Virus record (IMG/VR): IMGVR_UViG_2609459840_000006
Source of the DNA: a virus
Taxonomy: Duplodnaviria; Heunggongvirae; Uroviricota; Caudoviricetes
Reading direction: 5' to 3' (one strand)
Length of the DNA: 8,504 nt
In this document: positions 1 to 8,504 of the stretch, piece after piece
How positions within the stretch are numbered: position 1 is the stretch's first letter
Layout: the number at the start of each line of letters is the position of its first letter
Made by a program: the position numbers and the translations under genes
The notes under the pieces: generated by a model
Database searches by the model: none
What the model was told of the DNA's origin: nothing
The model's input: the letters and a program-made list of their open reading frames with translations, nothing else

Positions 1-146
1 CTTACACCGCTTCTCAACCCGGTACGCACCAGAAAATCATTGATATGGCCATGAATGGCGTTGGATGCCGGGCAACTGCCCGCATTATGGGCGTTGGCCT
101 CAACACGATTTTACGTCACTTAAAAAACTCAGGCCGCAGTCGGTAA
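1..146 (+). CDS. insA: IS1 InsA, C-terminal part (5'-partial; frame starts at nt 3)
   Basis: Frame 3 reads [47 protein letters not shown] then TAA at 144-146, matching the InsA C-terminus as I recall it. Confidence 0.85.
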
Positions 147-568
147 CCTCGCGCATACAGCCGGGCAGTGACGTCATCGTCTGCGCGGAAATGGACGAAC
201 AGTGGGGCTATGTCGGGGCTAAATCGCGCCAGCGCTGGCTGTTTTACGCGTATGACAGTCTCCGGAAGACGGTTGTTGCGCACGTATTCGGTGAACGCAC
301 TATGGCGACGCTGGGGCGTCTTATGAGCCTGCTGTCACCCTTTGACGTGGTGATATGGATGACGGATGGCTGGCCGCTGTATGAATTCCGCCTGAAGGGA
401 AAGCTGCACGTAATCAGCAAGCGATATACGCAGCGAATTGAGCGGCATAACCTGAATCTGAGGCAGCACCTGGCACGGCTGGGACGGAAGTCGCTGTCGT
501 TCTCAAAATCGGTGGAGCTGCATGACAAAGTCATCGGGCATTATCTGAACATAAAACACTATCAATAA
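65..568 (+). CDS. insB: IS1 InsB frame; in vivo expressed as InsAB' transposase by -1 frameshift at the A6C motif (122-128)
   Basis: 167-aa ORF in the -1 frame relative to insA. The slippery run ttaaaaaac at 120-128 sits in the insA/insB overlap, and the stop at 566-568 lies inside the right IR. Confidence 0.85.
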
Positions 569-583
569 GTTGGAGTCATTACC
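561..583. repeat. IS1 right terminal inverted repeat (23 bp)
   Basis: atcaataagttggagtcattacc is the reverse complement of the canonical IS1 end ggtaatgactccaacttattgat. Confidence 0.75.
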
Positions 584-589
584 AAAGTT

Positions 590-625
590 ATTAAAAATGG
601 GGCGTTGAAACGCCCCCAAAAATAA
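590..625 (-). terminator. Rho-independent terminator, probably for the porin transcript
   Basis: GC stem ggggcg/cgcccc (599-604 / 611-616) with loop ttgaaa; on the minus strand it is followed by a U-run (atttttaa). It lies 14 bp from the IS1 end. Confidence 0.5.
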
Positions 626-654
626 AGGGTAATATATAACAGAAGGTTTGTATA

Positions 655-740
655 GTTAGAAGCAAGGTTGTGCTTCTAAAGGAAGTGGCTTGAGGGAGCC
701 ACTTATATGTTGGGGAGGCAAAGCCTCCCACAACATATCT
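655..740. other. Three consecutive stem-loops in the porin 3' region
   Basis: agaagca-aggttg-tgcttct (659-678); gtggct-tgaggg-agccac (685-702); and a long hairpin atatgttggggaggc-aaa-gcctcccacaacatat (705-738, about 15 bp stem with one bulge), followed on the plus strand by cttttag. Confidence 0.4.
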
Positions 741-753
741 TTTAGTAATCAAA

Positions 754-1836
754 TTAGAACTGGTAAACCATACCTACAGCAACGATATCATCGGTAGCAA
801 CGCCAGATGCTTTCGTGAAATCGCTCTTATCAATCAGGTTGATTTTGTAGTCAACAAAAGTGGACATATTTTTGTTGAAGTAATAGGTTGCACCTACATC
901 AACATATTCAACCAGGTCCTGATCACCCCAAACACCCAAGTCTTTTCCTTTAGAATGCAGGTAAGCAACGGATGGACGCAGGCCGAAGTCGAACTGATAT
1001 TGTGCAACAGCTTCGAAGTTTTGTGCTTTGTTGGCAATATGGTTATTACCAAAAACAGTCATGTTCTGGGTTTCAGAATAGGTGGTGGCCAGATAGATGT
1101 TGTTCGCATCATATTTCAGACCAGCTGCCCATACTTCAGCATTTTGACCAGAAGCATTCAGACCGTTGTTACCGTAGATAACCTGATTATTAGTGCGATC
1201 AGATTTAGCATAGGTTGCACCCACGCCGAATCCTTCATACTCATAAGTAGTTGAGAAACCGAAACCATCGCCATTAGCTTCAGTTACTTCATTTCGGTCA
1301 TTTTTGCCCTGATACTGAGCTGCAAAGTTCAGGCCATCAACCAGACCAAAGAAGTCGTTGTTACGATAAGTTGCAACACCTGTGGTGCGACCAGTCATGA
1401 ATACATCTGTTTGGGTCCAGGTATCGCCACCGAATTCTGGCAGAACGTCAGTCCACGCACCGATGTCGTATGCTACACCGTAGTTACGGCCGTAATCGAT
1501 TGAGCCGTAGTCACCGAATTTCAGGCCTGCAAATGCAAGACGGGTTTTGTCTTTGGAGGAACCTTGAGATTCAGCGCGGTTGCCTTTGAATTCATATTCC
1601 CACTGACCGAAACCAGTCAGTTGATCGTTGATTTGGGTTTCACCTTTGAAGCCAAGACGGGCATAAGTAGTATCACCATCATCTGCATCATTAGAGGAGA
1701 AGTAGTGCTTAGCATTAACTTTCCCGTACAGATCCAGCTTGTTACTGTCTTTATTATAAATTTCAGCTGCCTGAGCAGACATCGCCATCAGTACTGATGC
1801 AGCTACAGCAGAAATTGCCACTGTTAATTTTTTCAT
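754..1836 (-). CDS. nmpC: Outer-membrane general porin, NmpC / phage Lc type (OmpC/OmpF/PhoE family), 360 aa
   Basis: N-terminal signal peptide [23 protein letters not shown]|AEIYNK, porin motifs throughout and the C-terminal aromatic ..VGMVYQF. The sequence matches my memory of NmpC/Lc. ATG at 1834-1836 on the minus strand. Confidence 0.9.
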
Positions 1837-2165
1837 CGTGAGCCCTTTTTTTTGAACTATTATTAAAAAATGATGTCACTGCGCGATAAATATTCATCTA
1901 ATCAATGTGATTATTTCAAGATGTAAGTTTTAGTTTCTCATTTAATTTGTGAAGTAGATCTCTATTTTTATCTGAACTTTTTCTATCGAAACCTATTTAT
2001 GGCTCTTATTTGAACAAAAATAAACCTATTAGCTAATTTATATTAATGGCTGTTATTTATGGGGGTTCTATAATTCGGCAGTTTAATTTAAATCAACTAA
2101 AAATAACGTCTGAAATTATTTATTGGTTATTTGTTGAGGTTTTCTTATGTATTTGTGGTGGAGTT

Positions 2166-2194
2166 TTGAACACTCGGTAGCATTCTCATAAATA
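2166..2194 (+). promoter_or_regulatory. Candidate sigma70 late promoter (pR'-like) upstream of the lysis cassette
   Basis: TTGAAC (2166-2171), 17-bp spacer, TAAATA (2189-2194); resembles lambda pR' (TTGACT-17-TAAATT) as I recall it. A weak hairpin plus T-runs at about 2259-2300 could be a tR'-like terminator. Unverified. Confidence 0.25.
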
Positions 2195-2424
2195 TCATTC
2201 AGCGGTTTACGTACGTAAAAAATTGGTTATGCTGTTAAGAGTGGTTACTTCGTCACACAGCTTAAACCCGCCGTCGAGCTGGTTTTTCCATTTTTTGAGT
2301 CTCGATATTAGCTGATAACTCAATACCTGAGTTATTCACTGACTCCGAGTCTGTTACGTTTCTGCTTTTTTGCGATACGTTGTATTCCCTCAATTTACAC
2401 CCGCTTTGTCTGCGAGGTGGGGTT

Positions 2425-2640
2425 ATGAAATCCATGGATAAGTTAACAACGGGTGTCGCCTATGGCACCTCAGCAGGTAGTGCCGGTTACTGGTTTTTAC
2501 AGCTGCTCGATAAAGTCACGCCCTCACAGTGGGCAGCAATAGGTGTGCTGGGTAGCCTGGTATTTGGCCTGCTGACGTACCTGACAAACCTTTATTTCAA
2601 GATTAAAGAAGATAAGCGCAAGGCTGCGAGAGGTGAATAA
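2425..2640 (+). CDS. S: Class II holin (pinholin), phage 21 S-type, 71 aa with dual-start motif
   Basis: [28 protein letters not shown].. with Met1-Lys2-Ser3-Met4 dual start and two TMDs, close to S21 from memory. Strong SD gaggtgg upstream of the ATG at 2425. The track's start at 2380 is a TTG extension and was rejected. Confidence 0.88.
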
Positions 2641-3137
2641 TGCCTCCATCATTACGAAAAGCCGTTGCTGCTGCTATTGGTGGCGGAGCAATTGCTATAG
2701 CATCAGTGTTAATCACTGGCCCAAGTGGTAACGATGGTCTGGAAGGTGTCAGCTACATACCATACAAAGATATTGTTGGTGTATGGACTGTATGTCACGG
2801 GCATACAGGAAAAGACATCATGCTCGGTAAAACGTATACCAAAGCAGAATGCAAAGCCCTCCTGAATAAAGACCTTGCCACGGTCGCCAGACAAATTAAC
2901 CCGTACATAAAAGTTGATATACCGGAAACAACGCGCGGCGCTCTTTACTTGTTCGTTTACAACGTGGGCGCTGGCAATTTCAGAACATCGACGCTTCTTC
3001 GCAAAATAAACCAGGGCGATATCAAAGGCGCATGTGATCAGCTACGTCGCTGGACATATGCTGGCGGTAAGCAATGGAAAGGTCTCATGACTCGTCGTGA
3101 GATTGAGCGTGAAATCTGTTTGTGGGGTCAGCAATGA
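2640..3137 (+). CDS. R: SAR endolysin (phage 21 R-type lysozyme), 165 aa
   Basis: N-terminal Gly/Ala-rich signal-anchor-release segment ([20 protein letters not shown]) and catalytic residues at E35, D44, T50 as in R21. The ATG overlaps the holin stop (TAATG). Confidence 0.9.
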
Positions 3138-3601
3138 ACAGAGTAACCGCGATTATCTCCGCTCTGGTTATCTGCATCATCGTCTGCCTGTCATGGGCTG
3201 TTAATCATTACCGTGATAATGCAATCGCCTACAAAGAACAGCGCGATAACAAGGCCAGTGAACTGGAGAAGGCGAACGCCACCATTACTGACATGCAGCA
3301 GCGCCAGCGTGATGCTGATGCACTCGATGATAAATACACGAAGGAGTTAGCTGATGCGAAAGCTGAAAATGATGCTCTTCGGCGCAAGCTTGATAATGGT
3401 GGTCGGGTGCTCGTCAAAGGAAAATGCCCTGTGCCATCCTCAGCCGAAACCTCCAGCGCCTCCGGCATGGGCAATGATGCCACCGTCGAACTCTCTCCAG
3501 TTGCTGGACGAAACGTTCTCGGTATCCGGGACGGAATTATCCGCGACCAAACAGCACTGAGAACGCTTCAGGAATACATCAGGACGCAATGCCTTCGATG
3601 A
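3134..3601 (+). CDS. Rz: Rz i-spanin (inner-membrane spanin subunit), 155 aa
   Basis: [30 protein letters not shown].. is near-identical to the lambda Rz N-terminus, with one TMD and a coiled-coil periplasmic domain. The ATG at 3134 overlaps the R stop (ATGA); the track start at 3122 is GTG. Confidence 0.88.
3354..3560 (+). CDS. Rz1: Rz1 o-spanin lipoprotein, embedded in the +1 frame of Rz, 68 aa
   Basis: [19 protein letters not shown].. has a signal peptide with lipobox (VVGC) and a Pro-rich mature part ([16 protein letters not shown]). Strong SD aaggag 7 nt upstream of the ATG. Lies entirely inside Rz. Confidence 0.8.
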
Positions 3602-3775
3602 TAGCGATAATTTTACTCATCATCCTTCACATCTGGCTCTGTAGACAGGGTGGTGCTCACTTCTGGAGTGAATCCAGATTAAACATCTCATTGCTGATGC
3701 TTGATATTGAGCATTTTGCGCGCGGTAAGGGGCTGCGTTGAGATAAGAGCCAGTCATTACAAATACCAGGATTTA

Positions 3776-3801
3776 GCCTCGCATTCGCGGGGCTTTTTAT
3801 T
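3776..3801 (+). terminator. Rho-independent terminator downstream of the lysis cassette
   Basis: gcctcgc-attc-gcggggc (7-bp stem with one G.U pair) followed by tttttatt. Confidence 0.5.
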
Positions 3802-3807
3802 GCCATT

Positions 3808-3840
3808 ACAAAAGCCACTTCCTACAGAGTGGCTTTGATA
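3808..3840 (-). terminator. Rho-independent terminator for the leftward accessory operon
   Basis: aaagccact-tcctacag-agtggcttt; on the minus strand the 3' arm runs into cttttg. Confidence 0.45.
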
Positions 3841-3882
3841 ATGGCTTATACCCTACACGGGATAACTTAACTGATATCCCTT

Positions 3883-4047
3883 TTAAAGGATAAAGGTATT
3901 CAAGCCTGACACATCATGCGCTGTATCGTCGCCGTATTCCCGTATTAACAGAGACCGTAGCCCGACGGGGAACTCCTTCTGCGCGAGTGTGTGGGAATAA
4001 TCAAAAACGATGCACACCGGGGTTACCGGGTACACATATTTCATCAT
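3883..4047 (-). CDS. Hypothetical small protein, 54 aa (absent from the ORF track, apparently because of a length cutoff)
   Basis: Hand translation: MMKYVYPVTPVCIVFDYSHTLAQKEFPVGLRSLLIREYGDDTAHDVSGLNTFIL*. It lies 45 bp downstream of the ybcV-like stop and just upstream of the minus-strand terminator. The SD is weak. Confidence 0.3.
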   Translation of the reverse strand: MMKYVYPVTPVCIVFDYSHTLAQKEFPVGLRSLLIREYGDDTAHDVSGLNTFIL

Positions 4048-4092
4048 GCCAGCGAGTCCGGTTCTGGCACGGAAGAAACCGGACGTTATGAT

Positions 4093-4503
4093 TTAGTGCG
4101 GAAATATTTGTGTAGTGTTCTGAATGTTCTCAGTAAAGAGTAATGAATTATCAAAGGTATAGTAATACCTTTTGTTTTCGTGGATATTTGTAATCCATCT
4201 GAAAACCCCTGCTGTAGCAAGATTTTTCCTGTATTCGTAAAATGATAACTCTCCTGATTTGAATCCTTTTAAGGTGGCTTCTATAAGGCATTTATTTTTT
4301 GAAAATCTTACATTTACAACCTTACCCTGTCCTTTTATTAAAACCGTATTATCGTTTTCAAGAACAAGATGAATATTCTCTGTGGCTAAATAGTAAATGT
4401 AATGTGAGACATTGTGACGTTTTAGTTCAGAATAAAACCAGTGATAGTTTAAATTATTTCGCACTTTATCGAATATTTGTTTAAAAATGGCAACCTGAGC
4501 CAT
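4093..4503 (-). CDS. ybcV: DUF1398 / YbcV-like prophage protein, 136 aa from the second ATG
   Basis: [80 protein letters not shown] resembles E. coli DLP12 YbcV as I remember it (unverified). The ATG at 4503 has SD ggaagg; the upstream ATG at 4518 has none. Markedly AT-rich. Confidence 0.75.
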
Positions 4504-4559
4504 TGTAGTACCTTCCATGTGATATGAGGGGTGTAGTCTGCACGATTATCTAAATTGCT

Positions 4560-4793
4560 TCAATCTGGTCTGATCTGTTTTCTGAGCAATTCAGTAATGT
4601 CACTCTTTTCTTTGTTTGCTTCAGGAGAAACTCTTTTTTCTGAGCACAGTCTCCGGCGGCAGGCTTCAATGACCCAGGCTGAGAAATTCCCGGACCCTTT
4701 TTGATCAAGAGCGATGTTAATTTGTTCAATCATTTGGTTAGGAAAGCGGATGTTGCGGGTTGTTGTTCTGCGGGTTCTGTTCTTCGTTGACAT
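4560..4793 (-). CDS. Ribbon-helix-helix DNA-binding protein, DUF3950 / YlcI-like, 77 aa
   Basis: Basic N-terminal arm (KNRTRRTTTR), then a beta-strand (NIRFP), helix (NQMIEQINIALDQ), KGSGN turn and helix (FSAWVIEACRRRL): the Arc/MetJ/CopG RHH pattern. Resembles DLP12 YlcI from memory. ATG at 4793. Confidence 0.7.
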   Translation of the reverse strand: MSTKNRTRRTTTRNIRFPNQMIEQINIALDQKGSGNFSAWVIEACRRRLCSEKRVSPEANKEKSDITELLRKQIRPD

Positions 4794-4992
4794 GAGGTTG
4801 TCCCGTATTCAGTGTCGCTGATTTGTATTGTCTGAAGTTGTTTTTACGTTAAGTTGATGCAGATCAATTAATACGATACCTGCGTCATAATTGATTATTT
4901 GACGTGGTTTGATGGCGTAGATGCACGTTGTGACATGCAGATGATAATTATTATCATTTTGCGGGTCCTTTCCGGCGATCCGACAGGTTACG

Positions 4993-5004
4993 GGGCGGCG
5001 ACCT
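4993..5004. other. cosN 12-nt cohesive-end sequence (gggcggcgacct)
   Basis: Exact match to the lambda cohesive end GGGCGGCGACCT, preceded by ..aggttacg, the lambda right end. Confidence 0.8.
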
Positions 5005-5101
5005 CGCGGGTTTTCGCTATTTATGAAAATTTTCCGGTTTAAGGTGTTTCCGTTCTTCTTCGTCGTAACTTAATGTTTTTATTTAAAATACCCCCTGAAA
5101 A

Positions 5102-5156
5102 GAAAGGAAACGACAGGTGCTGAAAGCGAGCTTTTTGGCCTCTGTCGTTTCCTTTC
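5102..5156. repeat. cosB R-element inverted repeat (terminase small-subunit binding sites R2/R1)
   Basis: Perfect 15-bp inverted repeat gaaaggaaacgacag (5102-5116) / ctgtcgtttcctttc (5142-5156), separated by 25 bp; a related tttccgttcttcttcg lies at about 5047-5062 (R3-like). Confidence 0.6.
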
Positions 5157-5181
5157 TCTGTTTTTGTCCGTGGAATGAACA

Positions 5182-5727
5182 ATGGAAGTCAACAAAAAGC
5201 AGCTGGCTGACATTTTCGGTGCGAGTATCCGTACCATTCAGAACTGGCAGGAACAGGGAATGCCCGTTCTGCGAGGCGGTGGCAAGGGTAATGAGGTGCT
5301 TTATGACTCTGCCGCCGTCATAAAATGGTATGCCAAAAGGGATGCTGAAATTGAGAACGAAAAGCTGCGCCGGGAGGTTGAAGAACTGCGGCAGGCCAGC
5401 GAGGCAGATCTCCAGCCAGGGACTATTGAGTACGAACGCCATCGACTTACGCGTGCGCAGGCCGACGCACAGGAACTGAAGAATGCCAGAGACTCCGCTG
5501 AAGTGGTGGAAACCGCATTCTGTACTTTCGTGTTGTCGCGGATCGCAGGTGAAATTGCCAGTATTCTCGACGGGATCCCCCTGTCGGTGCAGCGGCGTTT
5601 TCCGGAACTGGAAAACCGACATGTTGATTTCCTGAAACGGGATATCATCAAAGCCATGAACAAAGCAGCCGCGCTGGATGAACTGATACCGGGGTTGCTG
5701 AGTGAATATATCGAACAGTCAGGTTAA
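5182..5727 (+). CDS. nu1: Terminase small subunit Nu1, 181 aa
   Basis: MEVNKKQLADIFGASIRTIQNWQEQGMPVLRGGGKGNEVLYDSAAVIKWY.. is essentially identical to lambda gpNu1 from memory, with a winged-HTH N-terminus. The 3' end overlaps the A start as in lambda. Confidence 0.95.
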   Translation: MEVNKKQLADIFGASIRTIQNWQEQGMPVLRGGGKGNEVLYDSAAVIKWYAKRDAEIENEKLRREVEELRQASEADLQPGTIEYERHRLTRAQADAQELKNARDSAEVVETAFCTFVLSRIAGEIASILDGIPLSVQRRFPELENRHVDFLKRDIIKAMNKAAALDELIPGLLSEYIEQSG

Positions 5728-7168
5728 CAGGCTGCGGCATTTTGTCCGCGCCGGGCTTCGCTCACTGTTCAGGCCGGAGCCACAGACCGCCGTTGAATGG
5801 GCGGATGCTAATTACTATCTCCCGAAAGAATCCGCATACCAGGAAGGGCGCTGGGAAACACTGCCCTTTCAGCGGGCCATCATGAATGCGATGGGCAGCG
5901 ACTACATCCGCGAGGTGAATGTGGTGAAGTCTGCCCGTGTTGGTTATTCCAAAATGCTGTTGGGTGTTTATGCCTACTTCATAGAGCATAAGCAGCGCAA
6001 CACACTTATCTGGTTGCCGACGGATGGTGATGCCGAGAACTTTATGAAAACCCACGTTGAGCCGACCATCCGCGATATTCCGTTGCTGCTGGCGCTGGCT
6101 CCGTGGTATGGCAAAAAGCACCGGGATAACACGCTCACCATGAAGCGTTTTTCCAATGGTCGTGGCTTCTGGTGCCTGGGCGGTAAAGCGGCAAAAAACT
6201 ACCGTGAAAAGTCGGTGGATGTGGCGGGGTATGATGAACTTGCTGCCTTTGATGAGGATATTGAACAGGAAGGCTCTCCGACGTTCCTTGGCGACAAACG
6301 TATTGAAGGCTCGGTCTGGCCAAAGTCCATCCGTGGCTCCACCCCCAAAGTGAGAGGTACCTGCCAGATTGAGCGTGCAGCCAGTGAATCCCCGCATTTT
6401 ATGCGTTTTCATGTTGCCTGTCCGCACTGCGGGGAGGAGCAGTACCTTAAATTTGGCGATAAAGAGACGTCGTTTGGCCTCAAATGGACGCCGGATGATC
6501 CCTCCAGCGTGTTTTATCTCTGCGAACATAATGCCTGCGTCATCCGCCAGCAGGAACTGGACTTCACTGATGCCCGTTATATCTGCGAAAAGACCGGGAT
6601 CTGGACCCGTGATGGCATTCTCTGGTTTTCGTCATCCGGTGAAGAGATTGAGCCGCCGGACAGCGTGACCTTTCACATCTGGACGGCGTACAGCCCGTTC
6701 ACCACCTGGGTGCAGATTGTCAAAGACTGGATGAAAACGAAAGGGGATACGGGAAAACGTAAAACCTTCGTAAACACCACGCTCGGTGAGACGTGGGAGG
6801 CGAAAATTGGCGAACGTCCGGATGCTGAAGTGATGGCAGAGCGGAAAGAGCATTATTCAGCGCCCGTTCCTGACCGTGTGGCTTACCTGACCGCCGGTAT
6901 CGACTCCCAGCTGGATCGCTACGAAATGCGCGTATGGGGATGGGGGCCGGGTGAGGAAAGCTGGCTGATTGACCGGCAGATTATTATGGGCCGCCACGAC
7001 GATGAACAGACGCTGCTGCGTGTGGATGAGGCCATCAATAAAACCTATACCCGCCGGAATGGTGCAGAAATGTCGGTATCCCGTATCTGCTGGGATACTG
7101 GCGGGATTGATCCGACCATTGTGTATGAACGCTCGAAAAAACATGGGCTGTTCCGGGTGATCCCATAA
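5702..7168 (+). pseudogene. A: Terminase large subunit A, truncated after codon 488 by IS186
   Basis: GTG start (as in lambda); MNISNSQVNRLRHFVRAGLRSLF... is near-identical to lambda gpA through ..KKHGLFRVIP, then TAA at 7166-7168 inside the IS186 terminal repeat. Lambda gpA is 641 aa, so about 150 C-terminal residues are missing from this reading frame. Confidence 0.9.
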
Positions 7169-7186
7169 GCGCTAACTTAAGGGTTG
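7164..7186. repeat. IS186 terminal inverted repeat (gene A-proximal end)
   Basis: cataagcgctaacttaagggttg; its reverse complement is found at 8480-8502. Confidence 0.75.
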
Positions 7187-7334
7187 AACCATCTGAAGAA
7201 TGCGACGCCTCGGTGCCTCGTTAAGACGATGCCTCGCGTTCTTCAATTGCGTTTTGTAGGCTGTCAGGGATACTGTCCCACGAATGGCCACCTGTAAGCT
7301 CCAGATGACCATTTTTGTTATTCTCCACAACGAG

Positions 7335-8447
7335 TTAGTTCTTCTTTTCGGATCCGGCACTTCTGGGGGGGAAATCCAGCGATGGCTGGATTATGTCGTC
7401 AATTAAAAATGCGGCGAGTAGATTAGCAAATATCCACGCTTTCGCGAGTTCAGGTTCCTTTGCACGCAAAGCATCCAGGTGCAGCAAACTTTTGAGCCGC
7501 TTAAAAGCCAGTTCAATTTGCCATCGCAGACGGTAACAATCAGCCACTTGCTCTGCTGAATATTCATCTTCCGGTAATGATGTTAGCAATAGCACATGGC
7601 CCGCTGCTTCCAGCGTTTCCGCCTGAACTACTCGTCCTTTTCGACGATTCTCGCTGAGCAGTCGGGTTTTACTGATTAATGCTTTTTCGGGAGGAAGTGA
7701 TACGGCAATGAGACGTGCCGGAAAGGGAGCTCCGGCTTTTTTATTACCTGAATTGCCTATCATTACAGTGGTTTCACCGTTCTTACCGCAATCCAGCCCG
7801 CGCAGAAAACCCATCATGTCAAAGCGCATTCCTTCTGCAGTTAACCAGCGCAATCCTCGCCAGTGAACCCGGACGATATAATCAGCTTCTCCAAAAGCAA
7901 GTGAGCGGATACATTCGGGACGCGAACCGAATCCCCGGTCAGCAATGCGTATCTCGTCTGCCGTTTGCGCAAATCGGTCCAGCCGTTCAGCGTCTCTGCT
8001 GTCGGTTAGCTCAAAATCAGTGAACTGACAGGTATGAGGATCATATCCCATATGTAGTCGCCATTCAGCGCTGCCGCCCCCGGGCGCACTGATTGCTGTT
8101 CCATCGACAAGACGCAATCTCTTTCCGCTTGTACAACCCGTAACTGCGGCGCGTACAGCAAGTGTTTGTGCGGCAAGTATGCCAAACCAGTCGGCGGCAT
8201 TCCGCAGCCGCTTCAGGAGAGCCACGTCAGATAATGTTGCAACGTCATGGAGCTGAGCCCATGCAGTGACTTCACGTAATGACATCCCCCCGGGGCCGTA
8301 AGCCAGCCCCAGACGTAGCAGAGTTGCAGCATCACGAATTTCGCGGCGGCGGGTTAGAGCCCCGGCATTACGTGCCGAAGTATCCAGTTCTTCGGGCTTA
8401 CCAATATGGGCCAGAATTGCTGACCAGTTATCGTGAGAGTAATTCAT
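7335..8447 (-). CDS. IS186 transposase (IS4-family DDE transposase), 370 aa
   Basis: MNYSHDNWSAILAHIGKPEELDTSARNAGALTRRREIRD.. matches the IS186 transposase as I recall it. ATG at 8447; the track start at 8453 is GTG. Confidence 0.9.
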   Translation of the reverse strand: MNYSHDNWSAILAHIGKPEELDTSARNAGALTRRREIRDAATLLRLGLAYGPGGMSLREVTAWAQLHDVATLSDVALLKRLRNAADWFGILAAQTLAVRAAVTGCTSGKRLRLVDGTAISAPGGGSAEWRLHMGYDPHTCQFTDFELTDSRDAERLDRFAQTADEIRIADRGFGSRPECIRSLAFGEADYIVRVHWRGLRWLTAEGMRFDMMGFLRGLDCGKNGETTVMIGNSGNKKAGAPFPARLIAVSLPPEKALISKTRLLSENRRKGRVVQAETLEAAGHVLLLTSLPEDEYSAEQVADCYRLRWQIELAFKRLKSLLHLDALRAKEPELAKAWIFANLLAAFLIDDIIQPSLDFPPRSAGSEKKN

Positions 8448-8479
8448 CGGCACGTTAAATCATATCAGGCGTAATACCA

Positions 8480-8502
8480 CAACCCTTAAGTTAGCGCTTA
8501 TG
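8480..8502. repeat. IS186 terminal inverted repeat (transposase-proximal end)
   Basis: caacccttaagttagcgcttatg is the reverse complement of 7164-7186. Confidence 0.75.
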
Positions 8503-8504
8503 GG

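Follow-up and report, generated by a model that had tools for sequence, protein, structure and literature searches.

An IS1 end stands at the left edge of this prophage DNA, where the Q gene is expected beside the porin gene, and the question is whether the element has interrupted Q, replaced it or come to lie beside it, and what follows for the late genes. The window, i.e. the whole 8,504-bp stretch analyzed here, is an entire draft contig (JNMU01000082.1, assembly GCA_000700625.1) whose first base corresponds to position 186 of IS1. Because the contig starts inside IS1, the left flank in its own genome is unreadable, and as positions 1 and 8504 are both assembly breaks within repeated insertion sequences, neither element can be traced outward. 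A contig ending within an insertion sequence cannot alone reveal what that sequence interrupted. The junction was examined in relatives among complete Escherichia coli genomes.

The IS1 end and the expected position of Q

Positions 1 to 583 (plus strand) form the right portion, 583 bp, of a 768-bp IS1A-like element and correspond to IS1 positions 186 to 768. The open reading frame at 65-568 matched the Pfam profile DDE_Tnp_IS1 (PF03400) over 131 of 131 profile positions (E 3e-77), with the stop codon of the insB frame at 566-568, and the 3' end of insA also lies within the part present. The A6C motif TTAAAAAAC for the -1 frameshift between insA and insB was located at 120-128. The right inverted repeat ends in GGAGTCATTACC with its last base at 583, and window 561-583 is the reverse complement of the IS1 terminal repeat GGTAATGACTCCAACTTATTGAT (right end, read inward), as it is in the IS1 of E. 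coli ES1. The ES1 copy at the matching junction is a full 768-bp element, and window 1-583 is identical at 582 of 583 positions to the last 583 bp of the ES1 and EC6 copies. The earlier description of this segment as an IS1 right end with its inverted repeat running to 583 is thus borne out by the sequence, the Pfam match and the identity to ES1 and EC6. Compared with IS1A and IS1B of E. coli, the element shares the right inverted repeat, insA/insB, the A6C motif and the 582/583 identity, and differs in being limited to the right 583 bp and in one private base.

That base, the sole mismatch to the ES1 and EC6 copies, is a T for C at position 387, which changes a serine of InsB to phenylalanine (YESRLKG to YEFRLKG) and creates an EcoRI site (GAATTC, 384-389). 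It could be a genuine mutation or a sequencing error; no further contig in an index of 153 billion genes carries the 167-aa InsB variant. The ET76 copy at the shared junction lacks 1 nt relative to ES1 and EC6 close to the A-run frameshift site, which may likewise be a true frameshift change or a homopolymer sequencing error.

To the right of IS1, a 170-bp spacer (584-753) leads to the stop codon of an intact porin gene of 360 aa (754-1836, minus strand; Pfam Porin_1, E 4e-152), convergent with IS1. The gene lies between the Q position and S, on the opposite strand and with its own terminator, as is characteristic of the Lc/NmpC/OmpD type. An AT-rich region of ~590 bp follows (1837-2424), then an intact lysis cassette on the plus strand identified by Pfam and the ES1 annotation (S 2425-2640, R 2640-3137, Rz 3134-3601), DUF1398 and YlcI/YnfO genes on the minus strand (4093-4793) and a small terminase subunit gene of Nu1/nohD type (5182-5727). 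The Q open reading frame is absent from the window.

The IS1-free allele was found in E. coli PSS-13, which is 100% identical to the window over 584-7164 and has no IS1 at the junction. In PSS-13, 18 bp separate the quuD (Q) stop codon from the point to its right that matches 583/584, the junction of IS1 and prophage DNA. The viable phage ev099 shows the same Q-porin-S order at 99.6% identity, with the quuD stop likewise 18 bp left of the junction, and this order also occurs in ev243 and PhiR phages; the porin region of the window is 92% identical at the DNA level to the lc region of PA-2. The QuuD protein encoded by the intact relatives shares 78-81% identity with the Q proteins of 933W and H-19B and is distantly related to Q21 (E 8e-7). 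The earlier note had placed Q where IS1 now stands, and PSS-13 and ev099 confirm that position.

The note had also argued from DLP12-type prophages, a comparison that applies to the module and not to the site. The gene order and orientation are those of DLP12 (quuD-nmpC-essD-rrrD-rzpD) and PA-2 (lc), with the porin convergent with Q, and S, R and Rz are also of P21/DLP12 type. However, Q is missing here, and in the closest relatives att-lambda, not argU, is the integration site of the prophage, which has a lambda-type integrase and lambda-like head genes. The porin also differs from that of K-12 DLP12 in being intact, as nmpC of K-12 carries an IS5 interruption.

The junction and the missing interval in complete genomes

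A 160-bp probe over the right junction and a second probe over the left junction were used to screen 5,426 complete E. coli genomes. The uninterrupted right junction was present in three of them (ES1, ET76 and EC6), which are 99.9-100% identical to the window over 1-7164. Its presence in three complete genomes shows that the junction is no product of misassembly. All three show the layout ybhC-int'-IS1-porin on the att-lambda side, with the left end of IS1 abutting nucleotide 135 of a truncated lambda-type integrase gene. This left junction, between int nucleotides 134 and 135 and the IS1 left repeat (CTTCAGTG|GGTGATGCTGCC), was likewise confined to the same three of the 5,426 genomes. The 9-bp sequences flanking IS1 in these genomes are GCTTCAGTG and AAAGTTATT; there is no target duplication, which points to a deletion or recombination junction and not to a simple insertion.

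In the PSS-13 prophage, the two IS1 flanks are 16,407 bp apart, collinear and in the same orientation. Since this interval includes an IS1 private to PSS-13, ~15.6 kb of it is prophage DNA. Genes within it are xis, exo/bet/gam, emrE, rusA, ylcG and quuD, along with the int portion up to nucleotide 134, the repressor region, the replication genes and the nin region. Q is entirely absent from the int'-porin interval of ES1, ET76 and EC6. In these genomes the lesion is far larger than the earlier note assumed, at ~16 kb from the int 5' end to Q.

The best overall explanation, to which we give a probability of about 0.8, is that IS1 marks the scar of a ~16.4-kb IS1-associated deletion that included Q, in a lambda-like prophage integrated at att-lambda beside ybhC. 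The lost span would run from int nucleotide 134 through xis, exo/bet/gam, immunity, O/P and nin to 18 bp beyond the stop of the Q933/QuuD-type gene, leaving 15 nt before the stem of the porin terminator. An insertion sequence kept at a deletion junction without target duplication is the classical result of IS1-promoted deletion or of IS1-IS1 recombination. ES1, ET76 and EC6 match the pattern of IS1-promoted adjacent deletions, having kept IS1 at the junction without a target duplication. Either route, adjacent deletion promoted by one IS1 or recombination between a pair of direct copies, fits the ES1-type structure equally. Neither junction probe found a precursor with either single IS1 insertion among the 5,426 complete genomes.

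The genome from which the window came differs from the three carriers in an IS186/IS421-type element in terL, which is found in none of them, and in the private IS1 base. These differences set the source strain apart as its own branch, for which another left junction is conceivable. Judging from these relatives, the window's own genome nevertheless quite probably shares the ES1-type deletion structure. Of the two fates that the earlier note had proposed for Q, replacement is the one seen in ES1, ET76 and EC6, and on the strength of these relatives Q was most likely replaced here as well; mere interruption does not agree with what they carry.

A simple insertion of IS1 in the Q-porin spacer, with a 9-bp duplication and with Q and the early region intact beyond it, would leave late control unaffected because Q works in trans. 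The left flank lies outside the window, and AAAGTTATT, being AT-rich, resembles the sites that IS1 favors; such an insertion is also a plausible precursor of the ES1-type deletion. However, none of the 5,426 genomes has the right junction with Q on its left, all three carriers are deleted, and the window is 99.9-100% identical to these deletion carriers, which makes a simple insertion unlikely. The arrangement that the earlier note had named as its own refutation, an intact Q beyond IS1 with an 8-9 bp duplication, was correspondingly found in 0 of the 5,426 genomes.

Another IS1-mediated rearrangement could have kept the right junction and joined the left end elsewhere, by inversion, a larger deletion or IS1-IS1 recombination. 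Assorted left flanks of porin-adjacent IS1 are indeed seen in strains H7, FCI5, MSB1_4I and 2018-05-5CC, and in the ES1 lineage at least 40 places per genome match an IS1-containing query. The right junctions in those four strains differ, however, being 28-261 bp further left, whereas the three genomes with the identical right junction all share a single left junction. We regard this alternative as quite unlikely.

Beyond complete genomes, the IS1/porin junction gave 0 exact matches in species-representative genomes and metagenome contigs. The 316-aa open reading frame formed by the fusion of int' and IS1 was absent from the protein collection. Its 256-aa form with an internal start was rejected as a marker, being non-specific and mostly matching frameshifted int of intact prophages. 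One metagenome contig carries IS1 in int at a different junction.

With Q, the N-side functions, the repressor, the replication genes, xis and the int 5' end lost, the late genes are expected to be silent unless a compatible Q is supplied in trans. In ES1, the argU site, where DLP12 usually resides, is empty and so provides no compatible Q from that site. The proposed deletion would have removed all functions for switching on the late genes (the induction circuit and Q) or for excision (xis and the int 5' end), and would have retained the convergent porin unit, the late promoter pR', lysis, packaging and structural genes. The ES1 remnant indeed has a full set of head and tail genes, with terL intact. 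Such a deletion would account for an intact porin gene in a remnant that can no longer be induced, excised or packaged.

The porin transcript and the putative late promoter

The minus-strand sequence from 616 to 599 folds into the stem-loop GGGGCGTTTCAACGCCCC followed by ATTTTTAATA, an intrinsic terminator of the porin transcript with 7 pairs, 6 of them G-C. It is the single terminator-like site found by a consensus scan of 500-2700 and the final hairpin in the minimum-free-energy fold of the porin 3' region. The earlier placement of the porin terminator at 599-616 is supported by both scan and fold, and its distance from IS1, given before as 14 bp, is 15 nt (584-598). These 15 nt are the remnant of the Q-porin spacer and supply, on the minus strand, the T-tract and tail of the terminator (ATTTTTAATAACTTT).

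Between the porin stop codon (754-756) and the terminator, which lies 138 nt beyond it, RNA folding predicts three other stable hairpins at 657-738 (minus strand; ~657-680, 683-704 and 707-738). The fold of 760 to 584 consists of four consecutive hairpins at -58.5 kcal/mol (z = -8.9 against shuffles), in a 3' UTR of ~170 nt. A scan of the whole window, including the porin 3' UTR, gave no Rfam match at threshold. Candidate roles for this 3' UTR are an mRNA stabilizer, a bidirectional stop between the convergent Q and porin transcripts or the source of a 3'-UTR-derived small RNA. On the plus strand, CTTTT follows the 707-738 hairpin, which could affect transcripts arriving from the Q side. In MSB1_4I, changes on both arms of this hairpin produce a perfect stem.

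As the porin stem, T-tract and whole 3' UTR are identical to those of the IS1-free allele, the porin transcript is unaltered by IS1. This bears on the possibility that the role of IS1 here is chiefly regulatory, with outward transcription running antisense into the porin 3' end and modulating its expression. IS1 and the porin gene are convergent, and the 599-616 hairpin, with A's behind it on the plus strand, would be no stop to read-through from IS1. However, a consensus scan of both strands found nothing promoter-like around the junction, the terminator, T-tract and 3' UTR are those of the IS1-free allele, and three further hairpins, one followed by CTTTT, lie ahead of the coding region. Transcription of the IS1 transposase is also weak. 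A mainly regulatory effect is therefore very improbable. A candidate promoter in the Q-porin spacer (TTGAAA at 605-610 and TAATAT at 630-635) was rejected, having a 19-nt spacing and no support from the scan.

On the other side of the porin gene, a segment between its start and S (window 2205-2287) gave blastn matches at 76-90% identity to the DNA directly behind Q in many Stx phages. For phage 06-3462, the alignment spans an annotated "putative" pR' and the first hairpin downstream of it. We assign 2206-2233 (plus strand) as a homologue of pR' of 933W-type Stx phages, with -35 TTTACG (2206-2211), a 16-nt spacer and -10 TATGCT (2228-2233), on the basis of ~77% identity over ~82 nt and of that "putative" annotation in another record. 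Its hexamers score 8/12, and this weakness explains why the element was missed by the consensus scan. The conserved leader extends to ~2287, and a weak hairpin with T-runs at 2256-2296 is the putative counterpart of the first Stx-phage terminator; the consensus scan of 500-2700 found no plus-strand terminator. The first late genes downstream of the pR' homologue are S, R and Rz.

Transcription from pR' is constitutive in Stx phages and stops at tR' when Q is not acting (PMC7547250; PMC6266700). Homology to this Q933/H-19B-type Q-pR'-tR' switch, which is also the source of the StxS RNA, covers pR' and the early leader (window 2206-2287). The arrangement differs in two respects: the pR' of Stx phages overlaps the stop codon of Q, whereas here a porin cassette of 1.6 kb stands between pR' and the Q position, and the homology stops after ~82 nt, leaving the mapped 258-nt tR'/StxS part unmatched. 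The putative pR' is thus retained intact 1.6 kb to the right of IS1, without its Q, and the porin cassette is best interpreted as having been inserted between Q and pR'. This would place the late promoter of DLP12/PA-2-type modules on the S side of the porin and correct the position previously assumed. A literature search for a mapped late promoter of DLP12 or PA-2 yielded nothing usable.

Because Q functions in trans and the pR' homologue is intact on the far side of the porin, the earlier suggestion that IS1 breaks the link between Q and the late promoter is not supported. Transcripts from pR' would be expected to end at promoter-proximal terminators unless another prophage provides a compatible Q. 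We infer that pR' is active and Q-dependent here, as we do the order of events at this locus. In phage phiP27 (767-1996 and ~2029-2088 of the stretch examined), a GIY-YIG nuclease gene lies between Q and a conserved pR'-like element, indicating that the Q/pR' boundary takes inserts in other lambdoid phages. In the window, the -35 region of the pR' homologue at 2206-2219 is a perfect 14-bp palindrome, TTTACGTACGTAAA; the aligned palindrome of 06-3462, TTTACGATCGTAAA, is also perfect, with the central two bases swapped. The element is a candidate protein-binding site and might be the Q-binding element of the Q933/QuuD family.

Recurrent losses beside the porin and the terminase lesion

IS1 has bounded deletions near this porin in other strains as well. 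In MSB1_4I, at the DLP12 site, the right end of IS1 lies 28 bp further left than in the window (~-10 from the Q stop) and its left flank is a DUF2303 gene; in H7, it lies 51 bp further left (~-33 from the Q stop) with yagM on the left. The right end falls inside Q in FCI5, whose porin is the sole prophage gene left of yedK, and inside quuD in 2018-05-5CC. The FCI5 porin stands as an isolated remnant between ybcM-IS1 and yedK. In PSS-08-2, an IS1-bounded deletion ends in ninX and Q is kept. IS1-bounded losses of Q and the early region beside the porin represent at least five independent events with right ends within ~260 bp of the Q stop, the ES1 lineage being at +18. Such recurrence might reflect selection for the porin, and perhaps for the pR'-driven lysis/late cassette, with the prophage disarmed, or an IS1 hot spot in the AT-rich Q-porin spacer, but we consider this doubtful; chance in IS1-rich genomes is the alternative.

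The ES1 lineage is itself IS1-rich, with further IS1-bounded losses in sfmD-H and envY-cusC and an insertion in ybhI. The ES1 record (3,341,300-3,345,900) shows no DLP12 at argU and IS1-bounded deletions at sfmD-sfmH and envY-cusC. The IS1 in ybhI, 5 kb from the prophage, is present in ES1 and ET76 and not in EC6.

The event is of a known kind, namely ordinary erosion of a prophage by insertion sequences. As in the cryptic prophages DLP12, Rac and Qin of K-12, the early, immunity and excision genes have been lost, a host-useful insert and late genes have been kept, and there are multiple insertions (here IS1 and IS186/IS421); only the end points are distinctive.

The other late-region lesion is the insertion of the IS186/IS421-type element (7165-8504, minus strand) in the large terminase gene terL (5702-7164), which is cut at 7164/7165 with ~487-488 of 641 codons kept. 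The element was identified by Pfam DDE_Tnp_1, matches to IS421 and a 25-nt perfect inverted repeat. Its target in terL reads CCCC-ATTAAA-GGGG, and the window ends at the inverted repeat of the element. Together with the proposed deletion, this insertion would leave a locked-in cryptic remnant whose porin could still be expressed from its own promoter. The junction of terL and IS186/IS421 was found in none of the complete E. coli genomes and gave 0 exact matches in species-representative genomes. The truncated TerL protein is also encoded in a Logan assembly (SRR1186646) and in GCA_019179075.1.

What the first reader, a model, noticed from the sequence alone, without database searches (positions are those of the whole stretch)
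584..753. Dense stem-loop array in the 170-bp porin 3' spacer
Four hairpins are packed into 170 bp: a terminator-like GC stem (599-616), two 6-7 bp stems (659-678, 685-702) and an unusually long, almost perfect ~15-bp stem (705-738). This is more structure than a simple terminator needs. It may be an mRNA-stabilising 3' UTR, a small RNA, a REP-like element or a recombination joint.
Basis: seen in the sequence. Interest (0 to 1): 0.4.

Follow-up and report, generated by a model that had tools for sequence, protein, structure and literature searches.

The report
Phage porin 3' tail RNA (IpeX)
The four hairpins are real and are the already named IpeX RNA, the tail of a prophage porin message that shuts down the host porins OmpC and OmpF; the unpaired stretch between the hairpins is a strong antisense match to the ompC and ompF ribosome-binding sites, although published reviews say IpeX has no such match.

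Summary
Observation confirmed. Window 584-753 holds four stem-loops (705-738, 683-704, 656-679, 599-616), far more stable than shuffled sequence (z about -8.5).

It is the 3' untranslated tail of a prophage porin gene of the Lc/NmpC kind (754-1836, minus strand). It is 96-97% identical to the region downstream of lc in phage PA-2 and of nmpC in the K-12 prophage DLP12. That region is the published ipeX locus (167 nt, inhibits OmpC and OmpF), so the element is already known. It is not a REP element, not a promoter leader and not coding.

New here:
- The same layout (three hairpins, unpaired linker, terminator) follows diverged porin genes on phage P7 and on plasmids. Nine base pairs show compensatory changes.
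- The 39-nt unpaired linker pairs in silico with the ompC leader from -32 to -6 (15 + 9 bp, -26.4 kcal/mol, equal to MicC-ompC). It pairs more weakly with the ompF start region. It does not pair well with ompA, phoE, ompN or the element's own porin.
- The P7-type linker is a near-perfect antisense of the ompF start region.

Reviews state that IpeX does not base-pair with ompC. I could not read the primary paper. The base-pairing reading is an in silico inference that can be tested directly.

The parts
584..753 (-). Whole 3' untranslated region of the prophage porin message; corresponds to the ipeX / IpeX locus of DLP12 and PA-2
   Evidence: It starts directly after the porin stop codon (porin ORF 754-1836; Pfam Porin_1, E 3.6e-152). 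It is 95.9-96.6% identical to the region downstream of lc in PA-2 (J02580) and of nmpC in K-12 DLP12. Reviews place ipeX in DLP12/PA-2 as part of the porin transcript, 167 nt long.
705..738 (-). Hairpin A: long stem of 8 + 7 bp with one bulged U, loop UUU, starting 15 nt after the stop codon
   Evidence: -22.2 kcal/mol, z -7.5. The outer stem is kept in P7-type relatives through two compensatory changes (U-A, U-A to C-G, G-C).
683..704 (-). Hairpin B: 8-bp stem with the invariant 6-nt loop CCCUCA (691-696)
   Evidence: -10.4 kcal/mol, z -4.4. Three of its 8 pairs show changes on both sides, with G-U intermediates that only pair on the porin-sense strand. The loop is 100% identical between the two subfamilies.
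656..679 (-). Hairpin C: 8-9 bp stem, 6-nt loop
   Evidence: -9.6 kcal/mol, z -6.3. Three of its 9 pairs change on both sides between subfamilies.
617..655 (-). Unpaired AU-rich linker. The proposed antisense seed is 619-649: a 15-nt block at 634-648 and a 9-nt block at 620-628.
   Evidence: Predicted unstructured (0 kcal/mol; opening cost 1.6-2.1 kcal/mol). Pairs with ompC -32..-6 at -26.4 kcal/mol. This is reached by 0/2000 seed shuffles, 3/2000 target shuffles and 0/13312 genomic windows. The core is 78% identical between subfamilies, against 55% for stem columns.
593..616 (-). Intrinsic terminator of the porin message: GC stem 599-616, then A + UUUUU (593-597) on the minus strand
   Evidence: It is the only terminator-like site found in window 560-2400 (same site in L004). 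On the plus strand the stem is followed by A-rich sequence, not U.
754..1836 (-). Porin gene of the Lc/NmpC kind (360 aa) whose message carries the element
   Evidence: It is 100% identical to the porin of phages ev099 and ev243, 90% to PA-2 Lc and 82% to P7 NmpC.
1..583 (.). Context, not part of the element: end of an IS1 copy abutting the 3' UTR
   Evidence: 99.7% identical over 583 nt to IS1 of K-12. The junction lies 9 nt beyond the U-tract, so the terminator is intact. The same junction occurs in an IMG/VR contig (L048).

Best explanation
Window 584-753, read on the minus strand, is the 3' untranslated tail of a prophage porin message (Lc/NmpC kind). It is the element published as ipeX/IpeX.

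Its layout is modular:
- three hairpins directly after the stop codon;
- a 39-nt unpaired AU-rich linker;
- an intrinsic terminator.

When the phage porin is transcribed, the tail is made with it. It may act within the full message or after processing.

Proposed mechanism (inferred, not shown): the linker acts as an antisense seed.
- It pairs with the ompC leader from -32 to -6. This covers the Shine-Dalgarno sequence and overlaps the MicC site.
- It pairs less strongly with the ompF start region.
- Pairing would block translation of the two major host porins while the phage porin, whose own start region does not match, replaces them.

The three hairpins probably keep the seed as an isolated single-stranded domain. 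They may also protect the porin message, or a processed RNA, from exonucleases.

Shown here: the structures, their conservation with compensatory changes, the linkage to the porin gene, and the complementarity with its statistics. Taken from the literature: the element's name and its effect on OmpC and OmpF. Inferred: that pairing is the mechanism.
For: Identity
- 96-97% identical to the DNA downstream of lc in PA-2 and of nmpC in K-12 DLP12.
- Reviews describe ipeX as a 167-nt RNA of DLP12/PA-2, made as part of the porin transcript, that lowers OmpC and OmpF.
- 167 nt is the distance from the porin stop codon to just past the terminator U-tract.

Strand
- A U-tract follows the terminator stem only on the minus strand.
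- G-U pairs in the stems would be A-C mismatches on the other strand.
- The element follows the porin gene whatever lies downstream: Q in lambdoid phages, ssb in P7 and plasmids.

Structure
- A covariance model built from the lambdoid type finds the P7 and plasmid types at E 3e-11 to 3e-18.
- 97.7% of pair cells are standard pairs, against 37-51% when partners are slid.
- 9 of 32 pairs change on both sides, and 0/500 shuffles reach the covariation score.

Pairing of the window-type linker
- With ompC: -26.4 kcal/mol, the same as the validated MicC-ompC duplex scored the same way (-26.5).
- With accessibility costs added, ompC (-15.9) and ompF (-11.0) rank above all 101 control start regions (best -6.8). 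ompA is +4.4 and the element's own porin is -1.8.
- The two-RNA minimum-energy fold keeps all four hairpins and forms the duplex.

Pairing of the relatives
- P7-type and E. fergusonii plasmid linkers pair with ompF -15..+9 at -23.4 to -26.1 kcal/mol and with ompC at -20.8 to -23.4. They pair with ompA, phoE, ompN and their own porins only at background level.

Fit with published behaviour
- The pattern matches the reported phenotype: OmpC and OmpF go down and OmpA is unaffected.
- From my memory of the 2006 abstract, the ompC effect is Hfq-independent (long duplex) and the ompF effect needs Hfq (weaker duplex).

Target conservation
- The ompC leader is at least 99% identical in 5338 of 5371 E. 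coli genomes.
Against: - Reviews state that IpeX has no complementarity to ompC and does not act by base pairing. As I recall its abstract, the primary paper (Castillo-Keller et al. 2006, PMC1347279) says the same.
- I could not read that paper. If its deletion analysis showed the linker to be dispensable, the model fails.
- The ompF match of the window-type linker is not significant against shuffles (311/2000 and 161/2000). It stands out only against real sequences (0.6-2.5% of genomic windows).
- Sequence diversity is low. There are two clades, so few independent substitutions, and the covariation alignment was fitted to the model structure.
- All lambdoid-type copies are at least 90% identical, so conservation of the seed within that type is uninformative.
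- No expression, 3'-end or binding data could be consulted.
- The terminator U-tract is short (5 U), which is poor for Hfq binding.
Confidence: 0.7

Rival explanations
1. This is the published view. IpeX lowers OmpC and OmpF without base pairing. The structured hairpins would act indirectly, for example by titrating a protein or triggering an envelope or RNA-decay response. On this view the complementarity of the linker is fortuitous or a relic.
For: Reviews say that no complementarity exists and that regulation is indirect or does not involve pairing. The hairpins are conserved with compensatory changes, and the loop CCCUCA is invariant, so the structured part is clearly under selection for something.
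Against: The complementarity plainly exists, and it is specific to the two reported targets in every family member. Its strength equals that of MicC-ompC. The diverged P7-type linker keeps, and for ompF improves, the match.
Confidence: 0.17
2. The array is purely cis-acting 3'-end furniture. On this view it is a terminator plus hairpins that stabilise the porin message and insulate the convergent Q and porin transcription units. It would have no trans-acting role, and the linker would be a non-functional inverted remnant of a porin 5' end.
For: The porin and Q genes converge here. The terminator is on the porin strand. Hairpin A is followed by CUUUU on the plus strand, so it might slow read-through from Q. 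The complement of the linker looks like a porin start region (AAAGGGUAAUAAAUAAC AUG AAG UUA AA in the P7 type).
Against: Published genetics assign a trans effect on OmpC and OmpF to this DNA. The linker core is better conserved between subfamilies than the stems (78% against 55%). The same array occurs where there is no convergent Q gene. The scan does not call hairpin A a plus-strand terminator.
Confidence: 0.1
3. The array is a REP-like dispersed palindromic repeat or another mobile or recombination element.
For: A 2025 survey with a broad definition of REP tags ipeX as containing a REP. An IS1 end abuts the array.
Against: There is one copy per porin cassette, with a median of 1 and a maximum of 4 per genome, and 2938 of 2940 places are chromosomal. 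It is always next to the porin gene. There are no terminal repeats or target duplications around it.
Confidence: 0.02
4. The plus strand is the functional one. On this view the spacer holds the phage late promoter pR', the Q-loading site and a short terminated leader RNA, like lambda 6S RNA or StxS.
For: The spacer lies just after the Q gene, where pR' sits in lambda, 82 and Stx phages. Hairpin A plus CUUUU could be read as tR'.
Against: The promoter and palindrome motif (TTTACGTACGTAAA ... TGTTAAGAGTGG + terminator) follows Q of this family in about 25 loci of seven genera and in Stx phages. In this window it is found at 2206-2290, beyond the porin gene. No promoter-like site is found in the spacer.
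Confidence: 0.01

Closest known systems
IpeX / ipeX of prophage DLP12 (nmpC) and phage PA-2 (lc), Castillo-Keller, Vuong and Misra 2006
   Same: Same locus and essentially the same sequence: 96-97% identity, directly downstream of the porin stop codon, on the porin strand, ending at the same terminator.
   Different: This copy follows an intact porin gene. In K-12 the gene is split by IS5. This copy also has an IS1 inserted just past its terminator. The literature describes IpeX as acting without base pairing, whereas the sequence analysed here shows a long, specific antisense match to ompC and ompF.
MicC, the chromosomal antisense small RNA that represses ompC
   Same: The predicted IpeX site on ompC (-32..-6) overlaps the region that the MicC 5' end pairs with in the same calculation (-47..-14). 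The IpeX seed shares GUUAUAU and CCUUUAUU with the MicC 5' end, and the duplex energy is equal (-26.4 against -26.5).
   Different: MicC is a free-standing gene with its own promoter and a 5'-terminal seed. Here the seed is internal, lies in an mRNA 3' UTR behind three hairpins, also covers the Shine-Dalgarno sequence, and is carried by mobile elements. There is no overall homology apart from one shared 11-mer.
MicF, the antisense small RNA that represses ompF
   Same: The P7-type linker is a near-perfect antisense of the ompF start region (-15..+9), the region MicF is known to cover (general knowledge; energies).
   Different: It has a different sequence, genomic position and origin. It also targets two porins with one seed.
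Small RNAs derived from mRNA 3' UTRs (for example CpxQ, SroC, DapZ)
   Same: The regulator is embedded in the 3' end of a protein-coding message and shares its terminator. No internal promoter-like site is found, which fits the processing from a longer transcript stated.
   Different: It is carried by a phage or plasmid accessory gene. Its targets are functional competitors of the protein encoded on the same message.
StxS and lambda 6S RNA (short leaders of the phage late promoter)
   Same: Also a small RNA encoded next to the Q gene of a lambdoid prophage.
   Different: It lies on the opposite strand and has a different promoter. The late-promoter leader of this phage is at 2206-2290, not here.

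Membership tests
IpeX (ipeX locus of DLP12 / PA-2) | Lies directly downstream of the stop codon of the prophage porin gene nmpC/lc, on the same strand | tested here: met
   The porin ORF ends at 754 and the element is 584-753 on the minus strand. The arrangement is the same in PA-2 and K-12.
IpeX (ipeX locus of DLP12 / PA-2) | Sequence identity to the DLP12 / PA-2 sequence | tested here: met
   95.9% over 168/170 nt to PA-2 J02580 and phage 434B. 96.6% over 175 nt to K-12 DLP12.
IpeX (ipeX locus of DLP12 / PA-2) | About 167 nt, ending at a Rho-independent terminator | tested here: met
   From the stop codon to the terminator U-tract is 161 nt (to 593). 167 nt reaches window position 587. The length is quoted. 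The exact published ends could not be checked because the primary paper is not held.
IpeX (ipeX locus of DLP12 / PA-2) | The RNA is made and lowers OmpC and OmpF but not OmpA | not testable with these tools
   Taken from the literature only. The in silico target ranking is consistent with it.
Base-pairing small RNA acting at ribosome-binding sites (MicC/MicF-like mechanism) | An accessible single-stranded seed with significant complementarity to the target start region | tested here: met
   For ompC, 0/13312 genomic windows and 0/2000 seed shuffles reach the observed energy. The opening cost of the seed is 1.6 kcal/mol.
Base-pairing small RNA acting at ribosome-binding sites (MicC/MicF-like mechanism) | Repression is lost with seed mutations and restored by compensatory target mutations | not testable with these tools
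   Needs an experiment.
Base-pairing small RNA acting at ribosome-binding sites (MicC/MicF-like mechanism) | Hfq-binding module: terminator hairpin with a long U tail and an adjacent U-rich stretch | tested here: inconclusive
   A U-rich stretch (UUUAUUUUU) precedes the terminator, but the tail is only AUUUUUAA.
Intrinsic (Rho-independent) terminator | GC-rich stem-loop followed by a U-tract on the transcribed strand | tested here: met
   Met for 616-599 on the minus strand only. Hairpins A, B and C do not meet it on either strand by the scan.
REP (repetitive extragenic palindrome) elements | Many dispersed copies per genome in unrelated intergenic regions | tested here: not met
   Median 1 and maximum 4 places per genome, all in the porin cassette context.
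Late-promoter (pR') leader and Q-loading region of the Q21/933W family | The promoter with the TTTACGWWCGTAAA palindrome, followed by a terminator | tested here: not met
   The motif is absent from 584-753 and present at 2206-2219. The family motif was defined.
Any Rfam family | Score at or above the family's gathering threshold | tested here: not met
   No hit at gathering level. The best sub-threshold score is 19 bits against a cut-off of 50.

The most novel reading that the evidence does not exclude
IpeX is not an exception to base-pairing regulation. On this reading it is one member of a family of antisense seeds embedded in porin 3' UTRs. The family is carried with accessory porin genes by lambdoid prophages, by P1/P7 phage-plasmids and by conjugative or mobilizable plasmids.

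Proposed mechanism and origin:
- The seed directly occludes the ribosome-binding sites of ompC (a bipartite 15 + 9 bp duplex overlapping the MicC site and the Shine-Dalgarno sequence) and of ompF.
- The seed looks like an inverted copy of a porin translation start region.
- The invariant hairpin loop CCCUCA may add a loop-loop contact with UGAGGG, which lies in the ompC leader hairpin and in the ompF Shine-Dalgarno region.

If true, this would overturn the 'novel mechanism, no complementarity' description that has stood since 2006.
Probability: 0.6. Interest if true: 0.6.

Novelty: already known. Interest (0 to 1): 0.45.

Why it matters
The element itself is already catalogued, so finding it is not news. 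What matters is the mechanism.

IpeX has been cited for twenty years as a porin regulator that works without base pairing. The sequence shows a duplex with ompC as strong as that of MicC. A diverged relative on phage P7 is almost a perfect antisense of the ompF start region.

If pairing is confirmed, three things follow:
- It explains how a prophage swaps the host's major porins for its own. By my own knowledge, OmpC is the receptor of PA-2, so the swap would bear on exclusion of superinfecting phage.
- The same device is carried on plasmids in E. coli, E. fergusonii, Klebsiella and Salmonella.
- Porin loss affects antibiotic entry, which bears on antibiotic permeability in clinical strains. 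About 46% of complete E. coli genomes carry the element.

The test needs only a few point mutations.

Tried and rejected
- Late promoter in the spacer. I first suspected that the spacer held the late promoter pR', a sigma-dependent pause element (TATAGT at 651-656) and tR' (hairpin A), by analogy with phage 82. This was rejected. QuuD belongs to the Q21/933W family. That family's conserved promoter and palindrome motif lies at 2206-2290, beyond the porin gene.
- Rfam. No family matched at either threshold.
- Search with the Q protein across one genome per species. It gave 30 loci, but the spacer occurs only next to Q proteins that are 95-100% identical, all in E. coli. The spacer therefore does not travel with Q.
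- Search with the porin protein in IMG/VR. All returned copies were 98-100% identical, so they had no value for covariation.
- Plain MAFFT alignments of the two subfamilies (A1 and A2). They shifted the 5' arm of hairpin A by two columns. I used a covariance-model alignment instead, which leans towards the modelled structure.
- False leads. 'Salmonella phage SPF_0923' is the chromosomal ompN region, not a phage porin. Locus L224 is a chance match inside unrelated sequence with no porin context.
- Literature access. The primary IpeX paper and one supplement were not held.
- Annotation. The current RefSeq record of K-12 does not annotate ipeX, so the published coordinates could not be compared directly.
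- Conservation of the seed within the lambdoid type. This was not informative, because there are too few variable sites overall.
- Coding potential. The mechanical 53-aa ORF at 591-752 is broken by 1-nt indels between alleles.

Full report
**1. What is in the sequence**

Window 584-753 lies between the end of an IS1 copy and a porin gene.
- The IS1 copy covers window 1-583 and is 99.7% identical to IS1 of K-12.
- The porin gene is a 360-codon ORF on the minus strand, 754-1836. It matches Pfam Porin_1 at E 3.6e-152.

| Hairpin | Window | Stem | Energy |
|---|---|---|---|
| A | 705-738 | 8 + 7 bp, one bulge | -22.2 kcal/mol |
| B | 683-704 | 8 bp, loop CCCUCA on the minus strand | -10.4 kcal/mol |
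| C | 656-679 | 8-9 bp | -9.6 kcal/mol |
| terminator stem | 599-616 | 7 bp | -12.5 kcal/mol |

On the minus strand no shuffle of any single hairpin folds as well (0/200 each). The whole 170 nt has z = -8.5 on the minus strand and -8.8 on the plus strand. Between hairpin C and the last stem lie 39 nt (617-655) that are predicted to be entirely unpaired.

**2. Which strand and which gene it belongs to**

Three points assign the array to the porin-sense (minus) strand.
- Only on the minus strand is 599-616 followed by a U-tract (AUUUUU). It is the single terminator-like site in 560-2400 (the same site in an intact relative).
- In relatives without IS1, the antiterminator gene quuD ends 18 nt to the left of position 584 (E. 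coli 120899, phage ev017, K-12 DLP12, 434B). The spacer there is a 188-bp gap between convergent genes.
- The array follows the porin gene into quite different surroundings (section 5).

I first thought the plus strand might carry the late promoter and its leader, as in lambda, 82 and Stx phages. That is wrong.
- QuuD is a member of the Q21/933W family.
- That family has a very conserved motif directly after Q in about 25 loci from Citrobacter, Trabulsiella, Pantoea, Xenorhabdus, Providencia and Morganella, and in Stx phages. The motif is TTTACG-WW-CGTAAA, then TGTTAAGAGTGG, then a terminator.
- In this window the motif is at 2206-2290, between the porin gene and the holin gene.

The porin cassette is therefore inserted between Q and pR', and the spacer is not a promoter region.

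**3. Identity**

The 170 nt occur in 2510 of 5426 complete E. coli genomes, at 90-100% identity in all but a few partial or weak matches. There is a median of one copy and at most four copies per genome, nearly all chromosomal. They also occur in 36 phage records, including PA-2 (J02580) and 434B. In PA-2 the match lies directly downstream of lc, and in K-12 directly downstream of the IS5-split nmpC.

Reviews in the held library describe ipeX/IpeX as follows:
- a 167-nt RNA of the cryptic prophage DLP12 and of PA-2;
- made as part of the porin transcript;
- lowers OmpC and OmpF.

A list of K-12 small RNAs in genome order places ipeX between chiX and sokE, which fits DLP12. From the stop codon, 167 nt reaches just past the terminator U-tract.

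I conclude that the finding is the ipeX locus. The exact published ends could not be checked, for two reasons. The primary paper is not held. The RefSeq record of K-12 does not annotate the RNA. Rfam has no family for it.

**4. Options that can be dismissed**

- Not a REP-type repeat. There is one copy per porin cassette and never a copy elsewhere. A 2025 survey with a broad definition does tag ipeX as 'REP'.
- Not coding. The mechanical ORF 591-752 is broken by single-base indels between alleles.
- Not a recombination joint in itself. The IS1 junction at 583/584 sits 9 nt beyond the U-tract and leaves the element intact. The same junction is present in an IMG/VR contig (L048).

**5. A wider family, with covariation**

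A porin 82% identical to this one is carried by phage P7 and its relatives. Its 3' UTR has no blastn-level similarity to the window, yet it folds into the same order of parts:
- a long hairpin (AUAUGCGGG...CCCGCAUAU);
- a hairpin with the loop CCCUCA;
- a third hairpin;
- an AU-rich unpaired stretch;
- a terminator.

The P7-type 3' UTR is in 116 plasmid records, with variants down to 81% identity. These include IncK2/Z, IncI1 and IncHI1B-typed plasmids of E. coli and E. fergusonii, plus a few from Klebsiella and Salmonella. The terminator differs between members, while the three hairpins and the linker stay.

A covariance model built only from four lambdoid-type copies finds all five P7-type copies full-length at E 3e-11 to 3e-18. 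On that alignment:
- 97.7% of pair cells are standard pairs, against 37-51% when partners are slid by 1-3 columns;
- 9 of 32 pairs have changes on both sides;
- no shuffle of 500 reaches the observed covariation score (0.264 against a mean of 0.118);
- G-U intermediates occur that pair only on the porin-sense strand.

Caveats: there are only two clades, so few independent events, and the alignment is fitted to the model.

Between the two clades, stem columns are 55% identical. The hairpin B loop is 100% identical and the linker core is 78% identical. This is the pattern expected if stems matter as structure and the loop and linker matter as sequence.

**6. The linker is antisense to the host porin start regions**

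The window-type linker (AAACCUUCUGUUAUAUAUUACCCUUUAUUUU, window 649-619) pairs with the K-12 ompC leader from -32 to -6.
- The duplex has a 15-bp block covering the Shine-Dalgarno sequence GAGGG.
- It also has a 9-bp block, separated from the first by a small internal loop.
- The energy is -26.4 kcal/mol.

Scored the same way, the 5' end of MicC gives -26.5 kcal/mol on an overlapping site. MicC was verified from the K-12 sequence. The two seeds share GUUAUAU and CCUUUAUU.

The ompC energy is reached by:
- 0 of 2000 dinucleotide shuffles of the seed;
- 3 of 2000 shuffles of the target;
- 0 of 13312 sliding windows over 100 kb of K-12, both strands.

Opening costs are 1.6-2.1 kcal/mol for the linker and 5.5-8.8 for the ompC site. 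The joint minimum-energy fold of the two RNAs keeps all four hairpins and forms this duplex.

With opening costs added, the totals are:

| Target | Total energy (kcal/mol) |
|---|---|
| ompC | -15.9 |
| ompF | -11.0 |
| best of 101 unrelated start regions | -6.8 |
| element's own porin | -1.8 |
| phoE | +2.0 |
| ompA | +4.4 |
| ompN | +8.0 |

Taken alone, the ompF match of the window type is weak. It is not significant against shuffles.

The P7-type and E. fergusonii linkers give the same picture with the emphasis reversed.
- CUUCAU-G-UUAUUUAUUACCCU is almost the exact reverse complement of ompF -15..+9 (-23.4 to -26.1 kcal/mol). At most 0.05% of 6656 background windows reach this.
- UUAACUU-CAUGUUAUU matches ompC around the start codon (-20.8 to -23.4 kcal/mol).
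- ompA, phoE, ompN and the elements' own porins score at background level.

The ompC leader is at least 99% identical in 5338 of 5371 E. coli genomes. The K-12 sequence is therefore a fair proxy for the unknown host.

Read on the other strand, the P7-type linker looks like a porin translation start (AAAGGGUAAUAAAUAAC AUG AAG UUA AA). This suggests an origin as an inverted copy of a porin 5' end. That is inference.

**7. How this sits with the literature**

Reviews say that IpeX has no complementarity to ompC and does not base-pair. One says the mechanism 'does not rely only on' complementarity. Another assumes pairing for some targets. In the open library only 17 papers mention IpeX together with porin, and none has it in the title or abstract. 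I found no follow-up study of its mechanism.

My recollection of the 2006 abstract is that:
- OmpA is unaffected;
- the ompC effect does not need Hfq, but the ompF effect does;
- no complementarity was found.

The first two points fit a long duplex with ompC and a weaker one with ompF. The third is contradicted by the sequence. Because I could not read the paper, I cannot exclude that its deletion data argue against the linker. This is the main uncertainty.

**8. Most likely working**

When the prophage porin is transcribed, its message carries three protective or insulating hairpins, an exposed seed and a terminator. The seed pairs with ompC and ompF messages at their ribosome-binding sites and blocks their translation. 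The porin's own start region is spared.

The host's major porins are thereby replaced by the phage porin. By my own knowledge OmpC is the receptor of PA-2, so this would also exclude superinfecting phage.

Status of each step:
- Shown here: the structures, their conservation, the linkage to the porin gene and the complementarity.
- From the literature: the effect on OmpC and OmpF.
- Inferred: the mechanism and the role of the hairpins.

**9. Verdict**

The added value is a specific, well-supported and easily tested explanation for a regulator that has been described as mechanistically unexplained. A second addition is the recognition that the same device accompanies porin genes on P7-like phage-plasmids and other plasmids.

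Noticed in passing
window 1-583 (junction 583/584): End of an IS1 copy (99.7% identical to IS1 of K-12). It is inserted 18 nt after the position where the Q gene (quuD) stops in intact relatives and 9 nt beyond the porin terminator U-tract. It therefore separates Q from the porin gene and the late region. The identical junction is in IMG/VR contig UViG_2606217174_000006 (L048). The other IS1 end and any target duplication lie outside the window.
   Followed up: partly
window 2206-2290: Late promoter region of the Q21/933W family: the palindrome TTTACGTACGTAAA (2206-2219), TGTTAAGAGTGG (2232-2243) and a terminator hairpin. The same motif directly follows Q in about 25 loci of Citrobacter, Trabulsiella, Pantoea, Xenorhabdus, Providencia and Morganella, and in Stx phages. 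Here it lies 1.6 kb from the Q position because the porin cassette sits between Q and pR'.
   Followed up: partly
window 2266-2287: The stem of the late terminator (tR') is polymorphic. This window and PA-2 read GAGCTGG, with a predicted hairpin of -4.5 kcal/mol. K-12 and E. coli 120899 read GAGCGGG, at -12.0 kcal/mol. Of the loci held, 27 have the weak form and 49 the strong form. The weak form might allow leaky late transcription.
   Followed up: partly
window 691-696 (minus strand loop CCCUCA): The loop of hairpin B is invariant in both subfamilies although its stem covaries. Its complement UGAGGG lies at the top of the 5' hairpin of the ompC leader and forms the Shine-Dalgarno region of ompF. 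Only 2 of 101 control start regions contain UGAGGG. This is a possible second, loop-loop contact.
   Followed up: partly
window 705-715 (minus strand CCAACAUAUAA) and micC of K-12 (L122:1687-1697): An 11-mer is shared by the 3' arm of hairpin A and the middle of MicC. It is not collinear with the shared seed words. It may be chance or a trace of common origin.
   Followed up: no
L124:2017-2215 (phage P7); L126:1493-1700, L127-L129:401-610 (plasmids): Porin genes with the same kind of 3' UTR are carried by P1/P7-like phage-plasmids. They are also on plasmids typed as IncK2/Z, IncI1/B/O and IncHI1B, next to ssb genes, in E. coli, E. fergusonii, Klebsiella and Salmonella records (116 plasmid records).
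   Followed up: partly
window 591-752 (minus); L001:180-389; L002:3124-4532: A mechanical 53-aa ORF lies over the spacer. So do the deposited annotations 'ORF1' (PA-2) and 'hypothetical protein' (434B, phage Chlobot). They are probably spurious, because single-base indels between alleles break the frame.
   Followed up: partly
L007:1976-2003 (Stx2 phage II): In the Stx2 phage a strong terminator-like hairpin (AACCCGCCGATGCGCGGGTTTTTTT) lies only about 20-45 nt after the inferred pR' start. Yet the published StxS precursor is 258 nt and ends at a later terminator. How the first hairpin is passed was not examined.
   Followed up: no

Follow-up and report, generated by a model that had tools for sequence, protein, structure and literature searches.

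The question raised by this locus is whether a long reading frame lying opposite to the lysis genes of a decayed prophage still encodes a working phage porin. The stretch of DNA analysed (the window) is 8,504 nucleotides long. It was estimated, with a probability of roughly 85%, that positions 754..1836 hold an intact NmpC/Lc allele, a porin gene of lambdoid phages, carried as a moron on the opposite strand between Q and the S-R-Rz lysis cassette. The protein, the locus and its position, the IS5 lesion of the K-12 copy, the sRNA of the 3′ UTR and expression as a prophage moron have all been described previously, and the present copy can be read against that background.

The porin reading frame and its alleles

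The ORF listing of the window gives a single long frame at this place, which begins with an ATG at 1836..1834, ends with a TAA at 756..754 and spans 360 amino acids, in full agreement with the coordinates of the first-pass annotation. The gene and its leader are as follows.

754..1836, minus strand: porin coding sequence, 360 aa, NmpC/Lc family; RefSeq WP_000737263.1
1768..1836, minus strand: signal peptide, 23 aa, cleaved between SAQA and AEIYNK; equal at 23/23 residues to the sig_peptide of Lc in GenBank J02580

Judged from its sequence, the gene encodes a real and complete general porin precursor of the OmpC/OmpF type, with a Sec signal peptide. It matches the Pfam Porin_1 profile (PF00267) from end to end (1-337/337) with an E value of 3.6e-152 and a score of 507 bits (cutoff 23.7), and it is a member of PHROG 410 (match 1-360/360, 745 bits). 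Residues 24-360 align with the PDB porins OmpK37, OmpC, PhoE and OmpF at E values of 1e-135 to about 1e-115. Such matches, which reach from end to end of the 16-strand-barrel family, indicate that the frame cannot be a chance ORF. The mature N-terminus, AEIYNK, aligns with the first residue of the crystallised OmpC and OmpF chains. At the other end the protein closes with VGMVYQF, and a C-terminal Phe is the aromatic residue required for outer-membrane assembly. The loop-3 constriction is likewise kept, with PEFGGD and with K39, R60, R99, D130, E134 and R150, which in the alignment equal OmpF K16, R42, R82, D113, E117 and R132.

In all of this (family and fold class as predicted by sequence comparison, end-to-end alignment, constriction residues and PEFGG) the protein resembles OmpC, OmpF, PhoE and OmpK37. 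Unlike OmpC, OmpF and PhoE, it is phage-borne, has a 3′ UTR bearing its own sRNA, and shares only 62-64% identity with OmpF/OmpC. More exactly, it is 61.9% identical to OmpF and 64.4% to K-12 OmpC, whereas identity reaches 91.7% both with the Lc protein of PA-2 and with K-12 NmpC once IS5B is taken out. The first-pass annotation had called a complete NmpC/Lc-type porin here, from signal peptide to C-terminal Phe, and this call was upheld. The annotation had also stated that nmpC of K-12 is broken by an IS5 near its 3′ end, and IS5B does lie 58 nt before that end (“after codon 346”). The coding frame of the window is uninterrupted and free of IS5, as had been claimed. Comparison with the relatives brought out no inactivating change, the constriction residues, PEFGG and the terminal Phe all being retained in a coding sequence equal to that of the temperate coliphage ev099.

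Compared as DNA, the 1.8-kb locus (600..2400) shares 91.4% identity with the PA-2 record along the full length, and 99.6% with ev099. Within the porin coding sequence there are 0 nt differences from ev099, and the differences from ev243 number 10, all of them synonymous; the codon differences from ev207 comprise 66 synonymous and 21 nonsynonymous changes. Since the differences between alleles are mostly synonymous, the porin protein is under purifying selection. An alignment of nine phage and prophage alleles with OmpF showed an essentially invariant N-terminal half, and variation among the nine alleles occurs mainly at residues 182-187, 216-231, 263-267, 294-312 and 335-347. By way of the OmpF alignment, these residues would fall in the external-loop regions L4-L8, with boundaries that we take to be those of the OmpF structure. 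Loop-restricted variation of this kind is what one would expect of a receptor or antigen exposed at the cell surface.

The locus is also common. At least 80% of the 1.8-kb segment occurs in one piece in 2,466 of the 5,426 complete E. coli genomes, and 90 records from the complete genomes are at least 99% identical to it. In genomes that carry the porin gene, the median number of matching places is 2.

The prophage around the gene

The remaining elements and genes of the window, apart from the flanks of the porin gene, are listed here in order.

1..583, plus strand: right-hand part of an IS1, with insB at 65..568 (Pfam DDE_Tnp_IS1, E=3.3e-77); terminates in ...AAGTTGGAGTCATTACC at 583
2425..3601, plus strand: lysis cassette, made up of a dual-start holin of S21 type (2425..2640), a lysozyme of SAR-endolysin type (2640..3137), Rz (3134..3601) and Rz1, the last within 3354..3560
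between Rz/Rz1 and cosN, minus strand: DUF1398 gene and YlcI-like gene, placed by gene order
4993-5004: lambda cosN sequence, downstream of Rz/Rz1
5182..5727, plus strand: Nu1, by Pfam match
5702..7164, plus strand: truncated gene for the terminase large subunit, by Pfam matches to GpA_ATPase and, in part, GpA_nuclease
7165..8504, minus strand: complete IS186-type element with inverted repeats CATAAGCGCTAACTTAAGGGTTG at both ends; its outer end is the window end

The lysis genes were assigned by Pfam matches, by the RefSeq annotation of identical DNA and by the annotation of phage 21. On its sequence, the late region is of the DLP12/phage-21 type. Holin, lysozyme and Rz/Rz1 all lie on the plus strand, so that, as first annotated, the porin gene does point against the lysis cassette and precede it. 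The layout likewise agrees, as proposed, with that of nmpC in DLP12 (quuD, opposite-strand nmpC, essD, rrrD, rzpD) and of lc in PA-2.

The further claim that the gene sits between the Q region and the holin stands on the holin side only, for IS1 occupies 1..583 and has taken the place of the Q side. Homology to the IS-free relative PSS-13 begins at 584; in PSS-13 and ev099, the Q antiterminator gene quuD (Pfam PF06530) stops 18 nt short of that position. Strain ES1 has the same IS1 junction, and on the far side of its IS1 is a truncated integrase adjoining ybhC; the entire int-to-Q segment must therefore have been lost in that lineage. At the right-hand end, IS186 cuts the terminase gene at codon ~488/641 (the full gene in ES1 is 1926 nt), and homology to all relatives ends at 7164. 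The prophage is a decayed remnant, neither inducible nor packageable. Besides the lysis genes, the porin and its 3′ sRNA region make up the only obviously self-sufficient function that it retains.

Comparison with the known carriers of this module places the window copy more closely. With PA-2 (J02580) it shares the position and orientation before the lysis genes, an identical signal peptide, exact CRP sites and a conserved 3′ UTR; unlike Lc, the window porin is 5 residues shorter and has different sequences in loops L4, L5, L6 and L8. PA-2 is a viable phage, whereas the window prophage lacks the int-to-Q segment and its terminase gene is broken. With DLP12 of K-12 it shares the module quuD / ipeX region / nmpC / essD-rrrD-rzpD, and the first ~148 residues of the porin are identical. 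It differs from DLP12 in that the K-12 copy is split by IS5B and the window copy uninterrupted, in the IS1 that takes the place of the quuD side, and in having no borD downstream of Rz. In ev099 (LR597635 / NC_049953) the nucleotide-identical coding sequence stands in the same Q-porin-holin arrangement, and ev243 encodes an identical porin protein; both differ from the window in being complete phage genomes with Q. PSS-13 has the same porin layout but is IS-free and has kept quuD.

Flanking regions, predicted expression and the putative 3′ sRNA

The flanks of the gene hold the following features.

1837..2424, both directions: AT-rich divergent regulatory region of porin and holin, 588 nt, GC 0.28-0.37
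1945..1965, minus strand: predicted CRP site 1 (ATAGAGATCTACTTCACAAAT), an exact match to the misc_binding feature of J02580
2240..2260, minus strand: predicted CRP site 2 (CTGTGTGACGAAGTAACCACT), an exact match to the PA-2 record
1816..1848, minus strand: Shine-Dalgarno AAGGG (1848..1844) and start codon, with the site (mRNA -9..+21) at which the RybB 5′ end is predicted to pair
589..753, minus strand: porin 3′ UTR, the equivalent of the IpeX sRNA region, ~165 nt as compared with the 167 nt reported for IpeX of DLP12
589..616, minus strand: intrinsic terminator of the porin/IpeX transcript, GGGGCGTTTCAACGCCCC + ATTTTTAATA, from a terminator scan and alignment

An AT-rich region upstream of the gene had been pointed out in the first-pass annotation, and GC is indeed 0.28-0.29 over 1801-2250, versus 0.41-0.49 within the porin gene. 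The intergenic region has 96% mean identity to those of PA-2 and K-12, and is nearly invariant in the 130 nt before the ATG. A simple sigma-70 consensus scan of 500..2700 detected no promoter, and for this reason the position of the porin promoter can only be guessed. One guess would be TTGAAA at 1919-1914 and GAATAT at 1895-1890, separated by an 18-nt spacer, which would put CRP site 1 near -72. The AAGGG Shine-Dalgarno lies 7 nt upstream of the porin ATG. RybB is predicted to form, with its 5′ end, a duplex of -22.4 kcal/mol over the ribosome-binding site and the opening codons (equalled by 2/300 shuffles), which would fit the RybB control that has been reported for nmpC mRNA.

The gene had also been credited with a terminator of its own. 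An intrinsic terminator does exist, with a stem at 616..599 followed by the T tail ATTTTTAATA, but it lies ~140 nt beyond the porin stop codon, across the IpeX sRNA region, and not directly after the gene. It is intact, and the end of IS1 is just beyond it. Aligned with the quuD-nmpC spacers of K-12, PA-2 and PSS-13, the 3′ UTR has a mean column identity of 95%, a figure that includes the flank past the IS1 junction. It folds into four stem-loops with a minimum free energy of -58.5 kcal/mol (z=-7.8). According to reviews, IpeX is produced from the phage porin promoter within the porin transcript, is then processed out, and represses OmpC/OmpF. Scanning all of the window against Rfam at E<=1 returned neither IpeX nor any other credible RNA family. 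Since Rfam holds no IpeX model, the assignment made here draws on identity to the K-12 region and on the secondary literature. The weak Rfam matches obtained, two miRNA families on the cosB palindrome (5096-5162) and STnc560 (3673-3864), fell well short of their gathering scores and were set aside. The “ORF1” annotated in PA-2 antisense to the 3′ end of lc was treated as spurious, and the equivalent place in the window has no ORF of at least 40 aa.

Taken together, these features suggest how the module could work. A promoter within the AT-rich upstream region would transcribe the porin gene independently of phage late transcription, and CRP (through the two conserved sites annotated in PA-2), temperature, and RybB acting at the start codon would probably modulate the output. 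Once exported, the precursor would assemble into a trimeric diffusion pore, adding to OmpC/OmpF or taking their place. The structured 165-nt 3′ UTR would be processed to IpeX, leading to less OmpC/OmpF synthesis. The net effect could be a swap of the major surface porin, with permeability changed and a phage or colicin receptor removed or altered. From older work with PA-2, such a porin swap would be expected to exclude OmpC-dependent phages.

It is conceivable that the order of importance is the reverse, and that the selected products are mainly the IpeX sRNA and the change in surface receptor (that is, superinfection exclusion), with pore function incidental. This is possible, though it seems somewhat doubtful. 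Literature reports that IpeX represses ompC/ompF would suit it, as would a 165-nt 3′ UTR at least as conserved as the coding sequence (95% over four aligned sequences) and highly structured (z=-7.8). Variation concentrated in the external loops also looks as if surface recognition drives evolution. However, the pore-lining residues and the N-terminal half are invariant and synonymous changes predominate, which argues that a working channel has been maintained. A primary role for IpeX would in any case complement an intact NmpC/Lc porin more than compete with it.

Another means by which such a gene could persist is simply that too little time has passed. It would then be an intact but silent, or “quiescent”, porin gene, kept only since decay of the prophage is recent and contributing nothing to the ordinary outer membrane. 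The uninterrupted nmpC of E. coli B is reportedly a quiescent porin gene, as the title of Prilipov et al. 1998 has it, and an intact nmpC therefore need not be expressed. The absence of a promoter from the consensus scan fits this view, and the very AT-rich upstream DNA would be typical of DNA silenced by H-NS. In addition, 0 nt differences from ev099 suit recent acquisition as well as they suit selection. Silence is nevertheless unlikely, considering that homologous copies are expressed. In LF82 lysogens, the NmpC gene of prophage Perceval, which carries the same locus at 91.2% identity, was expressed 10-fold above the local background. In CFT073, two nmpC copies were strongly induced at 37 C at both the RNA and the protein level. 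NmpC is also reported as abundant or highly expressed in strain AW1.7. The mostly synonymous substitutions across alleles point to long-term purifying selection on the protein, and the regulatory flanks are conserved as much as the gene is. From the homologous loci of LF82 and CFT073, we infer that the present copy of the intact NmpC/Lc porin would also be expressed in its lysogen. Loop-restricted variation, along with the survival of porin and IpeX in a decayed prophage, is consistent with selection at the level of the host, though it falls short of proving this.

Whether late transcription crosses the porin gene depends on where the Q-dependent late promoter lies. One feature of the intergenic region bears on this.

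2264..2296, plus strand: terminator-like hairpin and T tract, candidate tR′, ~130 nt upstream of the holin; read from the sequence, a simple terminator scan having raised no flag

Its stem pairs perfectly in K-12, while a single mismatch occurs in the window and in PA-2; a second terminator-like hairpin on the plus strand occurs at 709-743. Work cited in a study of the DLP12 lysis module places a promoter that responds to Q and RpoE upstream of essD, and given the cloned fragment (-121..+650), its start site would fit only between the porin and holin genes. The late promoter of phage 21, pR′, starts 7 nt after Q, with the Q-binding element and terminator immediately downstream, and the structural paper on Q21 draws the general Q cassette with the same promoter-after-Q order. 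QuuD is a distant relative of Q21 (E=7.6e-7). In phages that have no porin but a Q gene of 87% identity (1H12 and others), the similarity breaks off 24 nt ahead of the Q stop, and the cargo is unrelated. Local alignments of their post-Q regions with either candidate region of the window were no better than shuffles. Between the published intergenic promoter and one placed right after Q, the intergenic position is the more likely. A late promoter there would leave the porin module between Q and its promoter, uncrossed by late transcription.

The phage 21 precedent, with pR′ starting 7 nt after Q, is the reason for proposing a late promoter in the 188-nt Q-porin spacer. This spacer would then be used on both strands, with IpeX and its terminator on the minus strand and a Q-dependent promoter and terminator on the late strand, and Q-modified polymerase would traverse IpeX and the entire porin gene in the antisense direction on its way to the holin gene. 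Such an arrangement is decidedly improbable. If it were true, prophage induction would be coupled to shut-off of porin and IpeX, and the promoter would have been lost at the IS1 junction, which lies 18 nt beyond the end of Q, with IpeX spared.

Names in the databases and significance

Identical copies of the window porin are already present in RefSeq as WP_000737263.1, to which PGAP gives the name “porin OmpC”. That the gene is the host's own ompC has next to no chance of being right: PGAP names the protein “ompC: porin OmpC” and its score with the NCBIfam model NF007841 (“porin OmpC”) is 515 bits, above the cutoff of 484, but NF007841 is a subfamily model and not an equivalog, identity to K-12 OmpC (b2215) is 64.4% versus 91.7% to Lc/NmpC, the neighbours are phage holin, endolysin, cos and terminase instead of micF and rcsD, and genomes with the porin gene usually match at two places (median 2). 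An ompC orthologue is thus refuted by synteny and identity, and the label arose because the subfamily model matched. Scores with the NCBIfam equivalog models for OmpF (NF007446, 480.3 versus a cutoff of 583) and PhoE (NF007544, 504.7 versus 599) were below cutoff, and both of these assignments were rejected.

Copies at this locus that carry the PGAP name “porin OmpC” should accordingly be read as phage NmpC/Lc alleles and not as ompC. A strain with the present copy would have a third potential general porin, together with a predicted sRNA able to lower OmpC/OmpF. An extra porin and IpeX could be relevant wherever porin loss is invoked for antibiotic or phage resistance. Clearly, little of this is new; the gene is a correct but ordinary member of a common family of E. 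coli prophage porins, and the value of the analysis is in annotation and interpretation.

Several phage records name the porin of the same locus after the OmpD of Salmonella, and nmpC has been described in the literature as “a gene similar to ompD”. In ev243 and PhiR68_2, the “OmpD” coding sequence is annotated as a split pair. Frameshifted porins were considered for these two phages and rejected, as the canonical ATG yields an intact 360-aa ORF in each, and the split pairs are therefore annotation artefacts.

The interval between Q and S as a cargo site

The interval between the Q antiterminator gene and the holin gene S, where the porin lies, is a hot spot for cargo. In phage 1H12 (L015 3979-7028), whose Q gene is 87% identical, three genes stand in place of the porin, one for a Blc lipocalin, one YbgA-like and one hypothetical; the same interval of phage 21 (L018 1001-1366) holds tRNA-Asn and tRNA-Thr. 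Phage "434B" (L008, OL657227, 1-3485) is a laboratory derivative of 434 and carries the K-12 DLP12 segment Q-nmpC::IS5-S; this viable phage has taken up the late region of the cryptic prophage along with its IS5-broken porin.

Insertion sequences at the two ends

The right end of an IS1 occupies window 1-583, and its junction at 583/584, which adjoins the porin/IpeX terminator, lies 18 nt from the expected stop of quuD. In strain ES1, the far side of the same IS1 is a truncated integrase next to ybhC, so the early region has been deleted in its entirety, from int to Q. At the other end, an IS186-type element interrupts the terminase large-subunit gene. This junction was shared by none of 5,426 complete E. 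coli genomes, every match ending at 7164. Since the window starts within IS1 and finishes exactly at the end of IS186, it resembles a contig assembled from short reads and interrupted at repeats.

Features of the late-gene region

Features in the window:
709-743, + strand, terminator-like hairpin with T tract, overlapping the first hairpin of IpeX (the sRNA region of the porin 3′ UTR)
2264-2296, + strand, terminator-like hairpin with T tract, some 130 nt ahead of the holin gene
3589..3741, 50-aa ORF, PHROG 11822, unknown function
4993-5004, exact lambda cosN 12-mer, 178 nt upstream of Nu1
5096-5162, strong palindrome within the cosB region
7165-8504, IS186-type element, complete, bounded by inverted repeats of 23 bp

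Either of the two hairpins could be the Q-antiterminated tR'. The stem of the one nearer the holin gene is perfect in K-12 and has one mismatch both in the window and in PA-2.

K-12 DLP12, phage 21 and 434B have a bor/iss-like lipoprotein gene after Rz, whereas window 3602-4092 has none; past the 50-aa ORF, about 350 nt hold no convincing ORF. A weak STnc560 Rfam match in this region (E=0.92) is not credible, and miRNA-family matches on the cosB palindrome are spurious.

Database annotation of the porin

Identical porin copies (L001 6754-7836, L002 6171-7253) are named "ompC: porin OmpC" by PGAP in RefSeq, a label that stems from the subfamily HMM NF007841. For the phage porin this is a systematic misnomer, and it could mislead analyses of porin loss. 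Other entries differ in gene structure (L010 355-1498, L011 355-1498 and L013 356-1498, the loci of ev243, PhiR68_2 and ev207): those of ev243 and PhiR68_2 split the porin into a pair of CDSs that overlap, and that of ev207 lengthens its N-terminus by 20 codons. Because all three share the canonical ATG and keep the 360-aa frame intact, the split and extended CDSs are annotation artefacts.

Follow-up and report, generated by a model that had tools for sequence, protein, structure and literature searches.

The closest described relatives of the control region studied here are the late promoters served by Q proteins of the Q21/Q933W family, a name given by Yin et al. In phage 21 (Q21 and pR′21; Yin, Kaelber and Ebright 2019), a Q-binding element inside the promoter is followed by a sigma-dependent pause and then by a terminator; the element consists of two 8-bp subsites in direct repeat. 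In Stx phages (933W, Sakai Sp5, and Sp15), pR′ overlaps the end of Q. In Sakai, dRNA-seq located pR′ and Term-seq defined its product of 258 nt (Sy et al. 2020; PMC7547250); this terminated transcript is the small RNA StxS, which contains an RNase E site at +173 and yields a 3′ product of 74 nt. A different promoter appears in the literature on DLP12: Rueggeberg et al. (2013, 2015) are reported to assign lysis-cassette transcription and its Q responsiveness to an RpoE-type promoter (essDp), for which the expected signature is a sigma-E −35 GGAACTT, a −10 TCNAA and a start about 6 nt downstream.

The window, that is, the whole stretch of 8,504 nt analysed (IMG/VR record IMGVR_UViG_2609459840_000006), contains the nmpC–essD intergenic region of DLP12/PA-2-type prophages, an already known locus. 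This spacer lies at 1837–2424, bounded by the porin start codon (1834–1836, minus strand) and the holin ATG (2425). The AT-rich divergent spacer of about 590 bp that a preliminary description had placed between these two starts is present, with 588 bp and 33.5% G+C (47.5% for the whole window), and G+C falls to 25–29% across 1800–2200. The spacer is 100% identical to that of E. coli PM4-5, 94% to phage PA-2 and 90% to K-12 DLP12, and is matched in 3168 of the 5426 complete E. coli genomes. In intact relatives the order is quuD, porin (minus strand), spacer, essD. The K-12 nmpC–essD region and the PA-2 lc upstream region (J02580, 1986) are the same locus, sharing 90–94% identity, gene order and cassette. 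K-12 carries an IS5 in nmpC, a 16-bp leader deletion (window approximately 2347–2362), a G allele in the hairpin and an intact quuD, whereas the window has an intact porin gene, a T allele and an IS1 in place of Q. Nothing is annotated in the spacer in RefSeq or in most phage records. An Rfam search (E up to 1) gave no match in the spacer and three chance-level matches elsewhere, and the spacer ORFs that were tested had no Pfam match. Two ORFs were rejected: that at 2046–2180 (plus), the ATG of which reads ACG in K-12 and PA-2, and that at 2262–2435 (minus), which the 16-bp indel disrupts.

The spacer is a mosaic, formed at the junction of a left unit (approximately 1837–2165) and a right unit (2206–2424), as indicated by the homology breakpoints: porin-linked remnants stop near 2170–2185, Stx phages start at 2205 and ETEC1717 stops at 2287. 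A porin moron on the left and a Q21/Q933W late cassette with pR′ at A2240 on the right probably account for the whole spacer (table 1). The earlier expectation of a leftward porin and a rightward late promoter was right in its layout, since porin regulatory DNA lies on the left and the late promoter on the right, but the late promoter is 40 bases away from the place then given.

Table 1. Features of the spacer and its flanking genes (window coordinates; + rightward)
Feature	Position	Strand	Description and basis
Porin gene, nmpC/lc type, 360 aa	754–1836	minus	ORF list; Pfam Porin_1, E = 3.6e-152
AT-rich regulatory DNA travelling with the porin gene	1837–2165		Right boundary approximate (2165–2205)
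Sigma-E-like motif GAACTA-16-TCACT	1854–1880	+	Likely the published RpoE-dependent essDp; implied start near 1885
Strong rightward promoter	−10 TATTAT 1858–1863; start A1870	+	Start 33 nt from porin ATG; K-12 Cappable-seq
Predicted leftward porin promoter	−35 TTGAAA 1919–1914; −10 GAATAT 1895–1890; start near 1883	minus	18-nt spacer; prediction
CRP-like site TGTGAAGTAGATCTCT	1948–1963		8 of 10 half-site bases match
pR′, Q21/Q933W family	−35 TTTACG 2206–2211; −10 TATGCT 2228–2233; start A2240	+	16-nt spacer; homology
14-bp palindrome TTTACGTACGTAAA	2206–2219		Followed by an A tract; candidate Q-binding element
Start block TGTTAAGAGTGGTTAC	2233–2248	+	Contains A2240 (+1)
Terminator-like hairpin and U tract	2264–2287 (+25 to +48)	+	Homologous to conserved Stx-type hairpin
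Structured late-operon leader	2288–2424	+	Folding −38.8 kcal/mol, z = −3.76
Holin EssD, phage-21 type, dual start M1/M4	2425–2640	+	Pfam Phage_holin_2_1, E = 2e-35

The right unit begins with sequences that lie directly after Q in the Stx phages. Window positions 2205–2287 align with this DNA, annotated there as pR′ and then terminator, and the pR′ region is 76–77% identical to the annotated Stx-phage pR′. Both share the −35 TTTACG, the 16-nt spacing, a −10 of the form TA...T, an identical start block (TAAGAGTGGTTAC) and a hairpin with a U tract at +25 to +48. The same block is also found in SfII, phiP27 and ETEC1717, and among seven sequences from different contexts, identified through similarity, the start block varies at its third base alone (T or A). 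QuuD, the Q of intact relatives, is 78–81% identical to Stx-phage Q, and its matches to Pfam PF06530 (E = 3.5e-53), shared with Q21, and to Q21 chains in PDB (E = 7.6e-07) place it in the same family. QuuD and Q21 are only about 35% identical over 80 residues. The window departs from the Stx phages in three respects. The center of the palindrome reads TA in the window and AT in the Stx phages; homology ends at +48, so that the window has no RNase E site, no 74-nt StxS RNA and no tR′ at +258, and the holin ATG follows at +186; and in window-type relatives a porin unit of 1.67 kb separates Q from pR′, the distance from the Q stop codon to the pR′ start being 1673–1692 bp in the intact ones. This intervening unit had been overlooked by the earlier reader.

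In Sakai, the U tract of tR′ ends 257 nt past an A lying 7 nt after TATCAT, which fits the homologous start A. The K-12 start predicted from Sakai homology is at 576452 (U00096.2), and the Cappable-seq list has a plus-strand start exactly there; given that clustered starts number about one in 570 nt of each strand, the probability of an exact coincidence by chance is about 0.2%. This list (minimal-medium growth) contains two plus-strand starts in the K-12 spacer, 576081 and 576452. The offset between U00096.2 and U00096.3, which we take to be +777, finds its sole corroboration in the fact that both K-12 starts fall 7 nt after good −10 hexamers. Homology and two independent start-site data sets fix the late promoter of DLP12/PA-2-type prophages to a single base, and a sigma-70 late promoter with a mapped start is located directly upstream of the late operon; the mapping belongs to the K-12 and Sakai alleles and should hold for the window. 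The position A2240 differs from that of the sigma-E promoter used in the DLP12 literature, which affects both the design and the reading of lysis-cassette reporter fusions. Against pR′ as the main promoter, the K-12 start at 576452 is weak (read score 1.7, threshold 1.5), and the rightward start at the 1870 equivalent is about 50 times stronger.

Conservation in IMG/VR points in the same direction as the mapping. In 59 unique sequences with Q upstream, −11A is present in all 59 and −12T in 52, and these two positions were left free by the search pattern, whereas the invariance from −7 to +9 was imposed by it. An A tract at −23 to −19 is found in this set, and a hairpin with a T run follows downstream in 57 of the 59. 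Among the similarity-found sequences, +2 to +9 (GTGGTTAC) is invariant, and the stretch from +3 to +12 is a candidate sigma-dependent pause element. T+7 and A+8 could be its first two bases, in a window hexamer (TACTTC) that does not have the conserved final T; neither a −10-like pause element nor a Q-binding site could be identified with confidence in the cassette. For the first small hairpin (+2 to +17), the idea that the RNA structure is conserved was rejected: family members would form different hairpins, so that it is the DNA which is conserved.

The tR′-like hairpin with T-runs, noticed before at about 2259–2300 and lying at 2258–2296, does correspond to the conserved hairpin of the family, but its energy in the window is at chance level (z = −0.3), and it matters only because of this homology. 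The 8-bp stem is broken by a T at 2280, a position at which K-12, Stx and SfII carry G, and the folding energy is −8.4 kcal/mol in the window, −14.1 in K-12 and −21.9 in Sakai. PA-2 shares the T allele, and both alleles are common in IMG/VR. In a terminator scan, the K-12 allele is the sole plus-strand terminator-like site between the porin and holin genes, and the T2280 allele of the window does not pass. The homology of ETEC1717 ends exactly at this hairpin. The homologous Stx hairpin, though much stronger, is evidently read through in vivo (the mapped product has 258 nt), so that the hairpin may be an inefficient terminator. The leader that follows is predicted to fold into a long imperfect hairpin (approximately 2298–2352) and a second one (2400–2421) which pairs with the holin Shine-Dalgarno GAGGTGGGG. 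Its homology to SfII reaches the ribosome-binding site, though the SfII holin differs. The late genes begin with the holin gene, for which the 434B record gives antiholin/holin, and continue on the plus strand with an endolysin that carries a membrane signal at its N-terminus, then Rz, Nu1 and the gpA terminase.

The left unit, with a G+C content of 26–29%, travels with the porin gene. In EC01307 and ATCC 43896, which are degraded prophage remnants with no intact porin gene in their annotation, homology extends from the 5′ coding end of the porin gene (window approximately 1800) to about 2170–2185. The porin, labelled OmpC, OmpD or NmpC in the annotation of relatives, forms a moron with its own promoter region and terminator (616–599, minus strand), a composition unlike that of its flanks and a presence/absence distribution. 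For instance, Stx phages with a 78%-identical Q lack it, and other phages have other inserts in the same slot. In K-12, the counterpart of approximately 1917–2270 (U00096.2 576129, 354 bp, nmpC/essD) is on the list of 78 promoter islands of Panyukov and Ozoline (2013; PMC3661553), with H-NS binding reported in every ChIP study. It has the traits of such islands (AT-rich, dense in promoter-like hexamers, and beside horizontally acquired genes), and yet, whereas that paper treats the islands as largely silent, the K-12 spacer has two defined plus-strand starts, one of them strong. A SELEX study of sigma-S RNA polymerase reports a peak at 576032 in K-12 (PMC5493296).

The strong start, 576081(+) with a read score of 90.2, is the A1870 equivalent, an A seven nt past TATTAT in NC_000913.3; around it the window and K-12 are identical but for one additional T in the upstream T run. 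A leaderless 18-codon ORF starting at A1870 was rejected, with a frameshift in ETEC1717 and an early stop in EC01307. On the opposite strand, the predicted porin promoter has the top weight-matrix score (7.2), which is joint second overall, tied with a plus-strand pair at 2010–2039; both of its hexamers are kept among relatives, exactly in five out of six. The CRP-like site is centered 72.5 bp upstream of the predicted start, is kept in relatives (the ETEC1717 variant TGTGATCTAGATCTCT being nearer to the consensus) and corresponds to a CRP site annotated in the PA-2 record J02580 at 1363–1383, that is, window 1945–1965. One of the two “CRP sites” of this 1986 record is the conserved +1 to +21 of the late transcript. 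As for the recurrence of TGAAC pointed out earlier, the motif does occur at 1853, 1973, 2011 and 2167, but no better than chance and with no demonstrated meaning. Four copies on one strand give a nominal P of about 0.001 for a motif chosen post hoc (0.026 on both strands), a count of four is reached by several other 5-mers too, and only two of the TGAAC copies are kept in all relatives. One copy falls inside the published sigma-E-like motif.

The most serious competing explanation, although an unlikely one, is that a sigma-E (RpoE) promoter next to the porin start drives the lysis cassette with Q acting there, and that the pR′ homologue is a relic or of minor use; in a softer version, Q modifies polymerases from the A1870 promoter that pause at the downstream cassette. 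A motif scan found the sigma-E motif at the right spacing, and Pasqua et al. cite control by Q, RpoE and Hha, with a cloned fragment from −121 to +650 relative to the start of Rueggeberg et al. (2015); when the primers are mapped, this start falls at approximately window 1885. The strong K-12 start is only 15 nt upstream of it, at the A1870 equivalent, and distal loading is mechanistically possible, given that 82Q can engage polymerase paused far from its promoter. On the contrary, Cappable-seq in minimal medium shows no start at the implied essDp position, and the real start follows a sigma-70-like TATTAT. Among the SELEX passages on DLP12 that were consulted, the nohB–appY spacer alone stands under RpoE, and the essD spacer under a stationary-phase sigma heading. 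Moreover, TCACT is disrupted in ETEC1717, whose pR′ cassette stays intact, and in SfII, phiP27 and Stx phages, with other inserts or none, the sigma-E motif is missing and the cassette kept. The binding element of Q in the Q21/Q933W family sits within −40 to −1 of pR′.

Far less credible is the late promoter proposed in the preliminary description, a lambda-pR′-like TTGAAC-17-TAAATA, which would start near 2201, with the hairpin as tR′. The hexamers exist at 2166–2194 with a real 17-nt spacing and are kept in PA-2 (the −35 also in ETEC1717), but pR′ occupies 2206–2233 and starts at A2240, and the cassette is of the Q21/Q933W and not of the lambda type. The weight-matrix score of the pair (6.0) equals that of the homology-supported promoter, but it is at chance: about ten other pairs in the spacer are equal or better, and in shuffled sequence the best match averages 9.65. 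Both hexamers are degraded in K-12 (TTCAAT and CAAATA), where no plus-strand Cappable-seq start lies near their equivalent, the −10 does not have the key final T, and the Stx, SfII and phiP27 cassettes have no counterpart, their DNA at this position being Q coding sequence or unrelated. In the promoter prediction suggested as a check, a strict sigma-70 scan found 0 sites in 500–2700 against 5.1 expected from shuffles. Promoter assignment by hexamers alone was rejected as uninformative in such AT-rich DNA. A tblastn search of 2130–2200 for a remnant of the Q933W C-terminus gave no plus-frame match, and the locus is missing from the supplements of the Adams Term-seq and SMRT-Cappable-seq studies.

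A late promoter directly beside Q, in the 188 bp between the Q and porin stops (window 584–753), with transcription running antisense through the porin gene and the spacer, can practically be dismissed: textbook cassettes have pR′ directly after Q and the segment offers −10-like hexamers (a TAATAT/TATAGT pair) and three hairpins, but it is confined to the 36 phage records with the porin and is therefore part of the 3′ end of the porin unit. It does not resemble the pR′ that goes with Q933W, a Q of 78% identity, and misfits the described 82 pR′ (AAA start, GCC at +15 to +17). Moreover, each locus has a single copy of the conserved start block, on the downstream side of the insert.

With pR′ at A2240, the spacer would work as follows. 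A porin moron seems to have entered, in reverse orientation, between Q and the promoter on which Q acts. Its AT-rich DNA, coated by H-NS in K-12, probably contains a CRP-dependent leftward porin promoter, and the untranslated rightward transcript from A1870 is presumably stopped before the lysis genes. The weak constitutive sigma-70 promoter TTTACG-16-TATGCT would start at A2240, and RNA polymerase would cross the conserved start block, probably pausing with sigma still bound, before meeting the hairpin and U tract and then the 137-nt leader, which may mask the holin ribosome-binding site. The order expected is that of Q21, with an element inside the promoter, a sigma-dependent pause and then a terminator. 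A cognate Q of the QuuD type should bind near pR′, for which the 14-bp palindrome, the only conspicuous element there and unlike the direct repeat of Q21, is the candidate site. Q would be loaded on the polymerase during the pause and take it past the hairpin to the holin, endolysin, spanin and packaging genes.

In this lineage Q has been removed by IS1. The Q region, already suspected to be missing, is indeed absent from the window, and IS1 sits 22 bp beyond the position of the Q stop codon in intact relatives. In strain ET76, which has an identical junction, IS1 replaced everything from the truncated integrase to the porin terminator. The late operon could therefore be switched on only through a compatible Q of another prophage or through leaky read-through. 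This copy is an ordinary control region of a very common defective prophage, of a type that over half of the complete E. coli genomes contain, with its activator gene lost, and the results are of little consequence for the window itself.

The porin unit is one case of a wider pattern of cargo between Q and the promoter. Of 91 IMG/VR loci in which a Q gene precedes the conserved start block, 59 contain inserts of 0.63–3.05 kb, in at least 15 length classes, and these are mostly on the opposite strand and AT-rich. It is conceivable, at somewhat short of even chances, that the gap between Q and promoter in the Q21/Q933W family is a recurrent slot for accessory genes and that the variable palindrome (approximately −34 to −21) is the specificity element of Q, with a geometry other than that of Q21. 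The palindrome differs by Q cluster while its flanks stay fixed, an association that linkage could also explain. If this is true, slot cargo lies upstream of pR′ and is insulated from late transcription, unlike stx, and Q must find a promoter up to 3 kb away. The pattern, if undescribed, would be relevant to prophages that carry host-benefit or defence genes unexposed to late transcription.

The cargo of the slot includes the porin, a KAP NTPase, an AAA ATPase, an NYN-domain protein and many unknowns. A 346-aa ORF beside the AAA ATPase is a putative cytosine methyltransferase, based on an FSGCGG motif recognized by eye outside the Pfam scan. In several insert-carrying clusters, among them clusters 1 and 5 and that of QuuD, the C-terminus of Q coincides with a conserved LEMD motif or lies no more than about 7 residues beyond it, whereas most Qs of the adjacent type have a tail of about 6–25 residues past LEMD; SfII-like insert clusters do not have the motif.

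The window (8.5 kb) corresponds to the late region of a DLP12/PA-2-type lambdoid prophage that is defective. Over the spacer between its porin and holin genes, identity reaches 100% with E. coli PM4-5, 94% with phage PA-2 and 90% with K-12 DLP12; of 5426 complete E. coli genomes, 3168 have a match to it. It is a real control region of a long-known locus and ordinary for its prophage family. Mildly novel content is limited to the base-level placement of the late promoter pR' and to a recurrent cargo slot between pR' and the gene of the late antiterminator Q (quuD).

Features of the porin-holin locus and its surroundings
Feature	Position	Strand	Details
IS1 end	1-583		Pfam DDE_Tnp_IS1
Porin 3' untranslated region and terminator	584-753		
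Porin	754-1836	minus	360 aa; Porin_1, E = 3.6e-152
Spacer (nmpC-essD type)	1837-2424		588 bp
pR'	2206-2233	plus	start A2240
Conserved initial transcribed block	to 2248	plus	
Terminator-like hairpin and U tract	2264-2287	plus	
Leader	2288-2424	plus	folds well, z = -3.76
Lysis genes	3' of spacer		phage-21-type holin; endolysin with N-terminal membrane signal; Rz
Genes beyond Rz			two small minus-strand genes; lambda-like packaging region; Nu1
gpA terminase gene			cut by second insertion sequence

In PM4-5, ev099 and the DLP12 segment of phage 434B, the gene order is quuD, porin (on the opposite strand), spacer and the holin gene essD; 188 bp lie between the stop codons of Q and the porin in intact relatives. 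In the window, IS1 sits 22 bp beyond the point where the Q stop codon would be and adjoins the porin terminator. ET76 (locus L013, 7451-9139) carries the identical IS1-porin junction, and there IS1 borders a truncated integrase, itself beside ybhC. An IS1-associated deletion has thus taken the entire early region (repressor, N, replication genes and Q), in agreement with the absence of Q assumed in the preliminary description.

The spacer is indeed AT-rich (33.5% G+C, as against 47.5% for the window), with only 25-29% G+C in its left two thirds. The preliminary description was right in reading it as a control region, but its specific promoter call was wrong. The proposed late promoter, TTGAAC-17-TAAATA, exists at 2166-2194, with a weight-matrix score of 6.0 which is matched or beaten by about 10 other pairs in the spacer, the best score of shuffled sequences averaging 9.65. 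A strict sigma-70 promoter scan of 500-2700 gave no site, against 5.1 expected. The recurring TGAAC was found at 1853, 1973, 2011 and 2167 (nominal one-strand P = 0.001, for a motif picked afterwards), and two of the four copies are unconserved. None of these hexamer-level features is above chance. Since hexamers cannot place a promoter in DNA so AT-rich, its location was taken from homology and from published maps of start sites.

QuuD matches Pfam PF06530 (E = 3.5e-53) and the Q21 chains of PDB 6P18 and 6JNX (E = 7.6e-07), and shares 78-81% identity with the Q proteins of Shiga-toxin (Stx) phages. In this family, named Q21/Q933W by Yin et al., the order is Q gene, pR', sigma-dependent pause element, terminator and late genes, with the Q-binding element located within -40 to -1 (Yin et al.). 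A sensitive search with 2100-2424 matched about 290 Stx-phage records over 2205-2287, which coincides exactly with the putative pR' and the possible terminator following it, as annotated in the records of Ss-VASD and 06-3462. In the alignment, a -35 TTTACG is separated by 16 nt from a TA...T -10 element; then come the block TG(T/A)TAAGAGTGGTTAC, unchanging except for its third base, and a hairpin AACCCGC...GCGGGTT followed by T runs. The start block, the conserved initial transcribed stretch, is also present in SfII, phiP27 and the ETEC1717 prophage.

In Sakai, the pR' start was mapped by dRNA-seq, and the 3' end of the terminated product, 258 nt downstream, by Term-seq (Sy et al. 2020, PMC7547250). 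The U tract of the Sakai terminator tR' ends 257 nt after the A located 7 nt past the -10 TATCAT, and this distance sets +1 at the A of TAAG-A-GTGG, corresponding to A2240. For K-12 the predicted start is therefore 576452 (U00096.2), 169 nt before the essD ATG at 576621. The latter stands at 577398 in NC_000913.3, presumably through an offset of +777 between the two versions. Exactly two plus-strand start sites, 576081 and 576452, are found within the K-12 spacer in the Cappable-seq table of Ettwiller et al.; the second (read score 1.7, enrichment 4.8) is the predicted A. Given roughly one clustered start site every 570 nt on each strand, chance would place one exactly on the predicted base in about 0.2% of cases.

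This placement in DLP12-type prophages conflicts with the published promoter position. According to Pasqua et al., the DLP12 lysis operon is under a Q-type antiterminator, RpoE and Hha, and the cloned fragment spans -121 to +650, numbered from the start reported in Rueggeberg et al. 2015. The primers given there map to 1764 and about 2550, which implies a start near 1885. Upstream of it, at 1854-1880, there is a sigma-E-like GAACTA-16-TCACT. Rueggeberg and colleagues reportedly found this promoter in silico, and a mutation of its -35 is said to have lowered both RpoE binding and the Q response. The target of Q would then be the sigma-E promoter, or Q would modify polymerases which start at A1870, the equivalent of K-12 576081, and pause at the downstream cassette of pR', start block and hairpin. 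The softer, A1870 version is conceivable, as 82Q is able to load at a promoter-distal pause. However, the K-12 Cappable-seq plus-strand list for the spacer has no site near 1885, the TCACT is unconserved in ETEC1717, and the sigma-E-like motif is missing from related phages that retain the cassette. These points speak against the sigma-E promoter as the Q target; together with the softer version it is the main rival reading, though an unlikely one. The 188 bp after Q were also considered as the site of an 82-like promoter and rejected, as this segment occurs only in the 36 porin-carrying phage records, has no similarity to the DNA behind the 78%-identical Q933W and does not match the published features of the 82 pR'.

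The left part of the spacer belongs to the porin. In degraded prophage remnants, where no intact porin gene is annotated, homology begins in the 5' coding end of the porin and stops near 2170-2185, so about 1837-2165 is part of the porin unit. The K-12 counterpart is among 78 "promoter islands", H-NS-bound in all ChIP data sets (PMC3661553), and includes a sigma-S RNA polymerase SELEX peak (PMC5493296). K-12 576081 has a very strong read score (90.2) and is an A seven nt after TATTAT. Its equivalent, A1870 (promoter 1858-1870), lies 33 nt from the porin ATG and is directed away from the porin. At its 5' end the RNA has AUG AUG and an unconserved 18-codon ORF; no conserved ORF was found among the relatives compared, and no terminator close by in the scan. 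On the minus strand the top promoter prediction is TTGAAA-18-GAATAT, which would start near 1883. Two CRP sites are annotated in the PA-2 record (GenBank J02580, 1986). The first, at 1945-1965, agrees with the half-sites at 8 of 10 bases, is conserved and comes nearer to consensus in ETEC1717; it would lie at -72.5 from the predicted porin start, a standard class I position. The second (J02580 1067-1087) is exactly 2240-2260 and so covers the first 21 nt (+1 to +21) of the late transcript. As this stretch is also highly conserved in porin-less phages, the annotation probably reflects a chance resemblance (TCACA half-site) and not a true CRP site.

Three hairpins are present on the minus strand in the porin 3' untranslated region (584-753), with a clean one-directional terminator at its end (GGGGCGTTTCAACGCCCC and a T run, 616-599). 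The segment is confined to porin-bearing phages, and Rfam gave nothing in it. Castillo-Keller et al. (2006, J Bacteriol) reportedly mapped to this segment the IpeX RNA of DLP12/PA-2, which inhibits expression of OmpC/OmpF.

The tR'-like hairpin proposed at about 2259-2300 was found, with T runs, at 2258-2296 and is homologous to the conserved cassette hairpin, but its stem in the window is weakened by T2280. The T is shared with PM4-5 and PA-2, while K-12, ETEC1717, the Stx phages and SfII have G; both alleles are frequent in IMG/VR. With T2280 the 8-bp stem is lost, and a weaker one of 6 bp (CAGCUU/GAGCUG), still ahead of the U tract, takes its place. The respective energies are -8.4 (window), -14.1 (K-12) and -21.9 kcal/mol (Sakai). 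In K-12 the hairpin is the sole terminator-like plus-strand site between the porin and holin genes. Since the mapped Stx product is 258 nt long, the stronger Stx version is evidently read through, and 2264-2287 is only a candidate terminator. Homology of the leader to its SfII counterpart extends as far as the ribosome-binding site, despite different holins, and folding pairs the holin ribosome-binding site within a hairpin at 2400-2421. K-12 DLP12 lacks 16 bp of the leader at about 2347-2362 (the TCTGCTTTTTTGCGATA region), which the window and PA-2 have; for this reason its spacer is 572 bp and not 588 bp.

Of the 120 loci given by a scan of IMG/VR with TGNTAAGAGTGGTTAC, 91 have a same-strand Q21-family gene upstream. 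In 32 of these 91, the gap between Q stop codon and start site is 5-51 bp; the other 59 carry inserts of 0.63-3.05 kb, which are spread over at least 15 length classes and of which about 20 are of the porin type. The inserts are mostly antisense and AT-rich. Their proteins include a KAP NTPase, a NYN-domain protein and several without a Pfam match; one insert has an AAA_15/AAA_21 ATPase beside a 346-aa ORF which by eye is cytosine methyltransferase-like (FSGCGG motif). Several look like defence genes. In a set of 59 unique sequences with a Q gene upstream, the positions outside the search pattern show -11A in 59 and -12T in 52, with an A tract spanning -23 to -19, and this conservation supports a real promoter; a hairpin and T run follow in 57. 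In place of the -35 region there is a palindrome that varies among Q clusters (ACGTACGT, ACGATCGT, GCGTACGC, GCGGTCCGC, GGAATTCC, GTCATGAC and TTCGTTACGAA), a candidate specificity element whose association with Q could be mere linkage. The solved Q21 element, in contrast, is a direct repeat. In several clusters with inserts (QuuD, clusters 1 and 5), the Q protein stops at a conserved LEMD motif or at most about 7 residues after it, while most adjacent-type Q proteins extend about 6-25 residues past LEMD; SfII-like insert clusters are without the motif.

Slot inserts were seen at loci L017, L020, L036, L038, L042, L075, L096 and others. Further ones encode pairs of membrane and unknown proteins like those of SfII orf49/50, or a 306-aa ORF, by eye alpha/beta hydrolase-like.

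Further downstream, the segment 4880-5200 runs into Nu1 and has 98.8-99.1% identity in the best 8 of 95 matching lambda-like phage records and at least 95% in 84 of the 95. It presumably holds the lambda cohesive-end site, with GGGCGGCGACCT at about 4993-5004. A long inverted repeat at 5096-5162 accounts for chance microRNA matches in Rfam. An IS4-family element at 7162-8504, which we take to resemble IS186, splits the gene of the terminase large subunit, cutting the nuclease domain at 170 of 294 profile positions. It is bounded by perfect terminal inverted repeats of 25 bp and encodes a minus-strand DDE_Tnp_1 transposase of 372 aa. As the terminase is whole in ET76, this insertion was a later event.

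Follow-up and report, generated by a model that had tools for sequence, protein, structure and literature searches.

Close described relatives of the locus analysed here include the cryptic prophage DLP12 of E. coli K-12 (essD-rrrD-rzpD/rzoD) and phage 434. As in the locus, both carry a porin gene on the minus strand, then S, R and Rz/Rz1, and then lambda-type cos and Nu1, and both are known examples of 21-type S and R combined with a lambda cos and terminase. Phage 21 (S21/R21/Rz21/Rz1-21), the paradigm of lysis by pinholin and SAR endolysin, has genes of the same families, so that the locus would follow its lysis strategy; the cosB, Nu1 (52% identical) and A (68%) of phage 21 have a different packaging specificity. 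DLP12, 434 and phage 21 all have the lambda-type Rz C-terminal half and Rz1. HK620 and SPN9CC are P22-like podophages with headful-type terminases and are not cos phages; in HK620 the spanin genes are paired with a lambda-type S105-like holin gene and a lambda R transglycosylase gene. Kongari et al. (2018, PMC6139136) place the o-spanins of lambda and 21 in one family and those of HK620, SPN9CC, SPN3UB and mEp460 in another, the 'HK620' family.

The window, i.e., the whole stretch of DNA that was analysed, is 8,504 nucleotides long. Its positions 2425-3601 very probably hold an intact four-gene S-R-Rz/Rz1 lysis cassette, a patchwork of known alleles, in a decayed lambdoid prophage of an E. coli-type chromosome. 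Compared with lambda and phage 21, the region is a mosaic that has a sharp joint within the spanin genes. This mosaic is real but already known, and the cassette is an ordinary one for lambdoid prophages. All four lysis gene products score far above their Pfam cutoffs and match PHROG lysis families. The features of the window are as follows.

1-583, plus strand: partial IS1, within which the window begins; InsB ORF at 65-568.
754-1836, minus strand: intact, phage-borne porin gene of the Lc/NmpC type (Pfam Porin_1, 507 bits).
2425-2640, plus strand: S, class II holin of the S21 pinholin family, 71 aa (PF04971).
2640-3137, plus strand: R, SAR endolysin, a GH24 true lysozyme of the R21/RrrD type, 165 aa (PF00959).
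3134-3601, plus strand: Rz, i-spanin of 155 aa with an N-terminal TMD (PF03245, 102 bits).
3329-3378, plus strand: conserved island that takes in the Shine-Dalgarno sequence, the ATG and the first 8 codons of Rz1, with the joint at its 3' edge (3378/3379).
3354-3560, plus strand: Rz1, o-spanin lipoprotein of 68 aa in the +1 frame of Rz (PF06085, 75 bits).
3589-3741, plus strand: hydrophobic ORF of 50 aa overlapping the Rz stop codon (PHROG 11822, E = 2e-36, a family of unknown function).
4093-4518, minus strand: DUF1398 (YbcV-like) gene (PF07166, 147 bits), about 82% identical in nucleotides to its lambda counterpart.
4560-4793, minus strand: DUF3950 (YlcI/YnfO-like) gene (PF13132, 75 bits).
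4963-5158, plus strand: lambda-type cos, with cosQ at about 4963-4969, cosN at 4993-5004 and cosB (R3, I1, R2, R1) at about 5042-5158.
5182-5727, plus strand: Nu1, terminase small subunit (PF07471, 332 bits).
5702-7164, plus strand: gene A, for the large subunit of terminase, cut short after about codon 488 of 641.
7165-8502, minus strand: complete IS186/IS421-like insertion sequence of 1338 bp; 372-aa transposase ORF at 7335-8453, minus strand.

The S product matches the Pfam family 'Bacteriophage P21 holin S' with 121 bits against a cutoff of 26. It begins M1-K2-S3-M4, a start identical to that of phage 21, with one ATG at 2425 and a second at 2434, and the ribosome-binding site GAGGTGGGG can be read directly upstream. 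Use of both starts would be predicted to give an S71 antiholin from ATG 2425 and an S68 holin from ATG 2434, the Lys at codon 2 providing the longer form with the extra N-terminal positive charge expected of an antiholin. Kyte-Doolittle hydropathy exceeds 1.2 solely at residues ~33-58, and Gly, Ala and Ser are frequent among residues 10-27; this profile suggests two TMDs, a weakly hydrophobic, SAR-like TMD1 and a strongly hydrophobic TMD2. The protein is identical at 71/71 residues to 434 S and DLP12 EssD and at 61/71 (86%) to S21, and the DNA is about 72-86% identical to phage 21 over 2401-2650. Judged by these identities, S is the 434/DLP12 allele. The 434 GenBank record is not an independent case of the S 5' end: it represents isolate '434B', annotated as a recombinant with DLP12, in which Q-nmpC::IS5 and the first ~41 nt of S come from DLP12 and the remaining S, R and Rz are its own.

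The R product matches the phage lysozyme domain PF00959 with 150 bits and, over its full length, the structures 4ZPU (RrrD, E = 4.5e-111) and 3HDE (E = 1.7e-110). Its residues 8-27 have the composition of a SAR domain, with 7 Ala, 4 Gly, 1 Ser and 1 Thr (13/20), and this segment is identical in R21 and RrrD. Residues E35, D44 and T50 fit the catalytic motif defined as E-X8-D-X5-T (PMC9239132). R is identical to R21, RrrD and 434 R at 163/165 residues, and its Leu104 is Ser in every homologue compared. In genomes with identical DNA, PGAP names the two genes essD and rrrD. The earlier note had described an S21-type holin with the MKSM dual start followed by a SAR endolysin with an E35/D44/T50 triad. 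The two ATGs, the SAR domain and the triad are all present as claimed; the holin belongs to the S21 family, but its closest allele is that of 434/DLP12 (100%) and not S21 itself. The S and R genes of lambda are unrelated to those of the window (no alignment), and SPN9CC has an R product that is 90% identical and another holin, 37% identical.

By homology to characterised proteins, lysis by this cassette would proceed as follows. The S21-family pinholin would build up in the inner membrane, S68 acting as holin and S71, from the upstream start, as antiholin. On triggering, the weakly hydrophobic TMD1 would exit the bilayer, leading to nanometre-scale holes and depolarisation of the membrane. Depolarisation would free the Sec-exported, membrane-tethered R, which would refold into an active lysozyme with the E35/D44/T50 triad and degrade the murein. 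Rz in the inner membrane and Rz1, an outer-membrane lipoprotein, joined through both C-termini, would then disrupt the outer membrane.

Downstream of the cassette, the packaging region is of lambda type. The cos site was analysed by alignment with the genome ends of lambda, 434 and 21, and its features were placed by reference to the records of 434 and 21. The 12-nt cohesive end GGGCGGCGACCT lies at 4993-5004, with the cos cut at 4992/4993, and the cosB R sites have the lambda form CGTTTCC, whereas those of phage 21 read GTCGG/GTCCGAC. Nu1 is identical to that of lambda at 179/181 residues, to those of DLP12 and 434 at 178-179/181 and to that of phage 21 at 94/181, identities that mark it as a protein of lambda specificity. 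The A fragment is 99% identical to lambda A (483/488), equally close to 434 A (483/488) and 68% identical to that of phage 21. Near-lambda identity resumes at 4631, within the DUF3950 gene, and over 4631-7164 the DNA is 97.4% identical to lambda and 97-98% to 434. Just upstream, lambda is more distant, aligning by blastn at only 82.4% over 3917-4576, which takes in the DUF1398 gene. Lambda has bor and ybcW, which the window lacks; DLP12 and 434 likewise have bor downstream of Rz, where the window has the 50-aa ORF. PGAP labels the porin gene OmpC; in the 434B and DLP12 records, the nmpC region aligns with it. In an Rfam scan, no family reached gathering score anywhere in the window.

The terminase is interrupted. 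Comparison with the intact gene in E. coli ES1 shows that the A reading frame runs into the insertion sequence and reaches a stop at 7168. Because A is cut after about codon 488, the nuclease domain is matched just in part: GpA_ATPase is whole, and GpA_nuclease is covered only over profile positions 2-170 of 294. The window thus lacks the complete gpA of a lambda cos packaging module, and the module is predicted to be lambda-type but non-functional. The claim that everything from cos onward is lambda-like holds for cosN, cosB, Nu1 and the A fragment, and breaks off where the insertion sequence enters gene A. That element has terminal inverted repeats CATAAGCGCTAACTTAAGGGTTG at both ends, and matching genomes annotate an IS4-like, IS421-family transposase. 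The junction between gene A and the IS186-like element had no match in 5,426 complete E. coli genomes or in GTDB species representatives. At the other end of the window, the IS1, annotated as an IS1A-family transposase in ES1, extends to 583, and homology to phage Kati and DLP12 starts at 584, 19 nt past their Q stop codon. To judge from this junction, IS1 has replaced the Q antiterminator gene and the prophage early region. With Q and the early genes taken by IS1 and A split by the IS186-like element, the prophage is defective, and annotation should mark it so, naming both events.

With Q lost and A split, the phage late-gene programme cannot activate the cassette any more, and the cassette has no role in virion release. 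If it is expressed at all, the host would have to drive it, as has been reported for DLP12. A consensus scan of 560-2450, in which a late promoter of a quuD-type Q was sought, found no sigma-70-like promoter, and pR', sought in order to place it relative to the IS1 end, is not annotated in the 434 record. For DLP12, published work (PMC7918800) reports transcription of the lysis genes, controlled by RpoE, Q and Hha, and an influence of the cassette on the production of outer-membrane vesicles. These observations bear on the idea that the cassette is a domesticated host module, kept by selection for cell-wall maintenance, biofilm or vesicles as proposed for DLP12. The intactness of all four lysis ORFs beside a lost Q, lost early genes and a broken A would fit such a role, as would S and R proteins 99-100% identical to those of DLP12. 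The same DNA, however, is 100% identical in the near-complete prophage of E. coli PSS-13, so that recent decay through two IS events explains the intact ORFs simply; with no promoter found by the scan, we consider domestication unlikely. Should the source strain express the cassette, it would be a second case, beside DLP12, of a lysis module retained in a dead prophage.

The spanin genes of this defective prophage contain a sharp joint of the mosaic. Rz has a strongly hydrophobic segment at residues ~4-24 together with the PF03245 coiled-coil family match, as expected of an i-spanin. The Rz1 gene is wholly embedded in Rz; its product has the lipobox MVVG-C19, followed by Ser at +2, and is rich in proline in its mature part. 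The periplasmic Rz Cys97 and Cys153 and mature Rz1 Cys27 are candidate positions for intermolecular disulfides, which parallel lambda Rz C99 and C152 and Rz1 C29 (PMC6139136). Relative to lambda and 21, Rz is a hybrid gene, with 245 nt of lambda/21-like sequence at the 5' end and 223 nt of HK620/SPN9CC-type sequence at the 3' end. Against lambda, identity is 94/152 overall, which splits into 70/83 (84%) for the N-terminal and 24/69 for the C-terminal part; the 5' 245 nt are 89% identical in nucleotides, and phage 21 Rz is equally close over the same part (70/83). The N-terminus is therefore not near-identical to lambda, as the earlier note had it, although the divergence claimed there for the C-terminal half and for Rz1 (48% to lambda) is clear.

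Over its full length, Rz is identical at 146/155 residues (94%) to SPN9CC and at 154/155 to Kati, compared with 61% to DLP12 and 434. Rz1 is identical at 67/68 residues to SPN9CC and Kati, at 97% to HK620 and at 48-50% to lambda, 21, 434 and DLP12 (50% to the last two). All named strong matches in the Rz1 search were HK620-family phages, with no lambda record among the matches listed (E<=1e-3), and the window Rz1 falls outside the Lambda o-spanin group, which includes phage 21. These comparisons identify the Rz C-terminal half and the mature Rz1, on sequence grounds, as the HK620/SPN9CC allele and not as members of the lambda family. HK620 matches at 95.5% over 3134-3800, which includes the downstream small ORF, and SPN9CC at 92.8% over 2639-3594. 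The 50-aa ORF travels with Rz alleles of both the HK620 and HK97 types, being common to HK620 and mEp213, and is labelled hypothetical in RefSeq and Kati. We know of no experimental study of the HK620-type spanin allele in its own right.

Maximum chi-square analysis against lambda, 21 and 434 placed the breakpoint at nt 3378, 25 nt into Rz1, where identity drops from 89% on the left to 54% on the right; the chi-square maximum was reached in 0/500 permutations, and blastn alignments to the same three phages stop at 3381. It might be argued that this contrast in Rz reflects differing selective constraint along one vertically inherited gene rather than recombination. The N-terminal TMD region is indeed 90-100% identical in nucleotides over 3134-3223 in all three Rz allele types compared, including that of mEp213, and the C-termini of spanins, which co-evolve with Rz1, are known to be variable (PMC6139136). 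Yet the fall is abrupt for constraint on a single gene, from 97% identity to lambda in the 30-nt segment that starts at 3344 to a mean of 54% past 3378. Nucleotide identity (89%) also exceeds protein identity (84%) left of 3378, so that synonymous sites are little diverged there, whereas the right-hand side is near saturation. Moreover, the same Rz 3' allele (95-98% nt) is preceded in HK620 by S and R genes unrelated to those here, and in SPN9CC by a different holin gene, and these two phages group with the window on the right-hand side only, which implies incongruent trees for 3134-3378 and 3379-3601. A purely vertical history for Rz is accordingly highly improbable.

With recombination at 3378 as the preferred reading, the embedding of Rz1 in the Rz 3' half means that the exchange carried both interacting spanin surfaces together. 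The HK620 cassette, in which lambda-type S and R precede an Rz/Rz1 that is 95.5% identical to that of the window, shows that the mobility of the spanin module does not depend on S and R; the same Rz/Rz1 thus assorts with lambda-type S/R in HK620 and with 21-type S/R here. The island at 3329-3378 is nearly invariant between lambda-type and HK620-type alleles, and it is conceivable, if rather doubtful, that it is a preferred crossover point. If so, a crossover there would swap the Rz C-terminal domain and the mature Rz1 as a unit between unrelated cassettes, and the island would be a recombination 'linker' kept up by the embedded-gene architecture. As a universal spanin crossover point, 3378 is not supported, since the mEp213/HK97-like allele diverges much earlier, at ~3224-3254, and rejoins only in the last ~36 nt. 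The earlier note had placed a joint where phage 21 lysis genes meet lambda-type spanin genes. A joint within the spanin genes does exist, at 3378, but it is not that one: phage 21 itself has a lambda-type Rz/Rz1, so that a lambda-like Rz 5' end behind S and R of 21 type marks no joint and, from the alignments, is simply the arrangement of phage 21, 434 and DLP12. The description of Rz/Rz1 as lambda-type likewise applies to the first 245 nt of Rz and fails for the Rz 3' part and Rz1, and the spanin annotation should read HK620-type, not lambda-type.

The mosaic as a whole was mapped by windowed identity, blastn segments and the maximum chi-square joint. Comparison with lambda and phage 21, which the earlier note had proposed as a way to find breakpoints, did locate them: besides the one inside Rz, there are joints at ~2640 (S allele versus phage 21), ~3601, 3917 and 4576/4631. 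S is the 434/DLP12 allele and R the 21/434/DLP12 allele; the Rz 5' end is common to lambda, 21 and 434, and, joined to it at nt 3378, the Rz 3' half, together with Rz1 and the small ORF that follows, represents the HK620/SPN9CC allele; cos, Nu1 and A are of lambda/434 type. None of lambda, 21, 434 and SPN9CC can be the single donor, as each covers only parts of the region by blastn and windowed identity. That the mosaic is an assembly chimera, with reads of different prophages joined across repeats, may be dismissed: a multicopy insertion sequence does stand at each end of the window, and E. coli genomes have a median of 2 and up to 11 places matching the cassette, but 584-7164 recurs at 99.9-100% in several independent complete genomes and colinearly in the isolated phage Kati, and the internal joints at 3378, 3601, 3917 and 4631 are not located at repeats.

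The region is thus a textbook example of lambdoid modular mosaicism, which matters little except for correct annotation. At least 10 complete E. coli genomes contain an exact copy of the cassette (100% identity), and 34 records match it at >=99%. Among the E. coli prophages, PSS-13 is 100% identical to the window over 584-7164 and ES1 99.94% over 1-7164. Escherichia phage Kati (PP925833), PSS-13 and ES1 are colinear with the window over 584-7164 and have the same alleles in every module; they differ in being without the IS186-like insertion in A, and PSS-13 and Kati keep Q. Uniform identity to a single phage across 2425-7168, which the earlier note took to speak against a mosaic, is nearly what Kati offers: it aligns in one piece over 584-7164, at 98.0% over 2300-7164. 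This uniformity is not complete, since R is slightly different in Kati (95.0% nt, 159/165 aa) as against 99.4% for Rz. Because Kati and the E. coli prophages match the entire region, the mosaic must be old and circulating. Compared with these genomes, the cassette is, to all appearances, a circulating and already sequenced phage type rather than a unique recombinant.

The window (8,504 nt) comes from a lambdoid prophage that is defective and lies in an E. coli-type chromosome. E. coli strain ES1 matches it at 99.94% identity over 1-7164. In that strain a truncated integrase gene and an IS1 precede the element, which adjoins ybhC, a gene of the lambda attB region. Gene families were assigned from Pfam and PHROG matches.

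Gene order in the window
1-583, plus strand, partial IS1
754-1836, minus strand, Lc/NmpC-type porin gene, intact
2425-2640, plus strand, S (holin)
2640-3137, plus strand, R (SAR endolysin)
3134-3601, plus strand, Rz (i-spanin)
3354-3560, plus strand, Rz1 (o-spanin), embedded in Rz
3589-3741, plus strand, 50-aa ORF
4093-4518, minus strand, DUF1398 gene
4560-4793, minus strand, DUF3950 gene
4992/4993, cos
5182-5727, plus strand, Nu1
5702-7164, plus strand, gene A, truncated
7165-8502, minus strand, IS186/IS421-like element, complete

An earlier note had described phage 21-type S and R joined to lambda-type Rz/Rz1, cos and terminase, and its coordinates and most of its sequence features were confirmed. 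S (71 aa) has the N-terminus M-K-S-M; its two ATGs, at 2425 and 2434, follow the ribosome-binding site GAGGTGGGG, in keeping with the proposed dual start. It matches the Pfam family 'Bacteriophage P21 holin S' at 121 bits, and the protein is 100% identical to 434 S and to EssD of the K-12 cryptic prophage DLP12 and 86% identical to S21; the DNA of this region is 72-86% identical to phage 21 over 2401-2650. In R, residues 8-27 form a Gly/Ala-rich N-terminal stretch (Ala, Gly, Ser or Thr at 13 of 20 positions), and Glu35, Asp44 and Thr50 fit the E-X8-D-X5-T motif as defined in PMC9239132; this composition and spacing support the SAR domain and E35/D44/T50 residues proposed for it. R is identical at 163 of 165 residues to both R21 and DLP12 RrrD, whose structures are solved (3HDE and 4ZPU). 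Codon 104 of R (2949-2951) encodes Leu in the window, as in at least ten E. coli genomes, and Ser in R21, RrrD, 434 R, SPN9CC and Kati (PP925833). Directly upstream of the S ribosome-binding site, 2351-2400 is 66% identical to 434 and Kati between flanks of 98-100%; here a short piece of the S leader region has been replaced locally.

Breakpoints were mapped by 50-nt windowed identity, blastn segments and a maximum chi-square scan.

Identity of reference phages to the window
Phage 21: S, about 76%; about 2650 through R, 94-100%; 5' part of Rz, 74-100%; after 3381, no match; cos and terminase, 58-80%
Lambda: before 3134, no match; 3134-3378, 89%; 3382-3916, no match; 3917-4576, 82%; 4631-7164, 97.4%
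SPN9CC (Salmonella P22-like phage): 2639-3594, 92.8%
HK620: 3134-3800, 95.5%

Windowed identity to lambda and phage 21 located breakpoints, but the joint between 21-type lysis genes and lambda Rz/Rz1 was not among them. Protein alignments show that lambda and phage 21 Rz and Rz1 are nearly one sequence. The passage from 21-type S and R into a lambda-like 5' part of Rz is therefore not a joint; phage 21, 434 and DLP12 are themselves arranged in this way. A joint in or near the spanin genes had also been suspected, and the maximum chi-square scan placed one within Rz at 3378/3379, 25 nt into Rz1 (chi-square 71, reached by 0 of 500 permutations). A 50-nt island that covers the Rz1 Shine-Dalgarno, ATG and first eight codons, with at most one differing position across the compared alleles, ends on its 3' side at this joint.

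Rz and Rz1 show the usual features of an embedded spanin pair, namely an N-terminal TMD in Rz and, in Rz1, a proline-rich mature part after the lipobox MVVG-Cys19, and the positions of the periplasmic cysteines parallel those of lambda (PMC6139136). Over 3134-3378, identity to lambda, 21 and 434 is 89% for DNA and 70/83 for protein, so that calling the Rz N-terminus near-identical to lambda overstated the case. Past 3378, identity falls to 54% for DNA, 24/69 for Rz protein and 48-50% for Rz1; the divergence noticed earlier in the Rz C-terminal half and Rz1 is real, and the description of the pair as lambda-type fails here. HK620, SPN9CC, SPN3UB, mEp460, Kati and other phages carry this allele of the Rz 3' half, Rz1 and the small downstream ORF; 82 phage records match at least 80% of 3382-3601, and the protein identity of Rz1 to SPN9CC, Kati and HK620 is 97-99%. 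In Kongari et al. 2018, HK620, SPN9CC, SPN3UB and mEp460 belong to an 'HK620' o-spanin family apart from the 'Lambda' family (members lambda, 21 and cdtI), with the i-spanins of both groups in a single large 'Lambda' family (PMC6139136). In HK620 this spanin type accompanies S and R of the lambda type, and in the window S and R of the 21 type, so the spanin module assorts independently. Rz and Rz1 make contact via their C-termini (PMC6139136) and Rz1 lies wholly inside the exchanged Rz 3' half; therefore, both interacting surfaces necessarily moved together.

Uneven constraint along Rz could also leave a conserved 5' part and a diverged 3' part, but recombination is the better reading. The change in identity at the joint is abrupt, and the right-hand allele is found again at 95-98% behind unrelated upstream genes. 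To the left, nucleotide identity (89%) exceeds protein identity (84%), indicating that silent sites are little diverged, and to the right divergence is near saturation. The HK97/mEp213-type allele departs as early as about 3224-3254, and similarity returns only over the final ~36 nt; since the boundary is not universal, 3378 is not supported as a general recombination hotspot.

Downstream, the cohesive-end sequence GGGCGGCGACCT begins at 4993. The cosB R sites have the lambda form, unlike the phage 21 form, and identity to lambda versus phage 21 is 179/181 versus 94/181 for Nu1 and 483/488 versus 330/487 for the A fragment. The claim that everything from cos onward is lambda-like thus holds for cosB, Nu1 and the A fragment, although gene A is truncated.

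The 50-aa ORF at 3589-3741 (plus strand) overlaps the Rz stop codon, has a hydrophobic N-terminus and matches PHROG 11822, labelled unknown function (E=2e-36). Rz alleles of the HK620 type and of the HK97/mEp213 type are both followed by this conserved ORF, which fills the position of bor in lambda, 21, 434 and DLP12; its product may be a small membrane protein, so far unrecognised, that accompanies the lysis cassette. The DUF1398 (YbcV-like) protein matches PHROG 413, labelled 'head protein', a label the Kati annotation also carries. A head function is doubtful because the gene, situated between the lysis genes and cos, is encoded on the other strand, and the label is probably a propagated misannotation. 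The Lc/NmpC-like porin gene encodes 360 aa without interruption and has a terminator hairpin of its own at 599-616, whereas its homologue in K-12 DLP12 and the 434B record is broken by IS5. That record, the GenBank 434 genome (OL657227.1), is isolate '434B', annotated as a recombinant in which Q, nmpC::IS5 and about 41 nt at the start of S come from K-12 DLP12; for that stretch it therefore gives no independent evidence.

Homology to Kati and DLP12 begins at 584, 19 nt past the stop codon of their quuD-type Q. All window DNA upstream is IS1, whose right end abuts prophage DNA at 583/584 and whose other flank in ES1 is the truncated integrase gene; the prophage has therefore lost Q and the early region, and possibly the late promoter as well. 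An almost complete relative in strain PSS-13 (100% identity over 584-7164) has both a quuD-type Q and head and tail genes resembling those of lambda. At the other end, gene A is split after about codon 488 by the IS186/IS421-like element, which measures 1338 bp, has inverted repeats CATAAGCGCTAACTTAAGGGTTG at both ends and encodes a 372-aa transposase on the minus strand; the junction at 7164/7165 had no match in 5,426 complete RefSeq E. coli genomes and GTDB species representatives. In this prophage, Q-dependent late transcription cannot drive the cassette and virion packaging is impossible. Expression, if any, would need a host promoter, as reported for the DLP12 cassette with RpoE and Hha (PMC7918800); a consensus scan upstream of the cassette found no sigma-70-like site.

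From homology to characterised proteins, we infer lysis roles for S, R, Rz and Rz1, drawing on the studies of phage 21 and lambda that PMC9239132 and PMC6139136 summarise. S68 and S71 would build up in the inner membrane until the weakly hydrophobic TMD1 exits and TMD2 oligomerises into small holes, collapsing the membrane potential. The tethered SAR endolysin would then be released and refold, forming the Glu35-Asp44-Thr50 site and cleaving murein, after which the Rz-Rz1 complex would remove the outer-membrane barrier. The work of the Young laboratory is a further basis for these roles.

The cassette has no novelty of substance. At least ten complete E. coli genomes carry it at 100% identity, and a match spanning at least 80% of it is present in 3,274 of 5,426. 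Phage 434 and DLP12 already join a pinholin of the S21 family and a SAR endolysin to cos and terminase of the lambda type. Mosaicism relative to lambda and phage 21 stands, but under the refuting condition set by the earlier note, uniform identity to a single known phage, special status is close to refuted: Kati is colinear at 98%, with a mild dip only in R (95%).

Follow-up and report, generated by a model that had tools for sequence, protein, structure and literature searches.

The ynfO- and ydfO-type accessory genes between Rz and cos in a defective lambdoid prophage

The window, which is the whole 8,504-nucleotide stretch of DNA that was analysed, carries the known lambda-type ynfO–ydfO accessory genes, which are very common in prophages and yet uncharacterised. 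Both genes are real and under purifying selection, and they are separate mosaic modules, probably not a two-gene system. The best explanation, which as a whole we consider probable, is that the region is a variable accessory ("moron") slot that extends from the lysis cassette to cos of a defective lambdoid prophage. As the pair is already annotated in E. coli K-12 as ynfO–ydfO, the finding as first written is not new.

Lambda itself carries both genes, as do ~90% of complete E. coli genomes. Neither has an assigned function, and finding one would close a minor gap for the best-studied phage. Added here are four points: the two modules are independent, which makes the toxin-antitoxin idea unlikely; a 54-aa ORF downstream is not worth pursuing; the DUF1398 fold is without relatives among solved structures; and the YlcI homologue is absent from the lambda reference annotation. 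The features discussed below are as follows:

3589–3741, plus strand: 50-codon rightward ORF overlapping the end of Rz (RefSeq CDS "hypothetical protein"; PHROG 11822)
3775–3794, plus strand: canonical intrinsic terminator after Rz, for rightward transcripts (terminator scan)
3802–3845, minus strand: hairpin and U-tract (inverted repeat with 18-nt arms; dG -24.9 kcal/mol, z -5.6)
3883–4047, minus strand: 54-codon open frame, probably not a gene (no family match; frame broken by indels in relatives)
3917–4035, no strand assigned: conserved non-coding element of ~120 bp, bor upstream/promoter region (shared with lambda, DLP12 and 933W)
4093–4503, minus strand: ydfO/ybcV-type DUF1398 gene, 136 aa (ORF and Pfam DUF1398)
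4560–4793, minus strand: ynfO/ylcI-type gene, 77 aa (ORF, Pfam DUF3950 and NCBIfam YlcI_YnfO_N)
4563–4579, plus strand: PdhR-box homologue (homologous to the DLP12/lambda sequence in an alignment)
4863–4895, no strand assigned: candidate operator, a 13-bp inverted repeat, ATCAATTAATACG / CGTCATAATTGAT (inverted-repeat search)
4993–5004, plus strand: cosN, the lambda cohesive-end sequence GGGCGGCGACCT (exact match; the DE3 record annotates the cos site)

Gene identities and separate inheritance

The preliminary description of this region placed two leftward genes here, opposing the late operon, and named their families rightly. The 77-aa product matches Pfam DUF3950 (PF13132) with an E of 4.9e-21 and 74.8 bits (cutoff 25) and NCBIfam YlcI_YnfO_N (NF041551) with 35.7 bits (cutoff 30), both above the curated HMM cutoffs, and it is 96% identical to K-12 YnfO. 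The 136-aa product matches Pfam DUF1398 (PF07166) with an E of 3.3e-43 and 147 bits (cutoff 22), covers positions 1–119 of the 119 in that profile and is 75–77% identical to YdfO/YbcV. Its start at 4503 is favoured by the family alignment and by YdfO, while the mechanical ORF extends to 4518. The DUF1398 gene is AT-rich, as described, with a GC content of 0.32–0.35 against ~0.50 in the flanks. It was also correct that the families lack an assigned function: ynfO and ydfO were still listed as uncharacterised in a 2024 y-ome paper (PMC11551758), and a literature search found no function for ybcV, ydfO, ynfO, ylcI, DUF1398 or DUF3950.

Both ORFs are intact and have identical counterparts in complete prophages and the phage isolate Kati. 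In an assembly collection, 7,836 blocks are indexed as containing the exact 77-aa protein, and the region is matched in 4,898 of 5,426 complete E. coli genomes. For DUF1398, dN/dS is 0.12–0.37 and distinct codon changes number 26 synonymous to 36 nonsynonymous; for YnfO they number 14 to 10, which is comparable to Nu1 (31:19). The 54-aa ORF has 5 synonymous to 16 nonsynonymous changes, and it is these values, set against each other, that identify ynfO and the DUF1398 gene as real genes.

The unit had been thought to differ from what lambda carries at this place. It does not, as lambda, DLP12 and Qin all carry it. In lambda and DLP12, the slot likewise lies between Rz and cos and the order is bor – lambdap78 (ybcV) – lambdap79 (ybcW) – ylcI – cos – nu1, where lambdap78 is the DUF1398 gene and the YlcI/YnfO homologue of lambda/DE3 is an unannotated frame of 64 aa. 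Window positions 4631–5300 are 97% identical to lambda, cos and nu1 included, and positions 3917–4576 are 82% identical. These blocks break inside the 3′ end of ynfO (4577–4630), at the place where a 610-bp insert carries lambdap79 in lambda. The DUF1398 proteins are 77% identical, the N-terminal 50 residues of YlcI are nearly identical, and the ~120-bp element downstream of the DUF1398 gene is shared. The YnfO tail comprises 28 residues in the window instead of the 15 in lambda and DLP12, because the 610-bp lambdap79/ybcW insert is missing. In addition, the promoter hexamers of the ~120-bp element are degraded in the window, unlike those of lambda and DLP12.

The window is without bor and without the ybcW/lambdap79 insert, as is K-12 Qin, where ynfO (b4533) and ydfO (b1549) have the same order, orientation and spacing and adjoin the Nu1 homologue, nohA. 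Here, a 234-bp gene, a 57-bp gap and a 411-bp gene correspond to a window gap of 56 bp, and one continuous block of 91% nucleotide identity covers window positions 5300–4055. Qin differs in that the DUF1398 allele of the window is only 75% identical to YdfO. Downstream of the DUF1398 gene there is gnsB in Qin, as opposed to the bor-upstream element and terminators in the window, and the lysis genes to the left in the window are DLP12-like, not Qin-like.

Independence of the two genes is seen in a neighbourhood sample of 79 viral loci in which the YnfO N-terminus is identical. The genes form direct pairs in 37 of these, are split by the rightward lambdap79/ybcW in 20, and about a quarter (~20) are without DUF1398, these being counts of loci and not of independent events, as close relatives make up most of the viral and genomic samples. 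In all loci of this sample with upstream sequence, Nu1 is the divergent neighbour of ynfO. In the Stx1 phage YYZ-2008, YnfO is found beside an unrelated HNH/TerS/TerL module, and in P4-like elements of Xenorhabdus a YlcI-like gene is divergent from a primase operon, both without DUF1398. Conversely, DUF1398 is found by itself on a Pseudocitrobacter chromosome and, at 20% identity, in the corresponding slot of a Stx-like prophage. The pairing of an RHH regulator with an effector, which underlies the toxin-antitoxin and abortive-infection reading, is thus not a conserved one in this survey.

Transcription and the remainder of the slot

The two genes had been described as an operon, a term that was not borne out: they lie in different homology blocks, and a consensus scan found no good sigma-70 promoter on the minus strand upstream of either. 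The best minus-strand matrix scores are 6.3 and 7.8 bits, compared with 9.3 for lambda Pbor using the same matrix. The leftward terminator that had been proposed is borne out as a strong hairpin with a U-tract at 3802–3845, located 250–290 nt downstream of the DUF1398 stop codon, although the terminator scan did not call it. It is likely to be an intrinsic terminator of leftward transcripts, judging by its fold. Facing it is the plus-strand terminator at 3775–3794, which has an 8-bp stem with 6 GC pairs, followed by TTTTTATT, and a fold z of -3.0. Minus-strand orientation within the late operon, a GC content of 0.32–0.35 and the hairpin with its U-tract are features of a moron. An accessory role with expression in lysogens is plausible.

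The preliminary description also counted a 54-aa ORF at 3883–4047. The open frame exists, but the evidence goes against its being a gene. It matches no family in Pfam, PHROGs, NCBIfam or PADLOC, it has no RefSeq annotation, indels interrupt its frame in lambda and DLP12, and neither it nor the conserved element has a period-3 pattern. Instead, the frame spans the conserved non-coding element and a recombination junction at ~3917, and it is most likely not a gene.

The ~120-bp element is present in 432 phage records, mostly at 80–93% identity. It lies just upstream of bor in 933W, and a promoter is annotated at it in the HK629 record. Promoter-like hexamers accompany bor in 42 of 44 loci, while degenerate hexamers accompany its absence in 131 of 132. 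The window copy is of the "bor-less" form, with the degraded hexamers CGGTCT / TACGGC. Folding of both strands of the element gave z values of -0.66 and +0.32, which are not unusual and give no support to a structured RNA. As had been stated, a bor-like lipoprotein is absent: tblastn with lambda Bor found no match in the window at E 10, and of Bor/Iss only the bor upstream element remains between Rz and cos. Downstream of the DUF1398 gene there would then be no third gene, only a promoter-degraded copy of the bor-upstream region, followed by the terminator hairpin.

The 50-codon ORF that overlaps the end of Rz matches PHROG 11822, a family of unknown function, with an E of 1.8e-36. It is present in only some related loci and has 2 synonymous to 9 nonsynonymous codon changes; its coding status is doubtful. 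Across the whole window, Rfam gave only chance-level matches, and no tRNA genes were found.

Possible roles of YnfO and the DUF1398 protein

YnfO is a basic protein of 77 aa with a pI of 10.6. It is divided into a conserved part (residues ~1–50), comprising an N-terminal arm and a putative ribbon-helix-helix (RHH) core, and a variable C-terminal tail. The sequence pattern is Arc-like, with a basic arm, a short strand (NIRFP), a helix, a G-x-G-N-x-S turn and a second helix. Size, basic arm and strand-helix-turn-helix pattern, including a G-x-x-N/S-x-S turn, are shared with the RHH repressors Arc, Mnt and CopG (P22 immI and plasmid pMV158), although this is a likeness of sequence, without a significant sequence or profile match. 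In hhalign, TRNIRFP of YnfO was set on the QFNLRWP strand of Arc in the right register (E 0.017, probability 2.6%), and there is a weak PHROG match to a HicB-like RHH region (E 0.007). Alignments to Mnt and CopG were insignificant; among the three comparison sequences, the verified one was that of Arc. No RHH match was significant in PDB (phmmer and hmmsearch with YnfO and two family alignments), and five family members found none in Pfam at E up to 10. The RHH assignment in the preliminary description is accordingly sustained by the pattern and not by Pfam, PDB profile searches or hhalign; the fold is plausible. A trivial 15-bp tandem repeat, the one found, lies within the part of ynfO that encodes the arm.

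The pI, the placement on the Arc strand and the weak HicB-like match point to a DNA binder, and YnfO would most likely be a dimeric, DNA-binding regulator of transcription. The inverted repeat at 4863–4895 sits 70–100 bp upstream of the ynfO start codon. The repeat is identical in lambda and not conserved upstream of the YYZ-2008 homologue, and is a candidate operator and nothing more. The gene points leftward, starting at the packaging end and running opposite to the late operon, so that its product would come mostly from the prophage or from the early phase of infection.

The DUF1398 protein is a soluble, basic protein of 16 kDa (pI 9.4) with two alpha-alpha-beta-beta-beta repeats. An AF2 model, built on a family alignment, matches the solved structure of YdfO (2HH8). 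A fold search found no relatives among solved structures and a BFVD search found nothing; the DUF1398 fold counts as an orphan. Distant relatives are few: phmmer against 1.84 billion representatives gave only 189 matches, mostly enterobacterial fragments, and a profile word-index search gave 26. Two labels, "envelope protein" and "head protein", were considered and set aside: the protein is soluble and NMR-solved, it has neither a signal peptide nor a membrane segment, and no evidence was found in favour of either label.

No conserved catalytic set is seen in the family alignment. An ASKA clone of ybcV was recovered, with a glycogen-excess phenotype, and overexpression is therefore tolerated (PMC2853380). 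YdfO was produced for NMR (2HH8). Together with the orphan fold, these observations suggest a non-toxic binder, and DUF1398 would most likely bind a host or phage macromolecule, although "binds something" is a weak mechanism. Further, ybcV::kan serves as a neutral marker (PMC3945230) and lambdap78 is non-essential (PMC10695390).

Host control of the gene is documented for ybcV. In DLP12, PdhR binds a PdhR box between ybcV and ybcW, and ybcV mRNA is down 10-fold in a pdhR mutant (PMC7660256). Expression of the H-NS-interacting T4 MotB results in >1000-fold up-regulation (PMC7827196). In the window, the PdhR-box homologue at 4563–4579 lies within the 3′ end of ynfO, 60–76 bp upstream of the DUF1398 start codon. 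It may be part of a separate DUF1398 promoter region and, by homology, could act as a PdhR box in this prophage. With this box upstream and the AT-rich DNA, expression of DUF1398 is probably its own and host-controlled, and not YnfO-dependent.

Besides the accessory slot, three other readings were weighed. In the first, the functional link of YnfO is with the packaging end of the phage rather than with DUF1398. As a small DNA-binding protein, it would act on the cos-proximal region or the first packaging genes, for example by repressing stray transcription into the terminase genes in a lysogen or by interfering with cos DNA of superinfecting relatives, and DUF1398 would be unrelated cargo. We regard this as unlikely. 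The ynfO gene is divergent from the first packaging gene in all loci with upstream sequence, whether lambda Nu1/cos or HNH/TerS/TerL. In the window, ynfO and nu1 diverge around cos, with cosN 200 bp from the ynfO start codon, and the first 54 ynfO codons fall within the cos-nu1 block that is 97% identical to lambda. The Xenorhabdus satellite homologue is likewise divergent from a long operon, and capsid-forming PICIs with TerS/TerL of their own are listed as having YlcI/YnfO proteins (PMC13612085). This linkage can, however, be explained as hitch-hiking within a recently exchanged block. Upstream of the gene, the lambda-type and YYZ-2008 contexts share no conserved DNA and homology begins exactly at the ATG, so that the two have no operator in common. 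Minimal cos fragments are known to be packaged even when this region is absent in cis, and YnfO is missing from a Stx-like prophage whose terminase is of the Nu1 family. A bolder version has a slim chance of being right. In lambdoid phages whose terminases are unrelated, YlcI/YnfO would be a position-locked, small DNA-binding regulator at the boundary of the lysis/accessory and packaging regions, and it would have a similar divergent position in P4-like satellites. Acting from the prophage, it would control transcription into the packaging genes or the fate of cos DNA that arrives with related phages. If true, a gene that lacks annotation in the lambda reference genome would have a control or exclusion function that is new and independent of immunity.

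The second reading, to which we also give little weight, is that both genes are decaying cargo, silent relics without a current role. The prophage is indeed defective, as terminase A is cut by IS186 (the ORF ends at 7168 beside the IS186 transposase) and IS1 occupies 1–750. The weak promoter scores, the degraded hexamers of the bor element, and AT-rich DNA that is up-regulated only on expression of an H-NS-interacting protein (PMC7827196) agree with decay. Against it stand the intact ORFs, with identical copies in complete prophages and in phage Kati, and family-wide purifying selection. DUF1398 keeps to this slot even where identity is down to 20%, and this speaks for usefulness over the long term.

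The third reading, a type II toxin-antitoxin or abortive-infection pair, is very improbable. Here, YnfO would be an RHH antitoxin and autorepressor, its C-terminal tail neutralising a DUF1398 toxin encoded downstream. Prophage accessory slots are often home to defence genes, the tail varies with the downstream content, and a small basic, putative RHH protein, a 56-bp gap and a 136-aa protein on the same strand resemble the order and spacing of RHH-antitoxin operons of the ParD, RelB and HicB types. Unlike in those systems, there is no co-inheritance of the partners. In lambda and DLP12 they are separated by a rightward gene, and a different, shorter YlcI tail accompanies a 77%-identical DUF1398. 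Separation of the modules and tolerated overexpression of YbcV/YdfO together argue against a toxin-antitoxin pair, as do the use of ybcV::kan as a neutral marker, the dispensability of lambdap78 and a fold unlike any known toxin. No toxin family was matched. The PADLOC-DB 2.0 defence models had no match to the 77-aa, 54-aa and 50-aa products, and for DUF1398 the sole match, Csx23, is at chance level (E 0.023, 12.7 bits). In the 37 of 79 loci where ynfO and the DUF1398 gene have the same orientation and lie ~56 bp apart, co-transcription and a functional link are still conceivable.

Layout of the region and its counterparts in lambda and K-12

The window is an 8.5-kb piece of a lambdoid E. coli prophage, which is defective since its terminase gene is truncated at IS186, IS1 lies at its left and related genomes match it only as far as 7164. 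The terminase large-subunit ORF ends at residue 488 of about 641, adjoining the IS186 transposase, and this junction may be strain-specific. The region under study, 3598–4960, lies between Rz/Rz1 and cosN.

Features of the window
1 to about 750: IS1, left flank of the porin gene
754–1836, minus: intact OmpC/NmpC-type porin gene (360 aa), upstream of the lysis cassette
2380–2640: P21-type holin
2640–3137: lysozyme
3122–3601: Rz
3354–3560: Rz1
3883–4047, minus: 54-aa ORF
4503–4093, minus: DUF1398 gene (136 aa)
4793–4560, minus: ynfO (77 aa)
4993–5004: cosN GGGCGGCGACCT
5182–5727: nu1
5702–7168: terminase A gene, truncated beside the IS186 transposase
7335–8453, minus: IS186 transposase

The preliminary description had placed three leftward ORFs in this accessory slot, and all were located there, on the minus strand between the lysis genes and cos. 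It also named both larger families correctly. Pfam DUF3950 (E 4.9e-21) and NCBIfam YlcI_YnfO_N were hit by the 77-aa product (YnfO). For the 136-aa product the hits were Pfam DUF1398 (E 3.3e-43) and, among solved structures, YdfO 2HH8 (E 2.9e-67); its gene is AT-rich (GC 0.32–0.35). The window has no Bor homologue, as had been noted. Lambda, which was said to carry a different unit here, has both a DUF1398 gene and a YlcI/YnfO homologue in the same place. The lambda/DE3 record runs Rz, bor (minus), lambdap78 (minus), lambdap79 (plus), cos, nu1, where lambdap78 is the DUF1398 protein, mis-called 'putative envelope protein'. The ORF listing of this locus includes a 64-aa minus-strand ORF (MSTKNRTRRTTTRNIRFPNQMIEQINIALEQKGSGNFSAWVIEACRRRL..., 3742–3936) between lambdap79 and cos, which is without annotation there and in the lambda reference J02459 (complement of about 48,112–48,306). 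It is lambda's YlcI/YnfO homologue and sits 200 bp left of cosN; the identical protein is annotated YlcI in K-12.

Lambda is 97% identical to window 4631–5300, a block of the first 54 ynfO codons, cos and nu1, and 82% identical to 3917–4576, which comprises DUF1398 and 176 bp downstream; about 610 bp with lambdap79 are inserted between the two blocks. The order in K-12 DLP12 is that of lambda (borD, ybcV, ybcW, ylcI, nohD), whereas K-12 Qin has that of the window (nohA, ynfO, ydfO), with equal gene lengths and spacing. The window YnfO is 96% identical to K-12 YnfO; for the DUF1398 protein, identity is 75% with YdfO and 77% with YbcV. Given the Qin order and spacing and the YnfO and YdfO identities, the region is the ynfO–ydfO pair of textbook cryptic prophages, and its genes are already known.

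Several commensal E. coli chromosomes carry the region at 100% identity (RefSeq labels 'DUF1398 domain-containing protein' and 'YlcI/YnfO family protein'), and the isolated phage Kati carries it at 99.4%; 4,898 of 5,426 complete E. coli genomes match some part of it. The porin gene is the counterpart of K-12 nmpC, there disrupted by IS5. Since a gene also occupies that position in Kati, this is likely a lysogenic-conversion porin.

The 54-aa frame and the bor upstream element

Codon constraint was assessed by counting distinct codon changes across all copies fetched.

Distinct codon changes
YnfO: synonymous 14, nonsynonymous 10
DUF1398: synonymous 26, nonsynonymous 36
Nu1: synonymous 31, nonsynonymous 19
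54-aa ORF: synonymous 5, nonsynonymous 16
Plus-strand 50-aa ORF (3589–3741): synonymous 2, nonsynonymous 9

Ratios like those of the 54-aa and 50-aa ORFs are expected of unconstrained sequence; DUF1398 alleles have a pairwise dN/dS of 0.12–0.37. Indels interrupt the 54-aa frame in lambda and DLP12, variable columns in its conserved part lack period-3 bias (15/14/14) and no family match was found in the four libraries searched. From the codon changes, indels, flat periodicity and missing match it was concluded that the 54-aa ORF, proposed as a third small gene, is in all likelihood not a gene. The 50-codon ORF spans the Rz stop codon and is recorded in RefSeq as WP_001139678.1 and grouped in PHROG 11822. 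It is found in some related loci only, and this patchy presence, together with its codon ratio, suggests that it may be an annotation artefact.

Under the 54-aa ORF lies an element of some 120 bp (roughly 3917–4035) that 432 phage records, 933W and many Stx phages among them, share at 80–93% identity. It is directly upstream of bor in 933W, lambda and DLP12, and the HK629 record annotates a promoter within it (TGGACA-N15-TACAAT). Among the loci compared here, which are non-independent samples, bor was present in 42 of 44 with promoter-like hexamers and absent from 131 of 132 with degenerate ones (CGGTCT/TACGGC in the window). Because hexamer state tracks bor and the element lies beside it, the stretch from DUF1398 to the terminator is read as the upstream region of bor, without bor itself and with its promoter degraded. 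Neither unusual RNA folding, on either strand, nor an Rfam match was found within the element. The minus-strand terminator reported at 3840–3808 was recovered as a long hairpin with a U-tract at 3802–3845 (dG -24.9 kcal/mol, z -5.6), opposed by a canonical plus-strand terminator at 3775–3794. The element is common, in two allelic states, to lambda, Stx, 933W-type and Salmonella SPN3UB phages. The form without bor stays conserved even across dissimilar phages, for which a dead promoter alone is an insufficient explanation.

The two products and their neighbourhoods

YnfO is strongly basic (pI 10.6), and its conserved core has an Arc-type ribbon-helix-helix (RHH)-like pattern, with hhalign setting TRNIRFP on Arc QFNLRWP. 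No significant RHH match was obtained in any profile or sequence search or hhalign run, the lone hint being a PHROG HicB-like match (E 0.007); an RHH fold is likely but unproven. A 15-bp tandem repeat (2.1 copies, 4754–4783) encodes the Arg/Thr-rich N-terminal arm (RTRRTTTRN). The DUF1398 protein, basic and soluble, lacks a signal peptide, and its alignment has no conserved catalytic-type residue set. The labels 'envelope' and 'head protein' were rejected for it, as no support was found. No PADLOC model matched any of the products.

In 79 IMG/VR loci whose YnfO N-termini are identical, DUF1398 was sought within 3.5 kb. It lies directly downstream in 37, beyond a lambdap79 insert in 20, and is absent in about 20, whose cargo differs, for example a cold-shock gene or a 133-aa ORF that resembles PerC on visual inspection. 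At all surveyed loci whose upstream sequence was covered, the gene divergent from YnfO is Nu1. A main rival reading, in which YnfO acts at the packaging end or in exclusion, draws on this constancy. In Stx1 phage YYZ-2008, a YnfO homologue without DUF1398 has Rz on one side and an unrelated HNH/TerS/TerL packaging module on the other. There, homology to the window comprises only ynfO codons 1–47, from the ATG exactly, and the 120-bp element. The YnfO C-terminal tail varies with the junction. Xenorhabdus P4-like elements have 53–56% identical YnfO homologues divergent from the primase operon (integrase, AlpA-like, BRO/Ant-like and primase roles being assigned by eye from ORF translations), and in these integrative elements the 60-aa YlcI-like gene is the sole gene on its strand. 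The family is also listed in PICIs in a paper on Enterobacter satellites (PMC13612085).

DUF1398 likewise occurs alone. An Stx-like prophage has a 20%-identical gene in the same Rz-to-Nu1 slot without YnfO, and more distant genes stand beside an aryl-polyene cluster in Pseudocitrobacter. Lone DUF1398 genes in Pseudocitrobacter and one JGI contig, just after a phosphopantetheinyl-transferase gene in an aryl-polyene-type cluster, argue that the family is not confined to phages; the Pseudocitrobacter homologues have a hydrophobic N-terminal extension. Near-identical YlcI/DUF1398 'homologues' in unrelated taxa (Cohnella, an Arcanobacterium 'plasmid', Pedobacter, Streptomyces, Staphylococcus and a spider) are on contigs of about 3.5 kb (many from ENA) or 48.5 kb. 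Such contigs resemble lambda DNA used as a control (the 3.6-kb nanopore amplicon or a spike-in of the whole phage), so that both families seem taxonomically more widespread in databases than they are.

Overall, the evidence says that YnfO and DUF1398 are separate mosaic modules, and the preferred reading is that the moron slot from lysis genes to cos holds two accessory genes independent of each other. YnfO would probably be a small regulator that binds DNA and is anchored to the packaging end, and the DUF1398 product probably a binding protein under host control.

Expression and dispensability

The other main rival is that both genes are silent relics. No convincing sigma-70 promoter was found on the minus strand upstream of ynfO or the DUF1398 gene. 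Published work offers hints on expression. PdhR bound near ynfO/ydfO as well as in the ybcV–ybcW interval, and ybcV mRNA was 10-fold lower in a pdhR mutant (PMC7660256); a box homologous to the PdhR site lies at window 4563–4579. Expression of T4 MotB, which is H-NS-interacting, raised ybcV and ybcW >1000-fold in BL21(DE3) (PMC7827196), and ybcV was increased in a sabinene-tolerant strain (PMC7181518). As to dispensability and toxicity, lambdap78 was non-essential by CRISPRi (PMC10695390), ybcV::kan is in use as a neutral marker (PMC3945230), and ybcV overexpression was tolerated, since an ASKA clone could be obtained and showed excess glycogen (PMC2853380). A toxin-antitoxin or abortive-infection pair, the regulator-effector logic first suggested, is least likely: adjacent at 37 of the 79 loci, the two genes are elsewhere split or found without each other.

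It was correctly remarked that neither family has an assigned function, ynfO and ydfO being still uncharacterised in the 2024 y-ome paper (PMC11551758). The gene lambdap79 (ybcW), which parts ylcI from the DUF1398 gene at 3371–3577 of the lambda/DE3 locus and is absent from the window, is mentioned six times in a September 2026 bioRxiv preprint on an NADase defence domain ('NIR', DUF4062).

Follow-up and report, generated by a model that had tools for sequence, protein, structure and literature searches.

A short gene at positions 4093–4503 of an Escherichia coli prophage differs sharply in base composition from the genes on either side of it. What is this gene, where does the AT-rich DNA begin and end, and does its composition tell us where the gene came from and how it is controlled in the lysogen? 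The initial annotation had described the island as a moron, independently acquired from an AT-rich donor and a likely target of H-NS. The stretch of DNA that we analysed (8,504 bp, referred to below as the window) belongs to a lambda-like prophage of E. coli that is defective, and the island corresponds to a DUF1398 gene of the ybcV/ydfO type in the accessory region between Rz and cos. We regard this account, together with the proposals on exchange, transcription and silencing made below, as likely. The feature was known before this analysis: the gene is on record in lambda, DLP12 and Qin, within an accessory region that is itself known. Its family, its position in the three genomes and the view of AT-rich prophage accessory genes as targets of H-NS had likewise been established beforehand. 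The earlier reading was partly right, since the gene is an accessory cassette that can be present or absent and is likely to be bound by H-NS, and overreached on the AT-rich donor and, as far as the term moron implies it, on a transcription unit of its own.

Setting of the Island in the Prophage

From left to right, the window carries an IS1 element (1–580), a porin gene on the minus strand, an S21-type holin gene, the lysozyme gene rrrD, the Rz spanin gene (3122–3601, plus strand, G+C 0.52; Pfam Phage_lysis, E = 4e-29) and a 50-aa ORF. These are followed by a 54-aa ORF, ybcV and a ylcI/ynfO-like gene, all three on the minus strand, and then by cosN, the small terminase gene nu1 (5182–5727, plus strand, G+C 0.53; Pfam Phage_Nu1, E = 4.5e-100) and terL. 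Domains of the holin, lysozyme, Rz, Nu1 and gpA were found by Pfam around the island. The terL gene stops after residue 488, beside an IS186-like DDE transposase gene (7335–8453, minus strand), and matches to other genomes end at 7164. Since terL is cut by the IS186-like element and an IS1 sits at the left end, the prophage is defective. At least 80% of the 1.6-kb segment surrounding the island is present in about 1,027 of 5,426 complete E. coli genomes.

The cohesive-end sequence cosN, GGGCGGCGACCT, was read from the sequence at 4993–5004 (plus strand). In the alignment, the lambda record terminates at ...GGTTACG, immediately before cosN. With cosN at this position, the locus is placed in the accessory region between Rz and cos of a lambda-like genome. 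Between cosN and the start of nu1 there is also an inverted repeat (5101–5157) with 25-nt arms that are 84% complementary, which is probably part of cosB, the terminase-binding region.

To the left of the island, the zone 3589–3845 holds bor in lambda and DLP12. In the window, this place is occupied instead by the plus-strand 50-aa ORF (phrog_11822), followed by a terminator-like hairpin (3775–3794, plus strand) and an inverted repeat with 18-nt arms (3802–3845). Together, the hairpin and the repeat may mark where the rightward lysis unit gives way to the leftward accessory unit. The 54-aa ORF (3883–4047, minus strand, G+C ≈0.52), taken from the ORF list, lies downstream of ybcV. Lambda, DLP12, Turner, mEp332 and Chlobot all keep the DNA of this ORF, and some records only, such as that of Chlobot, annotate it as a CDS. 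The ORF had no Pfam, PHROG or NCBIfam match. A leftward transcription unit may include it as its third gene.

To the right, the ylcI/ynfO-like gene (4560–4793, minus strand) encodes a 77-aa DUF3950 protein (PF13132, E = 4.9e-21; NCBIfam YlcI_YnfO_N). The gene is oriented like ybcV and lies upstream of it, 41 bp from the long version of the ybcV ORF. Over residues 1–55, YlcI has 93–95% identity with its counterparts in lambda, K-12, Turner and mEp332. Its C-terminal tail differs from those of lambda and K-12 and goes with the arrangement that has no ybcW/lambdap79, and the corresponding 3′ end of the gene (≈4560–4630) falls within a variable zone of lower G+C.

Composition and Borders of the AT-Rich Island

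Sliding-window and per-feature calculations gave a G+C content of 0.314 for 4093–4503, compared to 0.475 for the window in its entirety (8.5 kb). On the left, holin, lysozyme and Rz are at 0.47–0.52, and on the right, ylcI is at 0.440, nu1 at 0.527 and terL at 0.540. The estimate made by eye in the initial annotation, of about one-third G+C and less than in the flanks, was accurate (0.314 vs. 0.44–0.54), and the deficit is significant, with a z of −8.4 in a binomial comparison with the pooled lysis and terminase genes (G+C 0.521). All codon positions of ybcV are low (GC1 0.37, GC2 0.28 and GC3 0.30). Equally AT-rich windows of 411 bp make up 3.2% of all such windows in the stretch, and those outside the island all come from one unrelated stretch (starts 1690–1928), at the 5′ end of the porin gene and upstream of it.

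That second AT-rich stretch (1690–2330, G+C 0.27–0.32) is deeper than the island. It spans the 543-bp intergenic region between porin and holin, together with the 5′ end of the porin gene, which is on the minus strand. It has the densest A/T tracts of the window, with 14 W6 starts per 100 bp.

The borders of the island were located by a two-change-point likelihood segmentation of 3602–5181, which was compared with 30 shuffles. The segmentation placed the AT-rich segment at 4086–4488, with a G+C of 0.30 vs. 0.47 to its left and 0.43 to its right. The gain in log-likelihood was 14.9, while the maximum among the 30 shuffles was 10.1. The change points thus make the island equal to the CDS to within 7–15 bp. 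On the right, a shoulder of 36–39% G+C extends from the island to ≈4600.

The Island Encodes a DUF1398 Protein

The CDS at 4093–4503 (minus strand) encodes 136 aa and has coordinates identical to those of RefSeq WP_000079508.1; an alternative, longer ORF call begins at 4518. The RefSeq label, “DUF1398 domain-containing protein”, comes from E. coli chromosomes that match the window 100% here. The protein matches PF07166 (DUF1398) with E = 3.3e-43 and 147 bits (cut-off 22), so that the YbcV-like assignment made earlier was sound. The match is full length, with residues 13–131 of the long ORF corresponding to profile positions 1–119 of 119. A phmmer search matched the product to E. coli YdfO, which has a solved NMR structure (2HH8), with 80% identity over 135 residues (E = 2.9e-67). 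Identity is 76% with the product of the phage lambda ORF within lambdap78 and 78% with DLP12 YbcV. Four phages that have been sequenced (Kati, Chlobot, PhiR49_1 and ev099) encode the identical protein.

A frame found in the AT-rich DNA of a damaged prophage might also be spurious or decaying, the island being non-coding or pseudogenised DNA. The state of the prophage, with terL truncated by the IS186-like element and IS1 at its left end, would fit such decay, and G+C-rich stop-free frames are scarce in AT-rich DNA only by chance. The full-length Pfam match, a dN/dS of 0.18–0.36 relative to the other alleles, which indicates purifying selection, the identical proteins in four phages, and the solved structure of the paralogue (2HH8) together with a confident AF2 model refute this explanation, whose probability we regard as negligible.

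The AF2 model of YbcV made with distant homologues in the alignment is an α/β fold with a pLDDT of 87.8; a model made with an alignment of close homologues reached a pLDDT of only 51 and was discarded. The retained model superimposes on 2HH8 with TM-scores of 0.82/0.87 and an rmsd of 2.0 Å, and a fold search of the PDB returned YdfO (2HH8) as its sole significant structural neighbour. A search of BFVD with the model gave no match at E ≤ 0.001, NCBIfam had no match for YbcV, and Rfam had none within the window. From the model, YbcV is predicted to be a small cytoplasmic α/β protein with an orphan fold.

Two database names for the family were considered and rejected. DUF1398 proteins carry a PHROG label of “head protein” and an older label of “putative envelope protein”; both are unsupported, because phages do without the gene and no hydrophobic segment was seen on inspection of the YbcV sequence. 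Our working guess is that YbcV acts as an accessory factor in host modification or phage–phage competition, rather than as a component of the virion or the envelope. The significance of identifying the gene lies mostly in annotation hygiene.

Some gene calls combine PF07166 (DUF1398) and PF13132 (DUF3950) in one product of 177–233 aa (P0010 and P0014), and one such cluster has 761 members. These products could be real fusions, the result of read-through, or gene-calling artefacts. In the window, the ybcV and ylcI ORFs are in different frames.

ybcV Is an Optional Cassette in Lambdoid Genomes

We aligned positions 3100–5800 of the window with lambda, K-12 DLP12 and six phages. Turner and mEp332 share the Rz and nu1 flanks with the window and have no ybcV. 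In both, a hairpin (TCCGGTT...AACCGGA; 4060–4086, minus strand) that lies just past the ybcV stop codon joins directly to the 3′ part of ylcI (≈4600). These cassette-less junctions (≈4086 and ≈4600) agree with the G+C boundaries, and the left mosaic junction (4086/4087) is at the same base as the left change point, a small but useful point. The gene is thus an optional cassette of ≈0.5 kb with borders at the change in composition.

The hairpin that marks the left cassette junction is kept in all aligned relatives, including the ybcV-less Turner and mEp332, and its stem shows a compensatory T–A to C–G change in PhiR42_1; it may serve as an RNA 3′ end, as a processing site or as a boundary for recombination. 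That phage has a Qin-type left neighbourhood (cspI, ynfN and gnsB) and is homologous to the window only from ≈4055 rightwards.

The closest known counterparts are lambda lambdap78 (NP_597781; DUF1398 part at 47048–47452, minus strand) and DLP12 ybcV (b0558), which belong to the same family. They resemble the window gene in strand, in their place between the lysis genes and cos, in amino acid sequence (76–78% identity) and in G+C (0.31–0.32), and they have the conserved hairpin downstream and CTTCAATCTGGTCTGA upstream of ybcV. However, lambda and DLP12 have bor on their left side, and their ybcV and ylcI are separated by an additional 0.56 kb that contains ybcW/lambdap79 on the opposite strand; the window has neither bor nor this insert. 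YdfO of Qin (2HH8; NESG target ER251), whose gene occupies the equivalent position, is likewise similar, being 80% identical and having ynfO/ylcI directly upstream in the Qin-type arrangement, but Qin-type phages differ in their left neighbours (gnsB, ynfN and cspI).

No direct repeats were found flanking the cassette, and nothing there points to transposition. In a previous study, a ybcV::kan insertion in DLP12 was used to assay the acquisition of prophage DNA by lambda (PMC3945230). This assay and the conserved flanks suggest that the cassette is exchanged by homologous recombination. It would then move among lambdoid genomes through recombination in the hairpin on the left and in CTTCAATCTGGTCTGA/ylcI on the right, and probably not by transposition or site-specific insertion.

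Transcription of ybcV and the Moron Question

A moron has been defined as extra DNA compared to related phages, with a deviant G+C content and with its own promoter and terminator (PMC3594210). The first two properties are present: ybcV is extra DNA between genes that are adjacent in Turner and mEp332, and its G+C (0.314 vs. 0.44–0.54) changes abruptly at 4086 and 4488. To this extent, the earlier reading of the island as a moron is supported. A consensus scan of 3400–5300 for minus-strand σ70-like promoters, which may miss weak or activator-dependent sites, found only one, at 3563, and none upstream of ybcV or ylcI; nor could one be seen there by eye. The hairpin at 4060–4086 has no U tail, and its folding z-score (−0.23) is no better than that of shuffled sequence, so that its role as a terminator is only putative. 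For termination in the leftward direction, the closest strong structure is the inverted repeat with 18-nt arms at 3802–3845.

In its strict form, the moron explanation would make the island an autonomous unit with its own promoter and terminator, captured recently from an AT-rich donor and not yet ameliorated. The contrast in composition between ybcV and its neighbours, the presence or absence of the gene between otherwise collinear phages, its orientation against late transcription and the hairpin directly 3′ of its stop codon are all as this explanation would have them. The failure of the scan to find a minus-strand promoter-like site, the hairpin with no U tail and the stability of shuffled sequence, and the position of ybcV 41 bp behind ylcI argue against it. 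So does the evidence on alleles and donors given in the next section, and we consider the strict form improbable.

Rather than standing alone, ybcV is probably part of a multi-gene leftward unit, judging from the layout of the genes. It would be transcribed leftward, against late transcription, and probably together with ylcI, given their 41-bp spacing on the same strand. Like the lambdoid morons (HK97 gene 15, and bor and lom of lambda), ybcV is an extra gene of deviant composition between conserved modules, and its region holds a proven lysogenic-conversion gene, bor, in lambda. It differs from them in its probable membership of a multi-gene leftward unit and in that the scans gave no promoter or terminator of its own.

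The pairing with ylcI raises another possibility, namely that the two genes are a regulator–effector module (toxin–antitoxin-like, or acting in superinfection or defence) in which YlcI, as a small DNA-binding protein, would control or neutralise YbcV, and in which AT-richness is either incidental or serves H-NS gating. The genes lie on the same strand with a gap of 41 bp, and they are conserved together in PhiR70_1, PhiR42_1, Chlobot and Qin-type loci as well as in the window. Among PHROGs, YlcI weakly matches a HicB-like antitoxin (E = 0.007), and the Rz-to-cos region houses other accessory genes that are expressed in lysogens, such as bor. Furthermore, overexpression of ybcV gave a glycogen phenotype, in a list that also includes the toxins yoeB and hokA (PMC2853380). 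However, ylcI occurs without ybcV in Turner, mEp332 and 2H10, and ycgX-type DUF1398 genes have no ylcI neighbour, which weakens a toxin–antitoxin-like reading. In lambda and DLP12, the two genes are ≈0.56 kb apart with the opposite-strand ybcW between them, and ybcV::kan strains with an intact ylcI are viable (PMC3945230). An RHH fold for YlcI was not confirmed by a sequence search against the PDB, and PADLOC gave nothing for the window beyond a match at noise level (E = 0.023). The two genes are thus neither an obligate pair nor a match to a known type II toxin–antitoxin or defence profile, and a module of this kind seems very improbable to us.

Origin of the Low G+C Content

The low G+C resides both in the protein and in its codons. 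Recoded with the codon preferences of its neighbours (taken from lysozyme, Rz, nu1 and terL), the YbcV protein would have a G+C of 0.415, vs. 0.316 observed. An amino acid composition rich in F, Y, M, I, N and K thus accounts for approximately half of the deficit, and the choice of synonymous codons for the other half. The FYMINK fraction of YbcV is 0.42, and the GARP fraction is 0.13.

There are three classes of ybcV allele: the window type, the lambda/DLP12 type and the Qin/YdfO type. They have 81–85% nucleotide identity, a dS of 0.36–0.68 and a dN/dS of 0.18–0.36. The window allele is in a distinct class, with a dS of 0.36–0.45 relative to lambda and DLP12. All three classes have the same G+C (0.314–0.323) and GC3 (0.29–0.32). 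More distant DUF1398 genes (ycgX type, and those of Citrobacter and Raoultella) are at 0.33–0.42 and so lower than their flanks (0.40–0.50), although in two ycgX-type loci the difference is only ≈0.02.

An exhaustive phmmer search of 1.84 billion representatives returned just 189 clusters, many of them fragmentary. In a species-level genome scan, every confirmed relative was enterobacterial or phage-borne, with the proviso that the peptide patterns used came from enterobacterial sequences and are biased towards close relatives. (DUF1398 has been mentioned in papers on Staphylococcus and on a fungus.) The uniform G+C (0.314–0.323) at a dS of up to 0.68, together with the enterobacterial relatives, indicates that the low G+C is old and has been maintained within the gene lineage. 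The proposed independent acquisition from an AT-rich donor was not borne out, as no donor is visible and the diverged alleles keep the same G+C; from the sequences compared, a specific donor appears to be neither visible nor required. The low G+C would be a long-standing trait of the gene in the enterobacterial phage pool, rather than the trace of a recent import.

These results also bear on the strict moron explanation. Alleles at a dS of 0.36–0.68 with equal G+C and GC3 misfit a recent import that is drifting towards the composition of its host, no donor lineage was found in the phmmer search or the genome scan, and the gene belongs to the regular content of lambda, DLP12 and Qin. The conservation of low G+C across diverged alleles is a caution against calling every AT-rich phage gene a fresh import.

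The output of the species-level scan consisted mostly of lambda control-DNA contaminants. The lambda allele appeared in assemblies from unrelated phyla (Pseudomonas, Kitasatospora, Flavobacterium, Brevibacillus, Bradyrhizobium and others), where it sat either on ≈3.5-kb contigs or terminally on ≈48.5-kb ones. Such a pattern suggests contamination with lambda control DNA and not a real distribution.

H-NS, Hha and PdhR

The island is 68.6% A+T over 411 bp and has 9.2 A/T hexamer starts per 100 bp, vs. ≈1 in the flanking genes. It forms an extended AT-rich tract like those of E. coli loci silenced by H-NS and Hha, with ≈69% A+T over 0.4 kb and dense A/T tracts. The high-affinity H-NS motif (tCGwTwAATT) is not enriched: there is one 9/10 match inside ybcV (4463–4472), and the four matches in the window are not significantly more than the 2.8 expected.

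Published expression and binding data on H-NS and Hha concern orthologues, 76–78% identical, in other strains. In uninduced BL21(DE3), the ybcV copy of lambda-DE3 yielded 0 reads, and the number rose to 319 once T4 MotB, a protein that alters H-NS binding, was expressed (PMC7827196, Table S2). In the same table, ybcV is marked as increased by the H-NS inhibitor T7 gp5.5, and ybcW as increased when hns/stpA are deleted (PMC7827196, Table S2). Lambda S and R rose more than 1000-fold as well in the MotB experiment (PMC7827196), and part of the ybcV signal could therefore be due to prophage induction or read-through. Hha was 9.2-fold enriched at ybcW in K-12 (PMC2408971). The supplements of PMC4720273 make no mention of ybcV, ybcW, ydfO or ycgX. 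The orthologues thus resemble H-NS/Hha-silenced loci in being silent in lysogens and responding to H-NS antagonists, with Hha at ybcW.

Based on composition and on these orthologues, it is plausible that ybcV is an H-NS target in the lysogen, as the initial annotation had proposed. On this view, filaments of H-NS and Hha along the AT-rich DNA would keep the gene mostly silent, possibly with a metabolic input through PdhR. A more elaborate version, in which ylcI–ybcV, perhaps with the 54-aa ORF, is an H-NS-gated and PdhR-tuned module for competition or host modification, and in which the 31% G+C has been kept, in alleles as far apart as a dS of ≈0.6, by selection for xenogeneic silencing, strikes us as unlikely.

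For PdhR, genomic SELEX had identified a site in K-12 between ybcV and ybcW, AtcTGGTctgACCtcTT (PMC7660256). The K-12 ybcV mRNA was detectable by RT-qPCR and was down 10-fold in a pdhR mutant (PMC7660256), and these data suggest a PdhR-dependent promoter for K-12 ybcV. At the homologous place, at the right cassette junction, the window has a near-identical candidate PdhR-box-like sequence, ATCTGGTCTGATCTGTT (4563–4579, plus strand), which overlaps the stop-codon region of the 77-aa ylcI ORF.

What the first reader, a model, noticed from the sequence alone, without database searches (positions are those of the whole stretch)
4960..5180. Intact lambda-type cos site retained next to a disrupted terminase
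cosN (gggcggcgacct, 4993-5004), the upstream lambda right-end sequence and the cosB inverted R elements (5102-5116 / 5142-5156) are all present, and Nu1 is intact. The prophage genome could therefore still be packaged in trans by a superinfecting or co-resident lambda-like helper terminase, which would mobilise the porin and accessory genes.
Basis: partly seen in the sequence, partly recalled or inferred. Interest (0 to 1): 0.4.

Follow-up and report, generated by a model that had tools for sequence, protein, structure and literature searches.

The report
Intact lambda cos in decayed prophage
This is a genuine, sequence-intact phage-lambda DNA-packaging site (cos) left in a very recently damaged lambda-like prophage of E. 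coli; such sites are present in most E. coli genomes, and its position means a helper phage would package DNA away from the porin gene, not carry it off.

Summary
Window 4960-5180 is a complete lambda-type cos. cosQ, the 22-bp cosN, I2, R2 and R1 are identical to lambda; R3 differs at one base (lambda bp 53), outside the TerS-contacted bp 55-63. All six differences from the lambda reference also occur in isolated phages and in K-12 DLP12. Nu1 is intact (179/181 identical, DNA-binding domain unchanged). Gene A is cut after codon 488 by IS186.

A lambda-specific terminase supplied in trans should recognise and nick this cos. However, lambda packaging runs one way, from cos into Nu1/A/head-tail genes, while the porin and lysis genes lie upstream. 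Finishing a particle needs a second cos; the nearest complete relative (ES1) has none within 58 kb either side. All three genomes sharing the window's IS1/porin junction have lost int-to-Q, so the element has no excision or replication functions of its own.

The cos is intact because decay is recent (2 differences in 6,581 bp from an intact prophage), and it is no better conserved than its flanks. The realistic route for gene movement is cos-stimulated homologous recombination with an infecting lambdoid phage, as shown for DLP12. Lambda-type cos occurs in 4,590 of 5,426 E. coli genomes. Already known; low interest.

The parts
4631..4992 (+). Lambda right-end homology (lambda 48141-48502), ending at the top-strand nick site
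   Evidence: blastn 4631-7164 vs the lambda junction, 97.4% in one block; base-level alignment
4963..4969 (+). cosQ (GGGTCCT), the packaging-termination subsite
   Evidence: 7/7 identical to lambda 48473-48479 with identical spacing to cosN; role from PMC4669245
4988..5009 (+). cosN nicking site (22 bp); the 12-base cohesive-end sequence is 4993-5004
   Evidence: 22/22 identical to lambda; the 12-mer is unique in the window, 0.02 expected; DE3 record annotates the same 12-mer as 'cos site'
5010..5042 (+). I2, AT-rich bent spacer between cosN and cosB (lambda bp 18-50)
   Evidence: 33/33 identical, no indel; I2 is essential and the cosN-cosB spacing is critical (PMC4856287)
5042..5057 (+). cosB R3, TerS (Nu1) binding site (lambda bp 50-65); one change, C53T at window 5045
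   Evidence: 15/16 identical; TerS contacts bp 55-63 and known defective mutations are at 56, 58, 59 (PMC9026076); 53T is present in phages PhiR29_1, 2H10, Stx1_112808 and in K-12 DLP12
5058..5100 (+). R3-R2 interval containing the IHF site I1; two substitutions (lambda 73 A>G at 5065; 102 T>C at 5094)
   Evidence: Alignment; both variants occur in several isolated phages; position of I1 from PMC4669245. The exact I1 boundaries were not determined here
5101..5116 (-). cosB R2 (inverted relative to R3 and R1)
   Evidence: 16/16 identical to lambda 109-124; perfect reverse complement of R1
5142..5157 (+). cosB R1
   Evidence: 16/16 identical to lambda 151-166
5182..5727 (+). Nu1 / nohD, terminase small subunit (TerS), intact, 181 aa
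   Evidence: 179/181 identical to lambda Nu1 (E52K, L132I); recognition helix 17-24 and wing 31-39 unchanged; Pfam Phage_Nu1
5702..7164 (+). 5' 76% of terminase large subunit gene A (gpA residues 1-488 of 641); the stop codon at 7166-7168 is supplied by IS186
   Evidence: 483/488 identical to lambda gpA, then truncated; the exact product is found on 5 contigs
7165..8502 (-). IS186 inserted in gene A after lambda bp 2173; the contig ends at its outer end
   Evidence: 100% identity over 1,344 bases to K-12 IS186A in inverted orientation; IS4-family transposase
1..583 (+). Right part of an IS1 copy abutting the porin region; marks the deletion of int-to-Q in related genomes
   Evidence: Pfam DDE_Tnp_IS1; identical junction in ES1, ET76 and EC6, where int' lies on the other side of IS1
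754..1836 (-). Phage-borne OmpC-family porin (Lc/NmpC type), upstream of cos
   Evidence: NCBIfam porin OmpC subfamily, 515 bits; 99.6% DNA identity to isolated phage ev099 and 91.6% to the PA-2 lc locus
2425..3601 (+). Lysis cassette (essD holin, rrrD lysozyme, Rz-like), upstream of cos
   Evidence: Pfam holin / lysozyme / Phage_lysis; RefSeq annotation in ES1

Best explanation
Window 4960-5180 is a genuine lambda-specificity cos site (cosQ-cosN-I2-R3-I1-R2-R1). It sits in its normal place between the late/lysis region and Nu1, in a lambda-like prophage that has only just begun to decay. By near-identity to complete genomes, that prophage is integrated at att-lambda between ybhC and ybhB.

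The site is intact because the damage is recent, not because it is being maintained. The damage is an IS1-associated loss of int-to-Q and an IS186 insertion in gene A.

Mechanistically (inferred), when a lambda-specificity terminase is supplied by an infecting or co-resident phage, TerS should bind R3/R2 across the IHF bend and TerL should nick cosN. That creates a chromosomal double-strand break and starts one-way packaging toward Nu1, A::IS186, the head-tail genes and the bio side of the chromosome. With no second cos downstream the particle cannot be finished, which is the outcome described for excision-defective lambda prophages.

The porin/lysis side becomes the free, recombinogenic end. 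Genes next to such a cos are therefore realistically moved by homologous recombination with an infecting lambdoid phage, not by packaging of the remnant.
For: Shown:
- Base-by-base identity to lambda at all critical subsites and spacings.
- All six variant positions are present in isolated phages and in K-12 DLP12, and those carriers have the same Nu1 DNA-binding domain.
- The R3 change lies outside the contacted bp 55-63 and away from the known defective positions 56, 58 and 59 (PMC9026076).
- Lambda x DLP12 recombinants that took over DLP12 nu1 were all active phages. Recombination there was about 100-fold higher than with Rac or Qin, and half the junctions mapped at cos (PMC3945230).
- Recency: 2 differences in 6,581 bp from the near-complete prophage of PSS-13 and 4 in 7,164 bp from ES1.
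- The cos interval is 97.3% identical to lambda against 97.4% for the whole 4631-7164 block, so there is no extra conservation.
- Gene order ybhC-int-...-Q-porin-lysis-cos-Nu1-A-...-J-ybhB-bio.
- One cos in 116 kb of ES1.

From the literature: packaging direction and the two-cos requirement; immature particles from excision-defective lambda prophages.
Against: - No biochemical or genetic test of this particular allele was possible here.
- C53T alters the first base of the CGTTTCC core shared by lambda R1, R2 and R3, so a quantitative reduction in TerS binding cannot be excluded.
- The window is a whole draft contig bounded by IS copies. The chromosomal site, the loss of int-to-Q, the presence of the rest of gene A and the head-tail genes, and the absence of a nearby second cos are all inferred from near-identical complete genomes, not seen in the source strain.
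- E. coli genomes carry a median of 2 lambda-type cos sites, so a second cos at a suitable distance in the source genome is not formally excluded.
Confidence: 0.8

Rival explanations
1. One reading: the remnant behaves like a helper-dependent satellite. A superinfecting or co-resident lambda-like phage packages the whole defective prophage from its cos and transduces the porin and accessory genes.
For: - The cos is intact and of lambda specificity.
- Precedent: O157 Sakai Sp4 (nu1::IS, cos identical to Sp14) is packaged in trans (PMC2669165).
- The parental Int is 354/357 identical to lambda Int, and ES1 keeps two lambda att cores 33,258 bp apart. A lambda helper could in principle supply Int and Xis and excise the element.
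- Tandem prophages are packaged cos-to-cos by helpers in the laboratory (PMC4669245).
Against: - The porin is upstream of cos, while packaging proceeds downstream.
- There is a single cos within +/-58 kb in ES1.
- int is truncated and xis, immunity, replication and Q are deleted in all three genomes that share the window's IS1 junction. There is therefore no concatemer formation.
- An excised circle would be about 33.3-34.6 kb (69-71% of lambda), below lambda's lower packaging limit of roughly 78% (my knowledge of the published limits).
- Sp4 needed its own Int and regional amplification.
Confidence: 0.07
2. The cos only looks intact. The R3 C53T change, together with the I1-region changes at lambda bp 73 and 102, makes it a poor or dead terminase substrate, so nothing happens at this site.
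For: C53T hits the first base of the CGTTTCC core conserved in lambda R1, R2 and R3. R3 is the most critical R site (PMC9026076).
Against: - The same three changes occur together in isolated phages PhiR29_1 and 2H10, in an Stx1 phage and in K-12 DLP12. Their Nu1 DNA-binding domain is identical to lambda's.
- Lambda recombinants carrying the DLP12 nu1 region are viable (PMC3945230).
- bp 53 lies outside the contacted bp 55-63.
- Lambda still grows without IHF, at about 30% yield (PMC4856287).
Confidence: 0.05
3. The cos (with Nu1) is kept by selection because it benefits the host, for example as a decoy that diverts or titrates an invading phage's terminase, or as a programmed break site.
For: Lambda-type cos with nohD/nohA is present in 4,590 of 5,426 E. 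coli genomes, often in remnants. Cleavage at a prophage cos has been proposed to occur during infection (PMC3945230).
Against: - The cos interval is no better conserved than its flanks (97.3% vs 97.4%).
- The element differs by only 2-4 bases from intact or less-decayed copies, so neutral persistence explains it.
- Ubiquity is explained by the abundance of lambda-like prophages.
- There is no experimental evidence for a protective role.
Confidence: 0.03

Closest known systems
Phage lambda cos (NC_001416, junction of bp 48502 and bp 1)
   Same: Same subsite set, order and spacing. cosQ, cosN, I2, R2 and R1 are identical and R3 is 15/16. It lies directly upstream of a Nu1 with an identical DNA-binding domain.
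   Different: Five substitutions (lambda 48471, 48486, 53, 73, 102), plus the reference-specific extra G at lambda 138. It lies in a chromosome as a single copy within a decayed prophage, not in a replicating concatemer.
cos / nohD region of the K-12 cryptic prophage DLP12 (qsr')
   Same: DLP12 carries all six of the window's cos variants. It has the same DLP12-type late module (porin-essD-rrrD-Rz ... ylcI-cos-nohD). Its terminase A gene is also disabled. It is a proven partner for cos-proximal recombination with lambda (PMC3945230; PMC545071).
   Different: - DLP12 is annotated at 564755-586056 of MG1655; the relatives of this element sit at att-lambda.
- In DLP12, aaaD is a 309-bp deletion remnant fused toward tfaD; here A is 76% present and split by IS186.
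- K-12 nmpC is broken by IS5; the porin here is intact.
- DLP12 has further cos-region differences (lambda 48472, 85, 187-188).
O157 Sakai prophage Sp4, a terminase-defective lambdoid prophage packaged in trans (PMC2669165)
   Same: An IS insertion in a terminase gene, with an intact cos that matches a co-resident prophage's terminase specificity.
   Different: Sp4 keeps its integrase, excises to a circle, and is amplified by regional replication of the neighbouring Sp5 before packaging. The relatives of this element have lost int (N-terminus), xis and the replication genes.
Passive tandem-prophage / cosmid packaging, and one-cos packaging from excision-defective lambda prophages (Sternberg & Weisberg 1975)
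   Same: A chromosomal cos is used by a helper's terminase, with polarity from cos toward A-J and the bio side.
   Different: Productive packaging in those systems relies on two same-orientation cos sites a genome-length apart. Here only one is present in the nearest complete genome.
Gram-negative PICIs with cos sites (Penades and Feiss work; PMC9026076, PMC6739421)
   Same: The concept of a chromosomal element that relies on a helper's terminase and capsids.
   Different: According to that literature (abstract and section titles), PICIs excise, replicate, encode Rpp to redirect TerS, and are proposed to bind Rpp-TerS at a site with a completely different sequence. This element has a lambda cosB, and no PICI-type gene is present in the window.

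Membership tests
Lambda-type complex cos site | 12-base cohesive-end sequence within a partly symmetric cosN of about 22 bp | tested here: met
   22/22 identical to lambda; the 12-mer is at 4993-5004 and unique in the window, with 0.02 expected
Lambda-type complex cos site | 7-bp cosQ upstream of cosN at the lambda spacing | tested here: met
   GGGTCCT at 4963-4969, 23 bp before the cohesive-end sequence, as in lambda 48473-48479
Lambda-type complex cos site | I2 segment and exact cosN-to-cosB spacing | tested here: met
   Lambda bp 18-50 are 33/33 identical, with no indel between cosN and R3. A 3-bp deletion between cosN and cosB already causes a severe packaging defect, and 7- and 11-bp deletions are lethal
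Lambda-type complex cos site | Three TerS-binding R sites in the order R3-(I1)-R2-R1, with R2 inverted | tested here: met
   R2 and R1 are 16/16 and form a perfect inverted repeat. R3 is 15/16 (C53T), outside the contact region bp 55-63
Lambda-type complex cos site | IHF binding site I1 between R3 and R2 | tested here: inconclusive
   The interval is conserved except for lambda 73 A>G and 102 T>C, both found in isolated phages. IHF binding itself cannot be tested here, and IHF is not essential for lambda
Lambda-type complex cos site | Adjacent TerS gene whose winged-helix domain matches the R sites | tested here: met
   Nu1 is 179/181 identical; the two changes (E52K, L132I) lie outside the recognition helix (residues 17-24) and the wing (31-39)
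Lambda-type complex cos site | Is actually nicked by terminase and supports packaging | not testable with these tools
   Only indirect evidence is available: the same variants occur in plaque-forming phages, and lambda/DLP12 recombinants are viable
Helper-packaged defective element (Sp4-type prophage, PICI or cosmid-like) | cos matching a helper's terminase specificity | tested here: met
   Lambda-specific cosB and cosN. N15-specific terminase also packages lambda cos, while 21-specific terminase does not
Helper-packaged defective element (Sp4-type prophage, PICI or cosmid-like) | Own excision function | tested here: not met
   Not visible in the window. In all three complete genomes with the same IS1/porin junction, int lacks its N-terminus and xis is deleted. 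The att cores survive in ES1
Helper-packaged defective element (Sp4-type prophage, PICI or cosmid-like) | Replication or amplification to give multimeric (two-cos) substrates | tested here: not met
   The replication genes present in PSS-13 are absent from ES1, ET76 and EC6. ES1 has a single cos in 116 kb
Helper-packaged defective element (Sp4-type prophage, PICI or cosmid-like) | cos-to-cos length within the capsid's packaging limits | tested here: not met
   The att-to-att length is 33,258 bp in ES1. Adding IS186 gives about 34.6 kb, or 69-71% of 48,502 bp. The lower limit of about 78% is from my knowledge of the lambda literature
DLP12 cryptic prophage of K-12 | DLP12-type late module (Q-porin-essD-rrrD-Rz ... 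cos-nohD) | tested here: met
   Window 812-3381 is 90.8% and 4631-6009 is 98.0% identical to MG1655 DLP12; the gene order is the same
DLP12 cryptic prophage of K-12 | Same chromosomal insertion as DLP12 in K-12 | tested here: not met
   Near-identical copies in ES1, ET76, EC6 and PSS-13 lie between ybhC and ybhB (att-lambda), not inside the DLP12 interval of MG1655. The site in the source strain itself is not visible

The most novel reading that the evidence does not exclude
The orphan cos works in nature as a cosmid-like handle. A lambda-type helper supplies Int and Xis (the att cores survive) as well as terminase. The roughly 34-kb remnant is excised and, by recombination with the helper or by tandem helper integration, ends up between two same-orientation cos sites. 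It is then transduced, taking the intact porin with it. This would be an att-lambda counterpart of the O157 Sp4 case.
Probability: 0.06. Interest if true: 0.3.

Novelty: already known. Interest (0 to 1): 0.1.

Why it matters
It matters little beyond correct annotation. The site is a textbook lambda cos in a common type of E. coli prophage remnant, so it should be annotated as cos, and the short ORF called across it should be treated as spurious.

The useful general point concerns how to read such sites. An intact cos beside a broken terminase does not by itself make the neighbouring cargo mobilisable. Direction of packaging, a second cos, excision and replication all have to be considered. For such remnants the documented route of gene flow is recombination with infecting lambdoid phages, which is stimulated at cos.

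Tried and rejected
- Searched for the source genome's downstream context with the unique A/IS186 junction in genome contigs: no match.
- The exact-protein look-up then showed that the window is a whole 8,504-bp draft contig ending in IS copies, so nothing beyond IS1 or IS186 can be read. Context had to be inferred from ES1, ET76, EC6 and PSS-13.
- A literature search for 'docL' returned only irrelevant papers. The Sternberg & Weisberg 1975 work could be reached only through papers that cite it.
- An Rfam scan of the window found nothing.
- NCBIfam gave no hit for Nu1 or gpA.
- The '1-bp deletion' at lambda 138 was considered as a possible lesion in the R2-R1 spacer. It was rejected because DE3 and all other phages share it.
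- Selection-driven retention of cos was considered and rejected, because the interval is no better conserved than its flanks and the whole element is only 2-4 substitutions from less-decayed copies.
- PICI membership was considered and rejected: the cosB is lambda-type, and the window contains only lambdoid late and packaging genes.

Full report
**What the window is.**
- The 8,504-bp window is an entire contig (JNMU01000082.1) of draft assembly GCA_000700625.1.
- It begins inside an IS1 copy (1-583) and ends at the outer end of an IS186 copy (7165-8502). That copy is 100% identical over 1,344 bases to K-12 IS186A and encodes an IS4-family transposase.
- Between the two IS copies lies the late region of a lambdoid prophage:
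  - an OmpC-family porin on the minus strand (754-1836);
  - holin, lysozyme and an Rz-like gene (2425-3601);
  - a DUF1398 gene and a ylcI-like gene on the minus strand;
  - a non-coding stretch;
  - Nu1/nohD (5182-5727);
  - the first 488 codons of terminase gene A (5702-7164).

**Check of the observation.** I built the true lambda cos junction from NC_001416 (last 300 bp plus first 760 bp) and aligned it to window 4693-5752. I then extracted each subsite.
- Identical to lambda: cosQ GGGTCCT (4963-4969), the 22-bp cosN (4988-5009, cohesive-end sequence 4993-5004), I2 (5010-5042), R2 (5101-5116) and R1 (5142-5157).
- R2 and R1 form a perfect 16-bp inverted repeat.
- Other differences in 4960-5180 are lambda 48471 A>G, 48486 T>C, 73 A>G, 102 T>C and a 1-bp gap at lambda 138.
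- The cohesive-end 12-mer occurs once in the window, against 0.02 expected.
- The 231-bp interval matches lambda-group phages at E values around 1e-108.
- Nu1 is a full 181-aa ORF, 179/181 identical to lambda.
- gpA is 483/488 identical over residues 1-488 of 641 and then runs into IS186.
- The same truncated product is found on five independent contigs, so the insertion is real and not an assembly artefact.

**Are the differences harmful?** Subsite definitions come from the Feiss-lab papers.
- Initiation needs cosN plus cosB. I2 and the cosN-cosB spacing are critical. R3 spans bp 50-65, TerS contacts bp 55-63, and known packaging-defective R3 changes lie at bp 56, 58 and 59 (PMC4669245; PMC4856287; PMC9026076).
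- The window's R3 change at bp 53 lies outside that segment, although it does alter the first base of the CGTTTCC core shared by lambda's three R sites.
- I aligned the cos regions of seven isolated phages, DE3, ES1, PSS-13 and K-12 DLP12. Every one of the six differences occurs in isolated phages. PhiR29_1 and 2H10 carry all six together, and so does DLP12.
- The gap at lambda 138 is shared by all of them, including the lambda derivative DE3, so it is a peculiarity of the reference record.
- The Nu1 DNA-binding domain is identical in lambda, the window, NohD and all phages carrying 53T. There is therefore no compensating change, and 53T is tolerated by a lambda-type TerS.
- Lambda x DLP12 recombinants, including those that took over DLP12 nu1, were all active phages (PMC3945230).

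I conclude that the cos is very probably functional with lambda-specificity terminase. This is inferred from comparison, not from a biochemical test.

**Context and age.**
- Complete genomes show what the element is. In strain PSS-13 the same sequence (2 differences in 6,581 bp) is part of a near-complete lambda-like prophage between ybhC and ybhB. Its order is int-xis-exo-bet-gam-repressor-replication genes-nin region-quuD-porin-lysis-cos-Nu1-A-...-J-lom-tail fibres.
- The PSS-13 Int is 354/357 identical to lambda Int.
- Three complete genomes (ES1, ET76, EC6) share the window's exact IS1/porin junction at 99.9% identity. In all three the other side of IS1 is an integrase fragment lacking its N-terminus, so everything from int to Q is gone. 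In those genomes gene A is intact and the full head-tail set follows.
- The window's strain therefore most likely carries the same deletion plus a newer IS186 hit in A. None of 5,426 complete genomes has that insertion.
- Lambda homology runs uninterrupted from 4631 to 7164 at 97.4%, and the cos interval itself is 97.3% identical (6 differences in 221 bp). The cos is thus no better preserved than its neighbours. Its integrity is explained by the youth of the damage, not by selection.
- Lambda-type cos is close to universal in E. coli: 4,590 of 5,426 complete genomes have a match, with a median of two copies per genome.

**What a helper terminase would do here.**
- Lambda packages DNA in one direction, starting from the cosB/Nu1 end (PMC10287942). 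After nicking, terminase stays on the cosB end, while the cosQ-bearing end is exposed to nucleases (PMC4856287).
- Finishing a particle requires cosQ plus cosN of the next cos downstream (PMC4669245; PMC6687093).
- Laboratory packaging of passive prophages by a helper uses two tandem prophages for exactly this reason.
- In this element the porin and lysis genes are upstream of cos. Downstream lie Nu1, A::IS186 and, by analogy with ES1, the head-tail genes, attR, ybhB, bio and uvrB.
- In ES1 I searched 116 kb centred on the element and found a single cosQ-cosN unit, with nothing else within 58 kb on either side.
- The expected outcome is therefore a chromosomal break and unterminated, non-infectious filled heads carrying the Nu1-side DNA. 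This is the outcome reported for excision-defective lambda prophages (Sternberg & Weisberg 1975, as cited in PMC8008629).

**The loophole.**
- ES1 keeps two lambda att cores in direct repeat, 33,258 bp apart. A lambda helper could in principle excise the remnant by supplying Int and Xis.
- The product would be a non-replicating circle with one cos. With IS186 it would be about 34.6 kb, or 69-71% of lambda. That is below the roughly 78% lower limit for lambda packaging, which I cite from my own knowledge of the literature.
Its nu1 is disrupted by an IS and its cos is identical to Sp14's, and it is packaged in trans. That happened only after Int-mediated excision and amplification by a neighbouring prophage's replication (PMC2669165). 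Neither condition is available here.

**How neighbouring genes really move.**
- For DLP12, a marker placed in the lambda-homologous region around cos is picked up by infecting lambda about 100-fold more often than markers in Rac or Qin. Half of the junctions lie at cos, and the authors attribute this to terminase-made breaks (PMC3945230). Poteete's group likewise found that DLP12 cos is the dominant crossover site (PMC545071).
- The porin-holin cassette is already ordinary cargo of isolated phages: ev099 at 99.6% identity and the PA-2 lc locus at 91.6%.
- In this strain the left-hand homology (nin/Q) has probably been deleted. Capture of the porin by double crossover is therefore less likely here than in an intact copy. 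This last point is inference.

**Verdict.** The feature is already known, in kind and almost in sequence (K-12 DLP12, lambda). Interest is low.

Noticed in passing
window 1-8504: The window is a complete draft-assembly contig (JNMU01000082.1, GCA_000700625.1) whose two ends fall in IS1 and IS186 copies. Nothing beyond these repeats can be read, so 'disrupted' describes the junction only, not what follows it.
   Followed up: yes
window 754-1836 (- strand): The phage-borne OmpC-family porin (Lc/NmpC type) is intact here (360 aa), unlike the IS5-broken nmpC of K-12. The same cassette is 99.6% identical in isolated phage ev099 and 91.6% identical to the PA-2 lc locus.
   Followed up: partly
lambda NC_001416 bp 138 / window 5129-5130: The lambda reference record has an extra G (GAGGC against GAGC) in the R2-R1 spacer. 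DE3, all seven isolated phages examined, DLP12 and this window lack it. It looks like a reference-specific base, not a deletion elsewhere.
   Followed up: partly
window 4899-5042 (+ strand): A 47-aa ORF is called as a gene across cosQ/cosN in the assembly's gene calls. Similar 'hypothetical proteins' are annotated over cos in several phage records (for example Kati and PhiR11_1). These are most likely spurious calls over a non-coding packaging site.
   Followed up: no
window 5335 (Nu1 codon 52): Nu1 carries E52K. This change is absent from lambda, K-12 NohD and the seven phages compared, but it appears to be shared with ES1 and PSS-13: it is not among the window-vs-ES1 differences, and RefSeq gives both genomes the same NohD protein. 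It lies outside the recognition helix and the wing.
   Followed up: partly
window 7155-7164 and 8503-8504: IS186 sits after GGGTGATCCC in gene A, inside the lambda sequence GGGTGATCCCCATTAAAGGGG. The two bases after the IS (GG) are consistent with the start of a target-site duplication of that G/C-flanked decamer. The contig ends before this can be verified.
   Followed up: partly
L018 31546-32877 (ES1, next to attR): In ES1 a sensor-domain diguanylate cyclase gene lies between the tail-fibre remnants and the attR core/ybhB. It is apparently prophage cargo at the right end of the element.
   Followed up: no
L015 13777-14109 (PSS-13 prophage): The near-complete att-lambda prophage of PSS-13 carries emrE (an SMR efflux pump) and a DLP12-like nin/quuD module. 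It is thus a mosaic of lambda-type int, recombination and structural genes with a DLP12-type late module. It also has its own IS1 insertion at a different site.
   Followed up: no
L021 4754-6515 (EC6): In strain EC6 a second IS1 copy lies immediately beside the 5' end of the porin gene, whose annotated coding sequence is about 16 codons shorter than in ES1. This shows repeated IS1 activity in this remnant.
   Followed up: no

What the first reader, a model, noticed from the sequence alone, without database searches (positions are those of the whole stretch)
5702..7190. Terminase large subunit A is cut by IS186, so the prophage should be packaging-defective
The gpA frame matches lambda up to ..HGLFRVIP and then stops at a TAA created by the IS186 terminal repeat (junction ..gggtgatcc|cataagcgc). 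The C-terminal quarter of gpA is separated from the reading frame. From memory the insertion point in lambda A reads GATCCCCATTAAAGGGGC, a G/C-palindromic motif of the kind IS186 prefers. The flank is ..gatcc on the left and gg on the right, but the right junction is at the window edge.
Basis: partly seen in the sequence, partly recalled or inferred. Interest (0 to 1): 0.5.

Follow-up and report, generated by a model that had tools for sequence, protein, structure and literature searches.

The report
IS186 insertion in prophage terminase gene
A copy of the insertion sequence IS186 really does cut the large terminase gene of a lambda-like prophage, but that prophage had almost certainly already lost all its early and regulatory genes, so this is ordinary further decay of a dead prophage.

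Summary
Window 5702-7168 encodes the first 488 of 641 residues of a lambda-type gpA (5 aa differences from lambda). It ends at a TAA supplied by the terminal repeat of a 1,339-bp element (7164-8502) that is 100% identical to K-12 IS186A. The lost part covers about 40% of the nuclease domain, the coiled-coil helix and the portal-binding tail, so the product cannot work.

The interpretation needs three corrections.
1. The window is a whole draft-assembly contig that breaks at repeats. The right-hand "gg" follows every IS186 copy and says nothing about this copy's flank, so whether A continues after the IS could not be observed.
2. The target is GGG-TGAT-CCCC, ending at the junction.
3. The IS1 at the left end of the window has the same junction as in the only three complete genomes that share it. 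In all three, that IS1 replaces everything from the integrase N-terminus through Q.

IS186 therefore most likely hit a prophage that was already non-inducible. No complete E. coli genome carries this insertion. Ordinary and low interest.

The parts
1..583 (+). Right-hand 583 nt of an IS1 (contig starts inside it). Probable endpoint of a deletion that removed the prophage early region.
   Evidence: Pfam DDE_Tnp_IS1. One mismatch in 700 nt against EC6, with an identical IS1/phage junction in ET76 and EC6. In ET76 and EC6 this IS1 has no target-site duplication and abuts an integrase fragment.
584..753 (.). Spacer that in the complete prophage (PSS-13) begins 18 nt after the stop of the Q-type antiterminator gene quuD. 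Contains the porin gene's terminator hairpin (599-616, minus strand).
754..1836 (-). Phage-borne general porin gene (360 aa)
   Evidence: Pfam Porin_1, E = 3.6e-152. Annotated ompC in relatives.
2425..3601 (+). Lysis cassette: phage-21-type holin (2425-2640), lysozyme (2640-3137), Rz (3134-3601) with embedded Rz1 (3354-3560)
   Evidence: Pfam Phage_holin_2_1, Phage_lysozyme and Phage_lysis. Rz1 ORF with lipobox VVGC.
4993..5181 (+). cos region: cosN 12-nt cohesive-end sequence GGGCGGCGACCT (4993-5004) followed by cosB
   Evidence: 97.9% identical to lambda 1-190.
5182..5727 (+). Nu1, terminase small subunit, intact (181 aa)
   Evidence: Pfam Phage_Nu1, E = 4.5e-100. 99.3% nt identity to lambda with 2 aa differences.
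5702..7168 (+). Truncated terminase large subunit gene A: 488 codons plus a TAA. A-derived DNA ends at 7163 (7164 is ambiguous); the stop at 7166-7168 comes from the IS.
7155..7163 (+). Left half of the IS186 target GGG-TGAT-CC(CC). Predicted left copy of an 8-bp duplication GGTGATCC at 7156-7163.
   Evidence: The only G>=3-N3-6-C>=3 motif in gene A, with the same geometry as the three K-12 IS186 copies. The duplication itself was not observed.
7164..8502 (-). IS186, complete (1,339 bp). Inverted repeats at 7164-7186 and 8480-8502; transposase ORF at 7335-8447/8453 on the minus strand, antiparallel to A.
   Evidence: 1339/1339 identical to K-12 IS186A. Pfam DDE_Tnp_1.
8503..8504 (.). 'GG' at the contig end. 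Expected after any IS186 copy, so it does not identify this copy's flank.
   Evidence: All three K-12 copies read CTTATG|GG. The window is the whole contig.

Best explanation
A cut-and-paste insertion of IS186 landed in the only IS186-type target inside gene A (GGG-TGAT-CCCC, codons 484-488) of a lambda-like prophage at the classical lambda attachment site between ybhC and ybhB.

Shown:
- The IS terminal repeat supplies an immediate TAA. The gene now encodes only residues 1-488: the Nu1-binding region, the ATPase, and the first roughly 60% of the nuclease domain.

Inferred from lambda genetics:
- This product cannot cut cos properly or dock on the portal.

Inferred from three genomes that share the same IS1 junction:
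- The prophage had already lost everything from the integrase N-terminus through the repressor, replication genes and the Q antiterminator, by an IS1-associated deletion.
- It could therefore no longer be induced, replicate or transcribe its late operon.
- The IS186 hit is a later and probably neutral step in prophage decay, placed by the transposase's target preference and not by selection.

Predicted, not observed:
- The rest of A lies just beyond the contig end, following a second copy of GGTGATCC. W, B and the other head and tail genes come after it.
For: Identity of the IS and the junction.

Domain loss. The functions of the lost part are described in PMC9026076 and PMC4856287.

Target geometry: K-12 IS186A, B and C all lie in GGGG-N6-CCCC with a 10-bp GG-N6-CC duplication and CC|IS|GG flanks. 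Gene A has exactly one comparable motif, and the IS sits in it with the same geometry.

State before insertion:
- ET76, ES1 and EC6 are about 100% identical to window 582-7164. They carry an intact 641-aa A followed by W through J, lom and tail fibres.
- To the left they read ybhC, int fragment, IS1, porin, with no IS1 target duplication.
- PSS-13 has the same prophage with the full early region and quuD ending 18 nt before the point where the window's IS1 begins.
- Among 5,426 complete genomes, only these three have the window's IS1 junction as one contiguous match, and the same three alone have the int-fragment/IS1 junction as a contiguous 100% match.

Order of events: no complete genome has IS186 at this site in either orientation. 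The IS186 event is therefore younger and more private than the IS1 deletion.
Against: - The contig starts inside IS1 and ends at the IS186 edge. Neither the DNA to the left of IS1 nor the DNA to the right of IS186 was seen for this strain.
- The IS1 could have inserted first and the deletion followed only in the ET76/ES1/EC6 branch. In that case the window's prophage might still have its early region.
- The target has G3-N4-C4 rather than the G4-N6-C4 of the K-12 copies, so the predicted 8-bp duplication is an extrapolation.
- That the insertion was selectively neutral is assumed, not tested.
Confidence: 0.75

Rival explanations
1. One reading: the prophage is otherwise complete, and the IS186 insertion in A is the lesion that makes it packaging-defective. 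The IS1 at the left end would then be a simple insertion downstream of Q.
For: The window itself shows intact lysis genes, cos and Nu1. A near-complete prophage that is 100% identical over this region exists in PSS-13. Nothing to the left of the IS1 is visible in this contig.
Against: All three complete genomes with this exact IS1 junction have the int-to-Q deletion, and that IS1 has no target duplication. The window differs from them by about 1 nt in 6.6 kb, which points to a shared lineage.
Confidence: 0.13
2. IS186 marks a rearrangement rather than a simple insertion. Recombination between IS186 copies, or an adjacent deletion, has removed or relocated the 3' quarter of A and perhaps downstream genes.
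For: The right junction is unobserved. The strain has several IS186 copies, which is why the contig breaks there. Other strains carry A genes truncated by deletion, for example E24377A at about codon 519.
Against: The left junction has exactly the geometry of a primary insertion into a G-run/C-run target. The 156-aa ORF expected downstream of a break at V486 exists in public assemblies, although it could not be tied to this strain. The closest relatives have an intact late region.
Confidence: 0.1
3. Assembly artefact: gene A and IS186 were joined wrongly by the assembler, and the gene is intact in the cell.
For: The sequence is a short draft contig bounded by repeats. The IS186 body in it is a consensus of all copies in the genome.
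Against: A different assembler on Logan run SRR1186646 gives the same junction. The junction drops one C of the CCCC run exactly as a real IS186 end would (CC|CATAAG). It also falls in the single IS186-type target of the gene.
Confidence: 0.02

Closest known systems
IS186 (IS4 family), copies IS186A/B/C of E. coli K-12 MG1655
   Same: 1,339 bp, 100% identical to IS186A. Same 23-nt inverted repeats and the same transposase. Inserted in a G-run/spacer/C-run target with a CC|IS flank.
   Different: The target here is GGG-N4-CCCC, against GGGG-N6-CCCC in K-12. The duplication could not be seen. This insertion site is absent from all 5,426 complete E. coli genomes searched.
Lambda terminase large subunit gpA (TerL, 641 aa) and its nonsense mutant Aam42
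   Same: Same gene, with the same Nu1 overlap and cos upstream. Residues 1-488 differ from lambda at 5 positions. Like Aam42, it lacks the portal-binding C-terminus (PMC4856287).
   Different: The truncation is far larger: 153 residues against 5. It also removes part of the nuclease centre and the coiled-coil helix, so cos cutting as well as prohead docking should fail (PMC9026076).
IS1-deleted prophage remnant at the lambda attachment site in E. coli ET76, ES1 and EC6
   Same: About 100% identical DNA from the IS1 junction to codon 488 of A, with the same IS1 junction.
   Different: Those genomes have an intact A and no IS186 at this site.
Cryptic lambdoid remnants with a truncated A gene, such as the one at the same chromosomal site in E24377A. 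From my own knowledge, not tested here: DLP12 of K-12 with nohD and the aaaD pseudogene.
   Same: Same gene order (porin, lysis genes, DUF1398, ylcI, nohD, A fragment). In E24377A, the same A allele up to the junction.
   Different: There A is cut by a deletion at about codon 519 that fuses it to a tail-fibre fragment, and all head and tail genes are gone. Here the cut is an IS insertion at codon 488.

Membership tests
IS186 (IS4 family insertion sequence) | Perfect 23-nt terminal inverted repeats CATAAGCGCTAACTTAAGGGTTG | tested here: met
   7164-7186 and 8480-8502.
IS186 (IS4 family insertion sequence) | Full-length identity to a reference IS186 | tested here: met
   1339/1339 identical to K-12 IS186A. 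K-12 copies B and C are identical to A.
IS186 (IS4 family insertion sequence) | Intact DDE transposase | tested here: met
   370/372-aa ORF at 7335-8453 (-), Pfam DDE_Tnp_1, E = 1.6e-26.
IS186 (IS4 family insertion sequence) | Insertion in a G-run/short spacer/C-run target | tested here: met
   GGGTGATCCCC is the only such motif in gene A. K-12 copies lie in GGGG-N6-CCCC. The published consensus (SaiSree et al. 2001, seen only as a citation) could not be read.
IS186 (IS4 family insertion sequence) | Direct target-site duplication flanking the element | not testable with these tools
   The contig ends 2 nt after the IS. The predicted right junction was not found in complete genomes, metagenome contigs or species-representative genomes.
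Lambda-type terminase large subunit (gpA/TerL), functional | N-terminal ATPase domain | tested here: met
   Pfam GpA_ATPase, residues 47-285, E = 2.8e-50.
Lambda-type terminase large subunit (gpA/TerL), functional | Complete endonuclease domain | tested here: not met
   GpA_nuclease matched only over profile positions 2-170 of 294. The intact ET76 protein matches 2-286 over residues 322-600.
Lambda-type terminase large subunit (gpA/TerL), functional | C-terminal coiled-coil helix and portal-binding tether | tested here: not met
   The ORF stops after residue 488 of 641. Roles of the missing part are given in PMC9026076 and PMC4856287.
Lambda-type terminase large subunit (gpA/TerL), functional | Partner Nu1 gene and cos immediately upstream | tested here: met
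Complete, inducible lambdoid prophage | Q antiterminator gene upstream of the late/lysis region | tested here: not met
   In PSS-13, quuD ends 18 nt before the position equivalent to window 584. In the window that position is occupied by IS1.
Complete, inducible lambdoid prophage | Integrase, repressor and replication genes | not testable with these tools
   These would lie outside the contig. They are absent in all three complete genomes with the same IS1 junction.
Complete, inducible lambdoid prophage | Head and tail genes downstream of A | not testable with these tools
   These would lie outside the contig. They are present and intact in ET76, EC6 and ES1.

The most novel reading that the evidence does not exclude
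GGGTGATCCCC at codons 484-488 of lambdoid A genes may be a recurrent IS186 hot spot, which would make it a repeated, sequence-determined route by which E. coli disables terminase in resident lambdoid prophages. The hint is that the exact 156-aa ORF beginning at V486 (the piece left downstream of a break at this point) occurs on 68 public contigs. Against this, only 5 contigs encode the exact 488-aa upstream piece, and no complete genome has IS186 at this site.
Probability: 0.1. Interest if true: 0.25.

Novelty: already known. Interest (0 to 1): 0.1.

Why it matters
It matters little beyond correct annotation. The locus should be annotated as an IS186-disrupted terminase pseudogene inside an already degraded prophage remnant. 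It should not be treated as a recently inactivated, otherwise functional phage.

There is also a practical lesson. In draft assemblies, contigs end at IS elements, so the bases at the far edge of an IS cannot be read as that copy's flank. A prophage's viability also has to be judged from both ends of the contig.

Tried and rejected
1. Looked for the same A|IS186 junction in 5,426 complete E. coli genomes. None has it, and a 23-nt-repeat query that works for either orientation also found none.
2. Tried to reach the right flank through contigs encoding the truncated protein. All of them stop at the IS. L003 turned out to be the uninterrupted allele cut by a contig end.
3. Searched for C-terminal gpA fragments and tested the three ORFs expected downstream by exact look-up.
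4. Ran exact-pattern scans for the predicted right junction in metagenome contigs and species-representative genomes. Zero hits.
5. Could not read the paper defining the IS186 target consensus, because PMC95536 is not held. The three K-12 copies were used as the empirical standard instead.
6. Considered E24377A as the pre-insertion state, with A already truncated at codon 519. Rejected, because ET76, ES1 and EC6 match the whole window and E24377A does not.
7. The Rfam scan of the window found nothing. The promoter scan of 584-2440 found no sigma-70-like site, so no surviving late promoter was identified. That is weak evidence only.
8. A literature search for IS186 together with terminase and prophage returned no papers.

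Full report
WHAT THE WINDOW IS

The 8,504-nt window is the entire contig JNMU01000082.1 of draft assembly GCA_000700625.1. It begins inside an IS1 and ends two bases beyond an IS186. Both ends are therefore repeat-induced assembly breaks, not natural boundaries.

Between them lies the late-region start of a lambda-like prophage:
- a phage-borne porin gene (754-1836, minus strand);
- a phage-21-type holin, a lysozyme, and Rz with embedded Rz1 (2425-3601);
- two small minus-strand genes, DUF1398 and YlcI/YnfO;
- cos, with cosN GGGCGGCGACCT at 4993-5004 and the cosN-cosB stretch 97.9% identical to lambda;
- Nu1 (5182-5727, 2 aa differences from lambda);
- gene A, starting at 5702.

CHECKING THE OBSERVATION

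The A reading frame starts at the same GTG as in lambda, with the same 26-nt overlap with Nu1. It runs for 488 codons to ..HGLFRVIP. These residues are identical to residues 1-488 of the intact 641-aa gpA of E. coli ET76, which differs from lambda gpA at five positions.

Codon 488 is CCA (7163-7165), and the next codon is TAA (7166-7168). That stop is made of bases 3-5 of the terminal repeat CATAAGCGCTAACTTAAGGGTTG.

The element defined by the two 23-nt inverted repeats spans 7164-8502. It is 1,339 bp long and identical at every base to IS186A of K-12 MG1655. Its DDE transposase ORF is intact and antiparallel to A.

An independent assembly of a public run (Logan SRR1186646) has the same junction. 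A third contig that the look-up listed (L003) ends in GATCCCCA, which is the uninterrupted allele cut by a contig end, so it does not count as a second example.

WHAT THE TRUNCATION REMOVES

In the intact protein, Pfam places the ATPase domain at residues 47-285 and the nuclease domain at 322-600. In the truncated product the nuclease match stops at profile position 170 of 294. In total 153 residues (23.9%) are lost, 112 of them from the nuclease domain.

According to PMC9026076, the C-terminal domain of lambda TerL holds the endonuclease centre, then a helix proposed to form a coiled coil, then the portal-binding tether. According to PMC4856287, removing only the last five residues (Aam42) prevents docking on the prohead and gives a very low phage yield. 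This copy of A is therefore a null allele. That is an inference from lambda genetics, not a measurement on this strain.

TARGET SITE AND THE 'GG'

The three K-12 IS186 copies all lie in GGGG-N6-CCCC and are flanked by a 10-bp duplication GG-N6-CC. Their ends therefore always read ..CC|CATAAG on one side and CTTATG|GG.. on the other.

Two consequences follow.
- The 'gg' at the window's right edge is what follows any IS186 copy. At a contig that stops where the reads from several copies diverge, it carries no information about this copy's flank.
- The left flank here ends ..CCGGGTGATCC|. That is the same geometry within GGG-TGAT-CCCC, which is the only G>=3-N3-6-C>=3 motif in the whole 1,926-nt A gene.

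By analogy, I predict an 8-bp duplication GGTGATCC and a right junction reading CTTATG|GGTGATCCCCATTAAAGG. In the A frame a stop inside the IS end precedes it, so the first possible start for the orphaned 3' piece is the GTG of V486.

WHAT LIES BEYOND THE CONTIG ENDS

None of the 5,426 complete E. coli genomes has IS186 at this site in either orientation. The predicted right junction is also absent from the metagenome and species-representative collections.

The exact 156-aa ORF starting at V486 exists on 68 public contigs, but the tool would not show its contexts. The exact 488-aa upstream product is on only five contigs, so most of those 68 must come from other lesions.

The continuation of A after the IS is therefore predicted, not observed.

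THE STATE OF THE PROPHAGE BEFORE IS186 ARRIVED

Several complete genomes are about 100% identical to window 582-7164.

PSS-13 carries the near-complete prophage. It has exo, bet, gam, a repressor-like S24 peptidase, replication genes and the nin region. Its Q-type antiterminator gene quuD ends 18 nt before the base equivalent to window 584.

In ET76, EC6 and ES1 the order is different: host ybhC, an integrase gene lacking its N-terminus, IS1, and then directly the sequence that starts at window 584. Everything from xis to Q is missing. That IS1 has no target-site duplication, as expected for a deletion endpoint.

The window's IS1 (1-583) has the same junction, base for base. Among all the complete genomes, only these three have that junction as one contiguous match, and the same three alone have the int-fragment/IS1 junction as a contiguous 100% match.

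To the right, these genomes have an intact A followed by W, B, C, D, E, FI, FII, Z, U, V, G, T, H, M, L, K, I, J, lom and tail-fibre genes, up to ybhB-bioA. The element therefore occupies the classical lambda attachment site.

The IS1 deletion is shared with three genomes, while the IS186 insertion is found in none. The parsimonious order is deletion first and IS186 later. A prophage with no repressor, no replication genes, no Q and a truncated integrase cannot be induced or make late proteins, so it could not package DNA whatever the state of A.

This rests on lineage inference. The DNA to the left of the window's IS1 was not seen.

A weak supporting point is that no sigma-70-like promoter was detected between the IS1 and the lysis genes.

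MECHANISM AND VERDICT

Most likely (about 0.75), IS186 transposed into the single suitable target in gene A of an already non-inducible remnant and created a null terminase allele. The insertion had no further phenotypic consequence, and its position reflects target preference.

The rivals are:
- an IS186-associated rearrangement that removed the 3' end of A (about 0.1);
- a misassembly (about 0.02).

COMPARISON WITH WHAT IS KNOWN

Every component is a textbook entity: IS186, lambda Nu1/A/cos, an IS1-mediated deletion, and a cryptic lambdoid remnant. E24377A shows another way the same A allele has decayed, with a deletion at about codon 519 that fuses it to a tail-fibre fragment. The particular insertion is strain-specific and unreported in the searchable literature, but it is not a new kind of thing.

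Novelty: already known. Interest: low.

Noticed in passing
window 1-8504: The window is a complete draft contig bounded by IS1 on the left and IS186 on the right. It contains the whole IS186 body plus 2 nt, so the assembler extended through the repeat consensus and stopped where the flanks of the different copies diverge.
   Followed up: yes
window 3354-3560 (+): A 68-aa ORF embedded out of frame inside Rz, with a lipoprotein signal (..VVGC) and a proline-rich body. It looks like an Rz1 outer-membrane spanin.
   Followed up: partly
window 754-1836 (-): An intact 360-aa general porin gene lies between the position of Q and the holin gene, antiparallel to the late operon, with its own terminator hairpin at 599-616. 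Relatives annotate it as ompC although it is prophage-borne.
   Followed up: partly
not in the window; protein P0100 (gpA residues 486-641 with a GTG start): This exact 156-aa ORF occurs on 68 public contigs, some of them megabases long. No complete RefSeq genome has IS186 at the site, and only 5 contigs encode the exact 488-aa upstream product. Other lesions near codon 486 must therefore be common, for example a frameshift in the A6 run at codons 479-480 or a different IS. Contexts could not be retrieved.
   Followed up: partly
L005 (E24377A) 19303-21743: The same A allele is truncated in another way: a deletion at about codon 519 joins it to a tail-fibre fragment and removes all head and tail genes, at the same chromosomal site next to ybhB-bioA.
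   Followed up: partly
L006 (ET76) 20121-36583 and L014: In ET76, EC6 and ES1 the whole late operon (A through J, lom, tail fibres and an invertible tail-fibre segment) is annotated as intact ORFs, even though int-N through Q is deleted. Either the deletion is recent or something maintains these genes.
   Followed up: no
L003 (GCA_019179075.1), 1-1476: A 1,476-nt contig runs from GGGGTTGCTGAGTG (the end of Nu1) to exactly GATCCCCA, the IS186 target position. It carries the uninterrupted four-C allele. Why the contig breaks at precisely this base was not resolved.
   Followed up: no
L007 (EC6) 16237-16934: EC6 has a second IS1 inserted at the 5' end of the porin gene, a further independent IS hit in the same remnant.
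   Followed up: no
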